64,000 nt of DNA, from contig JBMNIH010000005.1 in the NCBI GenBank assembly GCA_050950825.1, positions 86,688 to 150,687 of the forward strand. The letters are read 5' to 3'. Under the pieces are notes generated by a model. The model was given only the letters and a program-made list of their open reading frames with translations, made no database searches and was not told where the DNA came from. The DNA is from Clostridia bacterium. GTDB lineage: Bacteria; Bacillota; Clostridia; JAAYHZ01. Shown piece by piece: positions 1-64,000 of the stretch. How positions within the stretch are numbered: the first letter of the stretch is position 1; each line of letters begins with the position of its first letter. The translations under genes were made by a program, and so were the position numbers.

Positions 1-518
1 CCGGTATCGATATCGCCCGGCACTACGGCGATATATTCTTCCGGATAGAGTTTTTTGATGATGTCCTCCAAAACCTCGGAGGTTTTCAAGGACATCTCCG
101 ACGGCTTGATGACGGCACAGTTACCCGCACCGATAGCCCCGATCAAAGGAGCGATGGCAAGCTGAAAAGGATAATTCCAAGGGGATAAAATAAGCGCCGT
201 GCCGTAAGGGTCGGAGTACACGGTATTTACAGAACCGATCTGAAACCAAGATGACTTTACTCTTTTCGGTTTTGCCCAAGACCGAAGATTTTTTAAGAAA
301 AAGCGAATCTCCTCCAAGACATAGCCGATTTCGGTGGTATAGGCTTCGAAATCCGATTTATTTAAGTCTTTTTTCAAAGCATCCGTTATTTTGCTTTCGT
401 TTTCCTTGATGGATTCTTTTAAGTCTTGTAAGGCTTTTATCCGATACTCTATGTTCTTGGTCTTACCGGTTAAAAAGAAATCTTTTTGCTTTCGGACAAG
501 ATCGTGAGCATCCTTCAT
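1..518 (-). CDS. Aldehyde dehydrogenase (ALDH3-like), runs off the left edge of the window
   Basis: Hand translation from ATG at 518 (GGAGG RBS at 526-530): MKDAHDLVRKQKDFFLTGKTK...DPYGTALILSPWNYPFQLAIAPLIGAIGAGNCAVIKPSE, containing the ALDH PWNYP and KPSE motifs. Confidence 0.9.
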   Translation of the reverse strand, partial: MKDAHDLVRKQKDFFLTGKTKNIEYRIKALQDLKESIKENESKITDALKKDLNKSDFEAYTTEIGYVLEEIRFFLKNLRSWAKPKRVKSSWFQIGSVNTVYSDPYGTALILSPWNYPFQLAIAPLIGAIGAGNCAVIKPSEMSLKTSEVLEDIIKKLYPEEYIAVVPGDIDT

Positions 519-535
519 CTGCATTCCTCCTGACA

Positions 536-561
536 TAAAAAGGAGTCGCTCGTGACTCCTT
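536..561 (-). terminator. Intrinsic terminator closing the RiPP operon
   Basis: Minus strand reads AAGGAGTC-acgagc-GACTCCTT followed by a T run; lies between the peptidase stop (630) and the ALDH RBS. Confidence 0.65.
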
Positions 562-629
562 GATATTTTCCGTATTTTATCCGCTCCATAGCCGACGTAA
601 AGTTTTTCGGCGGCAACAAGCTTTCCCCT

Positions 630-1103
630 TTATTTTATCCTATGCTTCGAAAGCATGCAAATCCATTTGTAATATCGGCCTTTAAAAACTTGCTCCGTGT
701 TTTTCACAACAAGAAACCTTTTATGCATCTTTAAAGAAAGAAAGACAATCAAAATGCTTTTTAAGCCGTAGGAGACCTTCTGCTCCGTTCCGTCGTCCCT
801 GATTATTGTAACCACCCTTCCGAAGCAATCCTTCGGATCAACGCTTTCGACGGCTACGGCATGGTCGCCTTTTATATACCACATATCCTTTTTCATTCGA
901 ACGATTCGGTGGGTAAGAAGCCTTCCTTTTTGATCAAAGGCGGTCACGATATCCCCTATTCGATAGCTTTCCGCTTTTTCAAGAACCACTTGATCCCCGG
1001 AGGATATGATAGGTTCCATACTGACTCCCTTCACCGTGATGCGATTGTTGTTTTGTCTTAATTGTATTTCGGTCAGAGCTTTATACAGATTGGTTTGATC
1101 CAT
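630..1103 (-). CDS. S24/S26-family (signal-peptidase-like) serine peptidase, candidate RiPP leader peptidase
   Basis: Motifs GVSMEP (catalytic Ser), LTHRIV (His) and IKGD; no N-terminal transmembrane anchor; last gene of the PqqD/rSAM operon. Confidence 0.8.
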   Translation of the reverse strand: MDQTNLYKALTEIQLRQNNNRITVKGVSMEPIISSGDQVVLEKAESYRIGDIVTAFDQKGRLLTHRIVRMKKDMWYIKGDHAVAVESVDPKDCFGRVVTIIRDDGTEQKVSYGLKSILIVFLSLKMHKRFLVVKNTEQVFKGRYYKWICMLSKHRIK

Positions 1104-1914
1104 GGACGGTTCCTCTTAAAACCTCTTCTACATAATCCATACGGCTGTAGTTTAATTCATGCGTTCCGGCCTTTGCAAGCTCAATCAACAATTGGACGAA
1201 AGAAGGATCCGGTTTTTGGACGGTATATTGATTCTTCAAAAGCATTAAAAACCCTTCCTGTGACGAGAGCGGGCTTAAAGCTTGGATATCCTTTGTTCTT
1301 GCGATCTTGAATATTCCTGCCAATGAATACTCCGAGTTTTTATATGACGCGTATACGACCTTTCTCTTGATATCTCCGTACTCGAAAAACTCCCCTTCGA
1401 CGTCGATTCCGCAATTTGTTAAAACCTCCGCTCCGCCTTCTCTTAATTGGATCGGACGAGGAAAAGGAATGATTTTTTTATCTTTTTTACGTATAAGCGC
1501 CAAGTCGTCCGACAAATAGTCGAATCCCCGCTTGACCAAATAGGCGGTGAGGGTGGATTTTCCGGATCCCGTAGTTCCGGTTAGGATAAAGGCTTTGCCG
1601 GATAAACCGACTACGGCTCCGTGTATGGCAAGAATCTCCTCGTCTACGGTCGTGGATTCGAACAGAATGTTTTCTATGGCTTGCAAGGCATAGCCACGAG
1701 GGATTTTTATCGTGCTTCCTTGGCAAGTAAAAAGACCGATTTTTGCTTCGTAGGTAATCTCCACGGTCCGGTCTTCGGAGACAGTTTCAAGGCGCATCGG
1801 GTTTTGTATAAAGGGATTGTAGAAAGCATAGAGAATTCGGGTTAACGATTCATCGTCGGTATTCACAACAACAACGGGTTTTTGATAGGGGCGTTTGATT
1901 CGTATTTTATGCAT
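1081..1914 (-). CDS. HPr-kinase-related P-loop kinase (similar in type to lasso-peptide kinases)
   Basis: IHGAVV...ILTGTTGSGKSTL Walker A and LSDDLALI motif typical of the HprK C-terminal domain; overlaps both neighbours. Confidence 0.8.
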   Translation of the reverse strand: MHKIRIKRPYQKPVVVVNTDDESLTRILYAFYNPFIQNPMRLETVSEDRTVEITYEAKIGLFTCQGSTIKIPRGYALQAIENILFESTTVDEEILAIHGAVVGLSGKAFILTGTTGSGKSTLTAYLVKRGFDYLSDDLALIRKKDKKIIPFPRPIQLREGGAEVLTNCGIDVEGEFFEYGDIKRKVVYASYKNSEYSLAGIFKIARTKDIQALSPLSSQEGFLMLLKNQYTVQKPDPSFVQLLIELAKAGTHELNYSRMDYVEEVLRGTVHGSNQSV

Positions 1915-2938
1915 GTAGATCTTCCCTGCGCATAGTCAGTACGTTTTTTGCCACTTGTCTGGATATTTGCAGTTTTCGGAAATTGCAGTCCCCGTCATCG
2001 GCAAGATAATCCTTCGTAAGATGATATGCGGATGCGGCGCAGCCTCTTCCGCATAAGTTTTTGCTTATACATTTGTGGCATCCGTAGTCGCACTTTTGTC
2101 TTTCCGACAATAGCGATTGCAGCTCCTTCAGTTTTTCTTCCATGGAGTCGAAATCAAGCCGGTACAAGGAACCGACGGAAAATTCGGGTTCATACAAGTT
2201 TTGGCAAGGTTGAATGTCTCCGTTGGATTTAACGCAGATACTCAGCCGGTCTAAATTAATTATGGAGCAATTAAAAGTGGCGTAAGGTACGGTAGTCTTA
2301 ATCCCGTACTTTTCTTGAAGCTTCTCGATTTTTTCAATGACCTTCAGTTTTTCTTCGGGAGTCAGTTCGATTTCCCTCCAATACCGGTCCGCATGTCCCA
2401 TTTTCTCCGCAAATGCAAAGGAAGGCTTGCAATTGTTTTCAATTGCAAGCACAAAATACTCCTCAACTAAACTGAAATTAAGTCGAGAAACGGTCATTTT
2501 GATGATCGGAGAGACCTTAGGCTGAAAAGAAGACAAATTTCTCATTGTCTTCATGTAACTGCCTTTTTCCCGAACCCTTGCGTTAGTTTCGTCATCGATA
2601 CCGTCAATACTGAACTGTACGGAGAAACGATCATCCGTTTCCAGTAGACGATAAAAACGGTCGCATCGTACGGTGCCGTTTGTCACCACGAAGAAAGACA
2701 ATTCTTTGTGCTTTTCCATCACATCCAGAACCTGTCCCCACTGTCGGTGCAGCAACGGTTCGCCTCCGGAAATGTCAAAGATGGATAATCCGTATCTTTG
2801 ATGAAAAGCAACAAGAAACTTTTCAAGCTCATCGGCCGGAATTTCCTGCAGTTCCCTTTTTGAGCCGGATGCGTTGTAGCAATGTCGGCAATTCAGATTG
2901 CACCTATTCGTAATTTCCACATAGCAAGACCGTATCAT
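1907..2938 (-). CDS. Radical SAM/SPASM peptide maturase
   Basis: CNLNCRHC (CxxxCxxC), SGGEPLLH and a C-terminal SPASM motif (GDIQPC...CHKCISKNLCGRGC...DC). Confidence 0.93.
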   Translation of the reverse strand: MIRSCYVEITNRCNLNCRHCYNASGSKRELQEIPADELEKFLVAFHQRYGLSIFDISGGEPLLHRQWGQVLDVMEKHKELSFFVVTNGTVRCDRFYRLLETDDRFSVQFSIDGIDDETNARVREKGSYMKTMRNLSSFQPKVSPIIKMTVSRLNFSLVEEYFVLAIENNCKPSFAFAEKMGHADRYWREIELTPEEKLKVIEKIEKLQEKYGIKTTVPYATFNCSIINLDRLSICVKSNGDIQPCQNLYEPEFSVGSLYRLDFDSMEEKLKELQSLLSERQKCDYGCHKCISKNLCGRGCAASAYHLTKDYLADDGDCNFRKLQISRQVAKNVLTMRREDLHA

Positions 2939-3219
2939 CCGACTGTTTCTTTCTCCGCTTTTTTCAGTAAACCGTTCTCTACAAACCGGTTTACCAATTC
3001 CTTAATGTCATTTTGAATAACGCTGCGTTCACCTTCGTACTTTTCAAGCAGCATGTCCGTAGCTTCTTCAAGATCCCTTTCGGTCTCAAAGCAGTTCAAG
3101 ACATCCAAAGCTATACCGTCTAACACCAGGGTATTCCCCGTGCTGCCGTCAAAGTATACACAGCCTTCTCCGTCGTCTAAGGGCATTTCCTCATAGACGA
3201 TGCTCTTTATGAACCTCAT
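2935..3219 (-). CDS. PqqD-family RiPP recognition element (RRE)
   Basis: 94 aa; VYFDGSTGNTLVLDGIALDVL...LLEKYE...IQNDIKELVNRFVENGLL matches the PqqD/RRE pattern; ATGA overlaps with both neighbours. Confidence 0.88.
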   Translation of the reverse strand: MRFIKSIVYEEMPLDDGEGCVYFDGSTGNTLVLDGIALDVLNCFETERDLEEATDMLLEKYEGERSVIQNDIKELVNRFVENGLLKKAEKETVG

Positions 3220-3365
3220 AGAGCCATCCTACCTATGCGTATGAGATCACAAGCAACTCCATAGGTTGAGCATGCTCCGGAAACCACAACCTTATTGAGC
3301 TCATCCAACGTGATGACCTCCATTGTCGGTTTCTGCCACTGCTTCTTGATCGTTTCTTGTTTCAT
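3216..3365 (-). CDS. Putative RiPP precursor peptide, 49 aa: MKQETIKKQWQKPTMEVITLDELNKVVVSGACSTYGVACDLIRIGRMAL
   Basis: Not in the ORF track; hand-translated. AGGAGG RBS about 8 nt upstream of the ATG; its TGA overlaps the PqqD ATG; WxxP leader motif; two Cys in the C-terminal half. Confidence 0.88.
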   Translation of the reverse strand: MKQETIKKQWQKPTMEVITLDELNKVVVSGACSTYGVACDLIRIGRMAL

Positions 3366-3387
3366 TGTTCAATCCTCCTATCGATTA

Positions 3388-4449
3388 TTAGTGTATAATC
3401 TTTTTCAGTTGTCTTAAGGCAATATTGATTGAATCCGGTCGGATCTTGTAATAGGAGCGCTTGCCTTCGTTTCTTCTTTCCACCAATCCCGATTGGTACA
3501 AAATATCCAAATGGTGGGACAGGGAGGATAAGGGTAATCCCAATCGCTCCGCGATTTCACTGGCAAACAATTCCCCGTCTTTAATGGTTTTGATGATGCT
3601 TATTCGTGTTTCATCGGTAAAGGCTTTGAAGAACGTAATTTCATCCTCGTGAATATCCTGTACGACCTGCAAGCCTCTATCGTAATCAAATCCTAAATAT
3701 ACATTCAAAGTCCGTCTATACATTCGATATTGTATGGTATAGGGTATGAAAAATCCTACGGCAAGTCGAACCGTTGTAAATCGGCCTGATTTTACAAGGC
3801 TTGCATAGTTATCGGACATCTTCATAAGCCGGCTGTCGCCGTAGGCTTCAAATCTTTTTCCGACGGTTTCATAATATTCATCGATCAATTTTCGGTGGTT
3901 ATCGTACTCGATTTCCAACTCTCTTGCAAAGTCCGTCAATGATTTGACTATTTTTCGCTTCGTTCCTTCAGGGGATTCGATCAACGATAGCATGTTCCAT
4001 TTCAGGTCCGCATCCAAATTGATGCCGTCCAAAAACACCATTAACAGTTTCTTGTTTTCTAATAGGAATTGATAAAAGGAGTCGGGAAAATGATTCTTCG
4101 AATCATAAAAATCCAATAATTTTATTTGCAATTCATCGGTGTCGATATCGTTAAAAGCATTGATTAACTCCTCAATGGATTCACCGTTCACCAACGATTC
4201 CGCCATTAAATTAGGAAAAAAGGTCATTCCGTTATCACATGTGTGAAAAAAAAGGCGAATCAAAGGAAGGTCATTTTTTATGTATTCTCGTAAACGAGAA
4301 TACGCGGTTTTAACATTTCGCGGCACAGAGAGGTCATAATCGGTATAGATTTCATCAAGATTTTTGCACCGCGTTAACAGATTAAGAAGAGCAGTAAAAT
4401 CATAAATTTTACCCTTCTCCGGCTCGTACAAGTATGTTATGTCATTCAT
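3388..4449 (-). CDS. ArsR/SmtB-family transcriptional regulator with a large N-terminal domain
   Basis: C-terminal FKAFTDETRISII...ASEIAERLGLPLSSLSHHLDILYQSGLV winged HTH; ends 22 bp before the precursor start. Confidence 0.85.
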   Translation of the reverse strand: MNDITYLYEPEKGKIYDFTALLNLLTRCKNLDEIYTDYDLSVPRNVKTAYSRLREYIKNDLPLIRLFFHTCDNGMTFFPNLMAESLVNGESIEELINAFNDIDTDELQIKLLDFYDSKNHFPDSFYQFLLENKKLLMVFLDGINLDADLKWNMLSLIESPEGTKRKIVKSLTDFARELEIEYDNHRKLIDEYYETVGKRFEAYGDSRLMKMSDNYASLVKSGRFTTVRLAVGFFIPYTIQYRMYRRTLNVYLGFDYDRGLQVVQDIHEDEITFFKAFTDETRISIIKTIKDGELFASEIAERLGLPLSSLSHHLDILYQSGLVERRNEGKRSYYKIRPDSINIALRQLKKIIH

Positions 4450-4834
4450 TATATTACCTCAAAAATATTATCAATGATAATGGAAAACACGAACCAAAAC
4501 AGTTCGATCGGTTATCTGTCGTAATTTTTTCGTATAATTTTATATTTTTCTTTAGTAACGACCGATAAATTCATTAATATCGCCTAAATTGGTTGATATC
4601 CCCTAAAAATCTTCCTTTATTTTACCTCACATCGAAATTAATTATATCATTCCTTTGTTTAAATTCAATCACTTTATTACTAAAATCTTGATTTTTAGCA
4701 CAAATTTATTTTTAAAAATGTTAAATTTCTGCCTTCAAGCCTTATATATCCCCGTTACCACTACAGTTCCGAAGGGTTTTATGGTAAGATGGAAAAAATA
4801 ATTTCAACATCAAAGAACAGCGGAGATACCATAC

Positions 4835-5524
4835 ATGATCATGTACAAATACGAAACCCATGCTCACACATCGGAAATCAGCCTGTGCGGAAAAATCAGC
4901 GCCGCGGATTTGGTCAGGTTCTATAAACAACAAGGATACAAAGGCATATTCATAACCGACCATTTCATAACCGGCAACACAACGGTACCGAAGGATTTGC
5001 CTTGGAAAACACGCATCGATATGTACTGCAAGGGCTTTGAAAACGCATATGCGGAGGGAAAGCGTATCGGGATTGACGTCTTTTTCGGTTGGGAACACTC
5101 ATTTCAAGGAACGGACTTTTTGACCTACGGTTTGGACAAAGAATGGCTTTACGAACATCCGGAGCTGGAGGCAGCGGACCTGAATACATACAGCGACATT
5201 GTAAGGGCTAGCGGCGGTTTTGTGGTTCATGCCCATCCCTTTCGCGAAGCCGGCTATATCAGTATGATCCGTCTGCTTCCCCGTAAGGTGGATGCGGTGG
5301 AAACGGACAATTCATGCCGAACGGATTTTGAAAACTTTTTGGCCAATCAGTATGCCGAAAATTACGGCCTTTTGAAATTCGCCGGGTCCGATAACCACAG
5401 AGGGCCTCTTCCTCGCCTTGCGGGAATACAGGTGGCCGAGCCTTTAAAAACGGAAACGGATCCGGTTGATGCCATAAAATCCGGGAAATTTGAAATGTTC
5501 TCGCTTATCAACGACGGAAAATGA
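4835..5524 (+). CDS. PHP-domain phosphoesterase
   Basis: ETHAHT, ITDH, HAHP and GSDNH metal-binding motifs. Confidence 0.85.
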   Translation: MIMYKYETHAHTSEISLCGKISAADLVRFYKQQGYKGIFITDHFITGNTTVPKDLPWKTRIDMYCKGFENAYAEGKRIGIDVFFGWEHSFQGTDFLTYGLDKEWLYEHPELEAADLNTYSDIVRASGGFVVHAHPFREAGYISMIRLLPRKVDAVETDNSCRTDFENFLANQYAENYGLLKFAGSDNHRGPLPRLAGIQVAEPLKTETDPVDAIKSGKFEMFSLINDGK

Positions 5525-5657
5525 CATTCAATATTCCATAGAAACTATGGTGTATAGAAGAAAAAGTTGAATCATCATTCGGGGAATGCTAGAATGAAAC
5601 AAAGAAGCTTTGAAGCTTTTGGCTAGGCCAATAGGATAAATAAAAGGAGTTGATTGT

Positions 5658-6482
5658 ATGCCATTACCGGTAGCGCTGCAAATGTATTCGGTAAGAGACG
5701 AATTAAGTAAAGATTACAAAGCCACGTTAGAAAAAGTCAAGGCCATGGGCTACGACTATGTGGAATTAGCCGGGTTCGGAGGAAAAAGCGTCGATGAAAT
5801 AAAGAAACTGTACCAAGATGCCGGACTATGCATCATATCCGCCCATGTAGCTATTTCGGAACTGTTAGAGGACACGAAGAAAACCTTGTCGGAATATGCC
5901 TCTTTAGGCTGCTCCTATATCGCCATTCCTTGGCTGGAAGAAGAAAGACGTCCGGGGCATAAGGGATTTGAACCGACCATTCAAGACATTTTAAACATCG
6001 GAAGAATCGCAAAGGAAATGGGAATGAGCCTGCTTTATCACAACCACGATTTTGAGTTTGTCACAATCGACGGAAAATACGCTTTGGACATTCTGTACGA
6101 AACGATACCGGCGGATATCTTACAGTCCGAAATCGATACCTGTTGGGTTCATTTTGCCGGCGTCAATCCCGTGGAATATTTGAAAAAATTCAAAGGACGT
6201 GCACCCGTTGTACACTTGAAAGATTTCACCGCCGACGACACATCCTCTTCCGACACTCCCTACGACCTCATCATGAGCAATGCGCCGAAAAAGACAAGAG
6301 AGGAATCCCACTTTAAATTCCAACCTTTAGGCTACGGAAAACAAGACATTCCTTCTTTATTGGAAGCTTGCGAATACGTAGGAGCCAAATACGTTATCGT
6401 GGAACAAGACGTTTCAACCGATCGAACCGGTTTGGAGGATGCGGAAATCAGCCGTAACACATTGAAAAAATACGGATGGTAA
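5658..6482 (+). CDS. Sugar phosphate isomerase/epimerase (xylose-isomerase-like TIM barrel)
   Basis: LQMYSVRD, YHNHDFEF, EIDTCW, VHLKD and VEQD motifs. Confidence 0.88.
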   Translation: MPLPVALQMYSVRDELSKDYKATLEKVKAMGYDYVELAGFGGKSVDEIKKLYQDAGLCIISAHVAISELLEDTKKTLSEYASLGCSYIAIPWLEEERRPGHKGFEPTIQDILNIGRIAKEMGMSLLYHNHDFEFVTIDGKYALDILYETIPADILQSEIDTCWVHFAGVNPVEYLKKFKGRAPVVHLKDFTADDTSSSDTPYDLIMSNAPKKTREESHFKFQPLGYGKQDIPSLLEACEYVGAKYVIVEQDVSTDRTGLEDAEISRNTLKKYGW

Positions 6483-6540
6483 AATAGAAGGATATATTAA
6501 AAGGGGTAAGATGTCCGATTCATTTTTTAAATCGGACACC

Positions 6541-7113
6541 TTACCCCATTTCTATAAGGTCGCCTTCCATGGCTTCCGCCTCTTTTTTATCGTGAGTCAC
6601 CATAATCACGGTTTTTCCTTTTGTATACTCTTTGATGTATTCCATAACCGAAATCTTCGTATCCTTATCCAATCCTTTAAAAGGCTCGTCAAGAAAAAGG
6701 ATGTCACGGTCCGCCAAAACGGCGCGGACAATGGACACTCTCCGCCTCATACCGCCGCTTAACCGGTTCACCGGTTTATTCATGCTGTCTCCCAAACCGA
6801 TTCGATTTAAATGCTCTTTAATCGTTTCGATTTTTACGTTTTTGCCGCAAACAATACGTACGTTGGATATGGCGCCGAAGGTTTCGCATAAGCGTTCTTC
6901 TTGAAAAACGGCGCTCTTTCTTTCAGGGATGCCCGTAATATTCCCTTCGTCGGGAGTCAATAAGCCCGCCATAATATTAAGCAGAGTCGTTTTCCCGCAT
7001 CCGGAGGGTCCCATAATGCAAGTGACTTTGCCTTTTTTAATGACGGCGGAAAAATTCGTCAGTACTTTTTTGTCGCCGAAGCTTTTGGAGATATTGTCGA
7101 GCCGTATATCCAT
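6541..7113 (-). CDS. NitT/TauT-type ABC transporter ATP-binding protein
   Basis: GPSGCGKT, LSGGM and LDEPF; probable start is MDIRLDN at 7113, overlapping the permease stop. Confidence 0.88.
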   Translation of the reverse strand: MDIRLDNISKSFGDKKVLTNFSAVIKKGKVTCIMGPSGCGKTTLLNIMAGLLTPDEGNITGIPERKSAVFQEERLCETFGAISNVRIVCGKNVKIETIKEHLNRIGLGDSMNKPVNRLSGGMRRRVSIVRAVLADRDILFLDEPFKGLDKDTKISVMEYIKEYTKGKTVIMVTHDKKEAEAMEGDLIEMG

Positions 7114-7931
7114 CAATATGTCTCCCTTAGGTTCAAAAGATATGCCAATGTCTTTACAAAAATCTTTTCCGCTAGGATGCTTAAGGCGATAATCACCAAG
7201 GTCCAAGCGAAAAGATCTCCCGTACTGAAATACACCTTCGCTTCGTAAAGCCTCTCTCCGATTGAGCCCGTAGGAATACCGATTACCTCGGCGGCGACGC
7301 CGGCCTTCCAGGAAAGCCCGATGGACACGGTGCAAGCGGAGAGAATGTAGGGCGTAAGGTGCGGTATATATATGTACCGCAGTCTTCTCCACCATCCGAT
7401 ATTAAACAAGTCGGCCATTTCCAAAAGCTGTTTGTCCGTGCTTCGTATCCCCAAAAGTACATTGGTATATACAATGGGCAGCACCATCAGAAAGGAAATG
7501 AATACGGATAGATTCCTGGAATTCAACCAAATAAGGCAAAGAATGATGAAAGAAGCCACAGGCGTAGCTTTTATGGCCGCCATGTAAGGGCGAAGCAAGA
7601 TATCGGCAATACGAAATCGGCCGGCGATGACGGCCAGCAAGGTGCCGATGAAAGACCCGATTAAAAAGCCGGATAGAATTCGGGATACGGAAAAAGCAAC
7701 GGAACGCCAAAAATCCCCTGTCGGAATCATGCGGAATAACCGCTCCAAAACGACAAAGGGCGTTACCAAAAGCAGCCGGTTGTTTATGGCCATGGCAAGA
7801 AGCTGCCATAAAAGGAGGGCGGCTAAAACAGCCGCCGCTTTTTCCAACCTCTTTTTATTTCGATTGATAATAGAAATCAGCCTCCGGAAGCTTTCCTCCC
7901 ACGGCTTTCGGGTTTTGTGTGAAGAGCACAT
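7113..7931 (-). CDS. NitT/TauT-type ABC transporter permease (true start probably downstream of 7931)
   Basis: Hydrophobic helices, EAA-like loop LLEMADLFN, WKAGVAAEV. Confidence 0.85.
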   Translation of the reverse strand: MCSSHKTRKPWEESFRRLISIINRNKKRLEKAAAVLAALLLWQLLAMAINNRLLLVTPFVVLERLFRMIPTGDFWRSVAFSVSRILSGFLIGSFIGTLLAVIAGRFRIADILLRPYMAAIKATPVASFIILCLIWLNSRNLSVFISFLMVLPIVYTNVLLGIRSTDKQLLEMADLFNIGWWRRLRYIYIPHLTPYILSACTVSIGLSWKAGVAAEVIGIPTGSIGERLYEAKVYFSTGDLFAWTLVIIALSILAEKIFVKTLAYLLNLRETY

Positions 7932-8832
7932 TCAAATATCCCTCCAAGACGGTCTTCATTTCATCCCCGTCTATATATGTGATATTGCAGTACGGAATCG
8001 CTTTTTCCGCTACCTTCGCCGCAACGATACCGAATTGCTCCGATAACTCGGCGGTCTTCGCGACATCGTCATTGGCTTTTTCCGTGGACGTTTTGTATTC
8101 TTTCAAAAACGCGGCAATTTGATCAGGATACTGTTCCGCAAATTCGCTTCTTACCACCAACACACCGGTAACCGATAAGCTTCCCGTTTTCAGATCCTCC
8201 CACGCCTTGTTCAAATCCAGCGCCATCCGCAGTCCTTCCACTTGGGTTTGGGCAACCGTTACGTAAGGTTGGGGAAGCATCGCCACTCCGGTTGCCGATT
8301 GGGAAAGAAGAGCCACGATTTCGGTAGGCTCGGATTTCCATTCCAGGGTTACGTCGTTGTCCGGATCGATTCCGTTTTCTTTAAGCAAGTAGCGTAGGTT
8401 GTATTCCGGAACGGAACCTTTGCCGCTGGCGTAAATGGTCTTGCCCTTCAAATCGGCGAAGGATTTCACAGAATCTCCTTTTTCCACAATGTACAAAACG
8501 CCTAAGGTGTTAATAGCCAAAATTTTGATCTTTCCTTCGGTGTTGTTGTATAGAACCGAGGCCAAGTTGGCCGGTACGGCGGCAATGTCCAGTTCTCCTT
8601 GCAAAAGCTTCGGAGTCACTTCATCCGCGGAACCGTACACCGTAAGTTCATATTTATTCTTCGTTTCTCCTTTATCGGAAGAATCGATTAAATTCACCAA
8701 GCCGATGGATGTAGGGCCCTTTAATCCCCCTATGCGAATATCAACGCCTTCAACGGACTCGTCTTTTTTACATGCCGTTAAAAACGATAAAACCAGCGTT
8801 AAAACTGTGAGCAAGCAAATAATCTTTTTCAA
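7855..8832 (-). CDS. NitT/TauT-type ABC transporter substrate-binding lipoprotein
   Basis: Lipobox LTAC; LKGPTSIGL and LPQPY; operon with the permease and ATPase. Confidence 0.85.
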   Translation of the reverse strand: MKKIICLLTVLTLVLSFLTACKKDESVEGVDIRIGGLKGPTSIGLVNLIDSSDKGETKNKYELTVYGSADEVTPKLLQGELDIAAVPANLASVLYNNTEGKIKILAINTLGVLYIVEKGDSVKSFADLKGKTIYASGKGSVPEYNLRYLLKENGIDPDNDVTLEWKSEPTEIVALLSQSATGVAMLPQPYVTVAQTQVEGLRMALDLNKAWEDLKTGSLSVTGVLVVRSEFAEQYPDQIAAFLKEYKTSTEKANDDVAKTAELSEQFGIVAAKVAEKAIPYCNITYIDGDEMKTVLEGYLNVLFTQNPKAVGGKLPEADFYYQSK

Positions 8833-9019
8833 CTGTATTCCCTTCTTTCTGTTAACAATTTATCAATCAAGTATTCTTTGCCTGCTATTATATAACCACA
8901 CGACATGGAAAGCAAGTTTACATTATTGATTATCCGTCCGGCGAAACGGAGTAAAAAAATAGTTTAGAAGTGACGAAAAGGCTTTTTATGCTTAAACATA
9001 TATTTTCATTGATCCGACT

Positions 9020-9066
9020 AAAAAGCAAATGGAAGAACGCATTGTCGGCTCTTCCATTTGCTTTTT
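9020..9066. terminator. Long-stem intrinsic terminator, potentially bidirectional
   Basis: AAAAAGCAAATGGAAGA...TCTTCCATTTGCTTTTT perfect inverted repeat. Confidence 0.8.
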
Positions 9067-9134
9067 CAATGATTTTTCAATATTAAAACTTTCCGACTCT
9101 TACCTTTTCGTTGTTGTCCTCATTGCAAGGTTTA

Positions 9135-9767
9135 TCAAAATCTATAGGGGAACTGTCCAATAATACCTTGTGTCATCACATCCGCCATTCTTAAAGCAAG
9201 CGCTTCAATTCGATCAAATATATCTATACTCTCCTCGTATTGTCCGGTTAAGATATAAACAGCTTCGGATTTGGTCATTGCCAAATGCTCATACAGCATT
9301 GTCTTCCATTCTTGGACAGACCAATAAGGGTTTATGCTCCCTAGGAAAGCTGCAATTTCATCTGCATTTGCATACCAACTTTTTTCAGCATCTTCAGCAG
9401 CCTCGGTATCTCCCGCTTTTGCCGCTTGGACAAGTTGTGCCGCGATTACAAGATGACTTGTAAATAGGTCTGCAAAAGCGGAGGCGATTCTTTCACCGTA
9501 AAGCGGACTTAACAGCATTTCAAAATCCTTTGGATTTCTTAACAATCGATTCGTCACAAAATCCACATCCGGTAAATCGAAAACCATAGAGACAATTGTC
9601 AACCTCGTCCAGACAACATGCTACTCCCAAAGTAAACGTAAATAATTGCTTAAATCTAATTGAGCCTGATTGATTATAGAATAAGCTTTATTGGCATACC
9701 GCCGACTAAACGGATGAATCAATGGTGTATACCCGGAGTTATAAGGGTATGATTCTGAATAATACAT
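9135..9767 (-). pseudogene. Conserved small Bacillota protein (family often mislabelled 'acetylglutamate kinase') interrupted by one in-frame TAG
   Basis: One continuous frame MYYSES...YLRLLWE*HVVWTRLTIVSMVFDLPD...QFPYRF with TAG at 9621-9623; from memory the family has WEQH here, implying CAG>TAG. Confidence 0.75.
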
Positions 9768-9900
9768 TTTTTCACGACCTCTAATGGTATTTTTATATAG
9801 TATGATTATGTTAACGGTAAAGTACCTTGTACTATATAACCGGTCAGGCAATATATTCAGGATGCCAAGCGATTACTTACGGATAATGCTTATTGCAATG

Positions 9901-10671
9901 TCATTTTTGGCTTTGTGCTTCCGATCGCTCCAAAACGATCCACCCGTTACCGTTCCAATAAACGGTTTGGATTACTCGGTCGTCCACAGGGCCCGAATAC
10001 CCGTCTCCGGTAGAATGAAGAACGAGACCCTGCAGCGGTTTGTCTTGTATATCCGCAACGGAGGTTCCCGTAACAAGGCTCCCTATATACAGCTTCTCGC
10101 CGTCGGAAGACAAGACCGGCTCTTCCCCTGTCGTATTAAGACGCTCCGCCACCGAAGGGAACGGGTCGACCTCACCTGCGCCGTAAACATCAAGGGCAAA
10201 TACGGATACAAGCCCGGAATTGGCGTACTTCGTATGGACTTCCAAAACGATGGCATCCTTTTTTTCGGAAAACAGCTTTGCCGTATAGAATTCATAGTCG
10301 CCTACGGCTTGTACGATATGCGCCGTCGTATCGCCGGTTCCGAATCGAATCCGTATGACAAGAAAAGATGCATCGTATCGATTGAAGCCGTTATGATCAA
10401 AAACGTATAAGCTTACATACGCTTCGTCGTCATTTTCTCCGATACCGTCCAAGTTTAAGCCGGTAAAAAGCTTGCCGTGTTCTTCCACAGGCCGTATCCA
10501 AGATAACTCGTCATCGTTATCCGTATTGTTCACATTTTCTTCTTCCTGCATATTTTCAAAAGCAGTCATAGCTGCCGTCGGGTCACCGACCTTCGATTCG
10601 CTTGCGAAAGCGGAGCACCCCGCGGTAAAAAGCAACATCAAGCAAAGAAGAACAAGGAGCCGTTTATTCAT
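9901..10671 (-). CDS. Hypothetical lipoprotein
   Basis: Signal peptide with lipobox FTAGC; GAGG RBS. Confidence 0.7.
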   Translation of the reverse strand: MNKRLLVLLCLMLLFTAGCSAFASESKVGDPTAAMTAFENMQEEENVNNTDNDDELSWIRPVEEHGKLFTGLNLDGIGENDDEAYVSLYVFDHNGFNRYDASFLVIRIRFGTGDTTAHIVQAVGDYEFYTAKLFSEKKDAIVLEVHTKYANSGLVSVFALDVYGAGEVDPFPSVAERLNTTGEEPVLSSDGEKLYIGSLVTGTSVADIQDKPLQGLVLHSTGDGYSGPVDDRVIQTVYWNGNGWIVLERSEAQSQK

Positions 10672-10816
10672 GATCCCATAACCTCACCTGTAAAAACTAA
10701 GCTTAAGGCAATGCACGATTCATCTTCATACATTGCCTATCATTTATCTTATCACTATTCTATACTTAATGCTTCAACAAATTGGATAAATTACGGACTT
10801 CATATCTCAAATTGTT

Positions 10817-12193
10817 CTATTCTCCGTCAATCCGTTTCTGATATTCTTTGACAAATTGATCCCTTTCTTCCGAACGAAGCATTTCGCGGTATTCATTAAA
10901 GTTGACGTTGTTCGGTAATACGGGGCGATTGATTCCGTCTCCAAAAAAGTTATATAACAAATCGGATCGGTTTTGCAAAAACTCATCCATAGGATAAGAA
11001 TAAAAGATTCGATCGTTGGGAACTCCGGGAATGATTTGCCTTTCACCGGTTTCTAAAAGTCTTAGATACTCGTCATGTCCTACAGGATCGTTAATATGTA
11101 TGAGGGGCGATGTGGGAATGCAGAAGCTTTGTTCTATTTTAAAAGCATCGCCGGGGACATAGTATCTTCCGTCTTGGAATTTATAGTGAACGTCCTCAAC
11201 GCCGTAGCACAGCAGACGGTTAAATTCAAGGTCGGTAGCGACCCACCGTAAAAAGATCAAGGATCGTTCCGTTTTCTCGTTGTCATAAATACCGTAACGG
11301 CCGACGATTCTCTTTTTGGTGTAGGGGACGGTATCGTTGATATACAGAACTTCCATATTTTCATGAAACCTTAAGTGGTCACTTATAAGACCGGGGCTGA
11401 TATATCGCGAGTCCACTAAACTCATTTTTGCCCTGCTTTCAAAAGTAAACAAGGCATAATTAAGAAAAAGGGTTTCCTTTTCATCGAGACGGCTTACGGT
11501 CTCAAAAAGTTTATCAAAGACTTCCGTTTCTTCCAAAGGTACGACATTTCCGTCCTTTAACCCGAAACCAAAGTCAAGGTCGATATATCCCATCTCTTGG
11601 CATATAAGTCCGATCAGACTATATTCGTCCGTTGTAAAGCACTGCTTTGTCCTACGGTTAAAATATCTGTTATTTACGCCGAATTCCGCAAGAGCAATGA
11701 TATCGTCTACCGTATTGATCGGAGGTCTTCCGGCGGCGTTATAAAATTCTCGGTTCACTACCAAACAGTATTTCATTGTAAGCGGTACTTGATGAGCCTC
11801 CGGAACCGGGTAGATTCTTCCTTTATAGATAACGGGGTTGTCTTCGTCTTGGATATCTTGTATCTGCATATAGCTTTCCGGATACAGGTTCGGCAAAAGG
11901 TCCGTAAGGTCCGCAAGCAGGCCTTCCTCTATTAATCTCTCGATTTCGGGCGGAAAGCATATAATATCGGCCGGTTCTCCGGATAAAACCCGTGAAACAA
12001 AGTCTTCTTGACTTTTAATAAAATCTATAACGAAATCGGTATTGTACTTTTCCATGGTCATGGCAGAGGCCATATCAACGATTTTGGTAAAACTCGTGCT
12101 GCCTTCCGCTAAATGAGGAGTCCCCTGTCGTCAGGATGCGAAGGGTCAAAGGCTTTAACAAAGCCTCTTCCTTCTCATGACTACTACAATCAC
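10817..12193 (-). pseudogene. Solute-binding-lipoprotein paralog C: signal peptide deleted and a frameshift near 12088; 418-aa remainder open
   Basis: Keeps the same RBS/start (AAGAGGTTGGTGATT) as paralog B, then jumps to HEKEEALLKPLTLRILT; extra base in GAGTTTTACC; body clearly homologous to 14378-15850. Confidence 0.8.
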
Positions 12194-12282
12194 CAACCTC
12201 TTCCTGCATTTTTATAACCATTTGTTTATCCGTACCGATATATTTTCGGAAAATACGATATATGATTCGTTTATGAATTGTT

Positions 12283-13746
12283 CTATTCCCCGTCAATCCG
12301 CTTCTGATAATCTTTGACAAATTGATCCCGTTCCTTCGAGCGAAGCATTTCACGGAATTCTTGTAACGTTGCGTTTTCCGGCAATATGGGACGATTGTTT
12401 CCGTCTCCAAAGAAGTTTTTTATCAAATTGGATCTGTTGAATAAATAATCATCCGAGAAGGAAGAAAAGATTCGTTCGTTGGGAATTTCCGGGAATGATT
12501 TGCTTTTCATCGGTTTCTACAGACTCGAGAAATTCCTCATATCCCACCGGATCGAGGATATGTATAAGAGGCGATGTCGGTTTACAGAAATTATTCACGA
12601 TTTTAAAAACATCGCCGGGGACATAGTATCTTCCGTCTAGGAATTTATAATGAACGTCCTCAACGCCGTAGCACAGCAGCCGGTTCAATTCAGGGTCGGT
12701 AGCGACCCATCTTAAAAAGATTAACGATCGTTCCGTGTTATCATTTGCAGTAATACCGTAACGGCCGACTATTCTCTTGTTGGTATAAGGTACGGTGTCG
12801 TTGATATACAGAGTTTCCATTGTGTTGTAAAATTTTGTGTGGTCTTTTATAGCATTAGGACCGATATATTGCGAGTCGAGTAAGCTCATTATTCCCGTGC
12901 TCTCAAAATTCGTATAGTTATATTTAAACACAATCGCTTCCTTTTCATCGAGACGGGTTATGGTCTCAAATAATTTTTCAAAAACTTCCGTTTCTTCCAA
13001 AGGTACGACCTTTCCGTCCTTTAACCCGAAGCCATGACCAATGTCGATATATCCATTCTCTTGGCATATAACTCCGATCAGGTCAAATACGTCCGCCAAA
13101 AAGCATCGCTTTGCCCCACGGTTGAAATATCCGTTATTCACGCCGAATTCCGCAAGAGCAATGATGTCGTCCGCCGTATTGACCGGAGGCCTTCCGGCGG
13201 CGTTATAGAATTCCCGATTCACCGTCAAACAATATTTAATTGTAAGATAATTTCGATAAACTTCCGGAACCAAGTAGATTCTTCCTTTATAGATATCGGG
13301 TTGTCTTCGTCTTGAATATCTTGTATGCGCATATAGCTTTCCGGATACAGGTTCGGCAAAAGCTCCGTAAGGTCCGCAAGCATTCCTTCCTCGATTAATC
13401 TTTTGGTTTCGGGCGGACTGCATATAATATCGGCCGGTTCTCCGGATAAAACCCTCAAAACATAGTCCTCGTACATGGGGATGAATTCCATGATGAAAGC
13501 GGTATTGTATTTTTCCATGGTCATGGCGGAGGCCATATCGACAATTTTGGAAAACTCGTACTGATTTCCTTTTAAAGGGGTCGCATCTCCTATCGTCAGA
13601 ATGCGAAGAGTCAAAGGCTTTAACAAGGCATCTTCATTGGCATGACCTTGCTCATCATCCGTCCGGTTTGTGCAGCTTGCGGAGAATATAACGAAAAGGA
13701 TGAGCAAATATACGACCGTTCTTTTTCCCGTAATCACGATAATCAC
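12283..13746 (-). pseudogene. Solute-binding-lipoprotein paralog B with two frameshifts
   Basis: Lipobox FSASC; split across ORFs 13225-13800, 12449-13423 and 12283-12510; -1 indel at ~13298 (CCC versus CCCC in paralog C) and +1 at ~12486 (GGAAATT versus GGAATT). Confidence 0.8.
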
Positions 13747-13828
13747 CAACCTCTTATTGAATTCTTTATTTACAATTTCGACCCGTGAGCCTTTTGGCAT
13801 ATCCCGTTATATCTAATCAGCTCATGCC

Positions 13829-14263
13829 TTATCGAAATCCCATTTCCTCAAGAATCAAGACGGCCGTTTCTATGGCTTTCGGGCATACTTCTTTTTGTCT
13901 GCCCGGAAAGCTTTTTCTTTTTTCATAATCGCGTATATCGTATCCTAAAAGATCACGGCAAAGAACCGTTCCTTTTCTTTTCGCGAATTCTTCCATGAAT
14001 TGCGACGTTATGTCATAACACCTTTGCTTCGAATCCTTGTCCTCTTTTATGTATTGACCGTATTTTAATCCGATGACCATAACGGCACCGGAAACCGCAC
14101 CGCATACTTCACCGCATCGCATGCCGCCTCCGAACCCGCCGGCGATTTTCAATACCCATTGTCGGTCCGCACCAAGCTGTTCACAGAATGCACCGGCAAC
14201 GGCCTGGCAGCAGTTAAAACCGTCGTGAAACAATTCAAAGGCTTTTTGAACCTTTTCGCTCAT
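13829..14263 (-). CDS. C_GCAxxG_C_C family putative redox-active protein
   Basis: FNCCQAV, GFGGGMRCGEVCGAVSG, VLCRDLLG and VCPK. Confidence 0.9.
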   Translation of the reverse strand: MSEKVQKAFELFHDGFNCCQAVAGAFCEQLGADRQWVLKIAGGFGGGMRCGEVCGAVSGAVMVIGLKYGQYIKEDKDSKQRCYDITSQFMEEFAKRKGTVLCRDLLGYDIRDYEKRKSFPGRQKEVCPKAIETAVLILEEMGFR

Positions 14264-14377
14264 GGCATCACCACCATTTCTTTCTATCTGAAATAATATT
14301 TATGCTATTATTATACTACTTGTAAGCATCGTCGTACAGGGAGCCGGTAAAATTCGGCAATTTATCCCGGCATTGTT

Positions 14378-15850
14378 CTATTCCCCGTCAATCCGCTTCT
14401 GATACTCTTTGACAAATTGATCCCGTTCCTTCGAACGAAGCATTTCGCGGAAATCTTGTAAAGTGGCGTTTTCCGGTAATATGGGGCGGCCGATCCCGTC
14501 TCCAAAGAAGTTGTATAACAGGTTGGCTCTGTTTAGTATAAAATCCTCGTAAGTATAATAGGGATAAAAGATTCGATCGTTGGGAATTCCGGGGATAATT
14601 TGTTTTTCACCGGTTTTTAAAAGCTCAAGAAACTCTTCGTATCCCACCGGATCGTTGATATGTATGAGCGGCAATACGGGATTACAGAAATTATTCACTA
14701 TTTTAAAAACATCGCCGGGGGCATAGTATCTTCCGTCTTGGAATTTGTAGTGAACGTCCTCAACACCGTAGCACAGCAGGCGGTTCAGCTCAATATCGGT
14801 TGCGATCCATCTTAAAAAGATTAGCGATCGTTCCGTATTCTCATTCGCGACAATACCGTAACGGCCGATTATTCTCCTTGCGGTGTAGGGTACGGTATCG
14901 TTGATATAAAGGGTTTCCATTCTTTCGTAAAACTTTAAGTGATCGCTTATACTATCATGATACAGTGCTTGCGAATCGATTAAGCTCATTTTAACACCGC
15001 TCTCAATGGACCTTACATCGTTGTATTTCAGTAAAATCGCTTCCTTTTCATCGAGACGGCTTACGGTCTCAAAGAATTTTTCGAAGACTTCCGTTTCTTC
15101 CAAAGGTACGACTTTTCCGTCCTTGATCCCGAAACCGATATCGACATCGATATATCCCGTCTCTTGGCATAGAAGTCCTATGAGACTTCTTTCGTCCGCC
15201 GTAAAGCATTGTTTTTTCTTTCGATCGAAATATCCGTTATTCACACCGAATTCCGCAAGAGCAATGATGTCGTCTAACGTATCGACGGGAGGTCTTCCGG
15301 CGGCGTTATGGAATTCCCGATCCACCGTCAAACAGTATTTACTCGTAAGCTGTTCTTGATAAGCCTCCGGAACCAAGTAGATTTTTCCTTTATAGAATAC
15401 AGGGCTGTCTTCATCTTGAATATCTTGTATCTGCATATAGCTTTCCGGATACAGGTTCGGCAAAAGCTCCGTAAGGTCCGCAAGCAGTCCTTCCTCAATT
15501 AATTTCTCGGTTCCGGGCGGATTGCATATAATATCGGCCGGTTCTCCGGATGAAACCCGTAAAACATAATCGTCATACTTGGGTATAAATTCCATGACGA
15601 AAGCGGTATTGTATTTTTCCATGGTCATGGCGGAGGCCATATCGACGATTTTGGAAAACTCGTACTGCCTTCCGTTTACGGACGAGTCGCCTATCGTCAG
15701 TATGCGAAGAGTCAAAGGCTCAAGCTTGGTTTCTTCCGGCTCTTGGCCCGGTTTTTCCTCCGTCCCTTTTGTGCAGCCTGCGGAGAATATAACGAAAATG
15801 ACGAGGAGAAATATAACCGTTCTTTTTCTCGTTTCCACAATAATCACCAA
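14378..15850 (-). CDS. Solute-binding-like lipoprotein paralog A (intact, 490 aa)
   Basis: Lipobox FSAGC; SGEPADII...GLLADLTELL...GKIYLVP and YGVEDVHY motifs of family-1 extracellular solute-binding proteins. Confidence 0.8.
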   Translation of the reverse strand: MVIIVETRKRTVIFLLVIFVIFSAGCTKGTEEKPGQEPEETKLEPLTLRILTIGDSSVNGRQYEFSKIVDMASAMTMEKYNTAFVMEFIPKYDDYVLRVSSGEPADIICNPPGTEKLIEEGLLADLTELLPNLYPESYMQIQDIQDEDSPVFYKGKIYLVPEAYQEQLTSKYCLTVDREFHNAAGRPPVDTLDDIIALAEFGVNNGYFDRKKKQCFTADERSLIGLLCQETGYIDVDIGFGIKDGKVVPLEETEVFEKFFETVSRLDEKEAILLKYNDVRSIESGVKMSLIDSQALYHDSISDHLKFYERMETLYINDTVPYTARRIIGRYGIVANENTERSLIFLRWIATDIELNRLLCYGVEDVHYKFQDGRYYAPGDVFKIVNNFCNPVLPLIHINDPVGYEEFLELLKTGEKQIIPGIPNDRIFYPYYTYEDFILNRANLLYNFFGDGIGRPILPENATLQDFREMLRSKERDQFVKEYQKRIDGE

Positions 15851-15878
15851 ACCCTTTTTACATATTTTTCATTATCGA

Positions 15879-16149
15879 TTAAAACCCATAAGCTCTTTGA
15901 TATGCTCCGTCAATTTCGTCGGCGGACACCCTGTTCGTCAAGTCCTTGTATTGCGCAAGGTCCTTCTCGAAATCTCCCGTATCATTAACCGCATAATGAT
16001 GCATAATCCAAATTTTCATACCTTGAAACGGTTTTCACGGTTTCCGTCCCTTCAATTTCTTCCGGTTCTTTAGGAAAATCGTTACACCCTGAAAACAAAA
16101 GGATTCCTATAATCGGCATTAAGAATGCGGCTTTCATTTTTTTGCCCAT
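15879..16149 (-). pseudogene. Truncated, frameshifted lipoprotein remnant, possibly a fourth divergent array member
   Basis: MGKKMKAAFLMPIIGILLFSGC lipobox; removing one A near 16033 gives ETVKPFQGMKIWIM, which resembles LLKPLTLRILT, then an early stop. Confidence 0.45.
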
Positions 16150-16391
16150 GTTAGACCTGCTTTCTCGTTGATAATGACAAGCAAAACACACCGGGCATAT
16201 TTACTCAATATGCAAATGTCATATGGAAATATCCAAATCACACCACATATCCATTATATCAATATATAGGTAAAAAGGAAACATATCATAAATACGAATA
16301 GATCTTGTTAAATAACGGCAAAAAACTTTTTCCCGCAAGATATGCTTTCTCAAGGAGAAGAATATCCGGCTGTTCTTTTTGGAATTAACAA

Positions 16392-17243
16392 TCAGGATTT
16401 GTTTTTTCGTTTTGACATGATAAGAACGGACAGGATGTAGAAAACCACGGAGCTTGAAAGTAAAATCGCCAAATGCCCCCAAAAGGGCAGAAATCCGTTC
16501 CCCGCCTCAAACCGAATACCCATAAACAAAACGGTGTGCTCCGGAATATACGACAAAGGAACCGCTTCTTCGATCATGATTTGTCGCAAAGCGCAGGCGG
16601 CGTGGGATACGGGTATCCATTTTATGATCGTTTGGATAAAAGAAGGCAGGTTCCCGATGGGGATATACACCCCCGTGAGAAAGCCGATCAAGGTACCGAT
16701 GAGAGTTGACAATGTTCCGAAGGCATTGGGACTTTTTACGGATGTGACAAGCAAGAAAACAAGGGCGCCGGATGAGCTTACGGACAAAAGAATCACGACT
16801 AAAGCTTTGAGCAGTGCCTTGAAAGGAAGAAATCTTCCGCCGAAAAGAACGATATACGCCTCGCCGAGGAAAAAGGTGAGCAACGACATCAATCGTCCGA
16901 TTACAAGGGAGGATAAAACATAAGAGAGGACCAAATAGGCTCGAGGTACGGGTGAGCTTTCGAAGTCCTTGAAAATTCCTTTTCCCCTATCCTCCACCAT
17001 AATGCCGAAGCCTCCTAAGCAGGTGGTCGTGGAGGTTGCCGCAACAATGCCGGACATGAGCCAGGAATCCATAAAGAACCGAGCCGCTTCCCCTGCATAT
17101 TTTTCGGCCTCTTGTACCACCAAGGAACCGAGAAACAAAATATACATCAGAATCATGACAATAACACCGAGCATGGAGAAGAATACGGCGGCTCTGTCGC
17201 GAAAATACAGTTTGAGGTTTCGTATTACCAAAGCCTTAAGCAC
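16392..17243 (-). CDS. ABC-2 type exporter permease
   Basis: RNLKLYFRDR, about six TM helices, GFLTGVYIP. Confidence 0.85.
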   Translation of the reverse strand: MLKALVIRNLKLYFRDRAAVFFSMLGVIVMILMYILFLGSLVVQEAEKYAGEAARFFMDSWLMSGIVAATSTTTCLGGFGIMVEDRGKGIFKDFESSPVPRAYLVLSYVLSSLVIGRLMSLLTFFLGEAYIVLFGGRFLPFKALLKALVVILLSVSSSGALVFLLVTSVKSPNAFGTLSTLIGTLIGFLTGVYIPIGNLPSFIQTIIKWIPVSHAACALRQIMIEEAVPLSYIPEHTVLFMGIRFEAGNGFLPFWGHLAILLSSSVVFYILSVLIMSKRKNKS

Positions 17244-18155
17244 CTATCTCATCTCCTTTCCGGTGATCCGGATAAAAACATCGTCCATGGATCCGTTAAT
17301 AACTTGGAAATCTTCCAGGTTACCGCTCAACAGATTTAATAGAGGCAGGCTGTCTACGGATCGGTTCAATTCAACGACATACTCCCCGTTTTCCCTTCGG
17401 TACTTTATGTTTTCCCGCAGCAGCGCCTCTTCCGCTTTTTGCTTGTCGATAGGAATAAAACGTAAGGTATCCGTGGTATAGCGATTTTTAAGCTCCGTCG
17501 GCGTTCCTTTGGCAACGACGGATCCTTCGTCGATGACAACCACATAATCGGCGGATGCCGCTTCTTCCATGTAGTGGGTGGTCAAAAACACCGTCATACC
17601 CGTGCTTTGTTGTATGGATCGGATCGTGTCCCAAACGCTTTTCCGCGTTTGGGGATCTAAGCCCGTTGTAGGCTCGTCAAGAAAAAGAATATCCGGACGG
17701 TGAACCAATGCGCGGGCGATATCGGCTCTGCGGCGCTGTCCTCCGGAAAGTTTCCCGTAGGGGCGGTTTGCAAGATCGGATATTTGCACCGTTTCCATGG
17801 CTTTTCTCACCCGATCTTCAATTTCCGCTTTTGTACCGCCGTAAAAGCTTCCCCGTGTCGTTAAGTTTTCTTTTACGGTAAGCAAATCATCCAAAAAATG
17901 ATTTTGAAATACGATGCCTATCCGTTTTCGTATCGAAGCATCCTCCGTGCCGACTCGAAGCCCGTCGACGAAAATGACGCCTTCATCGTAAGTAAGTAAA
18001 GTCGTAATCATGTTGATTACGGTGGTCTTTCCGGCTCCGTTGGGCCCTAAGAACGCAAACAGCGTTCCTTTTTCCACATAAAAATCGATCCCCTTTACGG
18101 CATAAAGGGACCCGTAATACTTTTTAAGACCTTGTACCTCGATAACTTTATCCAA
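17244..18155 (-). CDS. ABC exporter ATP-binding protein
   Basis: GPNGAGKT, LSGGQ, LDEPTTGLD and TTHYMEEA. Confidence 0.92.
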   Translation of the reverse strand: MDKVIEVQGLKKYYGSLYAVKGIDFYVEKGTLFAFLGPNGAGKTTVINMITTLLTYDEGVIFVDGLRVGTEDASIRKRIGIVFQNHFLDDLLTVKENLTTRGSFYGGTKAEIEDRVRKAMETVQISDLANRPYGKLSGGQRRRADIARALVHRPDILFLDEPTTGLDPQTRKSVWDTIRSIQQSTGMTVFLTTHYMEEAASADYVVVIDEGSVVAKGTPTELKNRYTTDTLRFIPIDKQKAEEALLRENIKYRRENGEYVVELNRSVDSLPLLNLLSGNLEDFQVINGSMDDVFIRITGKEMR

Positions 18156-18281
18156 TTACCGCCACCTCGACCGGTATCCATAAAATCGACTTTAAACGTA
18201 AAAACGATTTTCTCTTCTCATACCGCATTTATTATATCTTACTTTCACCCATCAAAAAAAGTAAAAAAGGTATAATCGAAT

Positions 18282-18310
18282 TGAAACTATTTCATCCTCC
18301 GAAACGAATA
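18282..18310 (+). promoter_or_regulatory. Putative ECF (SigW/SigM-like) autoregulatory promoter
   Basis: TGAAAC-N17-CGAA directly upstream of the ECF sigma gene; a TATAAT also lies at 18271-18276. Confidence 0.5.
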
Positions 18311-18339
18311 TATGGATAGGAGGACAAGTAAAAGGAGGT

Positions 18340-18894
18340 GTGGCTTTGGAGGAAGAAATCCGGCTGATACGAAAAATTCAAGCATCCGGCAACAGGGCGG
18401 CTGCCGACCTGTTGGTACGAAAATACTTCGATGAAATATATGCTTATGTCTGTAAGCAGACCTCCGACAAGCACACCGCCATGAACCTTGTGCAAAATAT
18501 TTTTGTGTCCATGCTGCAATCCATTGGAGGCTTCGATGCAAAAAAAGCAAGCTTTCGTACCTGGCTGTACCGCATCGCCACGAACAAGACCATCGATTAT
18601 TTTCGCAGCCAAAAAACGGAGAAAATGCATGTGCTTTGCATCGACGATATGGACATTCCGGACGAAACCGAATTTACGAAAAGGACGGAAGAAAAGGACT
18701 TGGTGTCCAAAGTGCTGTGCTATGTCAATTCGTTGGAAATGAGCTTGCAGCAAATTTTTCGATTGAAGTTCTTCGGAGAATACACTTTTTCGGAAATAGC
18801 GAGCCTTTTGGACATGCCGGAGTCCACGGTGAAATCGAAATATTACCGATTATTAAAATTATTGAGGGAGGAGTTTAAAAATGAATATGATTAG
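18340..18894 (+). CDS. ECF RNA polymerase sigma factor
   Basis: Region 2 (FRTWLYRIATNKTIDYFR) and region 4 (FSEIASLLDMPESTVKSKYYR); AGGAGG RBS. Confidence 0.92.
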   Translation: MALEEEIRLIRKIQASGNRAAADLLVRKYFDEIYAYVCKQTSDKHTAMNLVQNIFVSMLQSIGGFDAKKASFRTWLYRIATNKTIDYFRSQKTEKMHVLCIDDMDIPDETEFTKRTEEKDLVSKVLCYVNSLEMSLQQIFRLKFFGEYTFSEIASLLDMPESTVKSKYYRLLKLLREEFKNEYD

Positions 18895-19609
18895 ACCTTC
18901 CGACGAAGAAAAGGAACGAGCCGTCGAATATATTCTATCCAAAGGATTGAAAAAACCGAAAAGCCTATGGCAAGAGCTATACGATATGTACCGTGCCCTC
19001 GGGCTTCGTTACGTCTTTTACGATGCGGCATCCTCTATGGGTATAGCCGTTTTTGTCATGATAGGATTTTATATGATAAGCCTTATGTCATCGGAGCAAT
19101 ATACCAATGCCTCCATGTTTGCCGCGGCTCCCGTATTTTTCATTTTCGTTCTGATTCTTACGGAAACGGCGGAGCGGATGAGCGTGTTGTACGAATTGAA
19201 AATGACCTGCAAATATACGATCCGGCAAATCGCCGCCTTTCGTATCCTTTGCTTTTCGCTGATGGGCACCGTTTTTTGCACCCTTGCAAGCCTTTTTGTC
19301 GGATATACGGATATCGGGGATTTTCTCCGACCTTTTTCGCTATCGCTCTGTGCATTATTCCTCTGCTCATTTCTAAGCCTGTACATCATAGAGGCTTTTC
19401 GTAAGATCCCGTTCACTCCCGTACTGCTTTGGTTCGCCATGAATCTTTTACCCCTCCTTTTCTTCGGAGAACACTGGGAAAACTTTTTATCCCGTGTTCC
19501 GATCGCCCTCACCTTCTGTGTTGCTTTTGTCGCCTTCGTGTTGTTTATTACGGAAATTAAAAAGCTGATGAAAATCAAAAGAGAGGTACCGTATTATGCT
19601 GGCTGTTAA
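18881..19609 (+). CDS. Membrane protein, probable anti-sigma or accessory factor
   Basis: About six TM segments; overlaps the ECF sigma gene. Confidence 0.6.
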   Translation: MNMIRPSDEEKERAVEYILSKGLKKPKSLWQELYDMYRALGLRYVFYDAASSMGIAVFVMIGFYMISLMSSEQYTNASMFAAAPVFFIFVLILTETAERMSVLYELKMTCKYTIRQIAAFRILCFSLMGTVFCTLASLFVGYTDIGDFLRPFSLSLCALFLCSFLSLYIIEAFRKIPFTPVLLWFAMNLLPLLFFGEHWENFLSRVPIALTFCVAFVAFVLFITEIKKLMKIKREVPYYAGC

Positions 19610-20450
19610 CCGTGTTACAAAAAAATATGGAGGCTTTACCGCCCTTGAGGATATCTCTATCGAGTTTACAAAGGGCGTGTACGCCTTGCTTTCGCCTAAC
19701 GGCGGAGGGAAAACCACCTTGATCAAAATGCTTGTCACCCTGCTTTTTCCCACGAAGGGGGAAATCCTATGGGACGGAAGCGATATATCAAGTCTAGGGG
19801 AAGAATATAGAGAGATCATCGGGTATCTGCCCCAAGACTTCGGATATTACAAAAACCAAACTCCCCGCACCTTTTTAAATTACTTGGCGGCCTTGAAAGG
19901 TATCGAGCCCGGCACGGCAAAGAAAAAAACGGAGGAGCTTTTGCGTCTTGTATCCCTTGGCGATGTTGCGGATAAAAAAATGCGGAAATTCTCGGGCGGT
20001 ATGATACAAAGGGTCGGCATCGCACAAGCCTTGCTGAACGATCCGAAATTATTGATACTGGACGAGCCTACGGCAGGCCTTGACCCGAAGGAGCGGGTCC
20101 GCTTTCGCAATTTGATCTCGGAGCTTTCCAAGGATCGAATCGTCATTTTATCCACCCATATCGTATCGGACGTAGAAACCATTGCCAACCGCGTTATCAT
20201 GCTTAAGGACCGCAAAATCTTATGCAACGATACGCCCTCCAATATCTGCAATACGTTAAAAGGCAAGGTCTATGAAACAAGGAATACGGATGCCATCCCG
20301 AAGCCCTATTTCCCTTTGACGCAGAGGCAGGAGGACGGGTATACCTATGTTCGATTTGTTTGCGACGAGGAATGTCCCGGTCCGGCAAAGCCCGTAACGC
20401 CGAATTTGGAAGACGTGTTTTTATATGTCTTCCGAGACGAGGTGATATGA
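19596..20450 (+). CDS. ABC exporter ATP-binding protein
   Basis: SPNGGGKT, FSGGM and LDEPTAGLD. Confidence 0.92.
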   Translation: MLAVNRVTKKYGGFTALEDISIEFTKGVYALLSPNGGGKTTLIKMLVTLLFPTKGEILWDGSDISSLGEEYREIIGYLPQDFGYYKNQTPRTFLNYLAALKGIEPGTAKKKTEELLRLVSLGDVADKKMRKFSGGMIQRVGIAQALLNDPKLLILDEPTAGLDPKERVRFRNLISELSKDRIVILSTHIVSDVETIANRVIMLKDRKILCNDTPSNICNTLKGKVYETRNTDAIPKPYFPLTQRQEDGYTYVRFVCDEECPGPAKPVTPNLEDVFLYVFRDEVI

Positions 20451-21604
20451 TGCGTATTTACCGATTCGAGCTGAAAAAATTACTCTCATCCGTTGCCGTA
20501 TGGGGATTTTTAGCCGCTTGTCTTTCGGTTAACATGGCGTTTGTTTGCAATTCCCGTGATCCTTACGGGGATTTTATCGGCACCGTATCGAAGCAAACGG
20601 GATACGTTTTGAATAACGACTTTTATGATAAACTCTCGAAGCTTACGGTAGAAAAAGCTCATGCCGATTACTTGGAACGGCTAAAAATCGAGACGGAAAA
20701 TGTTGAAGATGTGTTTGAAGGCTACAATGCAAAAAGAATAGGAGAAAGATACATTGAAGCGGCGAAATTGGAAGGCATATTTGCCGAGGCCATGCGTCAT
20801 AAATACACAAGGCTGCAGAAGGTAACGGACGAAAAAGCGAAAAACGACGAAAGCCTGTCCCTTTATTTTGCAGGCTCCACATATTACCGCCATCAATTTC
20901 TTTTTAACGATTTAATAGGCGTTCTGTTAACCGAAGGGGCTCTTGCTTCCGTTCTTTTGGCTTTGCTCGCGGCAGGATACGAAGGAATTTATCGAACGGA
21001 GAATCTTGTGTATTCCTCTAAAAAAGGCCGTGAAATCCTACGTCCGAAGCTTTTCGCCTCCCTGTCGGCGGGAGTTATGTTTTACGCACTTTTGGCGTTT
21101 ATCACTTTCCTTGTCTATTTCGGTATCAACGATTTCGGAGGTATCGGGAAAAGCTTCGTGTCAAGCGTATTCAATTACAGAATCGACCTTATTGCAGGCG
21201 ATCGACCGTTTATAACGTGGCAAAGCTTTACTGTCCAAACGTACCTTTTGGCGGTGCTCTTTGTAGGGGCAGGCATCGTTCTGTGCTTTTCCTTAATGGC
21301 ATTCGGCATCGGGGTGTTTGTTCGAAACAGCTACATATCCTTTTTCCTATTCCTTATCGCCAACGCGGCAACCCTCGCGCTGCCTTTGCAAATGCCTTTA
21401 AACTCCATAGGGTATGCCGTAATCTCCGTCATTGTACTTTCGCCGGTAACGCTGTGGCTAAAGCACGGCTTGTGGTTTACCGACGGAGACATTGACATTG
21501 TATGGACGCATTTTGAAACGTTAGGGCTTTTCGTATCCCTTGTTGTTTTAACGGCTTTTTGCCTTCTTGCTCTACATTATTTCAGAAAGAGGAATTTGAC
21601 ATGA
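20447..21604 (+). CDS. ABC exporter permease
   Basis: MMRIYRFELKKL start overlaps the ATPase stop; extracellular loop plus TM helices; SSKKGR motif. Confidence 0.78.
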   Translation: MMRIYRFELKKLLSSVAVWGFLAACLSVNMAFVCNSRDPYGDFIGTVSKQTGYVLNNDFYDKLSKLTVEKAHADYLERLKIETENVEDVFEGYNAKRIGERYIEAAKLEGIFAEAMRHKYTRLQKVTDEKAKNDESLSLYFAGSTYYRHQFLFNDLIGVLLTEGALASVLLALLAAGYEGIYRTENLVYSSKKGREILRPKLFASLSAGVMFYALLAFITFLVYFGINDFGGIGKSFVSSVFNYRIDLIAGDRPFITWQSFTVQTYLLAVLFVGAGIVLCFSLMAFGIGVFVRNSYISFFLFLIANAATLALPLQMPLNSIGYAVISVIVLSPVTLWLKHGLWFTDGDIDIVWTHFETLGLFVSLVVLTAFCLLALHYFRKRNLT

Positions 21605-22782
21605 GAATTGTTTTTCATGAGATGAGAAAAATTTGGAATATACGAATACTTGGAATTATCGTTCTGCTATGTTCTTTGTATTACCTTTTATTCATGAGCT
21701 TTAACATCGTGTACTTTCCTAACGGCCATTCGATGACCGAAGAATTCGAATACAGCGTAGAGCTTCTCAATCGTTACGGTCCTACGTTGGAAGAGGAGGA
21801 ATTTATCGAATTTACGACGGAAACGCGTGAAAAGCTGATCGCCGAGATGAACGGGTATATAAAGAGCATGCCGGTATTTGCCGATGCCGGAATATTCTCT
21901 TTCGAAGATTATGAAAAAGTAAGAGAAAAACCGACAAATACGGAAGCGGAAAGAAAAGCTGTTTGGACTTTATTAGGAGAAGAATGCGATTACGTTCGGT
22001 TCAAGCTTCAAGCCCTCGATTTGATTTCCGAGCGGTATCGTAATTATCCTATGTACATGCTGCCAAGATTGATATCGGAGGCCGAGTCTTACGGAAAGCG
22101 GGAAACGGCCCGATTGAACTTCATCGAAGCGACGGAAGAATACCGAAACATTATGGATCAATACACATACGAAGACAGCGTAGAGTATTTTGTCGCCTTA
22201 GCCGTATTATCGGTCCTGTCGGTGTTGGTGCTGGTCTCCCCCCTTATTACGGGCGATCGGGCGAGAGAAATTCATCTTCTTCAATACACCGCAAAGCAAG
22301 GACGGAAAATTTTACGCAAGCAGCTTACGGCCATCATCCTTTCGGCCTTTATTCTCACGACCTTGTTGGTCCTTATCTTCGGTGCCATTTACAGCGTTAA
22401 CGGAACCTTCGTATTTTGGAACAGCGGCATAACTTCCTTTTTGAACCGGACCTTTTGGATTGACATTACGTACGGACAATACATTCTGCTTTCCGTTGCC
22501 ATGCTCTATATAATTTGCTTAGGCACGGCGACTTTCGCCTTCTTGGCATCGAGGTTCAGCCGAAACCTCATTGCCTTGATCCTGAAGTTGATTCCCGTAT
22601 TTTTCGCACTGTTGGCCTTATGCAGAATCGTTTTGAGATACACCTTCAGTCCGGGAAATTCCCTGTATCGAATTACAAGAATCATCGGAACGGAGCCTTT
22701 TGTTTGCATCCTTGTAATGATTATCGGTTTAGTCATGTCCTTTTATGTCCTTCGTAAGGAAAAGAGGGCGGATACGGTATAG
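21601..22782 (+). CDS. ABC exporter permease
   Basis: MRIVFHEMRKIW start; TAKQGR motif; same architecture as the previous permease. Confidence 0.78.
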   Translation: MRIVFHEMRKIWNIRILGIIVLLCSLYYLLFMSFNIVYFPNGHSMTEEFEYSVELLNRYGPTLEEEEFIEFTTETREKLIAEMNGYIKSMPVFADAGIFSFEDYEKVREKPTNTEAERKAVWTLLGEECDYVRFKLQALDLISERYRNYPMYMLPRLISEAESYGKRETARLNFIEATEEYRNIMDQYTYEDSVEYFVALAVLSVLSVLVLVSPLITGDRAREIHLLQYTAKQGRKILRKQLTAIILSAFILTTLLVLIFGAIYSVNGTFVFWNSGITSFLNRTFWIDITYGQYILLSVAMLYIICLGTATFAFLASRFSRNLIALILKLIPVFFALLALCRIVLRYTFSPGNSLYRITRIIGTEPFVCILVMIIGLVMSFYVLRKEKRADTV

Positions 22783-22916
22783 GAGAAAAGACCGTATGAA
22801 CGTCCCGGCACTTGTCCATAAGGCTTCCGGCCGCCCTTGTTGCAAAGGATGCGCTTAATTACCCCTTCGTCGTTGCCGTAAACATAATTAGGATAGCCTT
22901 TTATCGTGTCATACGG

Positions 22917-23480
22917 TTAGTCTCCGAAGGCATTCTCATTCTTTCGAATGTAGCATACCAATAAAGAATCGAAGTCGATTGCCCTTTTGACAAATTCATT
23001 GTCGAACTCGTCGAAAAGCTTTTCCTTGTATGATGCGGAAAAGCTTTCGACGGTTCCGTCGTTGTATTTTGCAAGCCGTTCCTCGTTTTTTTCATAGATT
23101 CTTATGGCTTCCTTCATAATACGGCTCAAATCCTCATCTCCGATAACCGAAAATCCCTCTTGTGCCGTTGATACAAACCTTTTTGTCGTATTGAAAAACA
23201 ATTGTGTTAGCCCGCCGTTGTTGATTTCATCAATAACGGTACAGCACGCATATACATACCGGCAGGGTATTGGCAAGGATTCCATGACTTCATTTTCATC
23301 GATTCTTTTCTCATTGAATTTTTCTTGCATCCGGCTCATGACGGCGGTTTTCAGATCGTCATCGGCTACGGAAGCCAATTGTCCCTTCTTGAGTGTTTTG
23401 TATTTTTCCAATTTATGAATATATTCATTCAAGCTATTCTCGATGTCTTTATTCATCTTTAAAAGATCAAATAATCTCAT
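22917..23480 (-). CDS. DMP19/DUF4375-family acidic protein
   Basis: EINNGGLTQLFFN motif and acidic C-terminus FDEFDNEF...YIRKN. Confidence 0.75.
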   Translation of the reverse strand: MRLFDLLKMNKDIENSLNEYIHKLEKYKTLKKGQLASVADDDLKTAVMSRMQEKFNEKRIDENEVMESLPIPCRYVYACCTVIDEINNGGLTQLFFNTTKRFVSTAQEGFSVIGDEDLSRIMKEAIRIYEKNEERLAKYNDGTVESFSASYKEKLFDEFDNEFVKRAIDFDSLLVCYIRKNENAFGD

Positions 23481-23550
23481 GCTTTCTTTTCCCTTCTTAT
23501 GTTTAGAATTCAAGCGTATTCCCTGCCGGCAAAATATTTACGAATCTACG

Positions 23551-25551
23551 CTATTTTCGAACCCCTACTTTGGACAAGTCGATCTTCTTAAATCCCGTTT
23601 TGAAAGCGGGAGAAGATTCGTCAAGAGTAAAATCAAAGTTTTCGGGGTCTTTAAAGCCGGGATCGGCTATGATGCTGCCTTTTTCAAGACCGTATTTTTG
23701 CACCTCGGAAAGGGTGCGAAATCCGTCTTGATTCAAGATTATCGGCTCCGACCCGTCGGAACACCAAAGAACATTGTTAGCGGAAACCACCGTGGCCGCC
23801 GTAACGTGATTCTCTCCCGTTCCGGCACCGTATCCGAATCCGTATACGGGACATCCCTTTGTATAGATAATATTGTTTTCGAATAGGATGGAAAGATGGC
23901 ACTCAAACCGAGAGACCCGAAGCATTTCCTTCCCCGCAAAGGCAAAGATGTTGTTGCGGACCGTGTTGCTCGTTCCGTAGTGTTGGTGATAACCGTTATC
24001 CGAGGTGTTGTAGCAAACGTTGTTTTCCAAAAGGATGCCGGCGCTGCCCTCGTCCGTATACAACGCCCAGCCTCCGTATTCTTTGCTTTGAATATCGTGT
24101 ATGAGGTTATTGGATACGACCGTTCCGGGCTGTGCTCCTAACAGGTATACCCCGCCCATATCGCTTAAGACACCTTGACCCAAGTTATATATATGGTTGT
24201 AGCTTATGATATTGTCGCGAGTAACGCTAGGGGTGTATCCCCATACCCAGCCGCAGGATATCCCCGTATAGTAAAGGTCGCTGATTTCGTTATGGGAGAT
24301 ATCGTTTCCAAAGGTATGCATCGCCAAGATGCCGCAAGCGGCAAAGTGCCTTCTGCCGCAACGGTTAATGATATTGTCGGTAATCGTATTTCCGTATGTA
24401 TATGTATATTCGGGAGCGTAGGCATCGCCTCCGTTGATCTTGATACCGCCTGCTCCTCCGTCGTAAAATTCACAGCCCGAAATTTTAATATTGGAACAGC
24501 CTTCGTTGACGGCGATGCCATGTAAGCCGTAGTTACGGAACTTACAGTTTTCAAAGGCACATCCCTTTGCTCCGGTAAGGCTTACGACTCCTCCCGCATT
24601 GGATACCGCTTGGGCGTCCGACGCAAAACCCTCCTCTTCTTTCTCCCGCTGCACGCCTTTGGAGCTAATGTAGTCTCCCCTCGTATAGGCGAAGGTAAGA
24701 CCGCGGAAGCGGATATTGTTTACGTGGCGTTGGTTTTTGTGATCTCCGTTTATATTCACAAGGGTTGCGGTAACCGGTGCGTAAGCTTCGATACGGTCCA
24801 AGGCTTCTTCATCGCTTCGCGGGATGTAATAGAGCATGCCGGAGGGGCGGTCCAAGTACCATTCTCCCGGGTTCTTAAACTGTTCGGCAACGTTTTCGAT
24901 ATAGTAGCCGATGTTGCCGTGGATTTCAAAACGAGATCGGTATTTTAGCGTAAGCCGCCCCGTTTCTTTGTCATAGCTTTCGATGGGAGAATGCTCGTCG
25001 ATCCAATAGTGGCAGAAGCTTACAATGCAGTCGTTTATGTTTTTAAAATCCTTTATGTCTTCTTTTTTGGCGATGAACCATTTCGAGCCTGCAAACAGTT
25101 CTCTTCCGGGTACCTCTTCCCCCAACTTATACAGATATCCTTGGTCCGGATAACGTGTCAGGGACGCACGAAGGCCGTTTACGTACAAGTCGGTAAAGTA
25201 CCAAGTGCCGTTTTTAACTTCTTCGATATAGGCGGCGTAACACGGAACTCCGTTGAATACGGACGGCTCAAAACCGGTAATTTTTTTGCCGCCGCTTATG
25301 ATAACAGGCGATTCGTCGTAAGGTTCAACGGTGACGCTGTACACAGGGTTTGAAATCGTCAAAGGAGACGACATCAAGTATTCGCCGCCCATCATACGGA
25401 TGACGATAGGCTGCAGCATCCCTCCTCCCCGCATTTCCTCTACAACCCGAAAAGCCGCATTTAAACCGGAAAGCGGCCTAACCTGCGAATATCCGTCGCC
25501 TTTTCCGTCGGGGGATACATAAAGAACGGTAATCTCATGGTATCTTCTCAT
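23551..25551 (-). CDS. Right-handed beta-helix glycan-active enzyme (GH141/pectate-lyase-like fold), no signal peptide
   Basis: LYVSPDG, ISGG, NPGEWYLD, DMGGVYLLG and YGGWALYTDEGS; Asn-ladder repeats. Confidence 0.8.
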   Translation of the reverse strand: MRRYHEITVLYVSPDGKGDGYSQVRPLSGLNAAFRVVEEMRGGGMLQPIVIRMMGGEYLMSSPLTISNPVYSVTVEPYDESPVIISGGKKITGFEPSVFNGVPCYAAYIEEVKNGTWYFTDLYVNGLRASLTRYPDQGYLYKLGEEVPGRELFAGSKWFIAKKEDIKDFKNINDCIVSFCHYWIDEHSPIESYDKETGRLTLKYRSRFEIHGNIGYYIENVAEQFKNPGEWYLDRPSGMLYYIPRSDEEALDRIEAYAPVTATLVNINGDHKNQRHVNNIRFRGLTFAYTRGDYISSKGVQREKEEEGFASDAQAVSNAGGVVSLTGAKGCAFENCKFRNYGLHGIAVNEGCSNIKISGCEFYDGGAGGIKINGGDAYAPEYTYTYGNTITDNIINRCGRRHFAACGILAMHTFGNDISHNEISDLYYTGISCGWVWGYTPSVTRDNIISYNHIYNLGQGVLSDMGGVYLLGAQPGTVVSNNLIHDIQSKEYGGWALYTDEGSAGILLENNVCYNTSDNGYHQHYGTSNTVRNNIFAFAGKEMLRVSRFECHLSILFENNIIYTKGCPVYGFGYGAGTGENHVTAATVVSANNVLWCSDGSEPIILNQDGFRTLSEVQKYGLEKGSIIADPGFKDPENFDFTLDESSPAFKTGFKKIDLSKVGVRK

Positions 25552-25611
25552 AATGCATTACACCTCCATAAACCGTGAAAGTTGTTTTATGAATGAAGCA
25601 TGAAAATATAC

Positions 25612-26337
25612 TTAAAAATATCCTTCCAATACATCGGCAAATCGTTGAATCACCCTATTGTCGATAGATCTGTCTTCTTTTGAATAACGAAAAGGCTTCT
25701 TTCGGATTTGCAAAGCTTTTTGCAGCATATCCTTGTCGGGGCAAAGGCTTTGTTCCAAAGCCCATTCTCCCGCTTTTGTTTTGGAAATGATTTTCCCGGT
25801 ACGTAAGGTATATATCCCGCGGGCAATATCCAAAAGCCATCCTACCTCTTCACCGTATTTTCGTGCCGCTTGGACATGCAATCGAATATCCTCACGCATT
25901 TGTTCGTATGAGGGGTACGTCATTTTAGGACGGATATCGGATCCGTATAGCACAACTCCGTAATCCAACAGATCCGCCGTACTGAGGCTGTTGAATATGT
26001 AGCTGTCGACGATTCGCTGCCCCCTTGTCCCCCAATAGACCGTCCTTTCTTTTTTCTTCTCCAAAAAAGCATCCAACGAAAGCATGCCGCCTTCAAACAG
26101 ACGAAAATAGGGGTTTTCGGGATAGCGTTCCTGCAGCCTCTGGCGAAGATGAACCAAGCCTTCCGCTTGTTGTTCGGTGATTTCACGATCGGTAAGGACG
26201 AGAATATCGATATCGCTCCAACCGAGCTTAAAATCACCGGTTGCAACGGAACCGTAAAGATAAATAGACGGATTATGATCTCCAAGAATCGAAAGAATTT
26301 CATTTATCATTATTTCCATTGCTTCCCTCAAGATCAT
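25612..26337 (-). CDS. Nucleotidyltransferase with AadA/DUF4111-like C-terminus (aminoglycoside adenylyltransferase-like)
   Basis: YLYGSVATGDF...SDIDIL pol-beta motif; YTLRTGKIISKTKAGEWAL. Confidence 0.75.
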   Translation of the reverse strand: MILREAMEIMINEILSILGDHNPSIYLYGSVATGDFKLGWSDIDILVLTDREITEQQAEGLVHLRQRLQERYPENPYFRLFEGGMLSLDAFLEKKKERTVYWGTRGQRIVDSYIFNSLSTADLLDYGVVLYGSDIRPKMTYPSYEQMREDIRLHVQAARKYGEEVGWLLDIARGIYTLRTGKIISKTKAGEWALEQSLCPDKDMLQKALQIRKKPFRYSKEDRSIDNRVIQRFADVLEGYF

Positions 26338-26366
26338 AACCCGTCTCCTATTATGTTCAACAATCT

Positions 26367-27017
26367 CTACGATATTATCTTTTTAAGCTGACTCCAAATC
26401 GTTCCATACGCTTCTTCGGCCGACCCTTGTTCTTCGGCAAGCTTTTGCAAGACGCCTTTTTTAAATAGCTCTCTTCCCGCAAGGACGCCCTGCGGGCAGT
26501 CGAGAGTCATTTGGGAAAGTATATGCTCGTAGCGGTTAATGCTTTTATCCAATTCGAAATAGGTATGCAAGGCGATTTGTACGGCTTCCAAGATGTCATG
26601 GGGACCTTCGATTTGGATGTTTTTCGATTTTACATAATCGCTGTGCTCCGTATACCGTGCCGCGCCTGCGTAACGGTCCCGTGCCGCATATTTACAATGC
26701 CGAACATTCCCCATTACAATGGCACCGAAGCAAAGGATGCAGGGCTCGGTTGTGGTATAGAGGGTATAGGCTCGTATGTTCGGATGCTCTTTTCGTTTCA
26801 ATTGGACAATGGCATTGATTTCCGCGTGAGCAAGGTTGTTTCCGTATAGGGCCGGTCCTTCGCCTTGCTCGATATAAACCATGTTTTGTCCGGACGAAAC
26901 GAGATTCCCGTTTTCATCGAATATGGCGGCTCCTACGGGAATCGTACCGGAGCAAAAAGCCTCCCAGGCTTTTGTAAAAGCCGTTTGCCACCCGCACTCA
27001 AGGTCTTGCCAAGTCAC
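26367..27017 (-). CDS. Zn-dependent nucleoside/nucleotide deaminase
   Basis: IPVGAAI, HAEINA and EPCILC motifs. Confidence 0.88.
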   Translation of the reverse strand: MTWQDLECGWQTAFTKAWEAFCSGTIPVGAAIFDENGNLVSSGQNMVYIEQGEGPALYGNNLAHAEINAIVQLKRKEHPNIRAYTLYTTTEPCILCFGAIVMGNVRHCKYAARDRYAGAARYTEHSDYVKSKNIQIEGPHDILEAVQIALHTYFELDKSINRYEHILSQMTLDCPQGVLAGRELFKKGVLQKLAEEQGSAEEAYGTIWSQLKKIIS

Positions 27018-27021
27018 TTGA

Positions 27022-28875
27022 TTACTCCTTTAACTCGATTTTATATACCTTCGGCCCTCCGCAGTAATAGACGGCATCGTCGGTTACGGCTATACCGGAT
27101 GTTGCCGCATAAGGAAGCTTTGCGGCACATTGTACCGTGTAATTCGAAGGATCGATTGCAAGCAAGGCTCCGGACAGCAACAGATAAATCACCCCGTGCT
27201 TATACGTCATACCCTGCCTTACGACCCCGCCGTAGCTACGAAGGTCTTCTTGGTAAAGCACTCTTTGTGTTTTGTAGTCGTATACAAAATAGGTACAAGC
27301 GGAATTGATTCCGAAAACAACGTCCCCTACCCTTACCATATGGGCAATTTCGGGCACGCCCTTGAAGGGGTATGCAACGTTGCATATTTCCAACGTATTC
27401 GGATTGAACTCAAAGATGGCCGCCGTATCGTATACCGGTGTGCCTCCTCCGGGCGCCAAAACCGTTGATCCGCACAAAACGTTGCCGGAAGGAAGCTCCG
27501 TCATGGCCAAGATGCCGTGGTATTTTAAAAGCTCTTCGTTTTCAATGATACGGGAATAGCGGGATTTGACGTCATAGATCACCATTCCGCCTCCTACCAC
27601 GCCATAGCCTCCGTAACCGCTGAAAAGGCATGTTCTTCCGTCGGACAAAGCAAGAGCCGATCGGGGTCGGTGTATGGCTTCCGCCTTTGCTTCCTGCTTC
27701 GGGCTTACATTGACAGCGTCATTGACAATTCCTCGTTTGGTATCGATACGGTAGATGTATCCTCCGGAATAGGCGGCACCCGCCAAGATATCTCCTTGGT
27801 AGCAGTAGCAGCAAATATTGCCTACGCCTTTTCCGATGGATTTGATGCCGTGGTCCGTTATTTTATCCGTTTTCGGATCAACGGTGAATATGTTCATGGG
27901 GTGGTTCGTGGTACCGTATATGATACCGTCCGGTCCTAGCGTGATGGGGGAGCAGTTGGCGCCTTCGCAGTCGTAAGCAAAGCTTACCGTTTTCGTTTCA
28001 CCGGTATCGGCGTCCTTGTATGAAAAGGTTTTCGCAGGATAATCCATAGACTCGAGAATCGGCGCATTGTCAAAAGGAACATGAAGCCCCCACGGGTAGC
28101 CGCTTTGATAATAATGGGAAACGGAATCCGTTTTTTCTATGATTTCTCCGTTATCAAGTATGTACCAATGTCCGAGGTGCTCTCCGTCGGCTTCGGTTTT
28201 TCCGTCTACGGTCACTCTTGCCGCTACCTTACCGTCTTTGGTTTTATACACCTCCGCATGTCCGGTTCCCGGCATACGGGGGAATATGAATTTTTTCTCC
28301 CCTGTTTCGATATGAAACGCCACCACGTTCACTTCCGCCGTTCCGATAGCGTTATATATCCGGCCCGAAGAATCCGCCGCTTGGGAGAAGCAATATTTCT
28401 GAACCTCGTCGATGATTCCTAAGTTCTTGATCTTCTTCGTTAAAGGATCAAAGGAATACAAATAGAGGACAGGGTACCCGGCAAAATAGATGTTGCCGTT
28501 GTCGTCTTCGCAAAATCCCCATCCGATAAGAGACATCCCCGCGTCGTTGACACGAATGACGGCGGTGTATTTCTTTAATACCGGATCGAACTCGTAGAAA
28601 TAGGCATTGGCACCCGTATAGAATTTCCCTGCCTTCGATGCAAAGCATTTAAAGGGTGCCCCGGATAGGTTGTTCTCGAAAATATGCTGTGAAGAGGTGC
28701 CTTTTTCAAAGTCATAGCACACCAAAAATCCTAAAGAAGGAAAAACTCCGTAGAATTTGCTGTCCGAGCCTTTAAGAATGGCTCCGGAGCGGGCCTCCGC
28801 CGTGTTGGATGCGATTCCTAAGCATTGAATCCGAACATGTCCTAAAGCGTTGATTTGCTTTTCATCCCCTGCCAT
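27022..28875 (-). CDS. Beta-propeller protein, signal-less paralog of 30085-32163
   Basis: Repeated blade motifs (YSFDPLT, LGPDGIIYG); start MAGDEKQ after a GGGAGG RBS; long near-identical blocks shared with 30085-32163. Confidence 0.72.
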   Translation of the reverse strand: MAGDEKQINALGHVRIQCLGIASNTAEARSGAILKGSDSKFYGVFPSLGFLVCYDFEKGTSSQHIFENNLSGAPFKCFASKAGKFYTGANAYFYEFDPVLKKYTAVIRVNDAGMSLIGWGFCEDDNGNIYFAGYPVLYLYSFDPLTKKIKNLGIIDEVQKYCFSQAADSSGRIYNAIGTAEVNVVAFHIETGEKKFIFPRMPGTGHAEVYKTKDGKVAARVTVDGKTEADGEHLGHWYILDNGEIIEKTDSVSHYYQSGYPWGLHVPFDNAPILESMDYPAKTFSYKDADTGETKTVSFAYDCEGANCSPITLGPDGIIYGTTNHPMNIFTVDPKTDKITDHGIKSIGKGVGNICCYCYQGDILAGAAYSGGYIYRIDTKRGIVNDAVNVSPKQEAKAEAIHRPRSALALSDGRTCLFSGYGGYGVVGGGMVIYDVKSRYSRIIENEELLKYHGILAMTELPSGNVLCGSTVLAPGGGTPVYDTAAIFEFNPNTLEICNVAYPFKGVPEIAHMVRVGDVVFGINSACTYFVYDYKTQRVLYQEDLRSYGGVVRQGMTYKHGVIYLLLSGALLAIDPSNYTVQCAAKLPYAATSGIAVTDDAVYYCGGPKVYKIELKE

Positions 28876-28995
28876 ACCGTCGTAACCTCCCGTGAAGTTA
28901 TGCAATAATTATACCATAGTCTTACATAGAAAAATTCGGAACGATGCGCAAAATATTGTATACTTAAAATATCAATAGAGGGGAGTTGTAAAAAG

Positions 28996-30078
28996 ATGAG
29001 GTTTCGAATGTACGGTTTCGATAAAAACGACGAATCGATTTTTTCTCGATTCAAAAAAGAAGGCATTGATGCGGTAGTATGGGTTAAAAACGATGAAGCC
29101 ATGAAAAAAGCCGAGGATACGGGCCTTTCCTATTACATCTGTATGGGAGCCTTCGGCTCCTCCGACGAAAAGGAATTTTGCATCAACGTAAACGGAAAAG
29201 CCGTCTCTTGGTTTAGCTCCGGATGTCCGAACCGTCCGGAAATACAAAAACGATGTCTTGATAAAGCGGAAGAGTTGGCAAGACTCCCGCATCTAAAAGG
29301 CATTATCATCGACGGTGCCCGGTTTTCATCGCCGGCATCCGGCGACAGCATTGAAGCATTTCTAACCTGCCTTTGCCCTTATTGCGTTTCCAAAATGGAG
29401 CGTTTGGGCATGAACACAGAGGGTATCAAAACCTCCCTTACGGCTTTTTATCGGTTATTGAAATACGGAGAAGAATTTTCAATATCGGACCATATCGATA
29501 ATCTTAAGGAATGGCTGCGGTTTCGAAGAATAACCGTAACGGAGTTTTTGAAAGCCTATGTTAAAAGGATAAAGGCTCAAAATCCGAATCTTGAAACCGG
29601 CATCTACATTTTTACTCCGTCGTTGTCCGATTTGGTAGGACAAAGCTACGAAGACTTGTCTTCCTATTTTGACTTCTTCTCTCCTATGATATATCGGCAT
29701 TTTAAACACCCGAGCGGACCTGCCTGTTTGGACCATGAAATTTCCGCCATTTTAGGATACGGGGAAGGAAAAAACGAAGATGCGAAAAATACGATCCGTG
29801 AAACCTTTATCCGGTTAACCGGGGTCGATTACTTTGGCTTCGGCACAAGGGAATCTTTAAAAGAAGAAGGCTTGCCCCCTGAAACGGTCGGAGCGGAAAC
29901 AAAAAAAGCCGCGGACCGTTCCTGCGGCCGTAGGGTAATTCCCATCATTTTATTGGATGACGATCGGTTGGAAAGATCCTTAGGACAAATTTCCAATCTT
30001 GTGGATGAAATCGATTTTTACGTCTACGATAAAACGGTTTTTGACAAGGCGATTGCCGTATTAAAGAAGTTTTCGTAG
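28996..30078 (+). CDS. Hypothetical protein, probably a glycoside-hydrolase-like TIM barrel with a Cys cluster
   Basis: GIIIDG...CLCPYC, WLRFRR and FFSPMIY motifs typical of GH42/GHL-like barrels. Confidence 0.55.
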   Translation: MRFRMYGFDKNDESIFSRFKKEGIDAVVWVKNDEAMKKAEDTGLSYYICMGAFGSSDEKEFCINVNGKAVSWFSSGCPNRPEIQKRCLDKAEELARLPHLKGIIIDGARFSSPASGDSIEAFLTCLCPYCVSKMERLGMNTEGIKTSLTAFYRLLKYGEEFSISDHIDNLKEWLRFRRITVTEFLKAYVKRIKAQNPNLETGIYIFTPSLSDLVGQSYEDLSSYFDFFSPMIYRHFKHPSGPACLDHEISAILGYGEGKNEDAKNTIRETFIRLTGVDYFGFGTRESLKEEGLPPETVGAETKKAADRSCGRRVIPIILLDDDRLERSLGQISNLVDEIDFYVYDKTVFDKAIAVLKKFS

Positions 30079-30084
30079 TCATAA

Positions 30085-32163
30085 TCATCGTTTTAGCAAA
30101 GCCTTGTATACCACGGGGCCCGAGCAAAAGTATACGGCATCCTCCGTTACCGCGATACCGGAGGTTACTTGCTTGGGAAACGTTTCTAAAAAGGTTATCG
30201 AATAATCCTCGGGGTTAATCTTTAAAAGCGCTTGGGTCATCAAAAGATAAATAACCCCGTCCTTGTACACCATGCCCTGCCTGACCGCAGGGCCTGCGGT
30301 ATGAAGGTTGTATTGATATGTGACCTTTTGCTCCTTGTAATCGTAGACAAAGAGAATGGCGCAGGAAGTGACACCGATGACCTTATCCCCTACGCAAACC
30401 ATATGGGCGATTTCAGGCAAGCCCTTTAAGGGATACGTAATGTTGCTGACTTCATAGGTTTGCGGATTGAATTCGAAGAGGGCCGCCGTATCGTAAACCG
30501 GAGTTCCCCCTCCGGGGGCTAAAACCGTGGTACCGCACAGAACGTTGCCGGAAGGAAGCTCCGTCATGGCCGTGATTCCGTGGTACTCCAGCAAATCCTT
30601 GTTTTCGATGACACGGGTCTTGCCGGTTTTCACGTCGTATATGGCCATACCGGCTCCTACCACACCGTAGCCTCCGTACCCGCTGAAAAGACATGTCCTT
30701 CCGTCGGACAAGGCCAAGGCCGAACGAGGCCGATATATGGCATCCGACTTCGCCTCAAGCCTCGGGTTCATGCCCGCATAGGTGTTTATAATCTCCGTCT
30801 TGGTATCAAAGCGGTAGATGTATCCTCCTGCATAGGCGGCGCCTACGAGAATATCTTCTTGGGATGCGTAGCAGCAAATATTGCCTACGCTGCTGCCGAT
30901 GCTTTTGATCCCGTAGTCCGTTATGGTGTCGGTCTTCGGATCAACGGTAAAAATATTCATGGGATGGCTTGTGGTTCCGTATATGATGCCGTTCGGACCC
31001 AACGCCAAAACGGAGCAGTTCGCCCCTGCGCTTTTGTAGTCAAATACCGCCTTCTTTATCTTTTTCGTTTTCGGATCCCAATAGGTAAAGGTTTTCCCGG
31101 GATAGTCCATGCCGCCAATGGAAGGTGCATCGTCGTAAGGGATGTGAAGCGTCCAAGGATAAGCGGTGTCGTAACAGTGACGGATCTGCGTTACCTTTTC
31201 CTTTACTTCCCCGTTTTCCAGCACAAACCAAGAGCCCAAATGCTCCCCGTCGGCACTGCTTTTTCCGGTTACGGTTACGTTTGCAACGACCTTGCCGTCT
31301 TTGGTTTTATACACAACCGCATTGCCGGTTCCGGGAATTCTCGGGAACATGAATTTCTTTTCTCCCGTTTTTACATTAAACCCGATGACGTTCACTTCCG
31401 CCGTTCCGATGGCGTTGTAGACCCAACCGTACGAATCCGCTCCTTGGGTAAAGCAGTACTGCTGCGTTTCATCCAAAAGGCCGTGGTTTTTCACTTCCCC
31501 CGTTTCGGGGTTATACGAATAAAGATGGATTTTCGGGTAGTTGGAAAAATAAATGATTCCGTTATCGTCCTCGCAAAAGCCCCAGCCTACTTCCGAAGCG
31601 CCCATCTCTCTCATGTTGATAACCTTCGTAAATTCCTTGTCAACCGGATCAAACTCGTAAAAGTAAACGCCTGCACCGGTATAGAATTTACCGGCTTGGG
31701 ATGCGAATGATTTGTAAGGTGCGCCGTTAGCATTGTTTTCGAAGTTATGTTGGGTGTAGGAATCGGTTTCCAAATCATAGCAAACCAAAAAACCGATGGA
31801 CGGCAGCACCGCGTAGAATTTGCCGTCTCTTCCCTTGACAATGGCTCCGGACCGAGCTTCGGAGGTGTTCGAAGCGATACCCAAGCGCTTGACGGTCTCC
31901 GATTCCATGATATCGATTTCCTCTTCCGTTACGAAAGGTTCGCTCTTTTCGGTAACGGATTCCGGATTCACGGTATCGGAAGGCGCGGACGTTGCTTCGG
32001 TTTTTTCGGTTGTCGTTTCTTTTTTTGCTTCCGTTTCCTTAAAGGTAACGGATTGCGAGTAAGGGACCGTTTGTTTTTCCGAAACTTCGGCTTCCCTTGA
32101 GCAGCCGACAACGGATATAAGAAAAACGAACAGACAAAGAATCGCTTTTGCTTTTACGGACAT
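30085..32163 (-). CDS. Beta-propeller lipoprotein
   Basis: Lipobox VVGC and a Thr/Glu-rich linker, then a domain homologous to 27022-28875. Confidence 0.75.
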   Translation of the reverse strand: MSVKAKAILCLFVFLISVVGCSREAEVSEKQTVPYSQSVTFKETEAKKETTTEKTEATSAPSDTVNPESVTEKSEPFVTEEEIDIMESETVKRLGIASNTSEARSGAIVKGRDGKFYAVLPSIGFLVCYDLETDSYTQHNFENNANGAPYKSFASQAGKFYTGAGVYFYEFDPVDKEFTKVINMREMGASEVGWGFCEDDNGIIYFSNYPKIHLYSYNPETGEVKNHGLLDETQQYCFTQGADSYGWVYNAIGTAEVNVIGFNVKTGEKKFMFPRIPGTGNAVVYKTKDGKVVANVTVTGKSSADGEHLGSWFVLENGEVKEKVTQIRHCYDTAYPWTLHIPYDDAPSIGGMDYPGKTFTYWDPKTKKIKKAVFDYKSAGANCSVLALGPNGIIYGTTSHPMNIFTVDPKTDTITDYGIKSIGSSVGNICCYASQEDILVGAAYAGGYIYRFDTKTEIINTYAGMNPRLEAKSDAIYRPRSALALSDGRTCLFSGYGGYGVVGAGMAIYDVKTGKTRVIENKDLLEYHGITAMTELPSGNVLCGTTVLAPGGGTPVYDTAALFEFNPQTYEVSNITYPLKGLPEIAHMVCVGDKVIGVTSCAILFVYDYKEQKVTYQYNLHTAGPAVRQGMVYKDGVIYLLMTQALLKINPEDYSITFLETFPKQVTSGIAVTEDAVYFCSGPVVYKALLKR

Positions 32164-32206
32164 GATACAAACCTCCTTTTAACCGCGATACGGAAAACTA
32201 CCGCAA

Positions 32207-34396
32207 TCATTTTCTCGGTCCGTCATTCTCTCCTTTATGATTCCTACGGACTCCCGTTTGAGACATATCGATTTTTTGAAATCCCATTTCAAAAGCAGGA
32301 GAATTCTCTTTTAATGTAAAATCATAATTCTCGGGATCCGTAAATCCCGGATCGGCAATAATGCTTCCTTTTTCAAAGCCGTACTTTTGCACCTCGGAAA
32401 GGGTGCGTAAGCCCTCCCGGTCCGTTATCATCGGCTCTTCTCCGTCTTTCGACCAAAGGATATTGTTCGACGAGAGTATCTTTGCCGCCGTAATGTGGTT
32501 TTCTCCCGATTCGGGGTCATCGCCGACGGAATATACGGGGCATCCGTCGGTATAGATGATATTGTTCACAAATTCGATAGAAACGTGTTTTTCAAATCGT
32601 GCCACTTGTATCATACCTTTTCCCGAGAAAGCAAAGATGTTGTTTCGGACCGTGTTGCGGGTTCCGTAGTGCTGGTTGAAGCAGTTATCCGACGTGTTGT
32701 AGCAAATGTTGTTCTCAAACAAAATCCCCATACTTCCTTCATCGGCGTACAAGGCCCAGCCGCCGTAAGTACCGCTTTGGATATCGTGTATGAGGTTGTT
32801 GGAGACCGTTGTTCCCGGCTGGGGTCCTAATAGGTATATGCCTCCCATATCGCTTAAAAGCCCTTGTCCGATATTGTAAATATGATTGTAGGATATGATA
32901 TTGTTTTTGTTGACGCTCGGATAATATCCCCAAATTCGGCCGCAGGATATGCCCGAGTAGAAAAGATCGCTGATTTCATTATGGGAGATGTCGTTATCGT
33001 ACGTATGCATGGCAAGAATGCCGCAAGCGGCAAGATGCCTTCTGCCGCAGCGGGTGATGGTATTATCCGTTATCGTGTTGCCGAAGGTACGGCTGTTTTT
33101 AGGCGATTGAACGTGCCCGCCGTTGATTTTGATGCCGCCCGCTCCCCCGTCATAAAATTCACAGCCCGTAATACGGATACCGGAGCATCCTTCGTTTACG
33201 GTTATACCGTACAAGCCGTAGTTTCGGAAGGTGCAATCCTCCACAAAGCAGTCCTTGGCACCGAAAAGATTCACAACCCCTTGTGCACCGGATACCCCTT
33301 GGCTGTCCGATGCGAACCCTTCCTCGCCCGGCGGGACTCCTTCCATGCTTACGTAGTCTCCCTTGGTATAGGCAAAGGTAAGCCCGTAGAATCGTATATT
33401 GCTTACATGAAGATTGTCGTCGTAATCGCCCTTTATCTCGATCAGGGTTTCCGTAACCGGTGCGTACACCTCGATATTATCAGGGGTTTCGTCGTCGCTT
33501 CGGGGGATATAGTAAAGCATTCCTTCGGGACGGTCCAAATACCATTCCCCCGGATTTTTAAACTGTTCCGCAACGTTTTCAATATAGTAGCCGATGTCGA
33601 AGTAGATTTCATAACGGGATCGGTATTTTAACGTAAGCTTTCCCGTTTCCTTGTCGTAGCTTTCAATGGGAGAGTGTTCGTCCACCCAATAGTGGTTAAA
33701 GCTTACGATGCAGTCGTTTAGGTTTTTAAAGTCCTTGATGTCTTCTTTTTTGGCTATAAACCACTTGGAGCCTCCCAAAAAACCGCCGTCCGACACTTCT
33801 TGCCCTATTTTATACAAATACCCTTCATCCGGATACCGCGTAAGAGACGCCCGCTCCTCGTTTACATAAAGGTCCGTAAAAACCCAATCTCCTTTTTTCA
33901 CGTCTTCGATAAAGGCGGCGTAGCAATTCGTGCCGTTAAAAACGGCCGGAGAAAAACCGGAGATTCTCCTTCCTCCGCTGATGACCACCTTTTCGTCGTC
34001 GTAGGGCTCAACGGTAACGTCGTATACGGAATGTGCGATCGTCAACGGGGACGGCATAGCATAGGTGCCGCCGAGCATGCGGATGACAATCGGATCAAGC
34101 ACCCCTTCCTCCCGCAGATCCGAAACGGCTTCAAAAGCCTTATATAGGTCGGGAAGGGGCTTATCGGGTGAGCTTCCGTCGCCGGTGCCGTCTAAAGATA
34201 CATAAAGAACGACAACCGTATCTTCCTCATTCGTTTCTTCTTCCGGGATTTCCGTTTCAAGCACGGAAGAGGTTTCCGAAAGTACAGTCGTTTCGGTTAT
34301 TTCGACACGGGAATCGTTTTGATAATTCTTCGAGCAGCCGACAAAAAACAGAAGGAAAACAAGCAGGCAGACAACCGCCCGATATTTTACCGGCAT
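32207..34396 (-). CDS. Right-handed beta-helix glycan-active lipoprotein (paralog of 23551-25551)
   Basis: Lipobox FVGC and a Thr/Glu-rich linker; body homologous to 23551-25551. Confidence 0.8.
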   Translation of the reverse strand: MPVKYRAVVCLLVFLLFFVGCSKNYQNDSRVEITETTVLSETSSVLETEIPEEETNEEDTVVVLYVSLDGTGDGSSPDKPLPDLYKAFEAVSDLREEGVLDPIVIRMLGGTYAMPSPLTIAHSVYDVTVEPYDDEKVVISGGRRISGFSPAVFNGTNCYAAFIEDVKKGDWVFTDLYVNEERASLTRYPDEGYLYKIGQEVSDGGFLGGSKWFIAKKEDIKDFKNLNDCIVSFNHYWVDEHSPIESYDKETGKLTLKYRSRYEIYFDIGYYIENVAEQFKNPGEWYLDRPEGMLYYIPRSDDETPDNIEVYAPVTETLIEIKGDYDDNLHVSNIRFYGLTFAYTKGDYVSMEGVPPGEEGFASDSQGVSGAQGVVNLFGAKDCFVEDCTFRNYGLYGITVNEGCSGIRITGCEFYDGGAGGIKINGGHVQSPKNSRTFGNTITDNTITRCGRRHLAACGILAMHTYDNDISHNEISDLFYSGISCGRIWGYYPSVNKNNIISYNHIYNIGQGLLSDMGGIYLLGPQPGTTVSNNLIHDIQSGTYGGWALYADEGSMGILFENNICYNTSDNCFNQHYGTRNTVRNNIFAFSGKGMIQVARFEKHVSIEFVNNIIYTDGCPVYSVGDDPESGENHITAAKILSSNNILWSKDGEEPMITDREGLRTLSEVQKYGFEKGSIIADPGFTDPENYDFTLKENSPAFEMGFQKIDMSQTGVRRNHKGENDGPRK

Positions 34397-34412
34397 GATG
34401 CAAACCTCCCTG

Positions 34413-34453
34413 AAAAACAAGAACCAAGGGATAAACCCTCGGCTCTTCTTTTT
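34413..34453 (-). terminator. Intrinsic terminator after the ceramidase-like gene
   Basis: Minus strand AGAGCCGAGGG-tttat-CCCTTGGTTCT followed by a T-rich run. Confidence 0.55.
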
Positions 34454-35749
34454 TTATATCAATTTCTTAAGATAGTCCAGTATAATATCTCCCGCTTCTT
34501 TTGCCAACGGTCCCGGGTATCCGTAATACAAATGAGCGCTTTTCACTTCGTAAACGGATCGATCGTACATCGCTCCGTAAGGCAAATAGCCGAATACGCC
34601 GCCGGTGTAGCCTAAGACCACGGTGTTTTCTTTTCCGAACAGCTCCTTGACGCGAAGACCCAACTCGTGGAAGATTTCAAAGGGCATGGCCACAAAAACC
34701 AATTCCCCTATTTTCCATGTTCGGATCAGAGGATGTACTTCGGTCATCAGCGTGTTGTTCTCGTACCCTTTAACGCCTCGATCCGCCCAAAGTACTCTGA
34801 CCGCTGCCGCCTGCACATGGGCAAAAGAAGGCGAATACTTGTTTTCGATCATTTTTTTACAAGAGTCAAGGGCCTCTTCATAAATCCTTTTGTATTCCTC
34901 TTTGGAAAGGACCGAAAGAGGAAGGGTCAATTCCGAAGCGTTGCAACGAATATCCGCATCGGTACTGTTTTTGAATTTGAACATTGCATCCTTTACCGAA
35001 TCGGCAAGGTTTTCACCGTTGGCTTTGGCTTTTTCGAAGGAGCCTCGTTCTTTCGGGTCGATATCTCCGCAGCATCCCGTTGTAAAGATCACGGTAACGC
35101 CGTCGCCGTATTCTTCCTCCAGCTTCCGTATCGTGAAGTAGGGATAATCCGCCGTGTAGGTGTAATTGCTGTTGCCTAAGGTAACCGGGTGGCAGCCGTA
35201 GTTTACAATCACTCCTTTTAACCGGTCGGTGTTCGATTCGAATATACGGATGACGCCGACTTGCTTATCCATGATATCTTGGTAAGGCAGCTCGTCTTTA
35301 TACAAAAGCGCAACCCGGTTCATACCGATACCGCATTCCCCTACGGAGTAATCCAAATATCCTTCAAAAAGATTTTTTTCGGCTTCTTTCGCCAATCGAA
35401 TCAAATCCCCTTGGGTTTCTTCCAACCAAGCCTTGTCGGCAATGCCGCATCCGTAAAGCGTTCCGGAAGCGGGACCCGCATGGGTATGGATGGAATGGAT
35501 CATAATGTTGCTTACGGGGATATTTAAAGCTTCGCTGATTTTCAGTTCCGTTTCTCTCGAAAAACCGGGGTCGAACCCGAGTATCTGGCATACCATCAAA
35601 AGGGTCTTCACGCCTTTTGACTCCATATATACCGCGCTGATTTTCAATTGGTCGTTTATATCAAGAGCTCCAATGACTCTTCCGCCGTATCCGGTCATTT
35701 GCATACCGATGGGGGTTCGGACATCGGTTTCGGCGATTCCTATCTTCAT
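34454..35749 (-). CDS. Neutral/alkaline ceramidase N-terminal-domain family amidohydrolase
   Basis: MTGYGGR, SIHTHAGP, NYGCHP, TADYP and GDIDP motifs. Confidence 0.82.
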   Translation of the reverse strand: MKIGIAETDVRTPIGMQMTGYGGRVIGALDINDQLKISAVYMESKGVKTLLMVCQILGFDPGFSRETELKISEALNIPVSNIMIHSIHTHAGPASGTLYGCGIADKAWLEETQGDLIRLAKEAEKNLFEGYLDYSVGECGIGMNRVALLYKDELPYQDIMDKQVGVIRIFESNTDRLKGVIVNYGCHPVTLGNSNYTYTADYPYFTIRKLEEEYGDGVTVIFTTGCCGDIDPKERGSFEKAKANGENLADSVKDAMFKFKNSTDADIRCNASELTLPLSVLSKEEYKRIYEEALDSCKKMIENKYSPSFAHVQAAAVRVLWADRGVKGYENNTLMTEVHPLIRTWKIGELVFVAMPFEIFHELGLRVKELFGKENTVVLGYTGGVFGYLPYGAMYDRSVYEVKSAHLYYGYPGPLAKEAGDIILDYLKKLI

Positions 35750-35818
35750 ACGTCGTATCCTCCTCAATCTTTGACATGGGTAATATTATACCACTTCCTT
35801 AAAGGGGTGAAAATACGT

Positions 35819-36658
35819 TTATCCGCATACTTCCTTAATGACTTTTTTCATATAGGCGACGCTTTCCGGAACGCCTACGGATTCGTCTTCGCGGCCTTCG
35901 TATTCCAATGCAATATATCCGTTGTATCCGGCTTCTTTTAAGATTTTCAAGCAGCCAACATGGTCTACGTCCCCTTGTCCCACGATACAGGGCACCGTTC
36001 CCCAACCCCAAGGCTTGCTCGGATCCGGTATCTTTTTGTTGTCCTTAAAGTGGACATAAGCGCAGTAGTCTTTCGCTACCTTTGTCCCTTCAACCCCTTC
36101 TTGGCCTCCGGCCATATAGTTGCCCACATCGATGGTGGCTTTCACAAAATCCGATCCTACGGCTTTCAGCATTTCCACCTGCTCTTCGCCGGTACAGGGA
36201 AGTCCGCCGTGGTTTTCCAAAGCCAGCACCAAACCGATCTCCTTCGCCGTTTCCGACAGAATTCCCAAAGCCTCAATGACTCTTTTGAAGGCCTCCGATT
36301 TTGTTTTTTCATCCGTTTCCAAGCGCTTCAAGCCTCCGCCGAAGATTCGGGATACCGGGGCGCCCGTTTGTGCGGCTACCTGCATCCACGCTTTCGTATT
36401 CTTTATTTCCTCTTGAAACTTCTCCTTGTCCGGAACGTTAAAATTGGTGGACAAGGACAAGCCGGAAAGCTTAAGACCGCTGTTCTTCAACGCCGCGCTT
36501 ACGCGTTTGGCTGCATCCTTGATATCTCCCAAATACCGGACATGAAAATCCAGAGCATCCACATCCAATGCCGCAACCTCGCTGCACAACCTGTCCAAAT
36601 CCCACCCTTCGTCAACATAACGCCGATGGAAGCTGTAATGACAAATCGATATTTTCAT
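35819..36658 (-). CDS. Sugar phosphate isomerase/epimerase
   Basis: ALENHGG, DVGNY, HFKD and LEYEG. Confidence 0.87.
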   Translation of the reverse strand: MKISICHYSFHRRYVDEGWDLDRLCSEVAALDVDALDFHVRYLGDIKDAAKRVSAALKNSGLKLSGLSLSTNFNVPDKEKFQEEIKNTKAWMQVAAQTGAPVSRIFGGGLKRLETDEKTKSEAFKRVIEALGILSETAKEIGLVLALENHGGLPCTGEEQVEMLKAVGSDFVKATIDVGNYMAGGQEGVEGTKVAKDYCAYVHFKDNKKIPDPSKPWGWGTVPCIVGQGDVDHVGCLKILKEAGYNGYIALEYEGREDESVGVPESVAYMKKVIKEVCG

Positions 36659-36698
36659 CTTGCCTTCCTCCAAATTCATTTATATATATCCGAATATT

Positions 36699-37538
36699 CT
36701 ATTCGATCCTTATCATTTTACCGGGGTCTACGGATAGGGTTTTCCCGTTAACAAACAGCCAAATCGTTCTTCCGGTGGGGTTTTGTACAAGGGTGCCGTC
36801 TACGCTGAAATTCAAGCGATTGTAGTCCTGTACATATTCGTATATTTCCATGTTGGTTGCATACCAAATATCGTCCCGATTCCCCACTTGTTCGGCGAAG
36901 ACTTCGATATCATGCCAGCTGTCGTTGGTATCGAAGTCGTAGCTGTGACCCCAGAGGGAGAATAAATAGGGGCGGTTGTCGGCACATTCTTTTAAAAATG
37001 TCGTTGTCAATTTTCTTAAAGCAGGGGATCGATGGTAGCAGGTGGTAGGCATTCTCAACCAGTCCGTGGGAATATCAAAGGTGTTGGTGGATACGGTGGT
37101 TCGGGCATAAACAATACCGCAGCTTTTAATGGCCTCCACCGCTTGGTCCGAGGTGTTTCCGTAAGGGTATGCCATTCCCTTAACGATGACACCAAACTGC
37201 TTTTCCAAGTTCTCGCGGTCCTTCATCACCTCGTAAACGACTCGGTCCGAAGGCAGCCGGTCCAAATAGGGGTGGGTCAGGGTATGGACCGCCACTTCGT
37301 GTCCCGAATTCAAATAGACTTCGGTGGATTTACTCATCGTCATCCGGCGGTGAATTCTGTCGGCAGGATAAACGGTTCCTTCCGGTGCATACAAACCGCT
37401 GTTTAAATTAAAGGTTCCTTTTAGTCCGTGTCGGTTCATAATATTTAACAGACGGATGTCTTGTTCAACACCGTCGTCATAGCTCAGGGTTAACGCTTTC
37501 GCTTTTCCGTTCGGAAATCTTAAGAATACACTGGTCAT
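36699..37538 (-). CDS. Polysaccharide deacetylase (CE4/NodB fold)
   Basis: LTLSYDDG, HEVAVHTLTHP, AYPYG and WGHSY. Confidence 0.88.
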   Translation of the reverse strand: MTSVFLRFPNGKAKALTLSYDDGVEQDIRLLNIMNRHGLKGTFNLNSGLYAPEGTVYPADRIHRRMTMSKSTEVYLNSGHEVAVHTLTHPYLDRLPSDRVVYEVMKDRENLEKQFGVIVKGMAYPYGNTSDQAVEAIKSCGIVYARTTVSTNTFDIPTDWLRMPTTCYHRSPALRKLTTTFLKECADNRPYLFSLWGHSYDFDTNDSWHDIEVFAEQVGNRDDIWYATNMEIYEYVQDYNRLNFSVDGTLVQNPTGRTIWLFVNGKTLSVDPGKMIRIE

Positions 37539-37645
37539 AGGCTAAACTCCACTTTCTTTTCGAAATTTCTTTTTATTTAACATTATATATCAAATTCAGC
37601 CGAAGGATAACAAAACTTTCTTTTTATAACCGATATTGTCGATCC

Positions 37646-40081
37646 TCATTTTTTCATAAAATATTCGCAAGCCGGATAAAGGCTGCAGCGGACAAAGGAT
37701 CCGTAAGGTCCGGTTGTTTTCTCTTGTATTCCGATTTTGCACAAAGGACAGTGATACGGGGTCCTCAGCTCCGGGTTTTCGGCAATATCCTTTTCCAACT
37801 CTTGTATAAACACCGATTTGTTCTTGTCGTTCACAAGAAGATAGACCGTATCCTTTGCTCGGGTAAGGGCGACGTAAAAAAGCCTTCTTTCTTCCGCGTA
37901 AGGAAAAGGATCCGATCGGTCAAGGAGCAAATCCATAACCGAATCGTCGGACATACGGCTTGGAAACCCGAATTTTCCGGCTTCGTTGTTCAATACAAAA
38001 ACCAAATCCCCTTGCAGTCCTTTGGACTTGTGTACCGTCATAAACTCCATGGATATATCCGGACGAAGAGAATAAAAGACAAAGGTGCGCCCTGAGGGAG
38101 TCTGTTTCACGGTCAGCCCGGAGCCTAAAAAGGGATGAATGTCGTCTCGGTACCTTCCCAAAAGCAAAACAAAAGAACCGGAAGGAATCGTTTTAAGGAT
38201 TTCCCTCAGCTTTCCGGGTAAATCTTCTTTTCGATTTCCGTAGATAAAACGGAGGGCCGGATAAGAATCCTCCTTCAAACAACGAAACGTTTTCTTGATT
38301 TGATTCGGATTTTTTAAAATGAAGCGGCTGCTGACAAGAGCCAAATGGTTGTTAAACCGATACGTGGTGCGGATAAAGGATCGTTGGGCCGCTCCGAAAT
38401 ATTTCTCAAAGGATACGAACAAATCGATATTGCTTCCCGCAAAACGATAGATGCTCTGCCAATCGTCCCCCACGCAGAAAAGATCCGCATTGCACCGATC
38501 CTTTAAGGCTTTGATTAATCGGTACCTTGACGGCGATATGTCTTGGTATTCGTCTACGATGATGTATCGATACCTTCTTGCAACCGTTCCTTGCCGCACA
38601 TAGAAGGCGGCTTTGTTGATCATATCGTTAAAATCGATGGCTTCGGTTAAGCGAAGCCGTTCGTCATAGGCGTAGCTTATAGGGGCTATGATATTCAAAA
38701 ACATCCGGTTTCGCTTTTTTCGAAGAATATCATATTCTTTACGGATTCGGCTTAAATCCATAACCGACAAGGAATTGGCTTTCATATGGTGCATAAAAGA
38801 GGCCGCTACGGACACAAAGCGGTTGATGTTCTCCTTGGTATGAAGCATTTGCTTTAAATCCTCTTGGGAAAGAGGAGAAAAACGTACATGGAATTTTTTC
38901 AGCTTTTGCGTCAAGCTTTCAAAAAGTATTCCTTGGGATTGCTCGAAGGAATAGGTTTCGATCAGCGGATTACCGTTCTTTTCATTGATCCTTCTTACCT
39001 TCTTTATGTATCTTTTGTATTTTCTCGGTGCCTTTCCCGCTGCTCTTTCGTTGTTATTTTCTCCTCCGGCCGGTTTTTGGATATAAAAATGTTCTATGAC
39101 GATTCCGTAATCCGGAAGGTAAATCATAGGCTTGTACGGAAATTTGCTTTTCTTTATGGGGATATACGGTCGGATTTGGTACCGTATACCGCCGGTATGT
39201 AAAAAGTCGGCAATCAGCATCTCCTCAAAGGACTGAACTTCTTCGTTTTGAAGGGTTCGGATGCCTTGGTCGGCCAAATAGCTTTTGTATTCTTCTTCCG
39301 TATCAAAATCAAATATGCTTTTATACTCCCTCAAATACCGTAGGAAATATTCGTTCAGAAGAGAAAGGTAATAGGGTTCTTCGGAAAGACTTAAGATTTG
39401 CTCGTGAATGAATGCCGGAAGATCGATATCCGAAAGCAAGGGCTGCTTTCCTTCCGCCTCCGCAATCAATTCCTTTCCCAGCTTGTGAAAAGTGAAAACA
39501 TCAACGGGTGCCTTGGTTTCCTTTTGTATGCGGTTTTTTAACTCCTCCGCCGATGCATTAGTAAAGGACAATACCAAAAGCCGGTCCGGCGGAATGCCTA
39601 AACGCTTTATCAAATATTTGACTTTTCCGACGATGACGGTGGTTTTTCCGGACCCTGCACCGGCAATCACCAAATGGTTCCTGTCCTTTTTCACGATGCA
39701 TTCTCTTTGGTCCGAATCCAAGGCTCGGCCTTCCACACGGTCGAAAAGGTCTTTGCAAGCATTTAGTTCCGACTCGATATACCTTCGATTGACCCTTTGC
39801 CCGGTATCCTCTATCCGGTCGTAAGCGTCCAAGAATCGCTGAATGACCGCATAACATCGCATTCCTTTGGTCCGAAAAATCGCTTTTCTTAACGGTTCGT
39901 ATGCTTTCACCGTAGAAAGCATTTTTTCTATGTCAATATATCCGTCGGAGGGATCATTCTCCATCCTTTGCACCGCTTCGTAAGCCTTTTCCAAAAGCTC
40001 CTCAACCAAAGCTTTTCTTTGTTGTCTTTTCTTTTGCCATAGAAAAAGTACGTTTTTAACGGATTTTATGAGCCTCTTCAT
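37646..40081 (-). CDS. Helicase IV-like UvrD/Rep superfamily-1 helicase with C-terminal topoisomerase-type Zn ribbon
   Basis: AGAGSGKT, TFH, VDEYQD, VGDDWQSIYRF, HKSKGL, EERRLFYVALTRAK; CPLC...C..YPAC. Confidence 0.88.
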   Translation of the reverse strand: MKRLIKSVKNVLFLWQKKRQQRKALVEELLEKAYEAVQRMENDPSDGYIDIEKMLSTVKAYEPLRKAIFRTKGMRCYAVIQRFLDAYDRIEDTGQRVNRRYIESELNACKDLFDRVEGRALDSDQRECIVKKDRNHLVIAGAGSGKTTVIVGKVKYLIKRLGIPPDRLLVLSFTNASAEELKNRIQKETKAPVDVFTFHKLGKELIAEAEGKQPLLSDIDLPAFIHEQILSLSEEPYYLSLLNEYFLRYLREYKSIFDFDTEEEYKSYLADQGIRTLQNEEVQSFEEMLIADFLHTGGIRYQIRPYIPIKKSKFPYKPMIYLPDYGIVIEHFYIQKPAGGENNNERAAGKAPRKYKRYIKKVRRINEKNGNPLIETYSFEQSQGILFESLTQKLKKFHVRFSPLSQEDLKQMLHTKENINRFVSVAASFMHHMKANSLSVMDLSRIRKEYDILRKKRNRMFLNIIAPISYAYDERLRLTEAIDFNDMINKAAFYVRQGTVARRYRYIIVDEYQDISPSRYRLIKALKDRCNADLFCVGDDWQSIYRFAGSNIDLFVSFEKYFGAAQRSFIRTTYRFNNHLALVSSRFILKNPNQIKKTFRCLKEDSYPALRFIYGNRKEDLPGKLREILKTIPSGSFVLLLGRYRDDIHPFLGSGLTVKQTPSGRTFVFYSLRPDISMEFMTVHKSKGLQGDLVFVLNNEAGKFGFPSRMSDDSVMDLLLDRSDPFPYAEERRLFYVALTRAKDTVYLLVNDKNKSVFIQELEKDIAENPELRTPYHCPLCKIGIQEKTTGPYGSFVRCSLYPACEYFMKK

Positions 40082-40163
40082 TTTTACTTTACTTTTTATC
40101 TTTTGTATTTTTACAAGCTATGTATTTACAGTGTAGTACAAATTTCGTTTCTACTCAAGCCGT

Positions 40164-40190
40164 AAAAAAAACAGCTGCCGTGCAGCTGCT
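40164..40190 (-). terminator. Intrinsic terminator after the M55 peptidase gene
   Basis: Minus strand CAGCTG-cacgg-CAGCTG followed by T7. Confidence 0.65.
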
Positions 40191-40204
40191 CTACCTCTAT
40201 TGCT

Positions 40205-41023
40205 CTATTTTCCGCCGTAGGGCATATTAAAGACTCCGATGATGCTTGAGGGGTGTTCCCATTTGCTGTATCTCGGGGGAATGTCGCCGTTTTTTCTCGT
40301 CTCCATTTCAAGTATATAGGGCGGATCTAATTTCGGCACTTGAAAGCTTTTCGGATCATTTATAAACCGTGTCAATGCGTCGTAAGCGCCTTTTTTGATC
40401 ATTTCCCTCGCCCGTTCGGGATGGATATGCTCCGCCGCCAAATTCCGATTGCGGTATTGGTCCGTATCGCACTCGATACCGGTTCCCGGTGTCAATCCTC
40501 TTTTTACGGCAACGGTTTCGATCCCCGGTACAAGGGCTTGGGCTTCTTTCGTAAAGGCAAGGTCTCCCGATCCGAAAATCGGCGTGACGCCCAATTCGGA
40601 GCAAATGAAGACGGCGGTGCCGAACTCGCCGATGGAAATGCCGTTCAACCTTTTATCGATGACATTGAACCATCCGGTATGGGATATGTGTCCGTATTCG
40701 GTACCGGCCTTCGGATGCTGTCCGATAACGGCATAACAATCAAAATTGTTTTCCAGTCCTCCGGGATACGGCACGGGACTCCAGCCCCTACGGTAATCCA
40801 CCCGACGATCGAGAAGCTCTAAGGTCAGCCCGCCATAGCCGTGGCCGTCGCTTACCAGTATGTACTCCGCTCCGGCTTCGAAAAAGCCTTCTATGGCGGC
40901 ATTGACTTCTCTTGTCAGAAGCTCTTTACCCCGTTCGTAATATCGCCCTTCCGGCGTGACCCACGTATCGTGGTCAATCACGCCCGCTACGCCTTCCATG
41001 TCCGTTCCTATCATGATACGCAT
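40205..41023 (-). CDS. D-aminopeptidase, M55 family (DppA-like)
   Basis: DMEGVAG, DGHG, ISHT, IGEFG, SGD and VAVKRG. Confidence 0.88.
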   Translation of the reverse strand: MRIMIGTDMEGVAGVIDHDTWVTPEGRYYERGKELLTREVNAAIEGFFEAGAEYILVSDGHGYGGLTLELLDRRVDYRRGWSPVPYPGGLENNFDCYAVIGQHPKAGTEYGHISHTGWFNVIDKRLNGISIGEFGTAVFICSELGVTPIFGSGDLAFTKEAQALVPGIETVAVKRGLTPGTGIECDTDQYRNRNLAAEHIHPERAREMIKKGAYDALTRFINDPKSFQVPKLDPPYILEMETRKNGDIPPRYSKWEHPSSIIGVFNMPYGGK

Positions 41024-41203
41024 AGTCCCTACTCCTGATACATACGAATTTTATTTACCATCATACTACCACAAAAACACGATCGGTTACACGATAAAGT
41101 ACGAGGGTTTTTGTGGTATTTTATCGGAATATCGCGAACCTGATCATTTATACAACGAGATTGTCGTGCAATCCGATAAGCACAAAAAAGAAGTGAAAGC
41201 TTC

Positions 41204-41467
41204 CTAACGTTTCGGCATTTCCTTCGTCAACGGCCGGCAATTCCCGGTTGTATCTTTCGCCCCGGAGCTGAAGGCCATGGCATATTTGCAGCCTTGCCAT
41301 TTGCAGTATTCTTCTTCGAATTTTTAAGTGACGTCCGTACGGGACATGCTGCGGTCTCTTTAAACCTTAAAAACCGCCTCTTCGTGCTCCTTCGATATAA
41401 CCGGCCGGATAAAGGTCTCTTTGGATTCTTCGGTAACCGCCTTCGGTCCTCCGAATATCGCCGGCAT
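41204..41467 (-). pseudogene. N-terminal remnant of a DegT/DnrJ/EryC1/StrS aminotransferase
   Basis: Hand translation MPAIFGGPKAVTEE...EEAVFKV*RDRSMSRTDVT*KFEEEYCKWQGCKYAMAFSSG: typical DegT N-terminus with two TAA stops, then homology ends. Confidence 0.7.
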
Positions 41468-41486
41468 TTCTATCGAAAAATTCCTC

Positions 41487-43625
41487 CTATTCCAAAACCA
41501 CGGTTTCGAACAGCTCTAACCTCGGCAGCCGGACGGTCAATATTCCGTCTTTCTTTTCTACGGGAAGCGTAGTTCCGGCAACCAAAGCACGAGCTTTTGT
41601 CCGCCGGGTACGAACATGCAGTATCACGTTTTCATTGGGCATGATTTTTTCAAAGGGGCGGCTTACTCCTCCGGTGTAGTTGATCAGGCTGATCATATCC
41701 TTTGAGTTGTCATTGCTTCTTCGGTAAGCTACTTCCACGGAATATTCCAAATTCTCCGTCACGATGTCTTTAGGACTTAACATAACGAAAAGGTTGGCCA
41801 AAAGCTTTCGTATATCCGCTTGCTTGTAGTTCCAGAACAATTCCCCGAAAACCCCCGCCATGTACACGGCTTTTCCTTTTCCGTAGCGATTCAAAGTTAT
41901 GGCCGGGTACTCGGAAGGTACGATTTCGCTTCCGTCCCATCCTTTGAACTTCTTCGAATAATAGCTGATAACCTCCGCCGTTACGGGCTCTACCTCCGTA
42001 CTGATCAAGGGGGAAGGCAGCCGGTCAACGGTAATGTCGTTAAACGCTTCGTGATTTTCTTGTCGGAAGAAATAGAAATGAGGATAAGGCTTTAAGGGGG
42101 TTCTCAGCATCTTAATACCGAAAAGATCCGATAATCCGAGCTCCGTACCCCGTACGCCTTCTTCGTCGCAAATGGACGTTTCGAAGCTGGCAATCACGTT
42201 CCCGCCGTTTTTAACGTATTCCTTCAGTCTTTCGTTGAATTCATGTCCGGTGCATCCCACGTTGGGAAGGATTAAAAGTTCATACTTTTGAATGTCTTCG
42301 TTGCGGACGCTTTCTTCATCGATAATGTCACAGGGAATATGGGCTTTTAATAAAGCATCGTAAAAACCGTTGAACTCTTCACGAATGTCGCCCACCTGAT
42401 CCCCTACTTGGCCGCCTTGGGTAAAGTCGCCGTGGGAGACGGAAGGCTTCGAATAAAAGTTGATGGAGTCTTCCGGCCAAAGAATCGCAACCTTCGCCAA
42501 GGAGCGGGTGTTGTAATAACAGTCTCTGTTGTCGGAGAAGAATTTGTAATCCTCCCATATTTTCTTTGCCGCAGGTTGGTCTTTAAACCAATGGAAGCAG
42601 GAGAACCATACCCCGGCTCCGTGAACCACCGGCTGAACGTTGGCCAATCGCAGCTCCGTCTCGGGCGTATAGTAGCTTCGCCAAGGGCTGTGGGCGGGGC
42701 TGTTGGCCACAACCACCGGTTTTCCTCCGGATTGGGTTTGATAATACTTGGCATTCGAGCCTTGCCTCCAGTACGGAAGGGTGGTCAAGGGTCCTCCGAT
42801 AAAGCCGCCTTCGGCTAACAACACGTCTTCTTCTTTCATCAATATTCGGTTGTTCCGTCCGACTATGTAGTAGGGTTCGTCTCTTTTGCCGGAATTTCCG
42901 TACAAGGCTACGTCCGGACGTATGGCTTTGATGGCTTTGTTGCAGTGCTCCATAAATTTCCGCAAGCAGTCCGCTTGGAAAAAGGCCAGCTTTCGAAATC
43001 CGGGAGTGCCCGGCTCTTTTATGGGCATATCCGTTCCGTACCGCTCCTTGTATAGCTTCTTGCAGGTATCGCAATAGCATGCTTTCGGATACAGGCAGGG
43101 CCCGTCGAAGAAAATGCCGTCAATTGGATATTGGCAAAGCTCGATACAAACATCCCTTACCCAATCTCGCCAAGGAGAATTGACGCAAAAGGTGGTTTCG
43201 ATGCCGTACAAATTGTCCACAATCGTTCCGTCGTAGCGAACCTGCCTCCACTCGGGATGCTCCGCTCCGAAATCCGGTTTGATGGCGTGGGTATTGAAAT
43301 AGACGATGGTACGGTATCCTGCCGGAATGGATTTTTCAAGATAATCTTTTAAGTAATCTCGGCCGACTCTTTTAAAGTTCTTGGAGTTGAAATAGCAGAC
43401 ACGGTTGGTCAAATGACCATCAATAAAGCTGAGGCCGTGGGTTTGCAAGGCGTTGGACGCCTTGATATGGTTCACTTCCCTTTCGGGATCCGCATGTACT
43501 TGCCAATCGTTCCCGCTAGATATTCCGGGCAAGGTGGCCATGTTCTGTTCGTAAATCAATAATGGCTCTTTTTCCCACCAGCGAATGTTTTCTTCTTTAA
43601 CTTTAACCATTTGAAGCTCCTTCAT
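41487..43625 (-). CDS. Glycoside hydrolase-like protein (GHL6/GH42-like barrel plus beta-galactosidase trimerisation domain)
   Basis: HPEWRQ, CVNSPWRD, DGIFFDG...CYCDTC, YELLILPN and GKGKAVY. Confidence 0.78.
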   Translation of the reverse strand: MKELQMVKVKEENIRWWEKEPLLIYEQNMATLPGISSGNDWQVHADPEREVNHIKASNALQTHGLSFIDGHLTNRVCYFNSKNFKRVGRDYLKDYLEKSIPAGYRTIVYFNTHAIKPDFGAEHPEWRQVRYDGTIVDNLYGIETTFCVNSPWRDWVRDVCIELCQYPIDGIFFDGPCLYPKACYCDTCKKLYKERYGTDMPIKEPGTPGFRKLAFFQADCLRKFMEHCNKAIKAIRPDVALYGNSGKRDEPYYIVGRNNRILMKEEDVLLAEGGFIGGPLTTLPYWRQGSNAKYYQTQSGGKPVVVANSPAHSPWRSYYTPETELRLANVQPVVHGAGVWFSCFHWFKDQPAAKKIWEDYKFFSDNRDCYYNTRSLAKVAILWPEDSINFYSKPSVSHGDFTQGGQVGDQVGDIREEFNGFYDALLKAHIPCDIIDEESVRNEDIQKYELLILPNVGCTGHEFNERLKEYVKNGGNVIASFETSICDEEGVRGTELGLSDLFGIKMLRTPLKPYPHFYFFRQENHEAFNDITVDRLPSPLISTEVEPVTAEVISYYSKKFKGWDGSEIVPSEYPAITLNRYGKGKAVYMAGVFGELFWNYKQADIRKLLANLFVMLSPKDIVTENLEYSVEVAYRRSNDNSKDMISLINYTGGVSRPFEKIMPNENVILHVRTRRTKARALVAGTTLPVEKKDGILTVRLPRLELFETVVLE

Positions 43626-43727
43626 TTTTTTCCTCGTATAGCTTATTATACAAACAAAAGGCCTTATCCGAGTAATTTTTCTTCAAATAAGGCCGTTGTA
43701 TAAGTAAGTTAACCGGTACTATTGGTC

Positions 43728-45638
43728 TTACGGCAACACAGGCCTCGTATATTTTTCAAATTTGTCGTTGTTGAAATAGTCGTCAACAATCTTGCCTAAT
43801 CCTGCGGCGTAAAGGCGGGTGATATAGGATTCCCATTCGGTGTAAATGTTGGCGATTTGACCTGCCCAATGACGATTGATAAAGTCCTTCATAACCGCCA
43901 TGATCTCTCCGCTTACCTCCTGCCAATCCTTCACGTAGTCGTTGTACATGCTTCCCATGTACATATAGTCGATGTACTTGTAAGGCTCGACGGTGTATTT
44001 TTTCGTCCAGCTGTGTTGATCCGAGAATCCCCATATGAACACGCGGACTTCGTTCATGTTGTAGCCGTATTCCGGCGTAAAGGAACCGATGAATCCGGGA
44101 TTTCCTTCCGATGCGTATCTACGATAGTGAGACGGTATTTTGTCGATAGGGGTTTGAACCTGACCGCCCGCCCACGGTTCCCCGGTCCATCTATAATGCA
44201 CGCCTTCGATACCGTATACGATGGTTCTCCAGAAATCGTCGTCGGGATTGGAATAGGCGTCGTTCCAGATGGTGAAGATTCTTGCCAATTTATCGTCGGA
44301 AACGCTTGCTCCGATGGTATAGGCGCTGGTGGCGAAGGCATCCAAGCGGTGCCTCTTGCTTCCCCAGGTTCCTTCCGGGCCCGGACCCGCCATGGCAGGC
44401 AGTATGAGGAACGTAGCCGATTCGTCCACGCTCATCCATATGCTCTGCGGAGGCTGGCGATCGGAGTATTCCGGAAGATCCGGTCTTGCGATGTATTGGC
44501 TGTCGCACAGGAAGAATCCGATTTTACCTGTGGCCCAGTTGGCCAACGTATTGTCATACCAGGATCCTTGCGGAGCCAAGCTTTGGAATCCTTCGGGCAG
44601 GGTTCTCATGTAGCCCTTTTGGTACATGTCAAAGGCCCATTCCATATAATCGCGGAAGCCGGTATGGGCGTAATAGGGCACCACGTCTCCCGTGGTTTCA
44701 TCCAAGTACAAGTAGTTTGCCGCCGTGGTGATGCCGAATTGTCCCCAGTAAGAATCCACCCAGGACACATGGTTATGAGGATAAATGACGGCTCCGTAGG
44801 TATCGTCAATACCGTTTCCGTCCGGATCGTCCTCCGTAAAGGCGCGGAAGATATCGTTCATTTCTTCATGTGCAAATACATGGTTGGTGATAAACAGCTG
44901 TCCGTCGTATTTTCCCAGCTTTTCGTCCGAGATTTTCACCGGCACAAGCTCCGATTCCGGAGGATCGTATCCAACGCTCTCCAACCAATCCAAACGGATC
45001 AAAGGCCAGTTGTAATAGGTTTTGTAACGACCCAAAATCATGGCTACGCCGTAGTATTCGTCGGACAAGGAACCGTCTTCCTTTTTAATATTGCTGTAGT
45101 TATAGGAAGAGGGAGCGTTATTCTCCATTTGTTGATAGTAGTACGGGAAATATTTTTTATACATGTCGATATGGATGCTCCTTGTGAAGCCTTCCTCGTA
45201 CAACTGCACCTGGTTCAGCGGAGAATGCGGGAGATAACTGACGTCGGGAATATCTCCTGCCGCCAGCATCATGGCGATGCCTTCCGCGTCATAGTTGCTG
45301 ATGTTCCATACCTTAAAATCCACGTTGTAACGTTCCTCAATCATCAGTTCATCCATAGCGCCTTCGATATATTTATCGTCGTTGATATGGGTCAGCCATG
45401 ATATTTCGTAGAACTCGGCAAATGGATTTTCCTCTACCTTTTGTGTGGTCGTCGCAGCCGTCGTCGTTGTGGTAGCGGCAGCCGCTGTCGTCGTTTTCGC
45501 CGCCGTTGTCGTCACGGCTTGCGTCGTCGTTGTTTCGGTATTCGGTTGCTCTTGGGACGTACCTTGGCATGCGGTAGCCAAAAGCAAAGCTAAAATGACC
45601 AATAAAACGCCTATTTTATAGCCTTTTCTAATAAACAT
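43728..45638 (-). CDS. Carbohydrate ABC-transporter solute-binding lipoprotein
   Basis: Lipobox ATAC, poly-Thr/Ala linker, AAGDIPD, IRLDWL, DPDGNGIDDTYG and YGIEGVHY. Confidence 0.85.
   Translation of the reverse strand: MFIRKGYKIGVLLVILALLLATACQGTSQEQPNTETTTTQAVTTTAAKTTTAAAATTTTTAATTTQKVEENPFAEFYEISWLTHINDDKYIEGAMDELMIEERYNVDFKVWNISNYDAEGIAMMLAAGDIPDVSYLPHSPLNQVQLYEEGFTRSIHIDMYKKYFPYYYQQMENNAPSSYNYSNIKKEDGSLSDEYYGVAMILGRYKTYYNWPLIRLDWLESVGYDPPESELVPVKISDEKLGKYDGQLFITNHVFAHEEMNDIFRAFTEDDPDGNGIDDTYGAVIYPHNHVSWVDSYWGQFGITTAANYLYLDETTGDVVPYYAHTGFRDYMEWAFDMYQKGYMRTLPEGFQSLAPQGSWYDNTLANWATGKIGFFLCDSQYIARPDLPEYSDRQPPQSIWMSVDESATFLILPAMAGPGPEGTWGSKRHRLDAFATSAYTIGASVSDDKLARIFTIWNDAYSNPDDDFWRTIVYGIEGVHYRWTGEPWAGGQVQTPIDKIPSHYRRYASEGNPGFIGSFTPEYGYNMNEVRVFIWGFSDQHSWTKKYTVEPYKYIDYMYMGSMYNDYVKDWQEVSGEIMAVMKDFINRHWAGQIANIYTEWESYITRLYAAGLGKIVDDYFNNDKFEKYTRPVLP
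45448..45540 (-). repeat. Low-complexity ACG/GCG-rich repeat encoding a Thr/Ala linker
   Basis: Encodes TETTTTQAVTTTAAKTTTAAAATTTTTAATT. Confidence 0.75.
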
Positions 45639-45837
45639 CTCATATCCTCCTTATCATTGATTTATAGAAAATTGATACAAATCCGGATCAATGTATCGGC
45701 ATGTTTTTATGTAAAAAGCCCTTCCTACCATAAACGAAATCGAGCTTTTTGGCTATGGACCTGTCCGACAATATTCCTATATCCATGTCTCCATAGCATA
45801 AAGCGTCACGGCTTTCGAAAAACACCTTGATGAATGC

Positions 45838-46767
45838 TTATTTTATTGTCTTATCCAATGTCTTAATATCCAAAAGGCCTTTTTTGACCAAGCGATATTC
45901 TCCCGGCGTCAATCCCACATACCGATTGAAGCAGCGGTAGAAATATTCATGAGAGACAAAGCCCACGCTTTGGCTGATGTCCGAAATCGATATGTTGGTA
46001 TGCTTTAACAAGTATTTTGCACATTTGATTCTGTCCATGATCAGCTTTTGGGAGAATGTACAAGAATATATGTTTCGGATAACGCGATCCAAGTGTCTCG
46101 GCGTAATATAGAGCCTCTTCGCCAATTCTTCTCGAGAGGCGTTCGGGTCATTGCCCTTTTCTTGAAAATAGGTATCGATAATGTATTTTCTGTCGCATTC
46201 CTTCGGAGAGTCCCCGTTATAGTCCGCTCGTTCCACGGGGCAGGTCATATGTCTCATAATGTCAATAACCGCACTTGACATTAACGACCTCATTTTGATT
46301 AAAGACAAGCAGTCATGATTATGATATTCTTCGATGACCTCCCGAAACAGGTTCAAAAACGTCGGGGCGTCAAAAATGCTAAACACCTCTCGATACGACA
46401 GACAAGTGTTGATCAGGTTTTTTACGGCCAAGTCGGATTTTACGTATTCTTTTTCGTTTACGGCAAACAAAAAGGAAACGATTCGACCGTCTTCTTCCGC
46501 TTCGTACAACCCGTGAAAGATATTCGGCCGGATGACGATTGCTTGGTGTTCACATACCGTATGAATCCTGTTGTCTACGATCATTCGGAAGGAGCCTTTC
46601 GCCGCAAAATGAACGTCAAACCCGTAGTGGGTGTGCTTTTTCCCGTCGTTCGTTTGGTTGCGCAGGAAAAATCCATTGTCCAATATGATGTCCAGCGGAA
46701 GCTCCTGCAGCATGAATTGAACCGGATTATCCGTTGGCCGATTACCGGTTTTTATTCCGACTTCCAT
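45838..46767 (-). CDS. AraC-family transcriptional regulator
   Basis: N-terminal cupin (HTHYGFDVH) and C-terminal double HTH ISDISQSVGF...FYRCFNRYVGLTPGEYR. Confidence 0.92.
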   Translation of the reverse strand: MEVGIKTGNRPTDNPVQFMLQELPLDIILDNGFFLRNQTNDGKKHTHYGFDVHFAAKGSFRMIVDNRIHTVCEHQAIVIRPNIFHGLYEAEEDGRIVSFLFAVNEKEYVKSDLAVKNLINTCLSYREVFSIFDAPTFLNLFREVIEEYHNHDCLSLIKMRSLMSSAVIDIMRHMTCPVERADYNGDSPKECDRKYIIDTYFQEKGNDPNASREELAKRLYITPRHLDRVIRNIYSCTFSQKLIMDRIKCAKYLLKHTNISISDISQSVGFVSHEYFYRCFNRYVGLTPGEYRLVKKGLLDIKTLDKTIK

Positions 46768-46991
46768 AAAACCCCACCTTCTTTTATAACCCCCTAGAGG
46801 GTTTACCGGGCCAACCTTTTGTGCCCATTATACAATAAAGACAGGAAGAATATAATTGTCTTAAACGACCAAATTCTGGAGAGAATGTCTCTATAGGTCA
46901 ATGGGACGACCGGACATGACAGAGACAAAAAAACATAAAAAAAAAGAAATCTTGATTTGAACTGCTCCCTATCAAGTATTCCTTTTTTGGT

Positions 46992-47630
46992 TTATCCAAT
47001 ATCAAGGACGGCATACACAAAGCCGCCGCCTAAACAAGTGGTGTCGTACCACAGCTTCAGGTCCGCATGCTTGATTTTGCCTTCGTCGTAGGACTCCAAT
47101 ACCGCGCCGCTGAAATCCTCGGCATAGTCCATGGAAACAATCGTCACCCAATGCCATTTATCCAATGCCTTTTCTTTGCCGTTGCAAAGATTCAAAAAGG
47201 CAACGGGCGTATCTTGGTCAAGGCCATTTGCAATAAAGGATACGACTTCTTTAAAGGACGGACGAGCTTCCTTTCTTTCGGGGATGTTTAGAAAATGGTG
47301 GCGTAAAGGCAATCCCTTTTCTTTTGCATAGGATATTAATCCTTTGTAGAAAATGGCGGTGGTATTGACGCCTCGAATGGTAGGCGTCACATGGCACCAC
47401 AGCTCCTCCATAAGAGACATAAATTCGTTTTTTTCGTACGGTTTGTCCTGATTGTTCAATTTCTTCAGCTTAAACAAATAGCCAAATATATTCGACGCAA
47501 CGGAAGGTCCGCAGCCGGCAAGGCGCTGCCATTTGGTGCCGAACCATTCCTGATTGCATCCGAAATACATTTGGCCGCAACGATTATCCGTTATATGTAG
47601 AAAGCTTTTGTTCGAAATTGACTTTTTCAT
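46992..47630 (-). CDS. Hypothetical protein with a probable papain-like (C39-like) catalytic triad
   Basis: Q...AGCGP, WHWVT and YDEG. Confidence 0.55.
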   Translation of the reverse strand: MKKSISNKSFLHITDNRCGQMYFGCNQEWFGTKWQRLAGCGPSVASNIFGYLFKLKKLNNQDKPYEKNEFMSLMEELWCHVTPTIRGVNTTAIFYKGLISYAKEKGLPLRHHFLNIPERKEARPSFKEVVSFIANGLDQDTPVAFLNLCNGKEKALDKWHWVTIVSMDYAEDFSGAVLESYDEGKIKHADLKLWYDTTCLGGGFVYAVLDIG

Positions 47631-47728
47631 GTCTCCCCTCCATTCCCGTAAAGTATAGCGTCTCCTTTTTACGAATGCAAGAGGAAAATTTCCCGTAAAA
47701 AAGCCCTGCTTCTACATACCCAAAACCT

Positions 47729-49747
47729 TTATTGCTTTCTTTTCGCTACGTGCATACGAAAATCCAACTCCGGCGGCGGTGTTGCATTTTCTCTGTCAAA
47801 GGCTTTGTTGTCCCTTTTCGCCTTCGCTTCTTCAATCTCGTACCAAAGATCGGTGATGCTGTTTTCTCCTTCCCGAATGTCGGGTACCGTAATGGATCCT
47901 TCTTCGTAAAGAAGCGCTTCCGCTTGCTCGATATGGCCCGTTCGTACGGAAGCAAAAGCCTTATACAGCTTCACTCTTCCCAAACGTAAAACCTCTTCAG
48001 GAAGCCGTTCGCACAAATCCAGCACCTTTTGGTTGTAGCCGTTAACAAGCAGCAGCTTGAGGGCTTCTTTTACAAGGGATTTGTCGTCCGGCTTCATTCC
48101 GGCCGCTTTTTCCGCCAGCAACGCGGCTTTTTCCGAATTTCCTTCCAAACGGGCGATGTGGGCAAGGCCATAGAGTGCCCAACAAGAAGGAGCCAGCATC
48201 ATGGATCGGTCCAAGCAAGCTTGGGCCTCCTTTAGCTTCCGCTCCGCAATCCGGATAACGCCCAAATGGAGCCATGCAGTGGCATTGTACCGGTCGGCAT
48301 TTTCAACGGCTTTTTCCAGTCTTTTTGTCCATTCCTTTTGGAACATCCAAGACCGCGGTTCCCGATCGGGGCTTTCTTCTTTCATATAGCCGTTTTTAAG
48401 AAGGTATGTCCAAGGCTGTTGGGGCGTATCCAATTCCCCGAAATCCAAATGAGTCGGAAGAGGATCCTCGCCGTCCGCTTCGCGGCGCATATTCTCAAGA
48501 GCGCCCCAACCGCTTCCCTTTACCATGATCTGTTCGGCAGGCTTTAATGCGATGGCTTTTGTTTTTCTTAAAAGCGCTTCCATTTCTTCCGCGGTAATCA
48601 ATCGATCCAGCTTTTCTTCCACTTCACGCCTTGCGGTTTTCCAATCTCCGTGGACCTTATCCCCTTCTGCGTTCATAGCGCCGTAGGCTTCTAACCACTC
48701 CCAAGCGGTTTTCGGGGGCATGGGTATGCATTCGTACTGGGTGCGTGCCAGCCCCGCTTGGATTTCGGCATATTTTCCGGAATACCTGTCATCGGTTAAA
48801 AACCGCTGCCATTTTTGTCCTCCCGGGCCTTGACCCCAGACGAAAAGCTTTCTTCCCTGCAGGCGGGACGTAGAAGCTTGTATCAAGCCGTAGCCTTCTT
48901 TATCCAATTGGCAGATGTATTTTCTATTGTTGTCTTCGATTCTCCAAAAGTAATCGATGGCATAAGGATTGTTAACAGGGTAAGTTACATCAATACCTTC
49001 GACAACGGGAACAGGGGTTTTGCCGATAGCGCCTCCCTTGCTCGTATAGGCCGCATCGGCAGGTACGATGACACGCCCGTCCTTGATTTCCGGAACGGCG
49101 ATGTTGCTCCACCAATACATGGGAACCGTCTCCGCATTCGGATTCACGATTCGCATGCGGCAGAAAAGGAGCTTCGAATCTTCCGGCAAGAAGAAATCCA
49201 TCTGGTACACGCAGCGCCGTATTCTTTCGAATTCGTACATCCTTAAAACCTTTGTATTGTCCTCGGCGGTAAGTACCGCGGTGAACAAGGGAGAGCAAGT
49301 AAAGGGATGGTGCCCTACCACGCCGCAGTTCCACTCCACCCCTCCCGAAAACCATGCATTTCGGAAGGCCAAGTTGGCAGGCCGAAAAACCGGATTCGAA
49401 AAAGTAAGCTCCCGATTTTTATCCTTGTCATACAAAGACCATAAGCGGCCTCCCAAGGTAGGAGCAAATACGGCTTTCAAGTGCTTGTTTTCCAAAACCG
49501 CCGTTAATAGCTTCGTATCTTTTAACTCCCGATCGTACATATCCTGCAAGCGATAGGGAAACGGACTGTCCACAAAACCGAAACCGATAAACAAACCGTC
49601 GTCCTCGTCCAAATTCGTTTTTCTTTGCTGCTGTACGTTGATCATACCGGCAATGGGAGGCAAACTGCTTTCACCGTTAAGATCGGCACCCTTCATGTGC
49701 CGCATTTCGAAAGTCAATGAACTCATAAGAAACTCCGTCCTTTCCAA
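47729..49747 (-). CDS. DUF5107 domain plus TPR protein
   Basis: LENKHLKAVFAPTLGGRLWSL, AWFSGGVEWN, YWWSN and YAEIQAG; C-terminal TPR-like helices. Confidence 0.82.
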   Translation of the reverse strand: MERTEFLMSSLTFEMRHMKGADLNGESSLPPIAGMINVQQQRKTNLDEDDGLFIGFGFVDSPFPYRLQDMYDRELKDTKLLTAVLENKHLKAVFAPTLGGRLWSLYDKDKNRELTFSNPVFRPANLAFRNAWFSGGVEWNCGVVGHHPFTCSPLFTAVLTAEDNTKVLRMYEFERIRRCVYQMDFFLPEDSKLLFCRMRIVNPNAETVPMYWWSNIAVPEIKDGRVIVPADAAYTSKGGAIGKTPVPVVEGIDVTYPVNNPYAIDYFWRIEDNNRKYICQLDKEGYGLIQASTSRLQGRKLFVWGQGPGGQKWQRFLTDDRYSGKYAEIQAGLARTQYECIPMPPKTAWEWLEAYGAMNAEGDKVHGDWKTARREVEEKLDRLITAEEMEALLRKTKAIALKPAEQIMVKGSGWGALENMRREADGEDPLPTHLDFGELDTPQQPWTYLLKNGYMKEESPDREPRSWMFQKEWTKRLEKAVENADRYNATAWLHLGVIRIAERKLKEAQACLDRSMMLAPSCWALYGLAHIARLEGNSEKAALLAEKAAGMKPDDKSLVKEALKLLLVNGYNQKVLDLCERLPEEVLRLGRVKLYKAFASVRTGHIEQAEALLYEEGSITVPDIREGENSITDLWYEIEEAKAKRDNKAFDRENATPPPELDFRMHVAKRKQ

Positions 49748-49818
49748 GACCCGTTATATGAGGCTTTTATCCGATTACCACCATTATATCCGCCCTTTGT
49801 TGCGAATTGCAATATCGA

Positions 49819-50241
49819 TTACTTATTAAGGAAAAAGATGCCGACGCAGCATAAAACGATACCGATCAGCCGATTCAAGGTTATGGTTTCCTTGTATAAA
49901 AGTACGCCTACAAAAACCAGAACCACCGCCAGCCCGATGTTGGCTACCAAGGAACCGGTGCTGACATTCCATCCCGCTCGGTAAACCTTGATATACCCGA
50001 ATTCCAAGCCGATGATGGACAAGCCCAAGAGAATACTTGTCCAGTTCAGTTTTTTCATATCGTTTATGATAGCCGGATTTTCACCGAAAAAGTAGATAAG
50101 CAAGGATAAAATCGCTCCTACCGTGTAGGTTACAAACAAAGAAATAAACGGGTTCGCGTTTTGAGGCAACGATTTTGAGCAAATATGATAAAAAGTATTG
50201 GCTGCTATCACCAACAATAGCGGCCATATGTATCCCCACAT
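49819..50241 (-). CDS. EamA/DMT-family small membrane transporter
   Basis: Five TM segments; LLYKETITLNRLIGIVL. Confidence 0.8.
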   Translation of the reverse strand: MWGYIWPLLLVIAANTFYHICSKSLPQNANPFISLFVTYTVGAILSLLIYFFGENPAIINDMKKLNWTSILLGLSIIGLEFGYIKVYRAGWNVSTGSLVANIGLAVVLVFVGVLLYKETITLNRLIGIVLCCVGIFFLNK

Positions 50242-50297
50242 GTTTTTGACTCCTTTTTACTCACAGTGAAGATGATTATATCACAAAAGGAGCGAAT

Positions 50298-50322
50298 AAA
50301 AAAAGCAGCCGTCCGGGCTGCA
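50298..50322 (-). terminator. Intrinsic terminator after the Gfo/Idh/MocA gene
   Basis: Minus strand GCAGCC-cggac-GGCTGC followed by T7. Confidence 0.7.
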
Positions 50323-50338
50323 TCATCTTCTTGTCGGG

Positions 50339-51352
50339 TTACAAATATATCGTTTTACCCGTTTCAAAGGATTCCAGTACCGCCAAGCCCACCCGTAGGG
50401 ATTCTTGTCCGTCTTTTATCGTTACCTTCGGTTCTTTGTTTTGTATAATTGAATCTAAGAAGTCTCCCATCTGGTCGCCGAACATATCGTTGCGTTCGAA
50501 CGGAACAGGCTCTTCCAATCCCCCCTCCCGCACGATTGTCAAATATTGGAGATGTTCGTTTTCGGAAGGCGGTACGCCTTTTGTCGGTGCGTTGAACAAC
50601 AGCGCTCCTTCTTCTCCCAAACAATCGTGAAGACTTCCTGCACGAATACCTTTTTTAAGCCCCCAAGACCACATCAGCTGCAGCCGATCACCTGATTCAT
50701 AAAGGACTTCGGCGATTCCGGTGTCGATGCCGTCGCGGTCCTTTTGTATGACGGTGCCTCGTGCGGTAACACATTTGGCTTTTCCGAACGTAATATTTCC
50801 GAAATCGTAGTTATGTACGGCACCGTCTAAAAAGGGACCGCCTCCCTTTTCTCTTTGGAAGAACCAAGGCGAAGGCGCACCGTGGCTTCCGCCGGCGGAA
50901 CGCCAAACCACCGGCCTTCCTAATTTCCCCGATACCACCGTTTCTTTAAACTTCAGCCATTGGTTGTCGTAGCGTCTTACAAAACCGATTTGGAATTTCA
51001 CTCCGGCTTTAACACAAGCCCTCTCCATTTCGTAGGCTTCTTCCATGGTCATGGCCATAGGCTTTTCGCAGAATATGTGTTTTCCGTTTTTCGCAGCCTC
51101 CACAACCAAATCCTTATGTAAAAAGGTAGGAACACAAACGCTGATCGCGTCAATATCCGCCCTTTGTAGGATTTGGTTGTAGTCGGAAGCCGTTTCTTTG
51201 ATTCCGAATTTCTCCGTCGCAAGCTTTCGGCGCTCCTCCAAAGGGTCAACGATAGCAGTCACTTCCGCCTTTTCGCTGTGCTTTAAATAGCTTCGGACAT
51301 GGACCTCTCCGATAGATCCGAAGCCGATTATCGCCAATCTTACTTTTTCCAT
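50339..51352 (-). CDS. Gfo/Idh/MocA-family oxidoreductase
   Basis: IIGFGSIG, CEKPMA and GGGPFLDGAVHNYD. Confidence 0.92.
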   Translation of the reverse strand: MEKVRLAIIGFGSIGEVHVRSYLKHSEKAEVTAIVDPLEERRKLATEKFGIKETASDYNQILQRADIDAISVCVPTFLHKDLVVEAAKNGKHIFCEKPMAMTMEEAYEMERACVKAGVKFQIGFVRRYDNQWLKFKETVVSGKLGRPVVWRSAGGSHGAPSPWFFQREKGGGPFLDGAVHNYDFGNITFGKAKCVTARGTVIQKDRDGIDTGIAEVLYESGDRLQLMWSWGLKKGIRAGSLHDCLGEEGALLFNAPTKGVPPSENEHLQYLTIVREGGLEEPVPFERNDMFGDQMGDFLDSIIQNKEPKVTIKDGQESLRVGLAVLESFETGKTIYL

Positions 51353-51549
51353 GACACCCTCCATATTTAATATCTTCCATATACAAGAATCATAAGAAAA
51401 TTGTATGGAGGAGTCAAGTTATAAGGGTAATGGAACAATAGAACGTACTTTTTTTCGATTTATCGGTTATACCGGACCGTAATTATTGAAAAAAGAGCAA
51501 GAAACAGACTTCTTCGTATGGTCGGGTATGTTCACTGTAATGGAAAAAA

Positions 51550-51880
51550 TGTTGGTTGGGTAGTTTATTGCTTTCCCCTGCCTCTTCTTTTACTTCATCC
51601 TCAGACATCCTTTCCATAAGCTTTAATAACAACTTCGGAGCTTCTGCCGGGGTTCTATCAAAGAGAGAATGTCCTTCTAACCATTGGTACTGATTACCGC
51701 TTACATGTATGCTTGGAGATACAACAATCAGTCCACCTGTTGAACGCGTATCAAAACCCGGTGCAAACTTGCTCTTATTTGAAATATTCCGGCCTTTGGG
51801 TATTTAAAGACATCGTGCCGACCTCCACTTCCCGTGACAGCAATAACCGTATCCGGTAGTTTTCTGTATGCTACAACAAA
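51550..51880 (-). pseudogene. Remnant of a bifunctional DNA primase/polymerase (Prim-Pol) of phage or plasmid type
   Basis: Hand translation LPDTVIAVTGSGGRHDVFKYP / (frameshift ~51795) / GFDTRSTGGLIVVSPSIHVSGNQYQW...PAEAPKLL matches the Prim-Pol motifs TxSGGxH and DxRxxGGxxVxPPSxHxSGxxYxW. Confidence 0.72.
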
Positions 51881-52006
51881 TTTTACACCGAAGAAATTTC
51901 ATTCTGCAAAAATAAACTGCAACTGAAAGTATTATCTATCAATTGCAGTCGAAATAGAGCAAATAATCAAAGCTATTTAATTAAGAATGCGTACAAAGGA
52001 TTGCAA

Positions 52007-54412
52007 TCAGAATTCTATACAAACACTTGCAATACCGTATGCATTTACTTCAAAAGCAACCTTGTCACCATCCACAGTAGCTTTTCCTCCATTTTCCAAA
52101 GGCTTCTCATTTAAGTCTACATAATATGCCTTGGCAATCTTTTTGGCAAATGTGAGAACGGCAACGGCATTTTTGCCTTCCACTTCATAAGCTCTTACAA
52201 TAAGCTTATTATCCGGTGCATCTTCAGGCTTTTTAACGGAAGACAGCATCACGCTGCCGCTTTCAAGGGACATAAAGCTTCCGCTACAAGGCAGCGGACC
52301 ATCATGTATCGTATTGGACACATAGCTTATGGGATGGTTGTAATCATATGCTTTTCTCACAAGCTCAATATCAGAACGGCCGTATACAATGCCTACTGCA
52401 AAATTGATCTTATGAATGCCGTTGTCAGGATAGGGATCCGGATCATAGGAGCTTCGGACAAGGGTTAAGGACATGGAATTGTCAAATCCCCTAAAACCGT
52501 ATTTTGTTTTTGTTACAAGCATTAGTGATTTTTCCCCGGATTCCTTATTCAACCCTACGATCCGGCTGTTGCCCGGAACATCCATATCCATCGGATTTCT
52601 TACTACGGTGCCGAAAGGTATATCGTATTTGTATGATTCACAGGTATACCCGACAGGCATGTGGAAATTCAACTGAGGCAAATACCGGCCTTTTTTGGCT
52701 CTCTCCTGCCAATCGCACTCTATCCGGTATTTCAGCATGGTACTGTCTTTGTCAAGGTATATGACCACATTCAACGAGGAATCCCGGAAATATATCCTGT
52801 ACTTTATCCATTGCCTCAATGCCGACTTGTCTATGTGAGCCTCGGATATCTTCACATTTTCATTAAGATTGTAAACGTTCATATATCTGCCGACTATCCA
52901 TGAACTCATACCCTTGTTGTCGTCTTCCTCAATCAGCCTGAATATGCCGGCAGGTCTGTTTGGATTAATCATCTCCTTACCGTTTGTCTTGTCAATCATG
53001 GATATGATGGAAGCGTTCCTCGTGTCGAACGTGACTTTAACAAGATTGTTTTCAAGCACATACTCATCGGGTCTCTCAACTCTCGGATCATTGGACAGGT
53101 AAACGGGAACCTCAACTAAATCCCTTTCTTTTAGAATATAAGTGCTGTAACCGTAAGCGGGAACCTTTACATCCACAAGAAGCTTCATGCAGGTATGTCC
53201 CCAATAACGGGAGTTCCAAACCCGGTATGTTTCATCCTCAAGCCTCTGGTGTCTTACTATGTTGTTGTCGGCATCCCTGAATTCGATTCTTTCTTTGTCG
53301 CCATCCCAATCCCATACGGTGATTTCAGCTCCTTCTCTGCGTTCATATGCGGAGGGGTTGAAAAAGTGGAATATTCTTGTCTTTCCTCTTCCTCTTTCCG
53401 CCTGAGGTATTCCAAAACTTTCAATGCCGTAACCTACCCCAGCACCTTCGGATGTTGTTTCCGAAATATCCTCTTCGGCAGCAACAAGCTCCGATGTGTT
53501 GATCTTTGATGCTATATTCCTCAATGAGGCACTTATTTCCGTATTGGCTGTTGCCAAAACCTTCTGAAACTCTCCCATGGCATATTCCCGCGTGTCTATG
53601 ACGCCCGAGCCGGGAAGGATGTCGTGGAAGTGGTTGAAAAGCACCTTTTCCCAAGCTTTCTTAAAGCTTTCCGAGCGGTATTTGCCATCGACGAAGGCAG
53701 AAGACAGTGCGCTGAATGCCTCCGCTTCATTGAGCTTCGCTTCACCTATCCGATTTGACATCTTGATTCGAGTCTGTGTGGTATAGCAGCCGGAGAATAT
53801 AAAGTTGAGTTCATCTTTCACCACCGGAAGCTTGTCATAAATTTTACTCAAAATATTGAAGTATTCTATAAACGTGCCAAACCTGATTTCAGGGAACACC
53901 GGCCAAGTTGACATATCCATAATTCTTTCGATATCTCTCCGTGTAGGGCCGCCTCCGTGATCTCCCACTCCATAAACCTTAAGCATGGTATCTATACCGT
54001 GCTTCGTGCAAAACTCCGGAACATGCAATGCCATGACAGGACTTATTTCCGCATTGTACCATTGCGGTTCTCTGTAAACCAATACGGAGCTTCCCGAGGG
54101 AGCTTGCCATTTGTATATATGGTATCCGTCATAACCCCTGCAGTGATAATAATACTTTATGCCGCCTTTGTTCAGTATTTCAGGGACATTTCCGTTATGT
54201 CCGAAGGTATCGGGCTCAAAATCGATCTGCAGCGAATCGGGATCCATATCAAGAAGATCCGATAAGTATTTTTTTGTATAAAGGATATGTCTTGAAAGGC
54301 TTTCACCGTTCGGCATATTCTTGTCGGTTTCCACCCATGTCGAGGCCGTTACCTCCCAGCGGCCCTCTTTCACTCTTTTCTTTATCTCTTCAAGCATCTC
54401 AGGGTTGTACAA
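52007..54412 (-). pseudogene. GH38 alpha-mannosidase, 5'-truncated
   Basis: Starts abruptly at YNPEMLEEIKKRVKEGRWE with no clear RBS; lacks the N-terminal HxD zinc-ligand segment; keeps PDTFGH, GDHGGG and FHDILPGS. Confidence 0.75.
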
Positions 54413-54606
54413 TAAACTTTACCACAAGCTCCACAACAACTACTGCTGCTATAAAATAACAATAAAAACATAAATAAACTCTGGATATTTTCCAATTTTC
54501 AGGGGGGATACAAGAATAACTGGTGAAAGCCAGTGAAATAGATGGTTTAGGTCAAAATTCGTTCAGAATTTTTGACACTACGGAAATGAATCAAGGGGGT
54601 AATTTT

Positions 54607-55188
54607 ATGAAATGTTTACATTGCGGGTTTGAAGATGAAGGCAATTTTTGCAGTAATTGTGGAAAGCCTTTGCCATCTGAAGAAACGAATATTTCAATTA
54701 AACTTGTGAACTCAATAAAAATTGGATTTGGAAAATCTTCTTCTGCAAATTTCGGCTATGCAATTGAGGTAATGGAACGACAAGCAACATACTCATTTGA
54801 TTCAGAGAAAAATATTCATTCGGCAATTTTCTCATCAGAGAATAATATTGAAGATTTTTTTGAAATTTTCGAGTTAGTGAAGAATTGGAAATCCAGTTTT
54901 GTTGAAATTAACGGGACAAGAGTTCCTCTTTCTAAAATTCGTAATGGTTTATCATGTTTTAGAGAAAGACAAAAAGCATTTGAGCCTGAAAAATATTGTT
55001 TTGGATATGATCCCGGTGATAATAGTATATATTCGACAAATCCATTAGGTTGCAGATTGTGCGGAATAACGAATTCTTATTGGAGAGGTGGCTGGTATAC
55101 CATCGGCAACCTTTCTGAATCAGGTGTTTTCCATGTGTCAAGTGTTTTTGAAAATGTCCCGAAAATTTTGAATGTAAAAGCACCATAA
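54607..55188 (+). CDS. Zinc-ribbon protein, 3' end probably interrupted by the IS
   Basis: CLHC...CSNCGKPL; AT-rich; codons after 55136 read into the putative IS terminus. Confidence 0.6.
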   Translation: MKCLHCGFEDEGNFCSNCGKPLPSEETNISIKLVNSIKIGFGKSSSANFGYAIEVMERQATYSFDSEKNIHSAIFSSENNIEDFFEIFELVKNWKSSFVEINGTRVPLSKIRNGLSCFRERQKAFEPEKYCFGYDPGDNSIYSTNPLGCRLCGITNSYWRGGWYTIGNLSESGVFHVSSVFENVPKILNVKAP

Positions 55189-56760
55189 GGCATGGTGCTT
55201 TTATACTAGAATGTAAAAAACATGTATAATGTTGGTAACGCTACAAGATTAATTTTGAATAAAACTCCGAAAATAATCATGACTAATAGAATTTAGTCAT
55301 CCCGAAGAAAGCCTAAACATTTTCTTATGTCTTTAGGCTTTAAAGAAGCTACATATTTTGTTTTTCTAGTTTAGGCAACATTTTCCTCTTGTTGTCTATG
55401 TGCCTGTTTTTTTAGATATCGTTCAAAAGAGGCTTGTTTCCACGGATGGCTCATGGGAGGTATATACTTTTTCCTTGGTTTCTCAGTAACAGGTTCGATG
55501 TCAAAGTTCTTTGATGTACGGCAATGTTCGGGAATTTCATCAAGGGCATAGACTTTTTCGTCCACACAAAAGAACATGTTACCGTCAAACGCCTTAATGA
55601 CCATACCTGAGGTACCTTTGCGATAATAAACAGGATAGCCGTTAGAGTCGACGGGCATGTAGTATGCATTATTAAATCTAATACAGTGCCCGTTATCGAC
55701 TTTTCTGGAGGTGAGAATAGCAAGCGTTAGATTAATTTTCTCGACATCAGGTTGCTTCTCAAAGACGGAGTTTGGTATTATTAACGGGTAATGCGAATTG
55801 AGCATTGAATTCTTTTATGTAAGCTTTTAAGAATTCATTGGCTTGCTCAATAGAGGTTACGCCTGCTAACCTCAACTCCAGGGGGAGTCGAGATTGAAGA
55901 GTTTGGAACATTCGTTCGACTCTTCCCTTGGCTTGAGGTACACTACTCGTTTTAATCTGAATTCCCAATTGCTTGCAAGCATAACCAAACTGTGTAAAAG
56001 TGTCTTCCTCAACAGAGGAAATGTTTTTCTTTTTGTATTCAAAAACAGTACGTTTATCAACAAAAAACATAAAAGGAATACCGTATTGGGTAAGTATTTG
56101 ATATAAAACATGATAATACCCGTTAAGAGTTTCCTGAGAATCAAAATATGCTCCGGTTATTGCTCCGGTAGCATCGTCAACGGCTATATGCAGATAACTT
56201 TTTTCGTTACCGAACCAAAGATGTTGCGATGCATCCATTTGAAGCATTTCGCCGACGTAGGCACATCTCGGACGTCTTGGATGCGCATCTTCAATTGCAA
56301 TAATGGCATTATGGATCTTCTCGGCTTCCTTTTTGGATTTTGCATCCTTTTGAGCCTCCTTAAGAAGTTTTTTAATCCTTTTCTTCGTGCTTCGCCTTGC
56401 CTTAGGAGACAGGATAAAGTCTTTCATGAGGATACTACGAATAGTGCTTGGAGAAGCGATTATATTTTCGTGTTTTTTTAACAATTCGGAATAATGAGTA
56501 AAGTTTGCGTCGTAGTATTTTGTGAGGTATAGATCGCGAATAAGCTGTACGGTTTCACTATCCAAAGTATGGACGGGTTTTCTGCCACGATTGCCGTGGG
56601 CGAAGTAAGACTTACCTTCTTGCAGGTAGCCTTTTATCATCCTGTTAATGTGCCTTACTGTACAATTTAGCTTCATAGCCGCTCTTTTTTTATTCCCGCC
56701 GGTCTCAACTAAATTTTTAATTGTTAAGTATTTTTCATTTTCTTCAGGTGTTAACAAGAT
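55136..56760 (-). mobile_element. IS1202-like (ISNCY) insertion sequence, probably truncated at the transposase 5' end
   Basis: Putative terminus TGTCAAGTGTTTTTGAAAATGTCC at 55136; DDE transposase; no matching inverted repeat found upstream of the transposase. Confidence 0.72.
55371..56757 (-). pseudogene. ISNCY/IS1202-family DDE transposase with a frameshift near 55770
   Basis: HGNRGRKP, GEMLQMDAS, VDDATG, TQFG and QAKGRVERMFQTLQSRL; continues in another frame as SVFEKQP...HPWK. Confidence 0.85.
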
Positions 56761-56903
56761 CTCTCCAGCCGGGTAATAACTAGCGGCTAAAGCTTTAAGC
56801 TATTTATTTACGTTAAAAATCCAGTGCAATTTGGTATTTTCTCATTTTATTCAAAAAAGAGGCTGCATTCACAGCCCCTTTGTGTTTTTGGTTTTTAACT
56901 TCG

Positions 56904-57368
56904 TTAAACTTGAGTTGTCAGGAATATGGGTAAGCCCATATGCTCGATTTGGTCTAACAGCTCTTCAAGTTCGTCCACGTGGCGGTCTTCATCGTTCAGA
57001 ATTCCTATGAGAATATCTCTTGTTGCATGATCGCCAACTTCAGCGGCTAAATCGATGGCTTCGTTGTATGCCTTGATTGCGCCTTCCTCTGCAGCCAAGT
57101 CATATTCCAGCTGTTTCGGAACGTCTTTGCCGATATGAATTTTGCTTAATTCGGTTACGATAGGTGTTCCACCGAGAAACAGAATTCTTCCAATAAGTTT
57201 TTCAGCATGTTTCATTTCTTGGATCGACCGTTTTTCAAAACTTTCGTGCAGCTTTTCATAGCCCCAGTCCTCACACATTTCCGCATGTACAATGTACTGG
57301 TTAATAGCCGCCAGTTCGTCTGCGAGCAAAGCATTCAGCTTTTCAATGAGTTTTGCGTTTCCCTTCAT
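56904..57368 (-). CDS. bfr: Bacterioferritin
   Basis: MKGN...ELAAINQY.VH, EMKHA, RILFLGGTP and DEDRH ferroxidase/heme motifs. Confidence 0.93.
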   Translation of the reverse strand: MKGNAKLIEKLNALLADELAAINQYIVHAEMCEDWGYEKLHESFEKRSIQEMKHAEKLIGRILFLGGTPIVTELSKIHIGKDVPKQLEYDLAAEEGAIKAYNEAIDLAAEVGDHATRDILIGILNDEDRHVDELEELLDQIEHMGLPIFLTTQV

Positions 57369-57845
57369 GAGTACATCTCCTCTCCTTTTAGTAGTGTCAT
57401 GAACTAAAATGGCATTTGATCATAACCATCTATTACACTAGCTTTCGCTAGCCATAACCGTATTTATCAGCCTTTAACTTTTACGAAGCCTTCCTACGGT
57501 ACAGGTTCCCCTACCCGATTCGACTTTTAAGATCCTTTATATTTCATCTTCCTAGATTTTCTTTATGCGAACTTGCTGTTTACAACTTCTTCGACACTAC
57601 TTTATATACATCGCCGCCGCAATAAGGGCGGTCTTTTGTTCATATCAAGCCGTGCTTGTACTTAATATTTTACCTATTTTAGTTCACTTTAGCAACCATA
57701 TATTTGAATTCGCCGGATTCTTACAAAGAAAGGTAATCCTTATCACCGTTTTAAAAAGAGAAATAGGCTTTTAGTGTTGCACAGCAGCCTATTTCCTTCT
57801 AATCGTTCCCCATTATTTCTTTTTACTTTTTCCAAATTCATTGGG

Positions 57846-58721
57846 TTAAAAACTTTCTCCGGCCAATTTCCCTTTTAACTTACCGTCTTTATAACTGATC
57901 CAATGGGTAGCATCTTCGATGAAATCCTCTTCATTCGGCAAGTTCTTAATGATGCTCGGCGGTATTTCCGCATTGTCAAAGCGTGCCGCCGAGCCGTTTT
58001 CTCCGCTGAAATAGGATCTGAAAACACACATGCCCATGATCTTTTCCCCATAGGTTCCGCCGATTTGGGTTTCGCAGTAGTATTGGGACACGTATCCTCC
58101 GTCGATCTTTACGTATTCAAAGACCAAAGCTTTCTCCCCGTTATTTTCCGCTTCAAGGCGCAAGGCATCCATATCGGGATAGTATTTTACATCCATGAAC
58201 AATTTCTCATCTTCATCCGTTTCCATGGTCATGGTGTAGTGGGTATCGCTTTCCTTTTTGAGCTCCGGATTTTTTAAGCTCTTACCCTCTCCTGCAAATG
58301 CTAGGAAAGCATACTCTTTATACTGAAGTTCCTCGTCTTCTAATGTCTCGCCCCAGTATATCAAAGGAGTCAAGTAGTGAAATATTCTAGCGTCGGGTAT
58401 GTACACCGCGGAAAGGCCTGTGACCAGACCTTCGTTAAGGGCTTTTTCCACGAGGAAAGTTTCGAATTTCATTCTTGCTTCAAGAAAAGTCAGGTAGTTT
58501 TCATCGCCGCCCTCTTTATAGCCCGATGCTCTCAAACCTTCTACATCTTCGTAATCTTCTTCGTCTTCGTAAGCTTCCTCGTCTTCTTCCTCTTCCCACT
58601 CTTCATCGTATTCATCCCATGAATCATCCTCATAGCCTTCCTTTTCCCCGCATGCTGCAAGGGAAAAAACAAGACTTACGCATAATAGAACAAGTAACAG
58701 TCTTTTAAACAATTCAAACAC
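57846..58721 (-). CDS. Hypothetical acidic lipoprotein
   Basis: Lipobox LAAC followed by a Glu/Asp-rich tract. Confidence 0.7.
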   Translation of the reverse strand: MFELFKRLLLVLLCVSLVFSLAACGEKEGYEDDSWDEYDEEWEEEEDEEAYEDEEDYEDVEGLRASGYKEGGDENYLTFLEARMKFETFLVEKALNEGLVTGLSAVYIPDARIFHYLTPLIYWGETLEDEELQYKEYAFLAFAGEGKSLKNPELKKESDTHYTMTMETDEDEKLFMDVKYYPDMDALRLEAENNGEKALVFEYVKIDGGYVSQYYCETQIGGTYGEKIMGMCVFRSYFSGENGSAARFDNAEIPPSIIKNLPNEEDFIEDATHWISYKDGKLKGKLAGESF

Positions 58722-58748
58722 CTCCGTAATTCCTTTTCACTTAACTTT

Positions 58749-59126
58749 TTAACTATCCGAACCCCGCCTTTCCTCCATCGTTTCACATAAGTCTCGAAAG
58801 TTAATAATCAGCTCCGCCCTGGAATTCACATTCAGCTTTTTGTAAATGGCCGTTTGGTAGGTATTAGCGGTGGAATATCGAATGTTCAATATTTCCGCCG
58901 TTTCCTTCAGGCTGTAGCCGTTTATGAGAATAAAGAAGGTTTCCTTTTCTCTGGGAGTAAGGCTTTCCACCATTTTCGATTTTTCACAAGCGGTAAGATT
59001 CAGCTTTTTCCCGTAAGGCGTATCCGTTCTTGAAAGGATCTCATCCTTCTCCTGCTTTTCTTCGGCTTTTCCTTTCGACTTTTTTAATACTTCCTTGACC
59101 CGATCCATAAAACCCAAATCCATCAC
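58749..59126 (-). CDS. Small LuxR-type HTH protein without a sensory domain
   Basis: LTPREKE...GYSLKETAEIL...TANTYQTAIYKKLNVNSRAEL. Confidence 0.85.
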   Translation of the reverse strand: MMDLGFMDRVKEVLKKSKGKAEEKQEKDEILSRTDTPYGKKLNLTACEKSKMVESLTPREKETFFILINGYSLKETAEILNIRYSTANTYQTAIYKKLNVNSRAELIINFRDLCETMEERRGSDS

Positions 59127-59185
59127 CTCCCGGAGGGATATATGGTATATACTAACAATATAGTCTGAGAATCGCTAAGGGTCGA

Positions 59186-59240
59186 TTCATTAGTTCACAT
59201 GAGAATTGAAAAACTCCCCCTCATTAGTTCTAATGAGAGG
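59186..59240. promoter_or_regulatory. Two imperfect palindromic boxes, candidate LuxR operators
   Basis: TCATTAGTTCACATGAGA at 59187 and TCATTAGTTCTAATGAGA at 59221, 34 bp apart, upstream of the mini-LuxR gene. Confidence 0.55.
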
Positions 59241-59278
59241 GAGCAAAAGCCAAAAAATATGGATCGCATTCGATGGTT

Positions 59279-60730
59279 CTATTCTTTATACTCCTGCAGC
59301 AACAGGAAAAGCTCCGTACGGCTGTTGATGTTCATCTTTCGGTATATGGAGGTACAGTATGTATTGATGGTGGCATAAGCTTTCGAAAGCATCCCTGAAA
59401 TTTGTCTTAGAGTATAGCCTTCAAGAAGGAGCTTACAGACTTCCGTTTCCGCAGGGGTAAGCTTGTAGTCCTTAAGTTTTGCCTCCAACCTTGAATGCTC
59501 ACTGATATCCCCTCGGTAAGCATCGTCGATCCACTCCCCCGAATACAGCATTTTCGTAAAAAAAGGAGACAGGATGAAAAAGAGGATGATTATCAAGATG
59601 GAGATAAGGGCCATCCACAAAGATGAAACCGGCATATCGCTTTTGCCGGTAAGCTTGACCAAAACCAAAGAGGCCAGGTAGCATACAGAGGAAAGAAGAA
59701 AACCGGTTCGGTAGAAAAGAAGACTTTTGAATTTTTTTATCATGAATCCGGCCAGATAATAGATGTTGACGATACCAATGGAATAGGCGGCTCCAAAGCA
59801 TGCGGCCGAAAAAAGACCTGCATCCGGAACCTGCACCCTGACGATATCCAGCACAAAACCGAAGGCGGAAAAAGCAACGGAAAGGTTCAGCATGATACAC
59901 AGATTCATGGTCAGGCGGGATTGAAGAAGAAGGACCGCAACAAGGCCGGTTAAAATTCCGATAAAGTAATAGGATTCGATTCGGCCTGCCGAAGAAAGGC
60001 TCGTTTGCCTGAGAAGATCCGGTGCGATTACATCGTTTAAGGCGAATATGATATAGATTACGGGCATTAAGGAATAGGCCTTAACCGGCGCCTTTACCTT
60101 TTCAAAAGAAGGTACCGTGTGGGCATGGGTTTTAATGTGGTAAGCGCTGAAGGCCAAGAATACCATGATGAAAAAGATAAGAAGATTGAAAGGGTGTAAA
60201 ATAAATCTCTCGCCATCCAACACCGGCTTTATAATCATCAAAAGTTTCGGAAGAAGGACCACTAAAATCATGGAATAAAATTTTTCCGAGTTGTTAAGAA
60301 CCATGAAAAAGGAATAAACATAGGAGATAAATATATGTCCGATACAGGGTACGGCAAACAGCATGAGGATTTTTGAAGCCGTACCGGGTCCGAGAAACAG
60401 TACGGCTATATAGCAGGCCAGCGTAAAGAGCACGCTGTAAAAGGAAGCGGGAACAAACCTTTTCCCGTCGAAAAGAATGGGAATCAGGCTTCCCGTAAGC
60501 AGCATAACGATAAAATAAAGGTTTGTATCCCCTACGATTTCCTCGAAAAAGCTTACCTTAAGGGCAAAGCCTCCCATAGGGAGAAAGTAGGCATAAAGCC
60601 AAACGGATACGGCAATACATCCCCAAAAGTAGGGTAAGTTTTCTTTTGAAATTCCTTTGATACTTAGCTTATTCGCAGATCGGAAAGCAGACCCCAAGAG
60701 ATTTTTAAGACGGCTTTTCCGTTCTCCCAT
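59279..60730 (-). CDS. Multi-pass membrane LuxR-family one-component regulator
   Basis: Roughly 12 hydrophobic segments followed by LTPAETEVCKLLLEGYTLRQIS...IYRKMNINSRTEL HTH. Confidence 0.85.
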   Translation of the reverse strand: MGERKSRLKNLLGSAFRSANKLSIKGISKENLPYFWGCIAVSVWLYAYFLPMGGFALKVSFFEEIVGDTNLYFIVMLLTGSLIPILFDGKRFVPASFYSVLFTLACYIAVLFLGPGTASKILMLFAVPCIGHIFISYVYSFFMVLNNSEKFYSMILVVLLPKLLMIIKPVLDGERFILHPFNLLIFFIMVFLAFSAYHIKTHAHTVPSFEKVKAPVKAYSLMPVIYIIFALNDVIAPDLLRQTSLSSAGRIESYYFIGILTGLVAVLLLQSRLTMNLCIMLNLSVAFSAFGFVLDIVRVQVPDAGLFSAACFGAAYSIGIVNIYYLAGFMIKKFKSLLFYRTGFLLSSVCYLASLVLVKLTGKSDMPVSSLWMALISILIIILFFILSPFFTKMLYSGEWIDDAYRGDISEHSRLEAKLKDYKLTPAETEVCKLLLEGYTLRQISGMLSKAYATINTYCTSIYRKMNINSRTELFLLLQEYKE

Positions 60731-60953
60731 TGCCCTATCCTCCTTATGTTCGCCTACGCAATTTTTTCCGCCGTCTATCGTTCTTTTATGCTTTGTTTAA
60801 CCAAGGGTAGCCTAAGCCGGACATGAACTAAACGGTGGAATGATCGTTTGCCGATGCATGTAAATATAAAATCGAGGTGTGTTCCATCCTTAAAACTTCT
60901 TTAAACATTAATCTCATTATATTACATTCTCATCAAGGGTAGTACCTGCATTT

Positions 60954-61847
60954 TCATAATTCTTCTTTTTTCCCTTCTATTCGCTGTCGAATCAAGAGAA
61001 TAGCCGTAAGAAAAGCAATATACAAGGCGAAGGCCGCCAACAGGATGGCGAAAAAGTCTCGAATGGCCGTATGGGATGAACCGTCAAACCCTTTTATGAG
61101 CAAATGGGCGATGAAGTAGGACAAAGGAAGCAGAGAGAAATTCAAAGCCAAGTTGAAAACTTTTTTGTTCCTCCGCATAACAACCGCCGCGGTAAGGCTT
61201 ATTACGGCAAGGCCCAAAGCAATGAACGCATAGTAGGTCAAAAAGAGCCTCGGAAGGGTTTTAACGCCCCCGCCGGAATAAAGATCCTCTCCGTAGATCA
61301 ATAGGTCTTCCTTTCCGTCGGCTTGGACGTAGTATACGGCGGCCACCTTTTCGCCCTCCGGATTTAGGACTCTGTATTCCGGGTCCGATGTTTTCATCGA
61401 ACGATTCCATACACTGTTCCATGTCGTAATGTGGTAAACGTAGCCCCTGCCCTCTTCCGCCGGATATCGGCTAATATCGCAGCCATGCACGGTGTCGTCC
61501 AATCGAACAAGGACCAAGCCTTCTCCGATTTCTCTTACCGACACGCTGTGATCGCCGTAGGAATGGTACTCCGGCGCCGTTAAATATGCGGCGGCTACAA
61601 TGAAAAATACAAAAGAAAGCATCATGGAAAACAGAATCTTTTTTCGAAGCCTTGATTTTATCTTTTTCAAGGCGGATCCGTCTTTGTCCGCCGGCATATC
61701 ATGAAAGCTTTTCATTTCATGGAGTGCATCTTTGCATTCGCTGCAGTGCTTTAAGTGCTCTTCAACCAAAGCGTCGGAGTCCCGGCTCAGCATGTTTTCC
61801 GCATACAAAGGCAGAAGGTCGTTAATTACGCTGCATGTGATTTTCAC
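60954..61847 (-). CDS. zf-HC2 anti-sigma factor
   Basis: CSVINDLLPLY...VEEHLKHCSEC; TM segments. Confidence 0.88.
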   Translation of the reverse strand: MKITCSVINDLLPLYAENMLSRDSDALVEEHLKHCSECKDALHEMKSFHDMPADKDGSALKKIKSRLRKKILFSMMLSFVFFIVAAAYLTAPEYHSYGDHSVSVREIGEGLVLVRLDDTVHGCDISRYPAEEGRGYVYHITTWNSVWNRSMKTSDPEYRVLNPEGEKVAAVYYVQADGKEDLLIYGEDLYSGGGVKTLPRLFLTYYAFIALGLAVISLTAAVVMRRNKKVFNLALNFSLLPLSYFIAHLLIKGFDGSSHTAIRDFFAILLAAFALYIAFLTAILLIRQRIEGKKEEL

Positions 61848-62347
61848 TCATCATCCCTCATTTCTTCTCGAATCTTTTTTTTTGCTCTGTGATAAGTGAC
61901 GCAGGCCCAGTTGTCCGTTTTACCGAATAAAGCGCCGATTTTTTTGAAGCTGAGTTCTCCGTAAACTCTTAGTATAAAAACTTCTTTATAAGGCTCAGGC
62001 AGGTTTTGGAGAACTTCATGAGCCTTCTTTGATGCCTCCGATGCGGACACCGTCTTTTCCAAGTCGAAATCATCTTCCTTTTCGGGAACGGAATCAAGAT
62101 CCTGCCAGTGCTTTTCCTTTCTTATGTACGAATAATAGGTATTTTTTGCGATTTGAAAAAGCCAAACCTTGATGTCGCATTCCCCTTTAAAGCCGTCAAT
62201 GGCCTTAATGGCTTTCATAAAAGTTTCCGACGTGATGTCCTCCGCTATGTGTTTGTCTTTCGAAAGGCCGTATATGAAAAAATACACGTCTTTAAAATAG
62301 CTGTTGTACACATCTTCAATCTCCGTCAACTTATCACCTGCCTTCAC
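61844..62347 (-). CDS. ECF RNA polymerase sigma factor
   Basis: AEDITSETF, WLFQIAKN and ELSFKKIG...WACVTYHRAK. Confidence 0.92.
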   Translation of the reverse strand: MKAGDKLTEIEDVYNSYFKDVYFFIYGLSKDKHIAEDITSETFMKAIKAIDGFKGECDIKVWLFQIAKNTYYSYIRKEKHWQDLDSVPEKEDDFDLEKTVSASEASKKAHEVLQNLPEPYKEVFILRVYGELSFKKIGALFGKTDNWACVTYHRAKKKIREEMRDDE

Positions 62348-62402
62348 TTCATGCTTTTATTCGGTAATTTTTTAGACTTTTTTCTGCGTCATCCGTCTAT
62401 AT

Positions 62403-62428
62403 GACGCAAAAAAAGAATGAATCTTACA
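62403..62428 (-). promoter_or_regulatory. Putative ECF autoregulatory promoter
   Basis: Minus strand TGTAAG-N16-CGTC upstream of the ECF sigma gene. Confidence 0.4.
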
Positions 62429-62578
62429 AACAAATTGATTATATCTCATCAGAAAACAAAAGAATGCCGTTTTTAACTACAGCCTAAGAAAGGGAGAGGA
62501 AAGAAAATTCAATAAAAAACAAAAACAGGCAATCATCGCCCGGGATGATAAAAAACTTTGTCTATAATCGAAACTTTT

Positions 62579-63778
62579 TTATCCTTCCGGTAATTCGTCT
62601 TCTTCCATTTCAATCGAGTTTTTGCTTTTGTTTTTCGCAATGTACAAAAGCCGGTCCACCTTCATTAGAAGTTCGCTGGTACTTTTTTCTCCTACGTCAG
62701 CAACACCGCCGCTGATGGTTACCACAAGATCGCTTTCCCATTCTAATTCCAAAATCTTTTTGCGTATACGCTCCACAACCGCATATCCTTTTTCTTTTCC
62801 GGTGTTGCGGAGGATAATGAAGAACTCGTCCCCTCCGTAGCGTCCTACGATATCGTCATGTCTTAAGCTGCTTTTGATGGTTTTGGCGATTCTCTTCAAA
62901 ACATAGTCTCCGTACATGTGGCCGTATGTATCGTTTATGTTTTTAAAGTTGTCGATATCCACCATGGCCACCGTCAGCTTTTCATGATTTTTACGGGAGG
63001 ATTCGACTTCTTTGTCTAGGCAAGCCGTAATAAATCTTTTGTTAAAAGCCCCGGTTAAATGGTCCGTAAATGAAAGCCGCTCAAACTTTTGCTTTTCTTC
63101 GCTTAAAAGCAAATTCAGCTTTTCCGCTTCTTCCTTAGCTTTCATAAACTCCGCATTGCTTTTTTCCAAGGCTTGATTCTTCGCTTCGATTTCTCTGTTC
63201 TTTTCCTCTAAGGCAAGAAGATACCGCTTGGATCTTTGAAGCTCCGCCATATAGCTGTCGATCAGAACGGCGATCAAAACGGCAATGGCAAATAAGCAGA
63301 CGAATAAGCCGAAGGAAAGATCGATGTAGCGAACAAATTCCGAGTCGTAGTTTAGTATCACAAAATCCGGTCTTCGATACTCGAATGTAATAAGGCCGCT
63401 GACCATTAAAGCAAACAGAGCAAAAACGATCTTTCTTGTTATTCCGGTAAGCAGTAATGCAATAATTCCGGCATTTACGATGATGTAATACGGGATGCTG
63501 CTGCAAGTTCCCCCTGCAATGATCCACATGGCGGGAAAAAAGATAAAACTTAAGAAAATGGTGACAAGTAAGGACATCCGCTTGTAGTTTTTCGTGACCC
63601 GAAAAGCGATGTACATTCCGACGGTTATAAAGCCGCAGGCTGCCGTCACCAATACGGGAATCGTACCTAAGCCCAGTATGTAATTCATCAAGCTGCATGA
63701 AAAGGACATGCAGATACCTACAACGAATACCGAATTAAAGACCCGGTACTTCAGTGAAATATTATTTTCATCCCTCAT
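62579..63778 (-). CDS. Membrane-anchored diguanylate cyclase (GGDEF domain)
   Basis: N-terminal TM helices, coiled coil, TDHLTG, DIDNFK.INDTYGH and RYGGDEF. Confidence 0.92.
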   Translation of the reverse strand: MRDENNISLKYRVFNSVFVVGICMSFSCSLMNYILGLGTIPVLVTAACGFITVGMYIAFRVTKNYKRMSLLVTIFLSFIFFPAMWIIAGGTCSSIPYYIIVNAGIIALLLTGITRKIVFALFALMVSGLITFEYRRPDFVILNYDSEFVRYIDLSFGLFVCLFAIAVLIAVLIDSYMAELQRSKRYLLALEEKNREIEAKNQALEKSNAEFMKAKEEAEKLNLLLSEEKQKFERLSFTDHLTGAFNKRFITACLDKEVESSRKNHEKLTVAMVDIDNFKNINDTYGHMYGDYVLKRIAKTIKSSLRHDDIVGRYGGDEFFIILRNTGKEKGYAVVERIRKKILELEWESDLVVTISGGVADVGEKSTSELLMKVDRLLYIAKNKSKNSIEMEEDELPEG

Positions 63779-64000
63779 TTGTATATCCTCCGACAGCGGG
63801 TTATGCCGGCATTGTTTTAACAAGCCTTCGGAACGGCCTCGTTAAGAGATCTAAAGCGGTAAAAACCCGTAACGTGTTCATAATTCCACCGTCCTATCAA
63901 GGTGGAAAAAACAAATATCTATGATCAGCCCATGTAATATAATTTGTTATTTTAAGGGTTTACCGCCTTCTATACCGGCTTATATCTTTTAATATATATG

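What the first reader, a model, noticed from the sequence alone, without database searches (positions are those of the whole stretch)
536..4449. Candidate new RiPP class: lasso-type leader, RRE and kinase wired to a radical SAM/SPASM enzyme and an S26 peptidase, with no lasso cyclase
Seen: six co-directional genes in the order ArsR regulator, precursor, PqqD/RRE, rSAM-SPASM, HPr-kinase-like kinase, S26 peptidase. The last five overlap one another (ATGA overlaps at 3216-3219 and 2935-2938, short overlaps after that), and a terminator follows at 536-561. Established: a stand-alone RRE, a WxxP/YxxP leader and an HPr-type kinase are typical of paeninodin-like lasso clusters, which also need an Asn-synthetase-like cyclase and a transglutaminase-like B2 protease. 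Neither is in this operon. Inference: a hybrid pathway making an rSAM-crosslinked, phosphorylated peptide released by a soluble S26 protease. Related kinase/PqqD/rSAM cassettes have been defined bioinformatically (e.g. SynChlorMet, HPr-rel-A), but I know of no characterised product with this exact composition.
Basis: partly seen in the sequence, partly recalled or inferred. Interest (0 to 1): 0.9.

Follow-up and report, generated by a model that had tools for sequence, protein, structure and literature searches.

The report
Phosphopeptide gene cluster with radical SAM enzyme
This is a real, conserved six-gene cluster for a small modified peptide that joins a recently described kinase, peptide-binding protein and signal-peptidase-like protease to a radical SAM enzyme, a combination found in no paper searched.

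Summary
The six co-directional genes are present as described. They encode an ArsR-type regulator, a 49-aa precursor, a PqqD/RRE, an rSAM/SPASM enzyme, an HprK-like kinase and an S26 peptidase. The last five overlap and a terminator-like hairpin follows. The genome, 97% complete, has no lasso cyclase or B2 protease.

The cassette is not a one-off. Of 50 related loci from other species, 41 carry kinase, S26 and RRE beside the rSAM. All 34 precursors share W..P-19 residues-S, then a Cys 2-8 residues on.

The "new class" reading needs tempering. Kinase, discrete RRE and archaeal-type signal peptidase, plus NTP-transferase and exporter, are the core of the LPP family (Popov et al., Nat Commun, May 2026). 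There the peptidase removes the leader with help from the RRE, and the kinase polyphosphorylates core Ser3. That paper never mentions a radical SAM enzyme.

New here:
- the rSAM/SPASM enzyme, which is below every curated family cut-off;
- the invariant core Cys;
- a regulator whose N-terminal domain has no solved-structure match.

Most likely product: a leader-cleaved, Ser-phosphorylated peptide modified at Cys by the rSAM, probably as a thioether. The chemistry is inferred, not shown. Verdict: a new variant of a known kind, moderately to highly interesting.

The parts
4641..4668 (-). Promoter-like site (TTGAAT, 16-nt spacer, TG-extended TATAAT) about 190 nt upstream of the regulator gene
   Evidence: One search gives 10 of 12 matches. 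The region as a whole has no excess of such sites (12 found, 11.4 expected), so this is a candidate only.
3388..4449 (-). Regulator of 353 aa: N-terminal helical domain (residues 1-258) with no known fold, plus a C-terminal ArsR/SmtB winged helix-turn-helix
   Evidence: HTH. Full-length model pLDDT 88.6. The C-terminal part matches ArsR repressors at Z 14. The N-domain model has pLDDT 92.4 and pTM 0.89 but no solved relative: best VIA Z 4.7 and best Foldseek E 0.046. A homologue sits next to a precursor gene in 35 of 50 related loci.
3216..3365 (-). Precursor peptide of 49 aa: leader with W10-x-x-P13, invariant Ser33 and Cys39, and a further Cys32
   Evidence: All 34 family precursors match W..P.{19}S followed by a Cys 2-8 residues later. 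W, P, S and C are the only invariant columns.
2935..3219 (-). Stand-alone PqqD-type RiPP recognition element (RRE)
   Evidence: PF05402 at 40.1 bits. The family profile matches lasso B1 proteins TbiB1 (40.4 bits) and TfuB1, PqqD, LppB (9x8z_B, 29.2 bits) and PbaB1 (9x90_B, 28.3 bits). An RRE is present in 49 of 50 related loci, and in 26 of them it is fused to the S26 peptidase.
1907..2938 (-). Radical SAM enzyme with a seven-Cys SPASM-type C-terminal region and no RRE domain of its own
   Evidence: The best curated families all score far below their cut-offs: MftC 96/265, ScmE 91/400, PapB 83/340, SkfB 58/300. The closest solved structure is SkfB at 100 bits. The enzyme belongs to a compact family: hits down to 34-60% identity, then a drop from 140 to 128 bits.
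1081..1914 (-). HprK-related P-loop kinase
   Evidence: TIGR04352 at 73 bits, below the cut-off of 200. Solved HprK/P structures match at E 3e-4. The motifs HG, GK-TL and DD are at least 90% conserved in 43 family kinases.
630..1103 (-). Soluble archaeal/ER-type (SipW-like, S26B) signal-peptidase homologue with Ser28, His65 and Asp80; predicted leader peptidase
   Evidence: S28, H65, K78, G79, D80 and E86 are invariant in 24 family sequences. The best solved matches are SEC11A and SEC11C. No transmembrane segment is predicted (maximum KD19 of 1.23).
540..561 (-). Terminator-like hairpin closing the operon
   Evidence: an 8-pair stem followed by a T-run. This is a consensus match only.

Best explanation
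This is a biosynthetic operon for a ribosomal peptide (RiPP) of the LPP kind, extended by a radical SAM/SPASM enzyme. The proposed steps follow.

1. The stand-alone RRE binds the W-x-x-P leader of the 49-aa precursor and presents it to the other enzymes.
2. The HprK-like kinase phosphorylates the invariant Ser33, possibly several times.
3. The rSAM/SPASM enzyme has no RRE of its own and depends on the stand-alone one. It acts on the invariant Cys39, most likely making an intramolecular thioether (sactionine or ranthionine type).
4. The soluble SipW-like Ser/His peptidase cuts off the leader one or two residues before Ser33. The -1 residue there is A, G or S and the -3 residue is small or aliphatic.
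5. The ArsR-type protein encoded just upstream controls the operon.

Shown here: the gene content, its conservation across species, the invariant precursor positions, the intact catalytic motifs and the absence of lasso enzymes. Inferred by homology to LPP: the roles of the peptidase, RRE and kinase. Inferred from the invariant Cys and the SPASM signature alone: the thioether. The product's function is unknown.
For: Gene content and overlaps.

Conservation of the cassette in 50 related loci:
- kinase 45
- S26 43
- RRE 49
- kinase, S26 and RRE together 41
- S26 fused to RRE in 26
- S26 fused to the PF14907 NTP-transferase in 10

Precursors:
- 34 of 34 match W..P.{19}S, with an invariant Cys 2-8 residues later.
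- S-2 is A, G or S in 33 of 34.
- S-4 is A, V, L, I or S in 33 of 34.

Peptidase: Ser, His and the KGD motif are invariant, and it is of SEC11/SipW type.

Precedent: in the LPP system of Paenibacillus alginolyticus, LppS (S29, H68, D93) removes the leader only when the RRE LppB is present. LppK puts up to four phosphates on core Ser3. The core gene set there is SpI, RRE, HprK kinase, NTP-transferase and exporter (PMC13381572, sections 6, 7 and 11).

rSAM: CxxxCxxC plus seven conserved C-terminal Cys. Its nearest solved relative is the thioether-forming SkfB.

Linkage in the same class: the 9 of 400 genomes that hold the rSAM family are exactly the 9 whose S26 scores 103.7 bits or more. The next best S26 scores 83.9 bits.

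No lasso cyclase or B2 protease in the genome.

Contigs from RNA libraries of 4 of 4 laid metatranscriptome runs cover about 560-4625. One 2635-nt contig spans 996-3630. This fits expression but does not prove it.
Against: No chemistry was observed, so phosphorylation, cross-linking and the cleavage site are all inferred.

The window operon lacks two LPP core genes, the NTP-transferase and the exporter. Of 50 relatives, 40 have the NTP-transferase and 17 have an ABC exporter within the stretch held.

The precursor does not fit the published LPP motif. It has W instead of Y, and the P-to-S distance is 20 rather than 15 (paper section 6).

LppS cuts after Thr, so the AxA-type rule used here to place the cut may not apply.

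The kinase and peptidase score below their NCBIfam cut-offs.

No acceptor residue for a thioether is conserved. Only Ser33 and Cys39 are invariant in the core.

Pfam's SPASM model PF13186 did not match at E <= 0.01.

The rSAM's top NCBIfam hits include enzymes that do not form thioethers: MftC, NirJ2, AhbD and the anaerobic sulfatase maturase.

Three loci with full flanks (L048, L050, L051) have the RRE and rSAM but neither kinase nor S26. L006 has no kinase, and L008 and L049 have no S26.
Confidence: 0.55

Rival explanations
1. The cluster is an LPP-type pathway whose product stays linear. The rSAM makes a modification that is not a cross-link at or near the invariant Cys or Ser. Candidates are oxidation to formylglycine as in anaerobic sulfatase maturases, epimerisation, methylation, or C-terminal decarboxylation as in MftC.
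For: The top NCBIfam hit is MftC at 96 bits. The anaerobic sulfatase maturase is the second-best solved relative at 72 bits. No conserved acceptor residue exists in the core. LPP products are described as linear.
Against: All of these matches are far below the family cut-offs. The best solved match is the thioether-forming SkfB at 100 bits. An invariant Cys together with a seven-Cys SPASM region is the usual signature of sacti- and ranthipeptide systems; this point is recalled knowledge and comes from no call.
Confidence: 0.2
2. The peptide is mainly a signal. The ArsR-type protein senses the mature or precursor peptide through its novel N-terminal domain and auto-regulates the operon, as in a peptide quorum-sensing circuit. 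It would not be an antibiotic-like product. This is a rival on function only and is compatible with the chemistry proposed above.
For: A regulator gene lies directly before a precursor gene in 35 of 50 loci, often overlapping it. Paralogues of 271-285 aa holding only the N-domain also precede precursors in L009, L020, L023, L024, L025 and L040. The window operon has no exporter and no immunity gene. The N-domain is confidently folded and has no known relative.
Against: There is no direct evidence of binding. Adjacency of a regulator to the gene it controls is common. Seventeen of 50 relatives carry paired ABC exporters, which suits a secreted product of any function.
Confidence: 0.15
3. The cluster is a decayed remnant of a paeninodin-type lasso cluster that lost its cyclase and B2 protease and makes nothing defined.
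For: The WxxP leader, stand-alone RRE and HprK-like kinase are shared with paeninodin-type clusters (paper section 9).
Against: The same cyclase-free cassette recurs in 50 loci from different species, with intact catalytic motifs and invariant precursor positions. It was found in 9 of 400 sampled genomes of the class. It is covered by contigs from RNA libraries.
Confidence: 0.03
4. The small ORF is not the substrate, and the enzymes act on a protein or cofactor encoded elsewhere.
For: No product was observed. Some SPASM enzymes act on proteins; PMC13692751 was seen in a search listing only.
Against: The 34 homologous small ORFs have an invariant W..P-19 residues-S...C pattern and sit beside the enzymes. 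A strong ribosome-binding site and translational coupling are present. RREs bind leader peptides with exactly this [Y/W]xxP motif.
Confidence: 0.04

Closest known systems
LPP (linear polyphosphorylated peptide) family, Paenibacillus alginolyticus lpp cluster (Popov et al., Nat Commun 2026, PMC13381572)
   Same: Both have an archaeal-type, SipW-like Ser/His signal-peptidase homologue as leader peptidase. Both have a stand-alone lasso-type RRE and an HprK-like kinase. Both leaders carry a [Y/W]xxP motif, with a conserved Ser just after the cleavage region. Neither has a lasso cyclase. Relatives of the window cluster also carry the PF14907 NTP-transferase (40 of 50) and ABC exporters (17 of 50).
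   Different: The window family adds an rSAM/SPASM enzyme, and its cores have an invariant Cys. The leader has W rather than Y, and the P-to-S spacing is 20 rather than 15. The precursors are 36-65 aa. An ArsR-type regulator with a novel N-domain is paired with the precursor. Twenty-three of 50 relatives carry an ACP-FkbH protein. The window operon itself lacks the NTP-transferase and exporter. The family comes from Clostridia-type gut and digester bacteria, not Bacilli. The paper has 0 mentions of radical SAM.
Paeninodin-type phosphorylated lasso peptides (kinase PadeK; Pba cluster in the same paper)
   Same: An invariant Trp in the WxxP leader motif, a stand-alone B1-type RRE and an HprK-like kinase. 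In relatives, the NTP-transferase is shared as well.
   Different: There is no Asn-synthetase-like cyclase and no B2 transglutaminase protease anywhere in the genome. The precursor C-terminus is not Ser, whereas the target of the lasso kinases is the C-terminal Ser (recalled). The precursor is below the NF033524 cut-off (18.1 against 27).
Sactipeptide and ranthipeptide maturases (SkfB, CteB, AlbA, PapB, StsB)
   Same: An rSAM with a CxxxCxxC motif and a seven-Cys SPASM region, a Cys-containing core and dependence on an RRE.
   Different: The enzyme scores far below every curated family cut-off: SkfB 58/300, PapB 83/340, StsB 76/625, AlbA 52/850. The RRE is a separate protein rather than an N-terminal domain. 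A kinase and an S26 leader peptidase were not found for those systems in the papers searched.
Mycofactocin (MftB/MftC) and PQQ (PqqD/PqqE) systems
   Same: A stand-alone PqqD-type RRE works with an rSAM/SPASM enzyme that lacks its own RRE. MftC is the top NCBIfam hit.
   Different: The score is 96 bits against a cut-off of 265. The precursor type is different, and neither a kinase nor an S26 peptidase occurs in those systems.
   Same: An HprK-like protein occurs together with rSAM/SPASM enzymes in a predicted peptide cassette.
   Different: ScmE scores 91/400, ScmF 78/400 and ScmC 18/125, so the window cluster is not a member.

Membership tests
LPP family (PMC13381572) | Archaeal-type (SipW-like) signal peptidase I homologue with a Ser/His/Asp catalytic set | tested here: met
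   The best NCBIfam hits are TIGR02228 and SipW NF046067. S28, H65 and D80 are invariant in the family. The best solved matches are SEC11A and SEC11C. Direct comparison with LppS was not possible because its sequence is not held.
LPP family (PMC13381572) | Stand-alone RRE encoded beside the peptidase | tested here: met
   PF05402. The family profile matches LppB chain 9x8z_B at E 9e-6, about as well as the paeninodin-type PbaB1.
LPP family (PMC13381572) | HprK-like kinase | tested here: met
   TIGR04352 is the best hit at 73 bits, below the equivalog cut-off of 200. The P-loop, HG and DD motifs are conserved.
LPP family (PMC13381572) | NTP-transferase (PF14907) in the cluster | tested here: not met
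   None of the six operon genes is an NTP-transferase. The only PF14907 gene of the genome lies about 10 kb away on the other strand, and it is 21-26% identical to cluster NTP-transferases. The gene is present in 40 of 50 related loci.
LPP family (PMC13381572) | MsbA-like ABC exporter in the cluster | tested here: not met
   None of the six operon genes is an ABC protein. One is present in 17 of 50 related loci within the stretch held.
LPP family (PMC13381572) | Precursor motif YxxPxVLxHQxIxFETxxS | tested here: not met
   The family has WxxP, and the invariant Ser lies 20 residues after P rather than 15. The intervening residues do not follow the published consensus.
LPP family (PMC13381572) | Polyphosphorylation of the conserved core Ser and RRE-dependent leader cleavage | not testable with these tools
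   This needs expression and mass spectrometry.
Lasso peptides (paeninodin type) | Asn-synthetase-like macrolactam cyclase (PF00733) | tested here: not met
   No match in the whole genome, which is 97.1% complete.
Lasso peptides (paeninodin type) | B2 transglutaminase-type leader protease (PF13471) | tested here: not met
   No match in the whole genome.
Lasso peptides (paeninodin type) | Precursor matching the paeninodin family model NF033524 | tested here: not met
   The window precursor scores 18.1 bits against a cut-off of 27. Only 1 of 34 family precursors matches at E <= 0.01.
Sactipeptides / ranthipeptides | rSAM enzyme with SPASM auxiliary-cluster cysteines, and Cys in the core peptide | tested here: met
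   C13/C17/C20 plus seven invariant C-terminal Cys. Cys39 is invariant in 34 precursors. Pfam PF13186 itself did not match at E <= 0.01.
Sactipeptides / ranthipeptides | Membership of a curated maturase family (SkfB, AlbA, StsB, PapB and others) | tested here: not met
   All hits are below their cut-offs: 58/300, 52/850, 76/625 and 83/340.
Sactipeptides / ranthipeptides | Cys sulfur-to-carbon thioether in the product | not testable with these tools
   This needs mass spectrometry or NMR.
SynChlorMet cassette | ScmE/ScmF rSAM and ScmC above the TIGRFAM cut-offs | tested here: not met
   Scores are 91/400, 78/400 and 18/125.
Mycofactocin system | MftC equivalog TIGR03962 | tested here: not met
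   96 bits against a cut-off of 265.

The most novel reading that the evidence does not exclude
The family makes a structural type of RiPP not yet described. The peptide's new N-terminus is cut by a SipW-type peptidase. The second or third residue is a (poly)phospho-serine. A nearby invariant Cys is tied into a radical-SAM thioether ring. In most relatives the phosphate is further decorated by an NTP-transferase and an FkbH-ACP glyceryl-loading enzyme. Production is controlled by an ArsR-type regulator whose 258-residue domain of unknown fold senses the peptide.
Probability: 0.3. Interest if true: 0.8.

Novelty: new variant of a known kind. Interest (0 to 1): 0.6.

Why it matters
The end products and biological role of LPP-type clusters are still unknown. 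This branch adds a radical SAM enzyme and short cores with only two invariant residues, Ser and Cys. That makes it a compact system for working out how phosphorylation, radical cross-linking and signal-peptidase-type leader removal are ordered on one RRE-bound leader.

The branch is widespread. It occurs in at least 50 species-level genomes of gut and digester anaerobes, and its peptidase type has 179 cluster representatives at E <= 1e-30. It therefore points to an unexplored peptide chemistry in anaerobic communities. It also points to a regulator domain with no solved relative.

Natural S26-RRE fusions in 26 loci independently support the published finding that the RRE presents the leader to the peptidase.

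Tried and rejected

**Binding test.** Complex prediction with the regulator N-domain (A4) and precursor (A3) gave no verdict (ipSAE 0.01 in both runs). I draw nothing from it.

**N-domain identity.**
- The ESM Atlas gave a lead to DUF5937 (scores 0.89).
- Pfam hmmscan did not confirm it: 0 of 26 members matched PF19361 at E <= 1.
- Fold searches with the full-length model found only the ArsR domain.
- Searches with the N-domain alone found nothing convincing. A weak or absent match does not prove a new fold.

**Homologue searches.**
- The search for homologous proteins with the single S26 sequence returned only its own cluster.
- With the regulator alignment it scored only 8000 word-sharing candidates and gave 19 hits. 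Neither result measures family size.

**Unlinked NTP-transferase.** The genome's only PF14907 gene is 21-26% identical to cluster NTP-transferases and has unrelated neighbours. Whether it acts on this peptide is open.

**Tree.** The careful tree did not finish in 288 s. Only the quick tree is used, and only for the window-plus-L003 pairing (SH-aLRT 98).

**Regex scan.** The scan for further precursors listed 37 strings in 30 loci. Five were artefacts: three contained stop codons and two were GC-rich chance matches. The only new precursor was one in L089.

**RNA runs.** All laid runs are contigs. They cannot show strand, ends or level, and DNA carry-over is possible. The higher contig depth over the precursor and the low depth on the flanks are not used as evidence.

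**Other checks.**
- Rfam: no family at gathering score in the whole window.
- Inverted repeats upstream of the operon are weak and were not tested.
- The Atlas holds the rSAM from residue 7 onward. Invariant Y6 in alignment A1 favours the ATG at 2938.

**Supplements.** They may list rSAM co-occurrence with SpI genes, which would bear on the novelty claim.

**What I saw of each paper.**
- PMC13381572: outline, sections 4, 6, 7, 9, 11 and 12, and two term searches.
- PMC7470986, PMC10288494, PMC10352776 and PMC4289311: passages returned by 'find' only.
- All other titles: search listing only.

Full report
**What is there.** On the minus strand of 536-4449 lie six ORFs:
- 3388-4449, 353 aa
- 3216-3365, 49 aa
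- 2935-3219, 94 aa
- 1907-2938, 343 aa
- 1081-1914, 277 aa
- 630-1103, 157 aa

The sequence shows ATGA start/stop overlaps at 3216-3219 and 2935-2938. It also shows an 8-nt overlap at 1907-1914 and a 23-nt overlap at 1081-1103. A 22-nt spacer with a strong ribosome-binding site precedes the small ORF. A terminator-like hairpin sits at 540-561, and a promoter-like site with an extended -10 sits at 4668-4641. Both are consensus matches only.

**What the genes are.**
- The 353-aa protein has an ArsR/SmtB winged helix only at residues 272-342. Residues 1-270 match no Pfam or NCBIfam family.
- The 94-aa protein is a PqqD-type RRE.
- The 343-aa protein is a radical SAM enzyme with CxxxCxxC at 13-20. 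It has seven further Cys (224, 245, 287, 290, 296, 300, 318) that are invariant in 26 relatives and spaced like a SPASM region.
- That enzyme has no N-terminal RRE. It scores far below the cut-off of every curated family: MftC 96/265, ScmE 91/400, PapB 83/340, StsB 76/625, SkfB 58/300, AlbA 52/850. Its closest solved relatives are SkfB (100 bits), anSME, PqqE and CteB.
- The 277-aa protein is an HprK-related P-loop kinase. Its best hit is TIGR04352 at 73 bits, and its HG, GK-TL and DD motifs are conserved in 43 relatives.
- The 157-aa protein is an S26 peptidase of the archaeal/ER (SipW, SEC11) type. Ser28, His65 and Asp80 are invariant in the family. No transmembrane segment is predicted.

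**No lasso machinery.** The genome is 97.1% complete and has no Asn-synthetase-like cyclase (PF00733) and no B2 transglutaminase (PF13471). Its one PF14907 NTP-transferase lies about 10 kb away among unrelated genes.

**It is a conserved family.** The rSAM has a compact set of relatives at 34-60% identity, followed by a drop in score. A scan of one genome per species returned 51 loci of this family (L003-L053). Fifty of them hold a full rSAM ORF. Counts among these 50:

| Feature | Loci of 50 |
|---|---|
| kinase | 45 |
| S26 | 43 |
| RRE | 49 |
| kinase, S26 and RRE together | 41 |
| PF14907 NTP-transferase | 40 |
| ACP-FkbH protein | 23 |
| ABC exporter | 17 |
| ArsR-type homologue | 35 |
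| recognisable precursor | 28 |

Many of the misses are at contig ends. However, L048, L050 and L051 have full flanks with the RRE and rSAM only. L006 lacks the kinase, and L008 and L049 lack the S26.

In 26 loci the S26 is fused to the RRE, and in 10 it is fused to the NTP-transferase. The window cluster, its sister L003 (SH-aLRT 98, quick tree) and L010 share the order RRE-rSAM-kinase-S26. A second cluster in the genome that holds L003 has the same order plus an NTP-transferase (L125).

In a sample of 400 genomes of the same class, 9 hold the rSAM family, counting the window's own. The one other genome of the same genus does not.

**The precursor.** Thirty-four small ORFs from these loci align without gaps from the leader Trp to a core Ser. 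All 34 match W..P.{19}S, and a Cys follows 2-8 residues later. W, P, S and C are the only invariant columns.
- The residue two before the Ser is A, G or S in 33 of 34.
- The residue four before it is A, V, L, I or S in 33 of 34. This is the pattern a signal-peptidase-type enzyme would accept at -1 and -3.
- Half the precursors, including the window's, have a second Cys directly before the Ser.
- Only the window's precursor touches the paeninodin leader model, and it does so below the cut-off.

**What is already known.** Seven literature searches for the combination with a radical SAM enzyme found nothing.
- RRE-Finder (PMC7470986, passages) noted about 300 lasso-type stand-alone RREs that co-occur with rSAM enzymes. 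It did not characterise them.
- The decisive paper is Popov et al., Nat Commun, 20 May 2026 (PMC13381572). It defines the LPP family in Bacilli by an archaeal-type signal peptidase (LppS), a stand-alone RRE (LppB), an HprK-like kinase (LppK), an NTP-transferase (LppN) and an MsbA-like exporter.
- Its leader motif is YxxPxVLxHQxIxFETxxS.
- In that paper, LppK puts up to four phosphates on core Ser3. LppS (S29, H68, D93) cuts after T-1 only with LppB and prefers the phosphorylated precursor. The final product is unknown.
- The text contains no occurrence of radical, rSAM, SPASM, Clostridia or ArsR.

**How the window relates to LPP.** The kinase, RRE and S26 trio is of the same kind as in LPP, and most relatives also carry the NTP-transferase and exporters.
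- The family's RRE profile matches LppB (9x8z_B, 29.2 bits) and the paeninodin-type PbaB1 (9x90_B, 28.3 bits) about equally. It matches TbiB1 better, at 40.4 bits.
- The leader uses Trp, like paeninodin precursors, rather than Tyr as in LPP.
- In the same class, the S26 profile finds 81 of 400 genomes. The ten best places (103.7 bits or more) lie in exactly the nine genomes that hold the rSAM family, and the next best scores 83.9 bits.
- Of 21 weaker loci, 17 have an RRE beside the S26 and 9 have a kinase.
- Seven larger stretches (L115-L121) show kinase-RRE-S26 with ABC and/or NTP-transferase genes in most of them. None has a family rSAM within about 8 kb. Y-x-x-P small ORFs occur at L121:7279-7386 and L122:10392-10571.

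LPP-like clusters without an rSAM are therefore common in this class, and the window belongs to a distinct branch that acquired one.

**Mechanism, and what it rests on.**
- By homology with LPP and through the natural S26-RRE fusions: the RRE presents the leader and the S26 removes it.
- By homology and by being the only invariant hydroxyl residue: Ser33 is the kinase target.
- From the invariant Cys39 and the SPASM signature: the rSAM acts on that Cys, most likely forming a thioether. No acceptor is conserved, so other chemistry remains possible.
- None of these steps was observed.

**The regulator.** The full-length model is confident (pLDDT 88.6), and its C-terminal part is a typical ArsR fold (Z 14). 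The N-domain alone models at pLDDT 92.4 and pTM 0.89. It has no solved relative: best VIA Z 4.7 and best Foldseek E 0.046. Paralogues with only the N-domain precede precursor genes in six loci. The domain's role is open.

**Occurrence and expression.** Twenty of 24 listed public runs, from 18 studies, hold at least 63% of the operon's sampled words. The samples are bioreactor, digester, biogas and sludge samples, and six of the runs are RNA libraries. Contigs from four RNA libraries cover about 560-4625, and one contig spans 996-3630. This fits transcription but does not prove it.

**Verdict.** This is a real, conserved RiPP operon. The claim of a class without precedent is overtaken by the LPP paper for three of the five enzymes. 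The radical SAM branch, its Ser/Cys core and its regulator were found in no paper searched. I rate it a new variant of a known kind, with interest 0.6.

Noticed in passing
L016:7024-8199 and L018:415-1965 (related loci; not in the window): The protein next to the rSAM in 23 of 50 related loci is an ACP fused to, or paired with, an FkbH domain (TIGR01686, 189.9 and 224 bits, cut-off 146.65). This suggests a glyceryl-ACP-derived decoration. It is not part of the published LPP core set.
   Followed up: partly
G000:C5:75886-77514 (L084:8886-10514), about 10 kb outside the window start: The genome's only PF14907 NTP-transferase (542 aa) lies on the opposite strand among unrelated genes. It is 26% identical over 271 aa to the NTP-transferase that ends the sister cluster L125. 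It could act in trans on this peptide.
   Followed up: partly
L124 (G045:C89) 907-9989: This is a different hybrid. A small ORF has a Y-V-A-P leader and a Cys-rich core (8427-8570, minus strand). Beside it are an RRE, an S26 peptidase, an ACP-like gene, an ABC gene and two radical SAM genes only distantly related to the window's. The pairing of S26 and RRE with rSAM enzymes may have arisen more than once.
   Followed up: no
L094-L123 (genomes of the same class): Kinase-RRE-S26 triads without the family rSAM are frequent. The S26 profile matched 81 of 400 sampled genomes, and 17 of 21 weaker loci had an RRE beside the S26. LPP-type clusters therefore seem common outside Bacilli, where they were described.
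   Followed up: partly
L009:7370-8203, L023:7283-8137 and the like in L020, L024, L025, L040: Proteins of 271-285 aa consist of only the regulator's N-terminal domain, with no DNA-binding part. They sit directly before a second precursor gene. Twelve clusters of such proteins (267-277 aa) appeared.
   Followed up: no
window 3198-3370: In RNA-library contigs of runs X10 and X18, most of the differences from the window cluster in the precursor gene. The flanking enzyme genes differ little. This looks like strain variants with a divergent peptide.
   Followed up: no
window 4698-4732: An inverted repeat (11-nt arms, 10 of 11 complementary, 13 nt apart) lies just upstream of the promoter-like site. 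It is a candidate operator for the ArsR-type regulator.
   Followed up: no
L084:15251-18818 (G000:C5, just before the window start): Three co-directional genes for a CotH kinase domain protein, a DUF4956 protein and a VTC-domain protein lie a few kb downstream of the operon's terminator. No link to the operon was tested.
   Followed up: no
window 2920-2938: One public record starts the rSAM at residue 7. Residue Y6 is invariant in 26 relatives, which favours the upstream ATG and thus the ATGA overlap with the RRE gene.
   Followed up: yes

Follow-up and report, generated by a model that had tools for sequence, protein, structure and literature searches.

The second gene of a six-gene, minus-strand operon in the window (the whole 64,000-nucleotide stretch of DNA analysed here) encodes a 49-residue peptide which is almost certainly a genuine RiPP precursor, serving the pathway that its operon encodes. 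The operon, REG-A-B-rSAM-K-S, comprises an ArsR-type regulator (REG), the precursor, a discrete PqqD RRE, a radical-SAM/SPASM enzyme (rSAM), an HprK-like kinase and a SipW-like serine peptidase. In the reading that we favour and consider reasonably probable as a whole, the RRE would bind the leader, the kinase would act on Ser33, the rSAM would act on Cys39 and the peptidase would cut after Ala31; we infer every modification in this pathway and have observed none. In the direction of transcription, its features are:

4641..4668, minus strand: promoter-like TTGAAT-16-TATAAT (with TG) ahead of the regulator gene (consensus scan, 10/12, top score in 1..5000)
3388..4449, minus strand: REG, 353 aa: an N-terminal domain of ~255 aa, followed by an ArsR/SmtB winged HTH at the C-terminus; the stop lies 22 nt before the precursor ATG
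3374..3379, minus strand: Shine-Dalgarno AGGAGG, read from the sequence, with an 8-nt spacer to the precursor ATG
3216..3365, minus strand: precursor gene (49 aa + stop), with leader residues 1-31 at 3365..3273 and core residues 32-49 at 3272..3219
3327..3344, minus strand: leader motif K8-x-W10-x-x-P13, predicted RRE-binding strand (K8, W10 and P13 invariant in A2, our family alignment of 24 sequences)
3273..3281, minus strand: S29-G30-A31, where an AxA-type cut behind Ala31 is predicted (from family conservation)
3267..3269, minus strand: Ser33 (core position 2), predicted phospho-acceptor (invariant in A2; analogy to LppK on core Ser3)
3249..3251, minus strand: Cys39, predicted cross-link donor (invariant in A2)
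2935..3219, minus strand: discrete PqqD-family RRE, 94 aa (Pfam PqqD 40.1 bits, cut-off 23.4); its start overlaps the precursor stop
1907..2938, minus strand: radical SAM/SPASM enzyme, 343 aa, no N-terminal RRE domain (Pfam Radical_SAM 69.1 bits); its ATG overlaps the PqqD stop
1081..1914, minus strand: HprK-like kinase, 277 aa (HprK_rel_A 73.2 bits, cut-off 200; Pfam Hpr_kinase_C 31.2, cut-off 33.3)
630..1103, minus strand: predicted leader peptidase, a 157-aa serine peptidase resembling SipW/archaeal-type signal peptidases (Peptidase_S24 32.3 bits, cut-off 23.3)
540..561, minus strand: terminator-like hairpin between the peptidase and aldehyde dehydrogenase genes, an 8-bp stem then TTTAT (a consensus-scan pattern match only)

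The precursor, MKQETIKKQWQKPTMEVITLDELNKVVVSGACSTYGVACDLIRIGRMAL, is the exact translation of 3216..3365 on the minus strand, from the ATG at 3365..3363 to the TGA at 3218..3216, and its ORF appears in the open-reading-frame listing of the window. The original prediction had described a RiPP precursor with a strong AGGAGG ribosome-binding site and a stop coupled to the RRE start. Both details are confirmed: AGGAGG lies 8 nt before the ATG, and the precursor TGA shares ATGA with the start codon of the 94-aa PqqD gene (start 3219). Gene junctions in the operon are ATGA or short overlaps, apart from the 22 nt that follow REG. Contigs assembled from four metatranscriptome libraries cover ~489..4625, a span whose ends are not read as transcript ends, and one contig (996..3630) spans the kinase, rSAM, PqqD, precursor and REG 3' end. 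This is consistent with transcription, short of proof. The promoter-like site is a weak indication, because the scan of 1..5000 found 12 sites where 10.4 were expected.

REG passes the NCBIfam HTH_metalloreg cut-off (74.6 bits; cut-off 55) and also matches Pfam HTH_5 and HTH_20. When its whole-protein AF2 model (pLDDT 87.9) was compared with solved structures using Foldseek and VIA-align, only residues 262-353 matched ArsR proteins; for the N-terminal domain, the ESM Atlas pointed, below its threshold, to DUF5937 (score 0.87). In 12 of the 13 loci retrieved with the precursor profile, the gene immediately before the precursor is REG-like, and REG-like genes also precede the precursors of the related rSAM loci. 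REG probably controls the operon, and it might sense the peptide product.

Conservation of the ORF beside RRE genes had been proposed as a check, and homologues were indeed found. When 24,309 stop-to-stop ORFs were searched with a peptide HMM, 14 of 23 related rSAM loci proved to have a homologous small ORF (E values of 1e-5 to 1e-25, plus five weaker at 0.0001 to 0.036). In six of the other nine, a contig end truncates the locus or marks its start, and the remaining three are L018, L019 and L034; a regex search for HMM-missed precursors in ten loci (L018, L019, L020, L022, L027, L029, L034, L035, L038 and L039) gave no plausible candidate. Searching from the precursor instead, we found it in 11 of 401 genomes of the class, eight of which have the rSAM family at E<=1e-40; the three without it at that threshold are 72, 86 and 92% complete. 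The precursor's own genome has no second copy, the other five profile matches there having E >= 0.06. Six near-identical proteins occur in a 5.8-billion-protein collection, and the precursor profile retrieved 182 cluster representatives (E<=0.001) among 1.84 billion proteins. The precursor and its unusual enzyme set thus point to a large family of modified peptides in anaerobic Clostridia, not to a lasso peptide. No Pfam or NCBIfam model matches it, so current genome-mining tools probably miss it. Family statistics below refer to 173 unique sequences, 166 of them with an aligned core.

The family core reads X-Ser-x(2-6)-Cys-x5-Arg and has 10-18 residues, usually with a C-terminal Arg. Its invariant residues are Ser33 and Cys39, whereas Cys32, Tyr35 and Asp40 vary. 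The C-x6-C pair originally proposed (Cys32 with Cys39) must be replaced by Ser33 with Cys39, since position 32 is Cys in only 91/166. The Ser33 column holds Ser in 166/173 and Thr in 1/173. After the Ser, 150/166 cores have a single Cys and 3/166 have none; the Ser-to-Cys spacing ranges from 0 to 7 residues, whereas the distance between the Cys and the C-terminal Arg is constant. Position 35 is aromatic in 76 of the 91 sequences with Cys32 vs 5 of the 75 without it, i.e., Tyr35 is a subfamily feature.

The rSAM carries the CX3CX2C motif and the SPASM auxiliary-cluster cysteines (the Pfam scan listed no match to its SPASM model), and its invariant residues are C13/C17/C20, C224, G240, C245, C287, C290, C296, C300 and C318. 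It reaches no NCBIfam cut-off: MftC (96 bits) and PapB (83 bits) score best, and the scores for curated sactipeptide/ranthipeptide maturase families fall far short (PapB 82.7/340, StsB 76.3/625, SkfB 57.9/300 and AlbA 52.4/850, as bits/cut-off). Among solved enzymes, those nearest to it in sequence are SkfB (8.9e-13) and CteB (2e-6), both of which form thioethers. By fold (Foldseek), the order is CteB (6.5e-15), SkfB (1.3e-14), anSME (9.7e-14), SuiB (3.6e-13) and ChlB (5.9e-13). The rSAM would modify the core at Cys39, most probably by closing a single intramolecular thioether of the sactionine or ranthionine type in the Cys-x5-Arg tail, and we put the chance that Cys39 ends up in a thioether at about even. 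The type of reaction is not fixed by these comparisons, because the anSME, SuiB and ChlB fold matches have E values within two orders of those of CteB and SkfB.

The rSAM could carry out another SPASM-type reaction that leaves no thioether, with the RRE, kinase and peptidase acting as in the favoured pathway, though we regard this as considerably less likely. Options include anSME-like oxidation of Cys or Ser to formylglycine, a C-C or aromatic cross-link with Tyr35, epimerisation and a reaction in the C-terminal tail. Such a reaction would suit an enzyme that passes no maturase cut-off and scores 59-96 bits with MftC, ScmE, NirJ2, PapB and anSME alike; the close fold scores of anSME, SuiB and ChlB, the three Cys-free cores among 166 and the coupling of the position-35 aromatic to Cys32 fit it too. 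It is harder to reconcile with a single post-Ser Cys in 150/166 cores, always equally far from the C-terminal Arg and the only core residue kept besides Ser, and with the fact that the two best solved relatives, in both sequence and fold, are thioether synthases.

The HprK-like kinase occurs in 19 of the 23 rSAM loci (some of the others are cut by contig ends), and 15 homologues share H98, T115, G118-K119, T121, D136-D137, R158 and G160-G161, i.e., the P-loop, His and Asp-Asp positions. In PsmK, the D158A/D159A variant is inactive (PMC6993621). LppK phosphorylates core Ser3 and acts on Ser only, its S3T and S3Y variants being inactive (PMC13381572), and this specificity fits the Ser-to-Thr ratio of 166 to 1 among the 173 family sequences. 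By this analogy, Ser33 is probably phosphorylated: the kinase would act on core position 2, possibly several times, as LppK does on Ser3. A kinase target among Ser33, Thr34 and Tyr35 had been foreseen, and family conservation now narrows it to Ser33.

Two other uses of the kinase seem improbable to us. In the first, phospho-Ser33 would be eliminated to dehydroalanine and Cys39 would add to it in a lanthionine-like way, leaving the rSAM to a separate tailoring step. This would explain why Ser33 and Cys39 are the sole invariant core residues in A2, and class III/IV lanthipeptide synthetases do combine a kinase with a lyase (PMC4289311). However, the six operon proteins contain no lyase or cyclase domain, the HprK-like RiPP kinases characterised to date leave stable mono- or polyphosphates (PMC13381572; PMC6993621), and the Ser-Cys spacing is variable (0 to 7). 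In the second, of similarly low probability, the kinase would act on some other substrate, and what the peptidase releases would simply be a small sacti- or ranthipeptide. The HprK_rel_A match, which covers only the P-loop region (73 bits vs 200), would allow this, as would loci L018 and L019, which have PqqD, peptidase and rSAM genes with no kinase match. Against it stand the kinase's translational coupling within the operon and its presence in 19/23 loci, the invariant Ser at core position 2, and homologues which phosphorylate precursors in lasso and LPP clusters (PMC13381572; PMC6993621).

In the favoured pathway, the peptidase would come last: with the RRE presenting the leader, the SipW-like Ser/His enzyme would cut after the AxA-like S29-G30-A31. 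Its NCBIfam sigpep_I_arch score (42.4 bits) is below the cut-off of 51.85, and G26, S28, M29, P31, H65, R66, K78, G79, D80 and E86 are invariant across 16 homologues. In LppS, its LPP counterpart, S29/H68/D93 are catalytic and the RRE is required (PMC13381572); LPP cleavage also depends on phosphorylation. At the family junction, position -1 is Ala in 155/166 and Gly in 9/166, position -3 is A/V/S/L/I in 162/166, and position -2 is Gly in 20/166. A cut exactly after Ala31 is the likelier outcome by a modest margin; the AxA rule may not apply to this peptidase, because LppS is described as cutting after F-E-T (PMC13381572), not after AxA. A double-glycine leader, as first suggested, can be set aside. 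The window has G30-A31 here, yet -2 is Gly in only those 20/166 sequences, no operon gene encodes a C39 peptidase domain or an ABC exporter, and an AxA-like junction occurs together with a signal-peptidase-like enzyme. The product would be the 18-residue CSTYGVACDLIRIGRMAL with phosphate(s) and one cross-link; the calculated monoisotopic mass of this core before modification is 1940.963 Da.

Before any of this, the discrete PqqD RRE would bind the K-x-W-x-x-P strand of the leader, as the RREs of lasso B1 proteins and LppB do. The leader W is present in 167/173 unique sequences (two have Tyr instead) and the P in 172/173. The best solved relatives of the PqqD profile are the lasso B1 proteins TbiB1 (5v1u, 3e-8) and TfuB1 (6jx3, 3e-6), and some relatives have S24-PqqD fusion proteins. 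The likeness of KKxWxxP to paeninodin-type leaders, already remarked on in the original prediction, holds up: NCBIfam lasso_PadeA_fam matches precursor residues 7-19 at E 0.0016 (below cut-off), and WxxP is reported to be nearly invariant in such leaders (PMC13381572). Modelling of the RRE-leader complex, also proposed at the outset, gave an ipSAE of 0.38 (three runs, 0.37-0.39) vs 0.01 for the best control, with a partner pLDDT of at least 56 and runs agreeing in at least 96% of contacts. This passes a mark reached by 116/157 solved complexes and 2/215 mismatched pairs; at an ipSAE of 0.60 or under, however, the mark is reached by 18/157 solved complexes and both passing mismatches. The model is graded as weak support. 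The pass may also reflect memory, because similar lasso B1-leader complexes have been solved.

Of the whole system, the RRE and leader alone look lasso-derived from their sequences. A lasso peptide or degenerate lasso precursor, with Asp40 at ring position 9, is extremely improbable. The WxxP leader, an RRE closest to lasso B1 proteins and the Asp register obtained if the core starts at Cys32 point that way, but no lasso B2 protein (PF13471) was found in the operon or in the rest of the 97.1%-complete genome, and no Asn-synthetase-like macrolactam cyclase is among the six operon proteins. Asp or Glu follows Cys39 in only 29/150 sequences, so the ring register once suggested does not survive, and we reject the lasso reading of the precursor. 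The absence of the lasso Thr(-2), reported earlier, stands: position -2 is A, S or G in the family. The paeninodin/pseudomycoidin systems remain the closest lasso comparison, sharing a WxxP leader, a B1-type RRE and an HprK-like kinase which adds one to several phosphates to Ser, as well as an NTP-transferase (PsmN-like) gene that is found here in relatives of the window operon (PMC6993621; PMC13381572). Their phospho-acceptor is described as the C-terminal Ser, whereas the acceptor predicted here is internal, a Ser close to where the core begins; moreover, the operon has no macrolactam cyclase or B2 cysteine protease, and its leader peptidase is predicted to be of the serine type. A chance, non-genic reading frame is equally remote from the evidence: its length of just 49 aa would allow one, but it has an RBS and translational coupling, its leader/core pattern is kept across loci whose rSAMs are merely 37-54% identical, and it matches 182 database clusters.

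The nearest known system is that of the linear polyphosphorylated peptides (LPP), encoded by lppAKBSDN of Paenibacillus alginolyticus (Popov et al., Nat Commun 2026, PMC13381572). Both systems combine a discrete PqqD RRE, an HprK-like kinase and a SipW/archaeal-type leader peptidase, and both have a Ser near the core N-terminus (Ser3 in LppA, core position 2 here). The LPP core genes include an NTP transferase (PF14907) and an MsbA-like exporter; a Pfam search found neither among our six operon proteins, but related loci carry an NTP_transf_5 protein and MsbA-like exporters. The PF14907 gene nearest to the operon is ~10 kb away and shares 26% identity with its cluster-linked counterpart in G002. 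The LPP leader motif is YxxPxVLxHQxIxFETxxS, whereas the precursor family has WxxP and lacks the rest, and the F-E-T junction of LPP contrasts with the AxA-like one here. LPP precursors are variable (35-200 residues), unlike the 10-18-residue cores here, in which one Cys is conserved and a C-terminal Arg is usual, and LPP hosts are Bacilli, not anaerobic Clostridia. Finally, LPP products remain linear, their pathway having no enzyme for cross-linking, whereas our operon contains a radical-SAM/SPASM gene, with the cross-link itself a prediction from sequence; a term search of the LPP main text gave no hit for 'radical', 'rSAM' or 'SPASM', and 'Radical_SAM' occurs only as a supplementary-table column name (PMC13381572). 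Relative to the published LPP description, then, what is new is the added radical-SAM enzyme, WxxP in place of YxxP and the Cys-bearing mini-core.

Sactipeptide and ranthipeptide systems (SkfB/SKF, CteB/SCIFF and PapB/freyrasin) resemble ours in that the rSAM has all the SPASM cysteines and the core bears Cys; the single Cys cross-link of SKF is like the one predicted here. They differ in that our rSAM has no fused RRE, scores far below curated maturase cut-offs and is paired with a kinase and a signal-peptidase-like protease. The SynChlorMet and GeoRSP cassettes also combine an HprK-related protein, PqqD and an rSAM/SPASM enzyme (ScmC/ScmE/ScmF; GeoRSP PqqD/rSAM; HprK-related kinase B), with all scores far below cut-off (ScmE 91/400, ScmC 18/125, GeoRSP rSAM 59/400 and GeoRSP PqqD 17/100, as bits/cut-off). 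To our knowledge these families are purely computational definitions, and our literature search found no paper on them. Nor did it find, outside subscription journals, a published RiPP cluster with an rSAM, an HprK-like kinase and a signal-peptidase-like protease. As far as we know, it was the 2026 LPP paper that first brought HprK-type kinases and leader peptidases of the signal-peptidase-like kind into the RiPP field, and it left the end product of that pathway and its role to be established.

In the precursor family, LPP-type machinery and a radical-SAM enzyme meet on a tiny, well-defined core with two invariant residues. Tentatively, and with less confidence than the pathway itself, it may be the founding example of an undescribed RiPP class in anaerobic Clostridia, with at least 182 clusters, whose cores would carry (poly)phospho-Ser and an rSAM cross-link and be released by a signal-peptidase-like enzyme. 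In such a class, Ser and Cys may even be coupled, with phospho-Ser needed for or joining the rSAM step; we know of no rSAM with a phospho-Ser-coupled reaction at Cys. The system should be easy to study, because it has one 18-residue product, clear mutants (S33A and C39A) and clear mass shifts. It could reveal the order of phosphorylation and radical chemistry on one RRE-bound peptide, as well as the role of a WxxP RRE outside lasso pathways.

The original prediction had proposed a hidden precursor gene, and an ORF of 49 codons does lie exactly at 3216..3365 on the minus strand. Read from the sequence, it opens with an ATG at 3365, and 8 nt separate this codon from an AGGAGG at 3379..3374 (-). 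Its TGA (3218..3216) overlaps the ATG of the PqqD gene (3219) as ATGA (-), and a second ATGA joins the PqqD stop to the start of the radical-SAM (rSAM) gene. Overlaps of 8 nt and 23 nt link the rSAM to the kinase gene and the kinase to the peptidase gene, respectively. The regulator gene (REG) stops 22 nt short of the ATG of the precursor. No exporter gene is among the six operon genes in the window, which are laid out as follows:

4668..4641, minus strand: promoter-like site (pattern match only), upstream edge of the six genes
4449..3388, minus strand: REG, N-terminal domain of ~255 residues plus ArsR/SmtB HTH
3365..3216, minus strand: precursor, from ORF and family conservation
3219..2935, minus strand: discrete PqqD RRE, from Pfam/NCBIfam searches of the operon proteins
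2938..1907, minus strand: radical-SAM/SPASM enzyme, from the same searches
1914..1081, minus strand: HprK-like kinase, from the same searches
1103..630, minus strand: S24/S26 peptidase, best NCBIfam matches archaeal-type signal peptidase I and SipW
561..540, minus strand: terminator-like hairpin (pattern match only), downstream edge of the six genes

Only five columns are invariant in an alignment of 24 precursors: K8, W10, P13, S33 and C39. Run against 1.84 billion proteins, the profile of this alignment matched, at E≤0.001, 182 representatives of clusters built at 50% identity, and the 150 listed are 31–78 residues long, bar one outlier of 2878 residues (P0031; 8 stretches matching the profile, E 3.3e-8), which was left out of the statistics. 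Merging duplicates among 154 database proteins and the 24 alignment rows gave 173 unique sequences, in which the leader W is present in 167 and the P in 172. The anchor column holds Ser in 166/173 and Thr in one; three of the others are apparently frameshifted or truncated, and three read AAAS. Core position 1, just before this Ser, is variable (Cys 91, Arg 35, Trp 16, others 24; n=166), whereas a single Cys is present after the Ser in 150/166 (none in 3/166), mostly after a gap of 2–6 residues. The post-Cys tail has six residues in 73/150, Cys+6 is Arg in 82/122, and the final residue is Arg in 103/166. Judged from these sequences, it is Ser33 and Cys39 that are invariant in the core family-wide, rather than the C-x6-C pair put forward as the key feature. 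An aromatic residue stands at Ser+2 in 76 of the 91 sequences with Cys at core position 1 vs 5 of the 75 without, so the first Cys is coupled with the aromatic, which places the window peptide in a ‘C-S-x-Y’ subfamily.

Among 41 genomes, close rSAM homologues occur in two relatives, G002 (two paralogous clusters) and G016, and a small ORF homologous to the precursor accompanies every one of these clusters. The second G002 cluster (L014 3644..4496, G002:C234) looks degenerate, with only open remnants downstream of its rSAM gene (61 aa of kinase C-terminus and 42 aa of peptidase N-terminus) before the contig end at 4496. When one genome was scanned for each species, 23 loci with an rSAM 37–53% identical came up, all in gut and digester MAGs of Clostridia/Oscillospiraceae type; three of them repeat the G002 and G016 contigs. 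Applied to all 24,309 stop-to-stop ORFs of these loci, a peptide HMM yielded 21 unique precursors, spread over 14 of the 23. Conservation of the ORF beside RRE/rSAM orthologues was the check that the original prediction had set itself, and it is borne out. The HMM found none in the other nine: a contig end cuts near the cluster in L020, L022, L029, L035 and L038, L027 begins at a contig end, and contig ends do not explain the absence in L018, L019 and L034. Across loci, the rSAM gene is accompanied by PqqD, kinase, peptidase and REG genes, the peptidase being stand-alone or fused to PqqD or to an NTP_transf_5 domain. Because these loci had been found via the rSAM, a converse search was started from the precursor, which is present in 11 of 401 genomes of the class. 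The rSAM family was found at E≤1e-40 in eight of the 11 and not found at that threshold in three (72, 86 and 92% complete), and all these association counts are based on fragmentary MAG contigs.

A REG-like gene directly precedes the precursor in 12 of 13 loci of the precursor-profile search (among L105-L121), the exception being L109. Loci with two precursors have one REG paralogue for each (L015 2961..3815 and 1404..2801), the former without HTH or Pfam match. Whole-model searches of the REG N-terminal domain against solved structures gave no match, and an ESM Atlas lead to DUF5937 scored 0.87, below the trust level. Loci of an ‘AAA[R/W]S’ precursor subtype (L036 7157..12821; L021, L031, L033, L034, L037) have a PqqD-peptidase fusion, with two MsbA-like ABC exporters each in L036 and L037. 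All have an ACP-FkbH fusion (FkbH domain 209 bits) adjoining a 345-aa NTP_transf_5 protein, which hints at further decoration of the predicted phospho-Ser.

The rSAM enzyme has CX3CX2C and all of the SPASM cysteines, both unchanged across 12 homologues, and lacks an N-terminal RRE; it reached no curated NCBIfam cut-off (best MftC, 96 bits against 265). Kept across 15 kinase homologues are His98, the P-loop (T115..G118-K119-x-T121), Asp136-Asp137 and Arg158, and across 16 peptidase homologues Gly26-x-Ser28-Met29-x-Pro31, His65-Arg66 and Lys78-Gly79-Asp80. Kinase residues 8-13 (window 1875..1892) form a YxxP-like string, R-P-Y-Q-K-P; its P-[YF]-[QR] motif is common to 9/15 homologues, only two of these with the final Pro. 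The RRE profile finds its best solved relatives in the lasso B1 proteins TbiB1 (3e-8) and TfuB1 (3e-6), followed by the 2026 entries 9x90 (‘lasso peptide biosynthesis PqqD family chaperone’, 7e-5) and 9x8z (‘PqqD family protein’, 0.01).

Two known systems resemble this one. The main text of PMC13381572 (Nat Commun 2026) defines linear polyphosphorylated peptides (LPP), whose clusters encode LppS (a peptidase of the SipW type), LppB (a discrete RRE), LppK (an HprK-like kinase) and LppN (an NTP transferase), together with an exporter resembling MsbA. As described there, LppK places several phosphates on core Ser3 (S3A, S3T and S3Y are not phosphorylated), and LppS, whose catalytic residues are S29/H68/D93, cleaves off the leader only if it is presented by LppB, the unphosphorylated precursor being a poor substrate. 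The leader motif is YxxP in LPP vs WxxP in paeninodin-type lasso peptides, and the RREs tell them apart. In the lasso system, according to PMC6993621, the kinase PsmK puts one to three phosphates onto a Ser (inactivated by D158A/D159A) and the NTP-transferase-like PsmN adds a hexose to the phosphorylated peptide. Compared with these descriptions, our operon has the RRE-kinase-peptidase trio in common with LPP and the WxxP leader in common with paeninodins, but also has an rSAM enzyme and a mini-core that bears a Cys. The main text of PMC13381572 uses none of the words radical, rSAM, SPASM and Clostridia.

Two further readings of the precursor fare less well. A lasso ring register is not supported, since a search of the window's own genome (97% complete) did not reveal a lasso B2 protease. 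Nor is a double-glycine leader: the residue at Ser-2 is Ala in 155/166 (Gly in 9/166) and that at Ser-4 is A/V/S/L/I in 162/166, preferences which together fit the signal-peptidase (-3,-1) rule. The original prediction is right in part: the ORF is a RiPP precursor, its leader is paeninodin-like, and a kinase target lies close by. There is no support for its C-x6-C as the key feature, its double-glycine leader or its lasso ring register.

The genome's only NTP_transf_5 (PF14907) gene lies outside the window, ~10 kb to the left of its start (L103 7886..9514, G000:C5:75885-77513). Its 542-aa product is 26% identical to a cluster-linked 511-aa protein of G002, and it may represent the operon's LppN/PsmN-like partner in a displaced position. 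Just outside the window's left edge, a triad of CotH kinase, DUF4956 and VTC (polyphosphate-polymerase-type domain) genes (L103 14251..17734, G000:C5:82250-85733) adjoins the aldehyde dehydrogenase gene that borders the operon, a curious neighbour for a putative polyphosphorylated-peptide cluster.

We propose that the RRE would bind the leader, the kinase would phosphorylate Ser33, the rSAM enzyme would act at Cys39 and the peptidase would cut after Ala31. For the first step, ESMFold2 with both alignments scored the RRE-precursor complex at ipSAE 0.38 (runs 0.37–0.39), against 0.01 for the highest-scoring control out of three, on a scale where 116/157 solved complexes and 2/215 mismatches reach the mark, but only 18/157 solved complexes, with both passing mismatches, do so in the ≤0.60 bin. 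The partner had a pLDDT of 56 or more, and the runs shared at least 96% of contacts. This model lends weak support to RRE-leader binding. Similar complexes have been solved, so the pass may reflect memory. For Cys39, thioether formation is favoured because Cys is the only reactive residue that is conserved and because the nearest solved enzymes, SkfB and CteB, are thioether synthases (by sequence, SkfB 8.9e-13 and CteB 2e-6; by fold, CteB 6.5e-15 and SkfB 1.3e-14, with an rSAM model of pLDDT 89.4). However, anSME, SuiB and ChlB score almost as high, so the reaction may be of another type. The Cys-x5-Arg tail is fixed and the Ser-Cys gap variable, which suggests that a ring, if any, would close towards the C-terminus.

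At least 63% of sampled words of 600..4700 are present in each of twenty public runs, mostly anaerobic-digester, biogas and bioreactor metagenomes; six are metatranscriptome libraries. Contigs from four RNA libraries cover ~489..4625, and one (run X10, 996..3630) bridges the kinase, rSAM, PqqD and precursor genes and the end of REG, which is consistent with transcription, although DNA can occur in RNA libraries. Of this contig's 36 differences from the window, 26 fall inside 3198..3391 (the precursor gene and first PqqD codons), while the remaining operon differs by ~0.4%, so the precursor looks like a hot spot of strain (allelic) variation.

Eleven precursors (the window's and 10 diverse ones) had no Pfam or NCBIfam match at or above cut-off, the sole match being a sub-threshold one of the window leader to lasso_PadeA_fam. 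We predict from sequence that the system joins LPP-like machinery to radical-SAM chemistry, acting on a precursor family that is unannotated yet sizeable, with 182 clusters.
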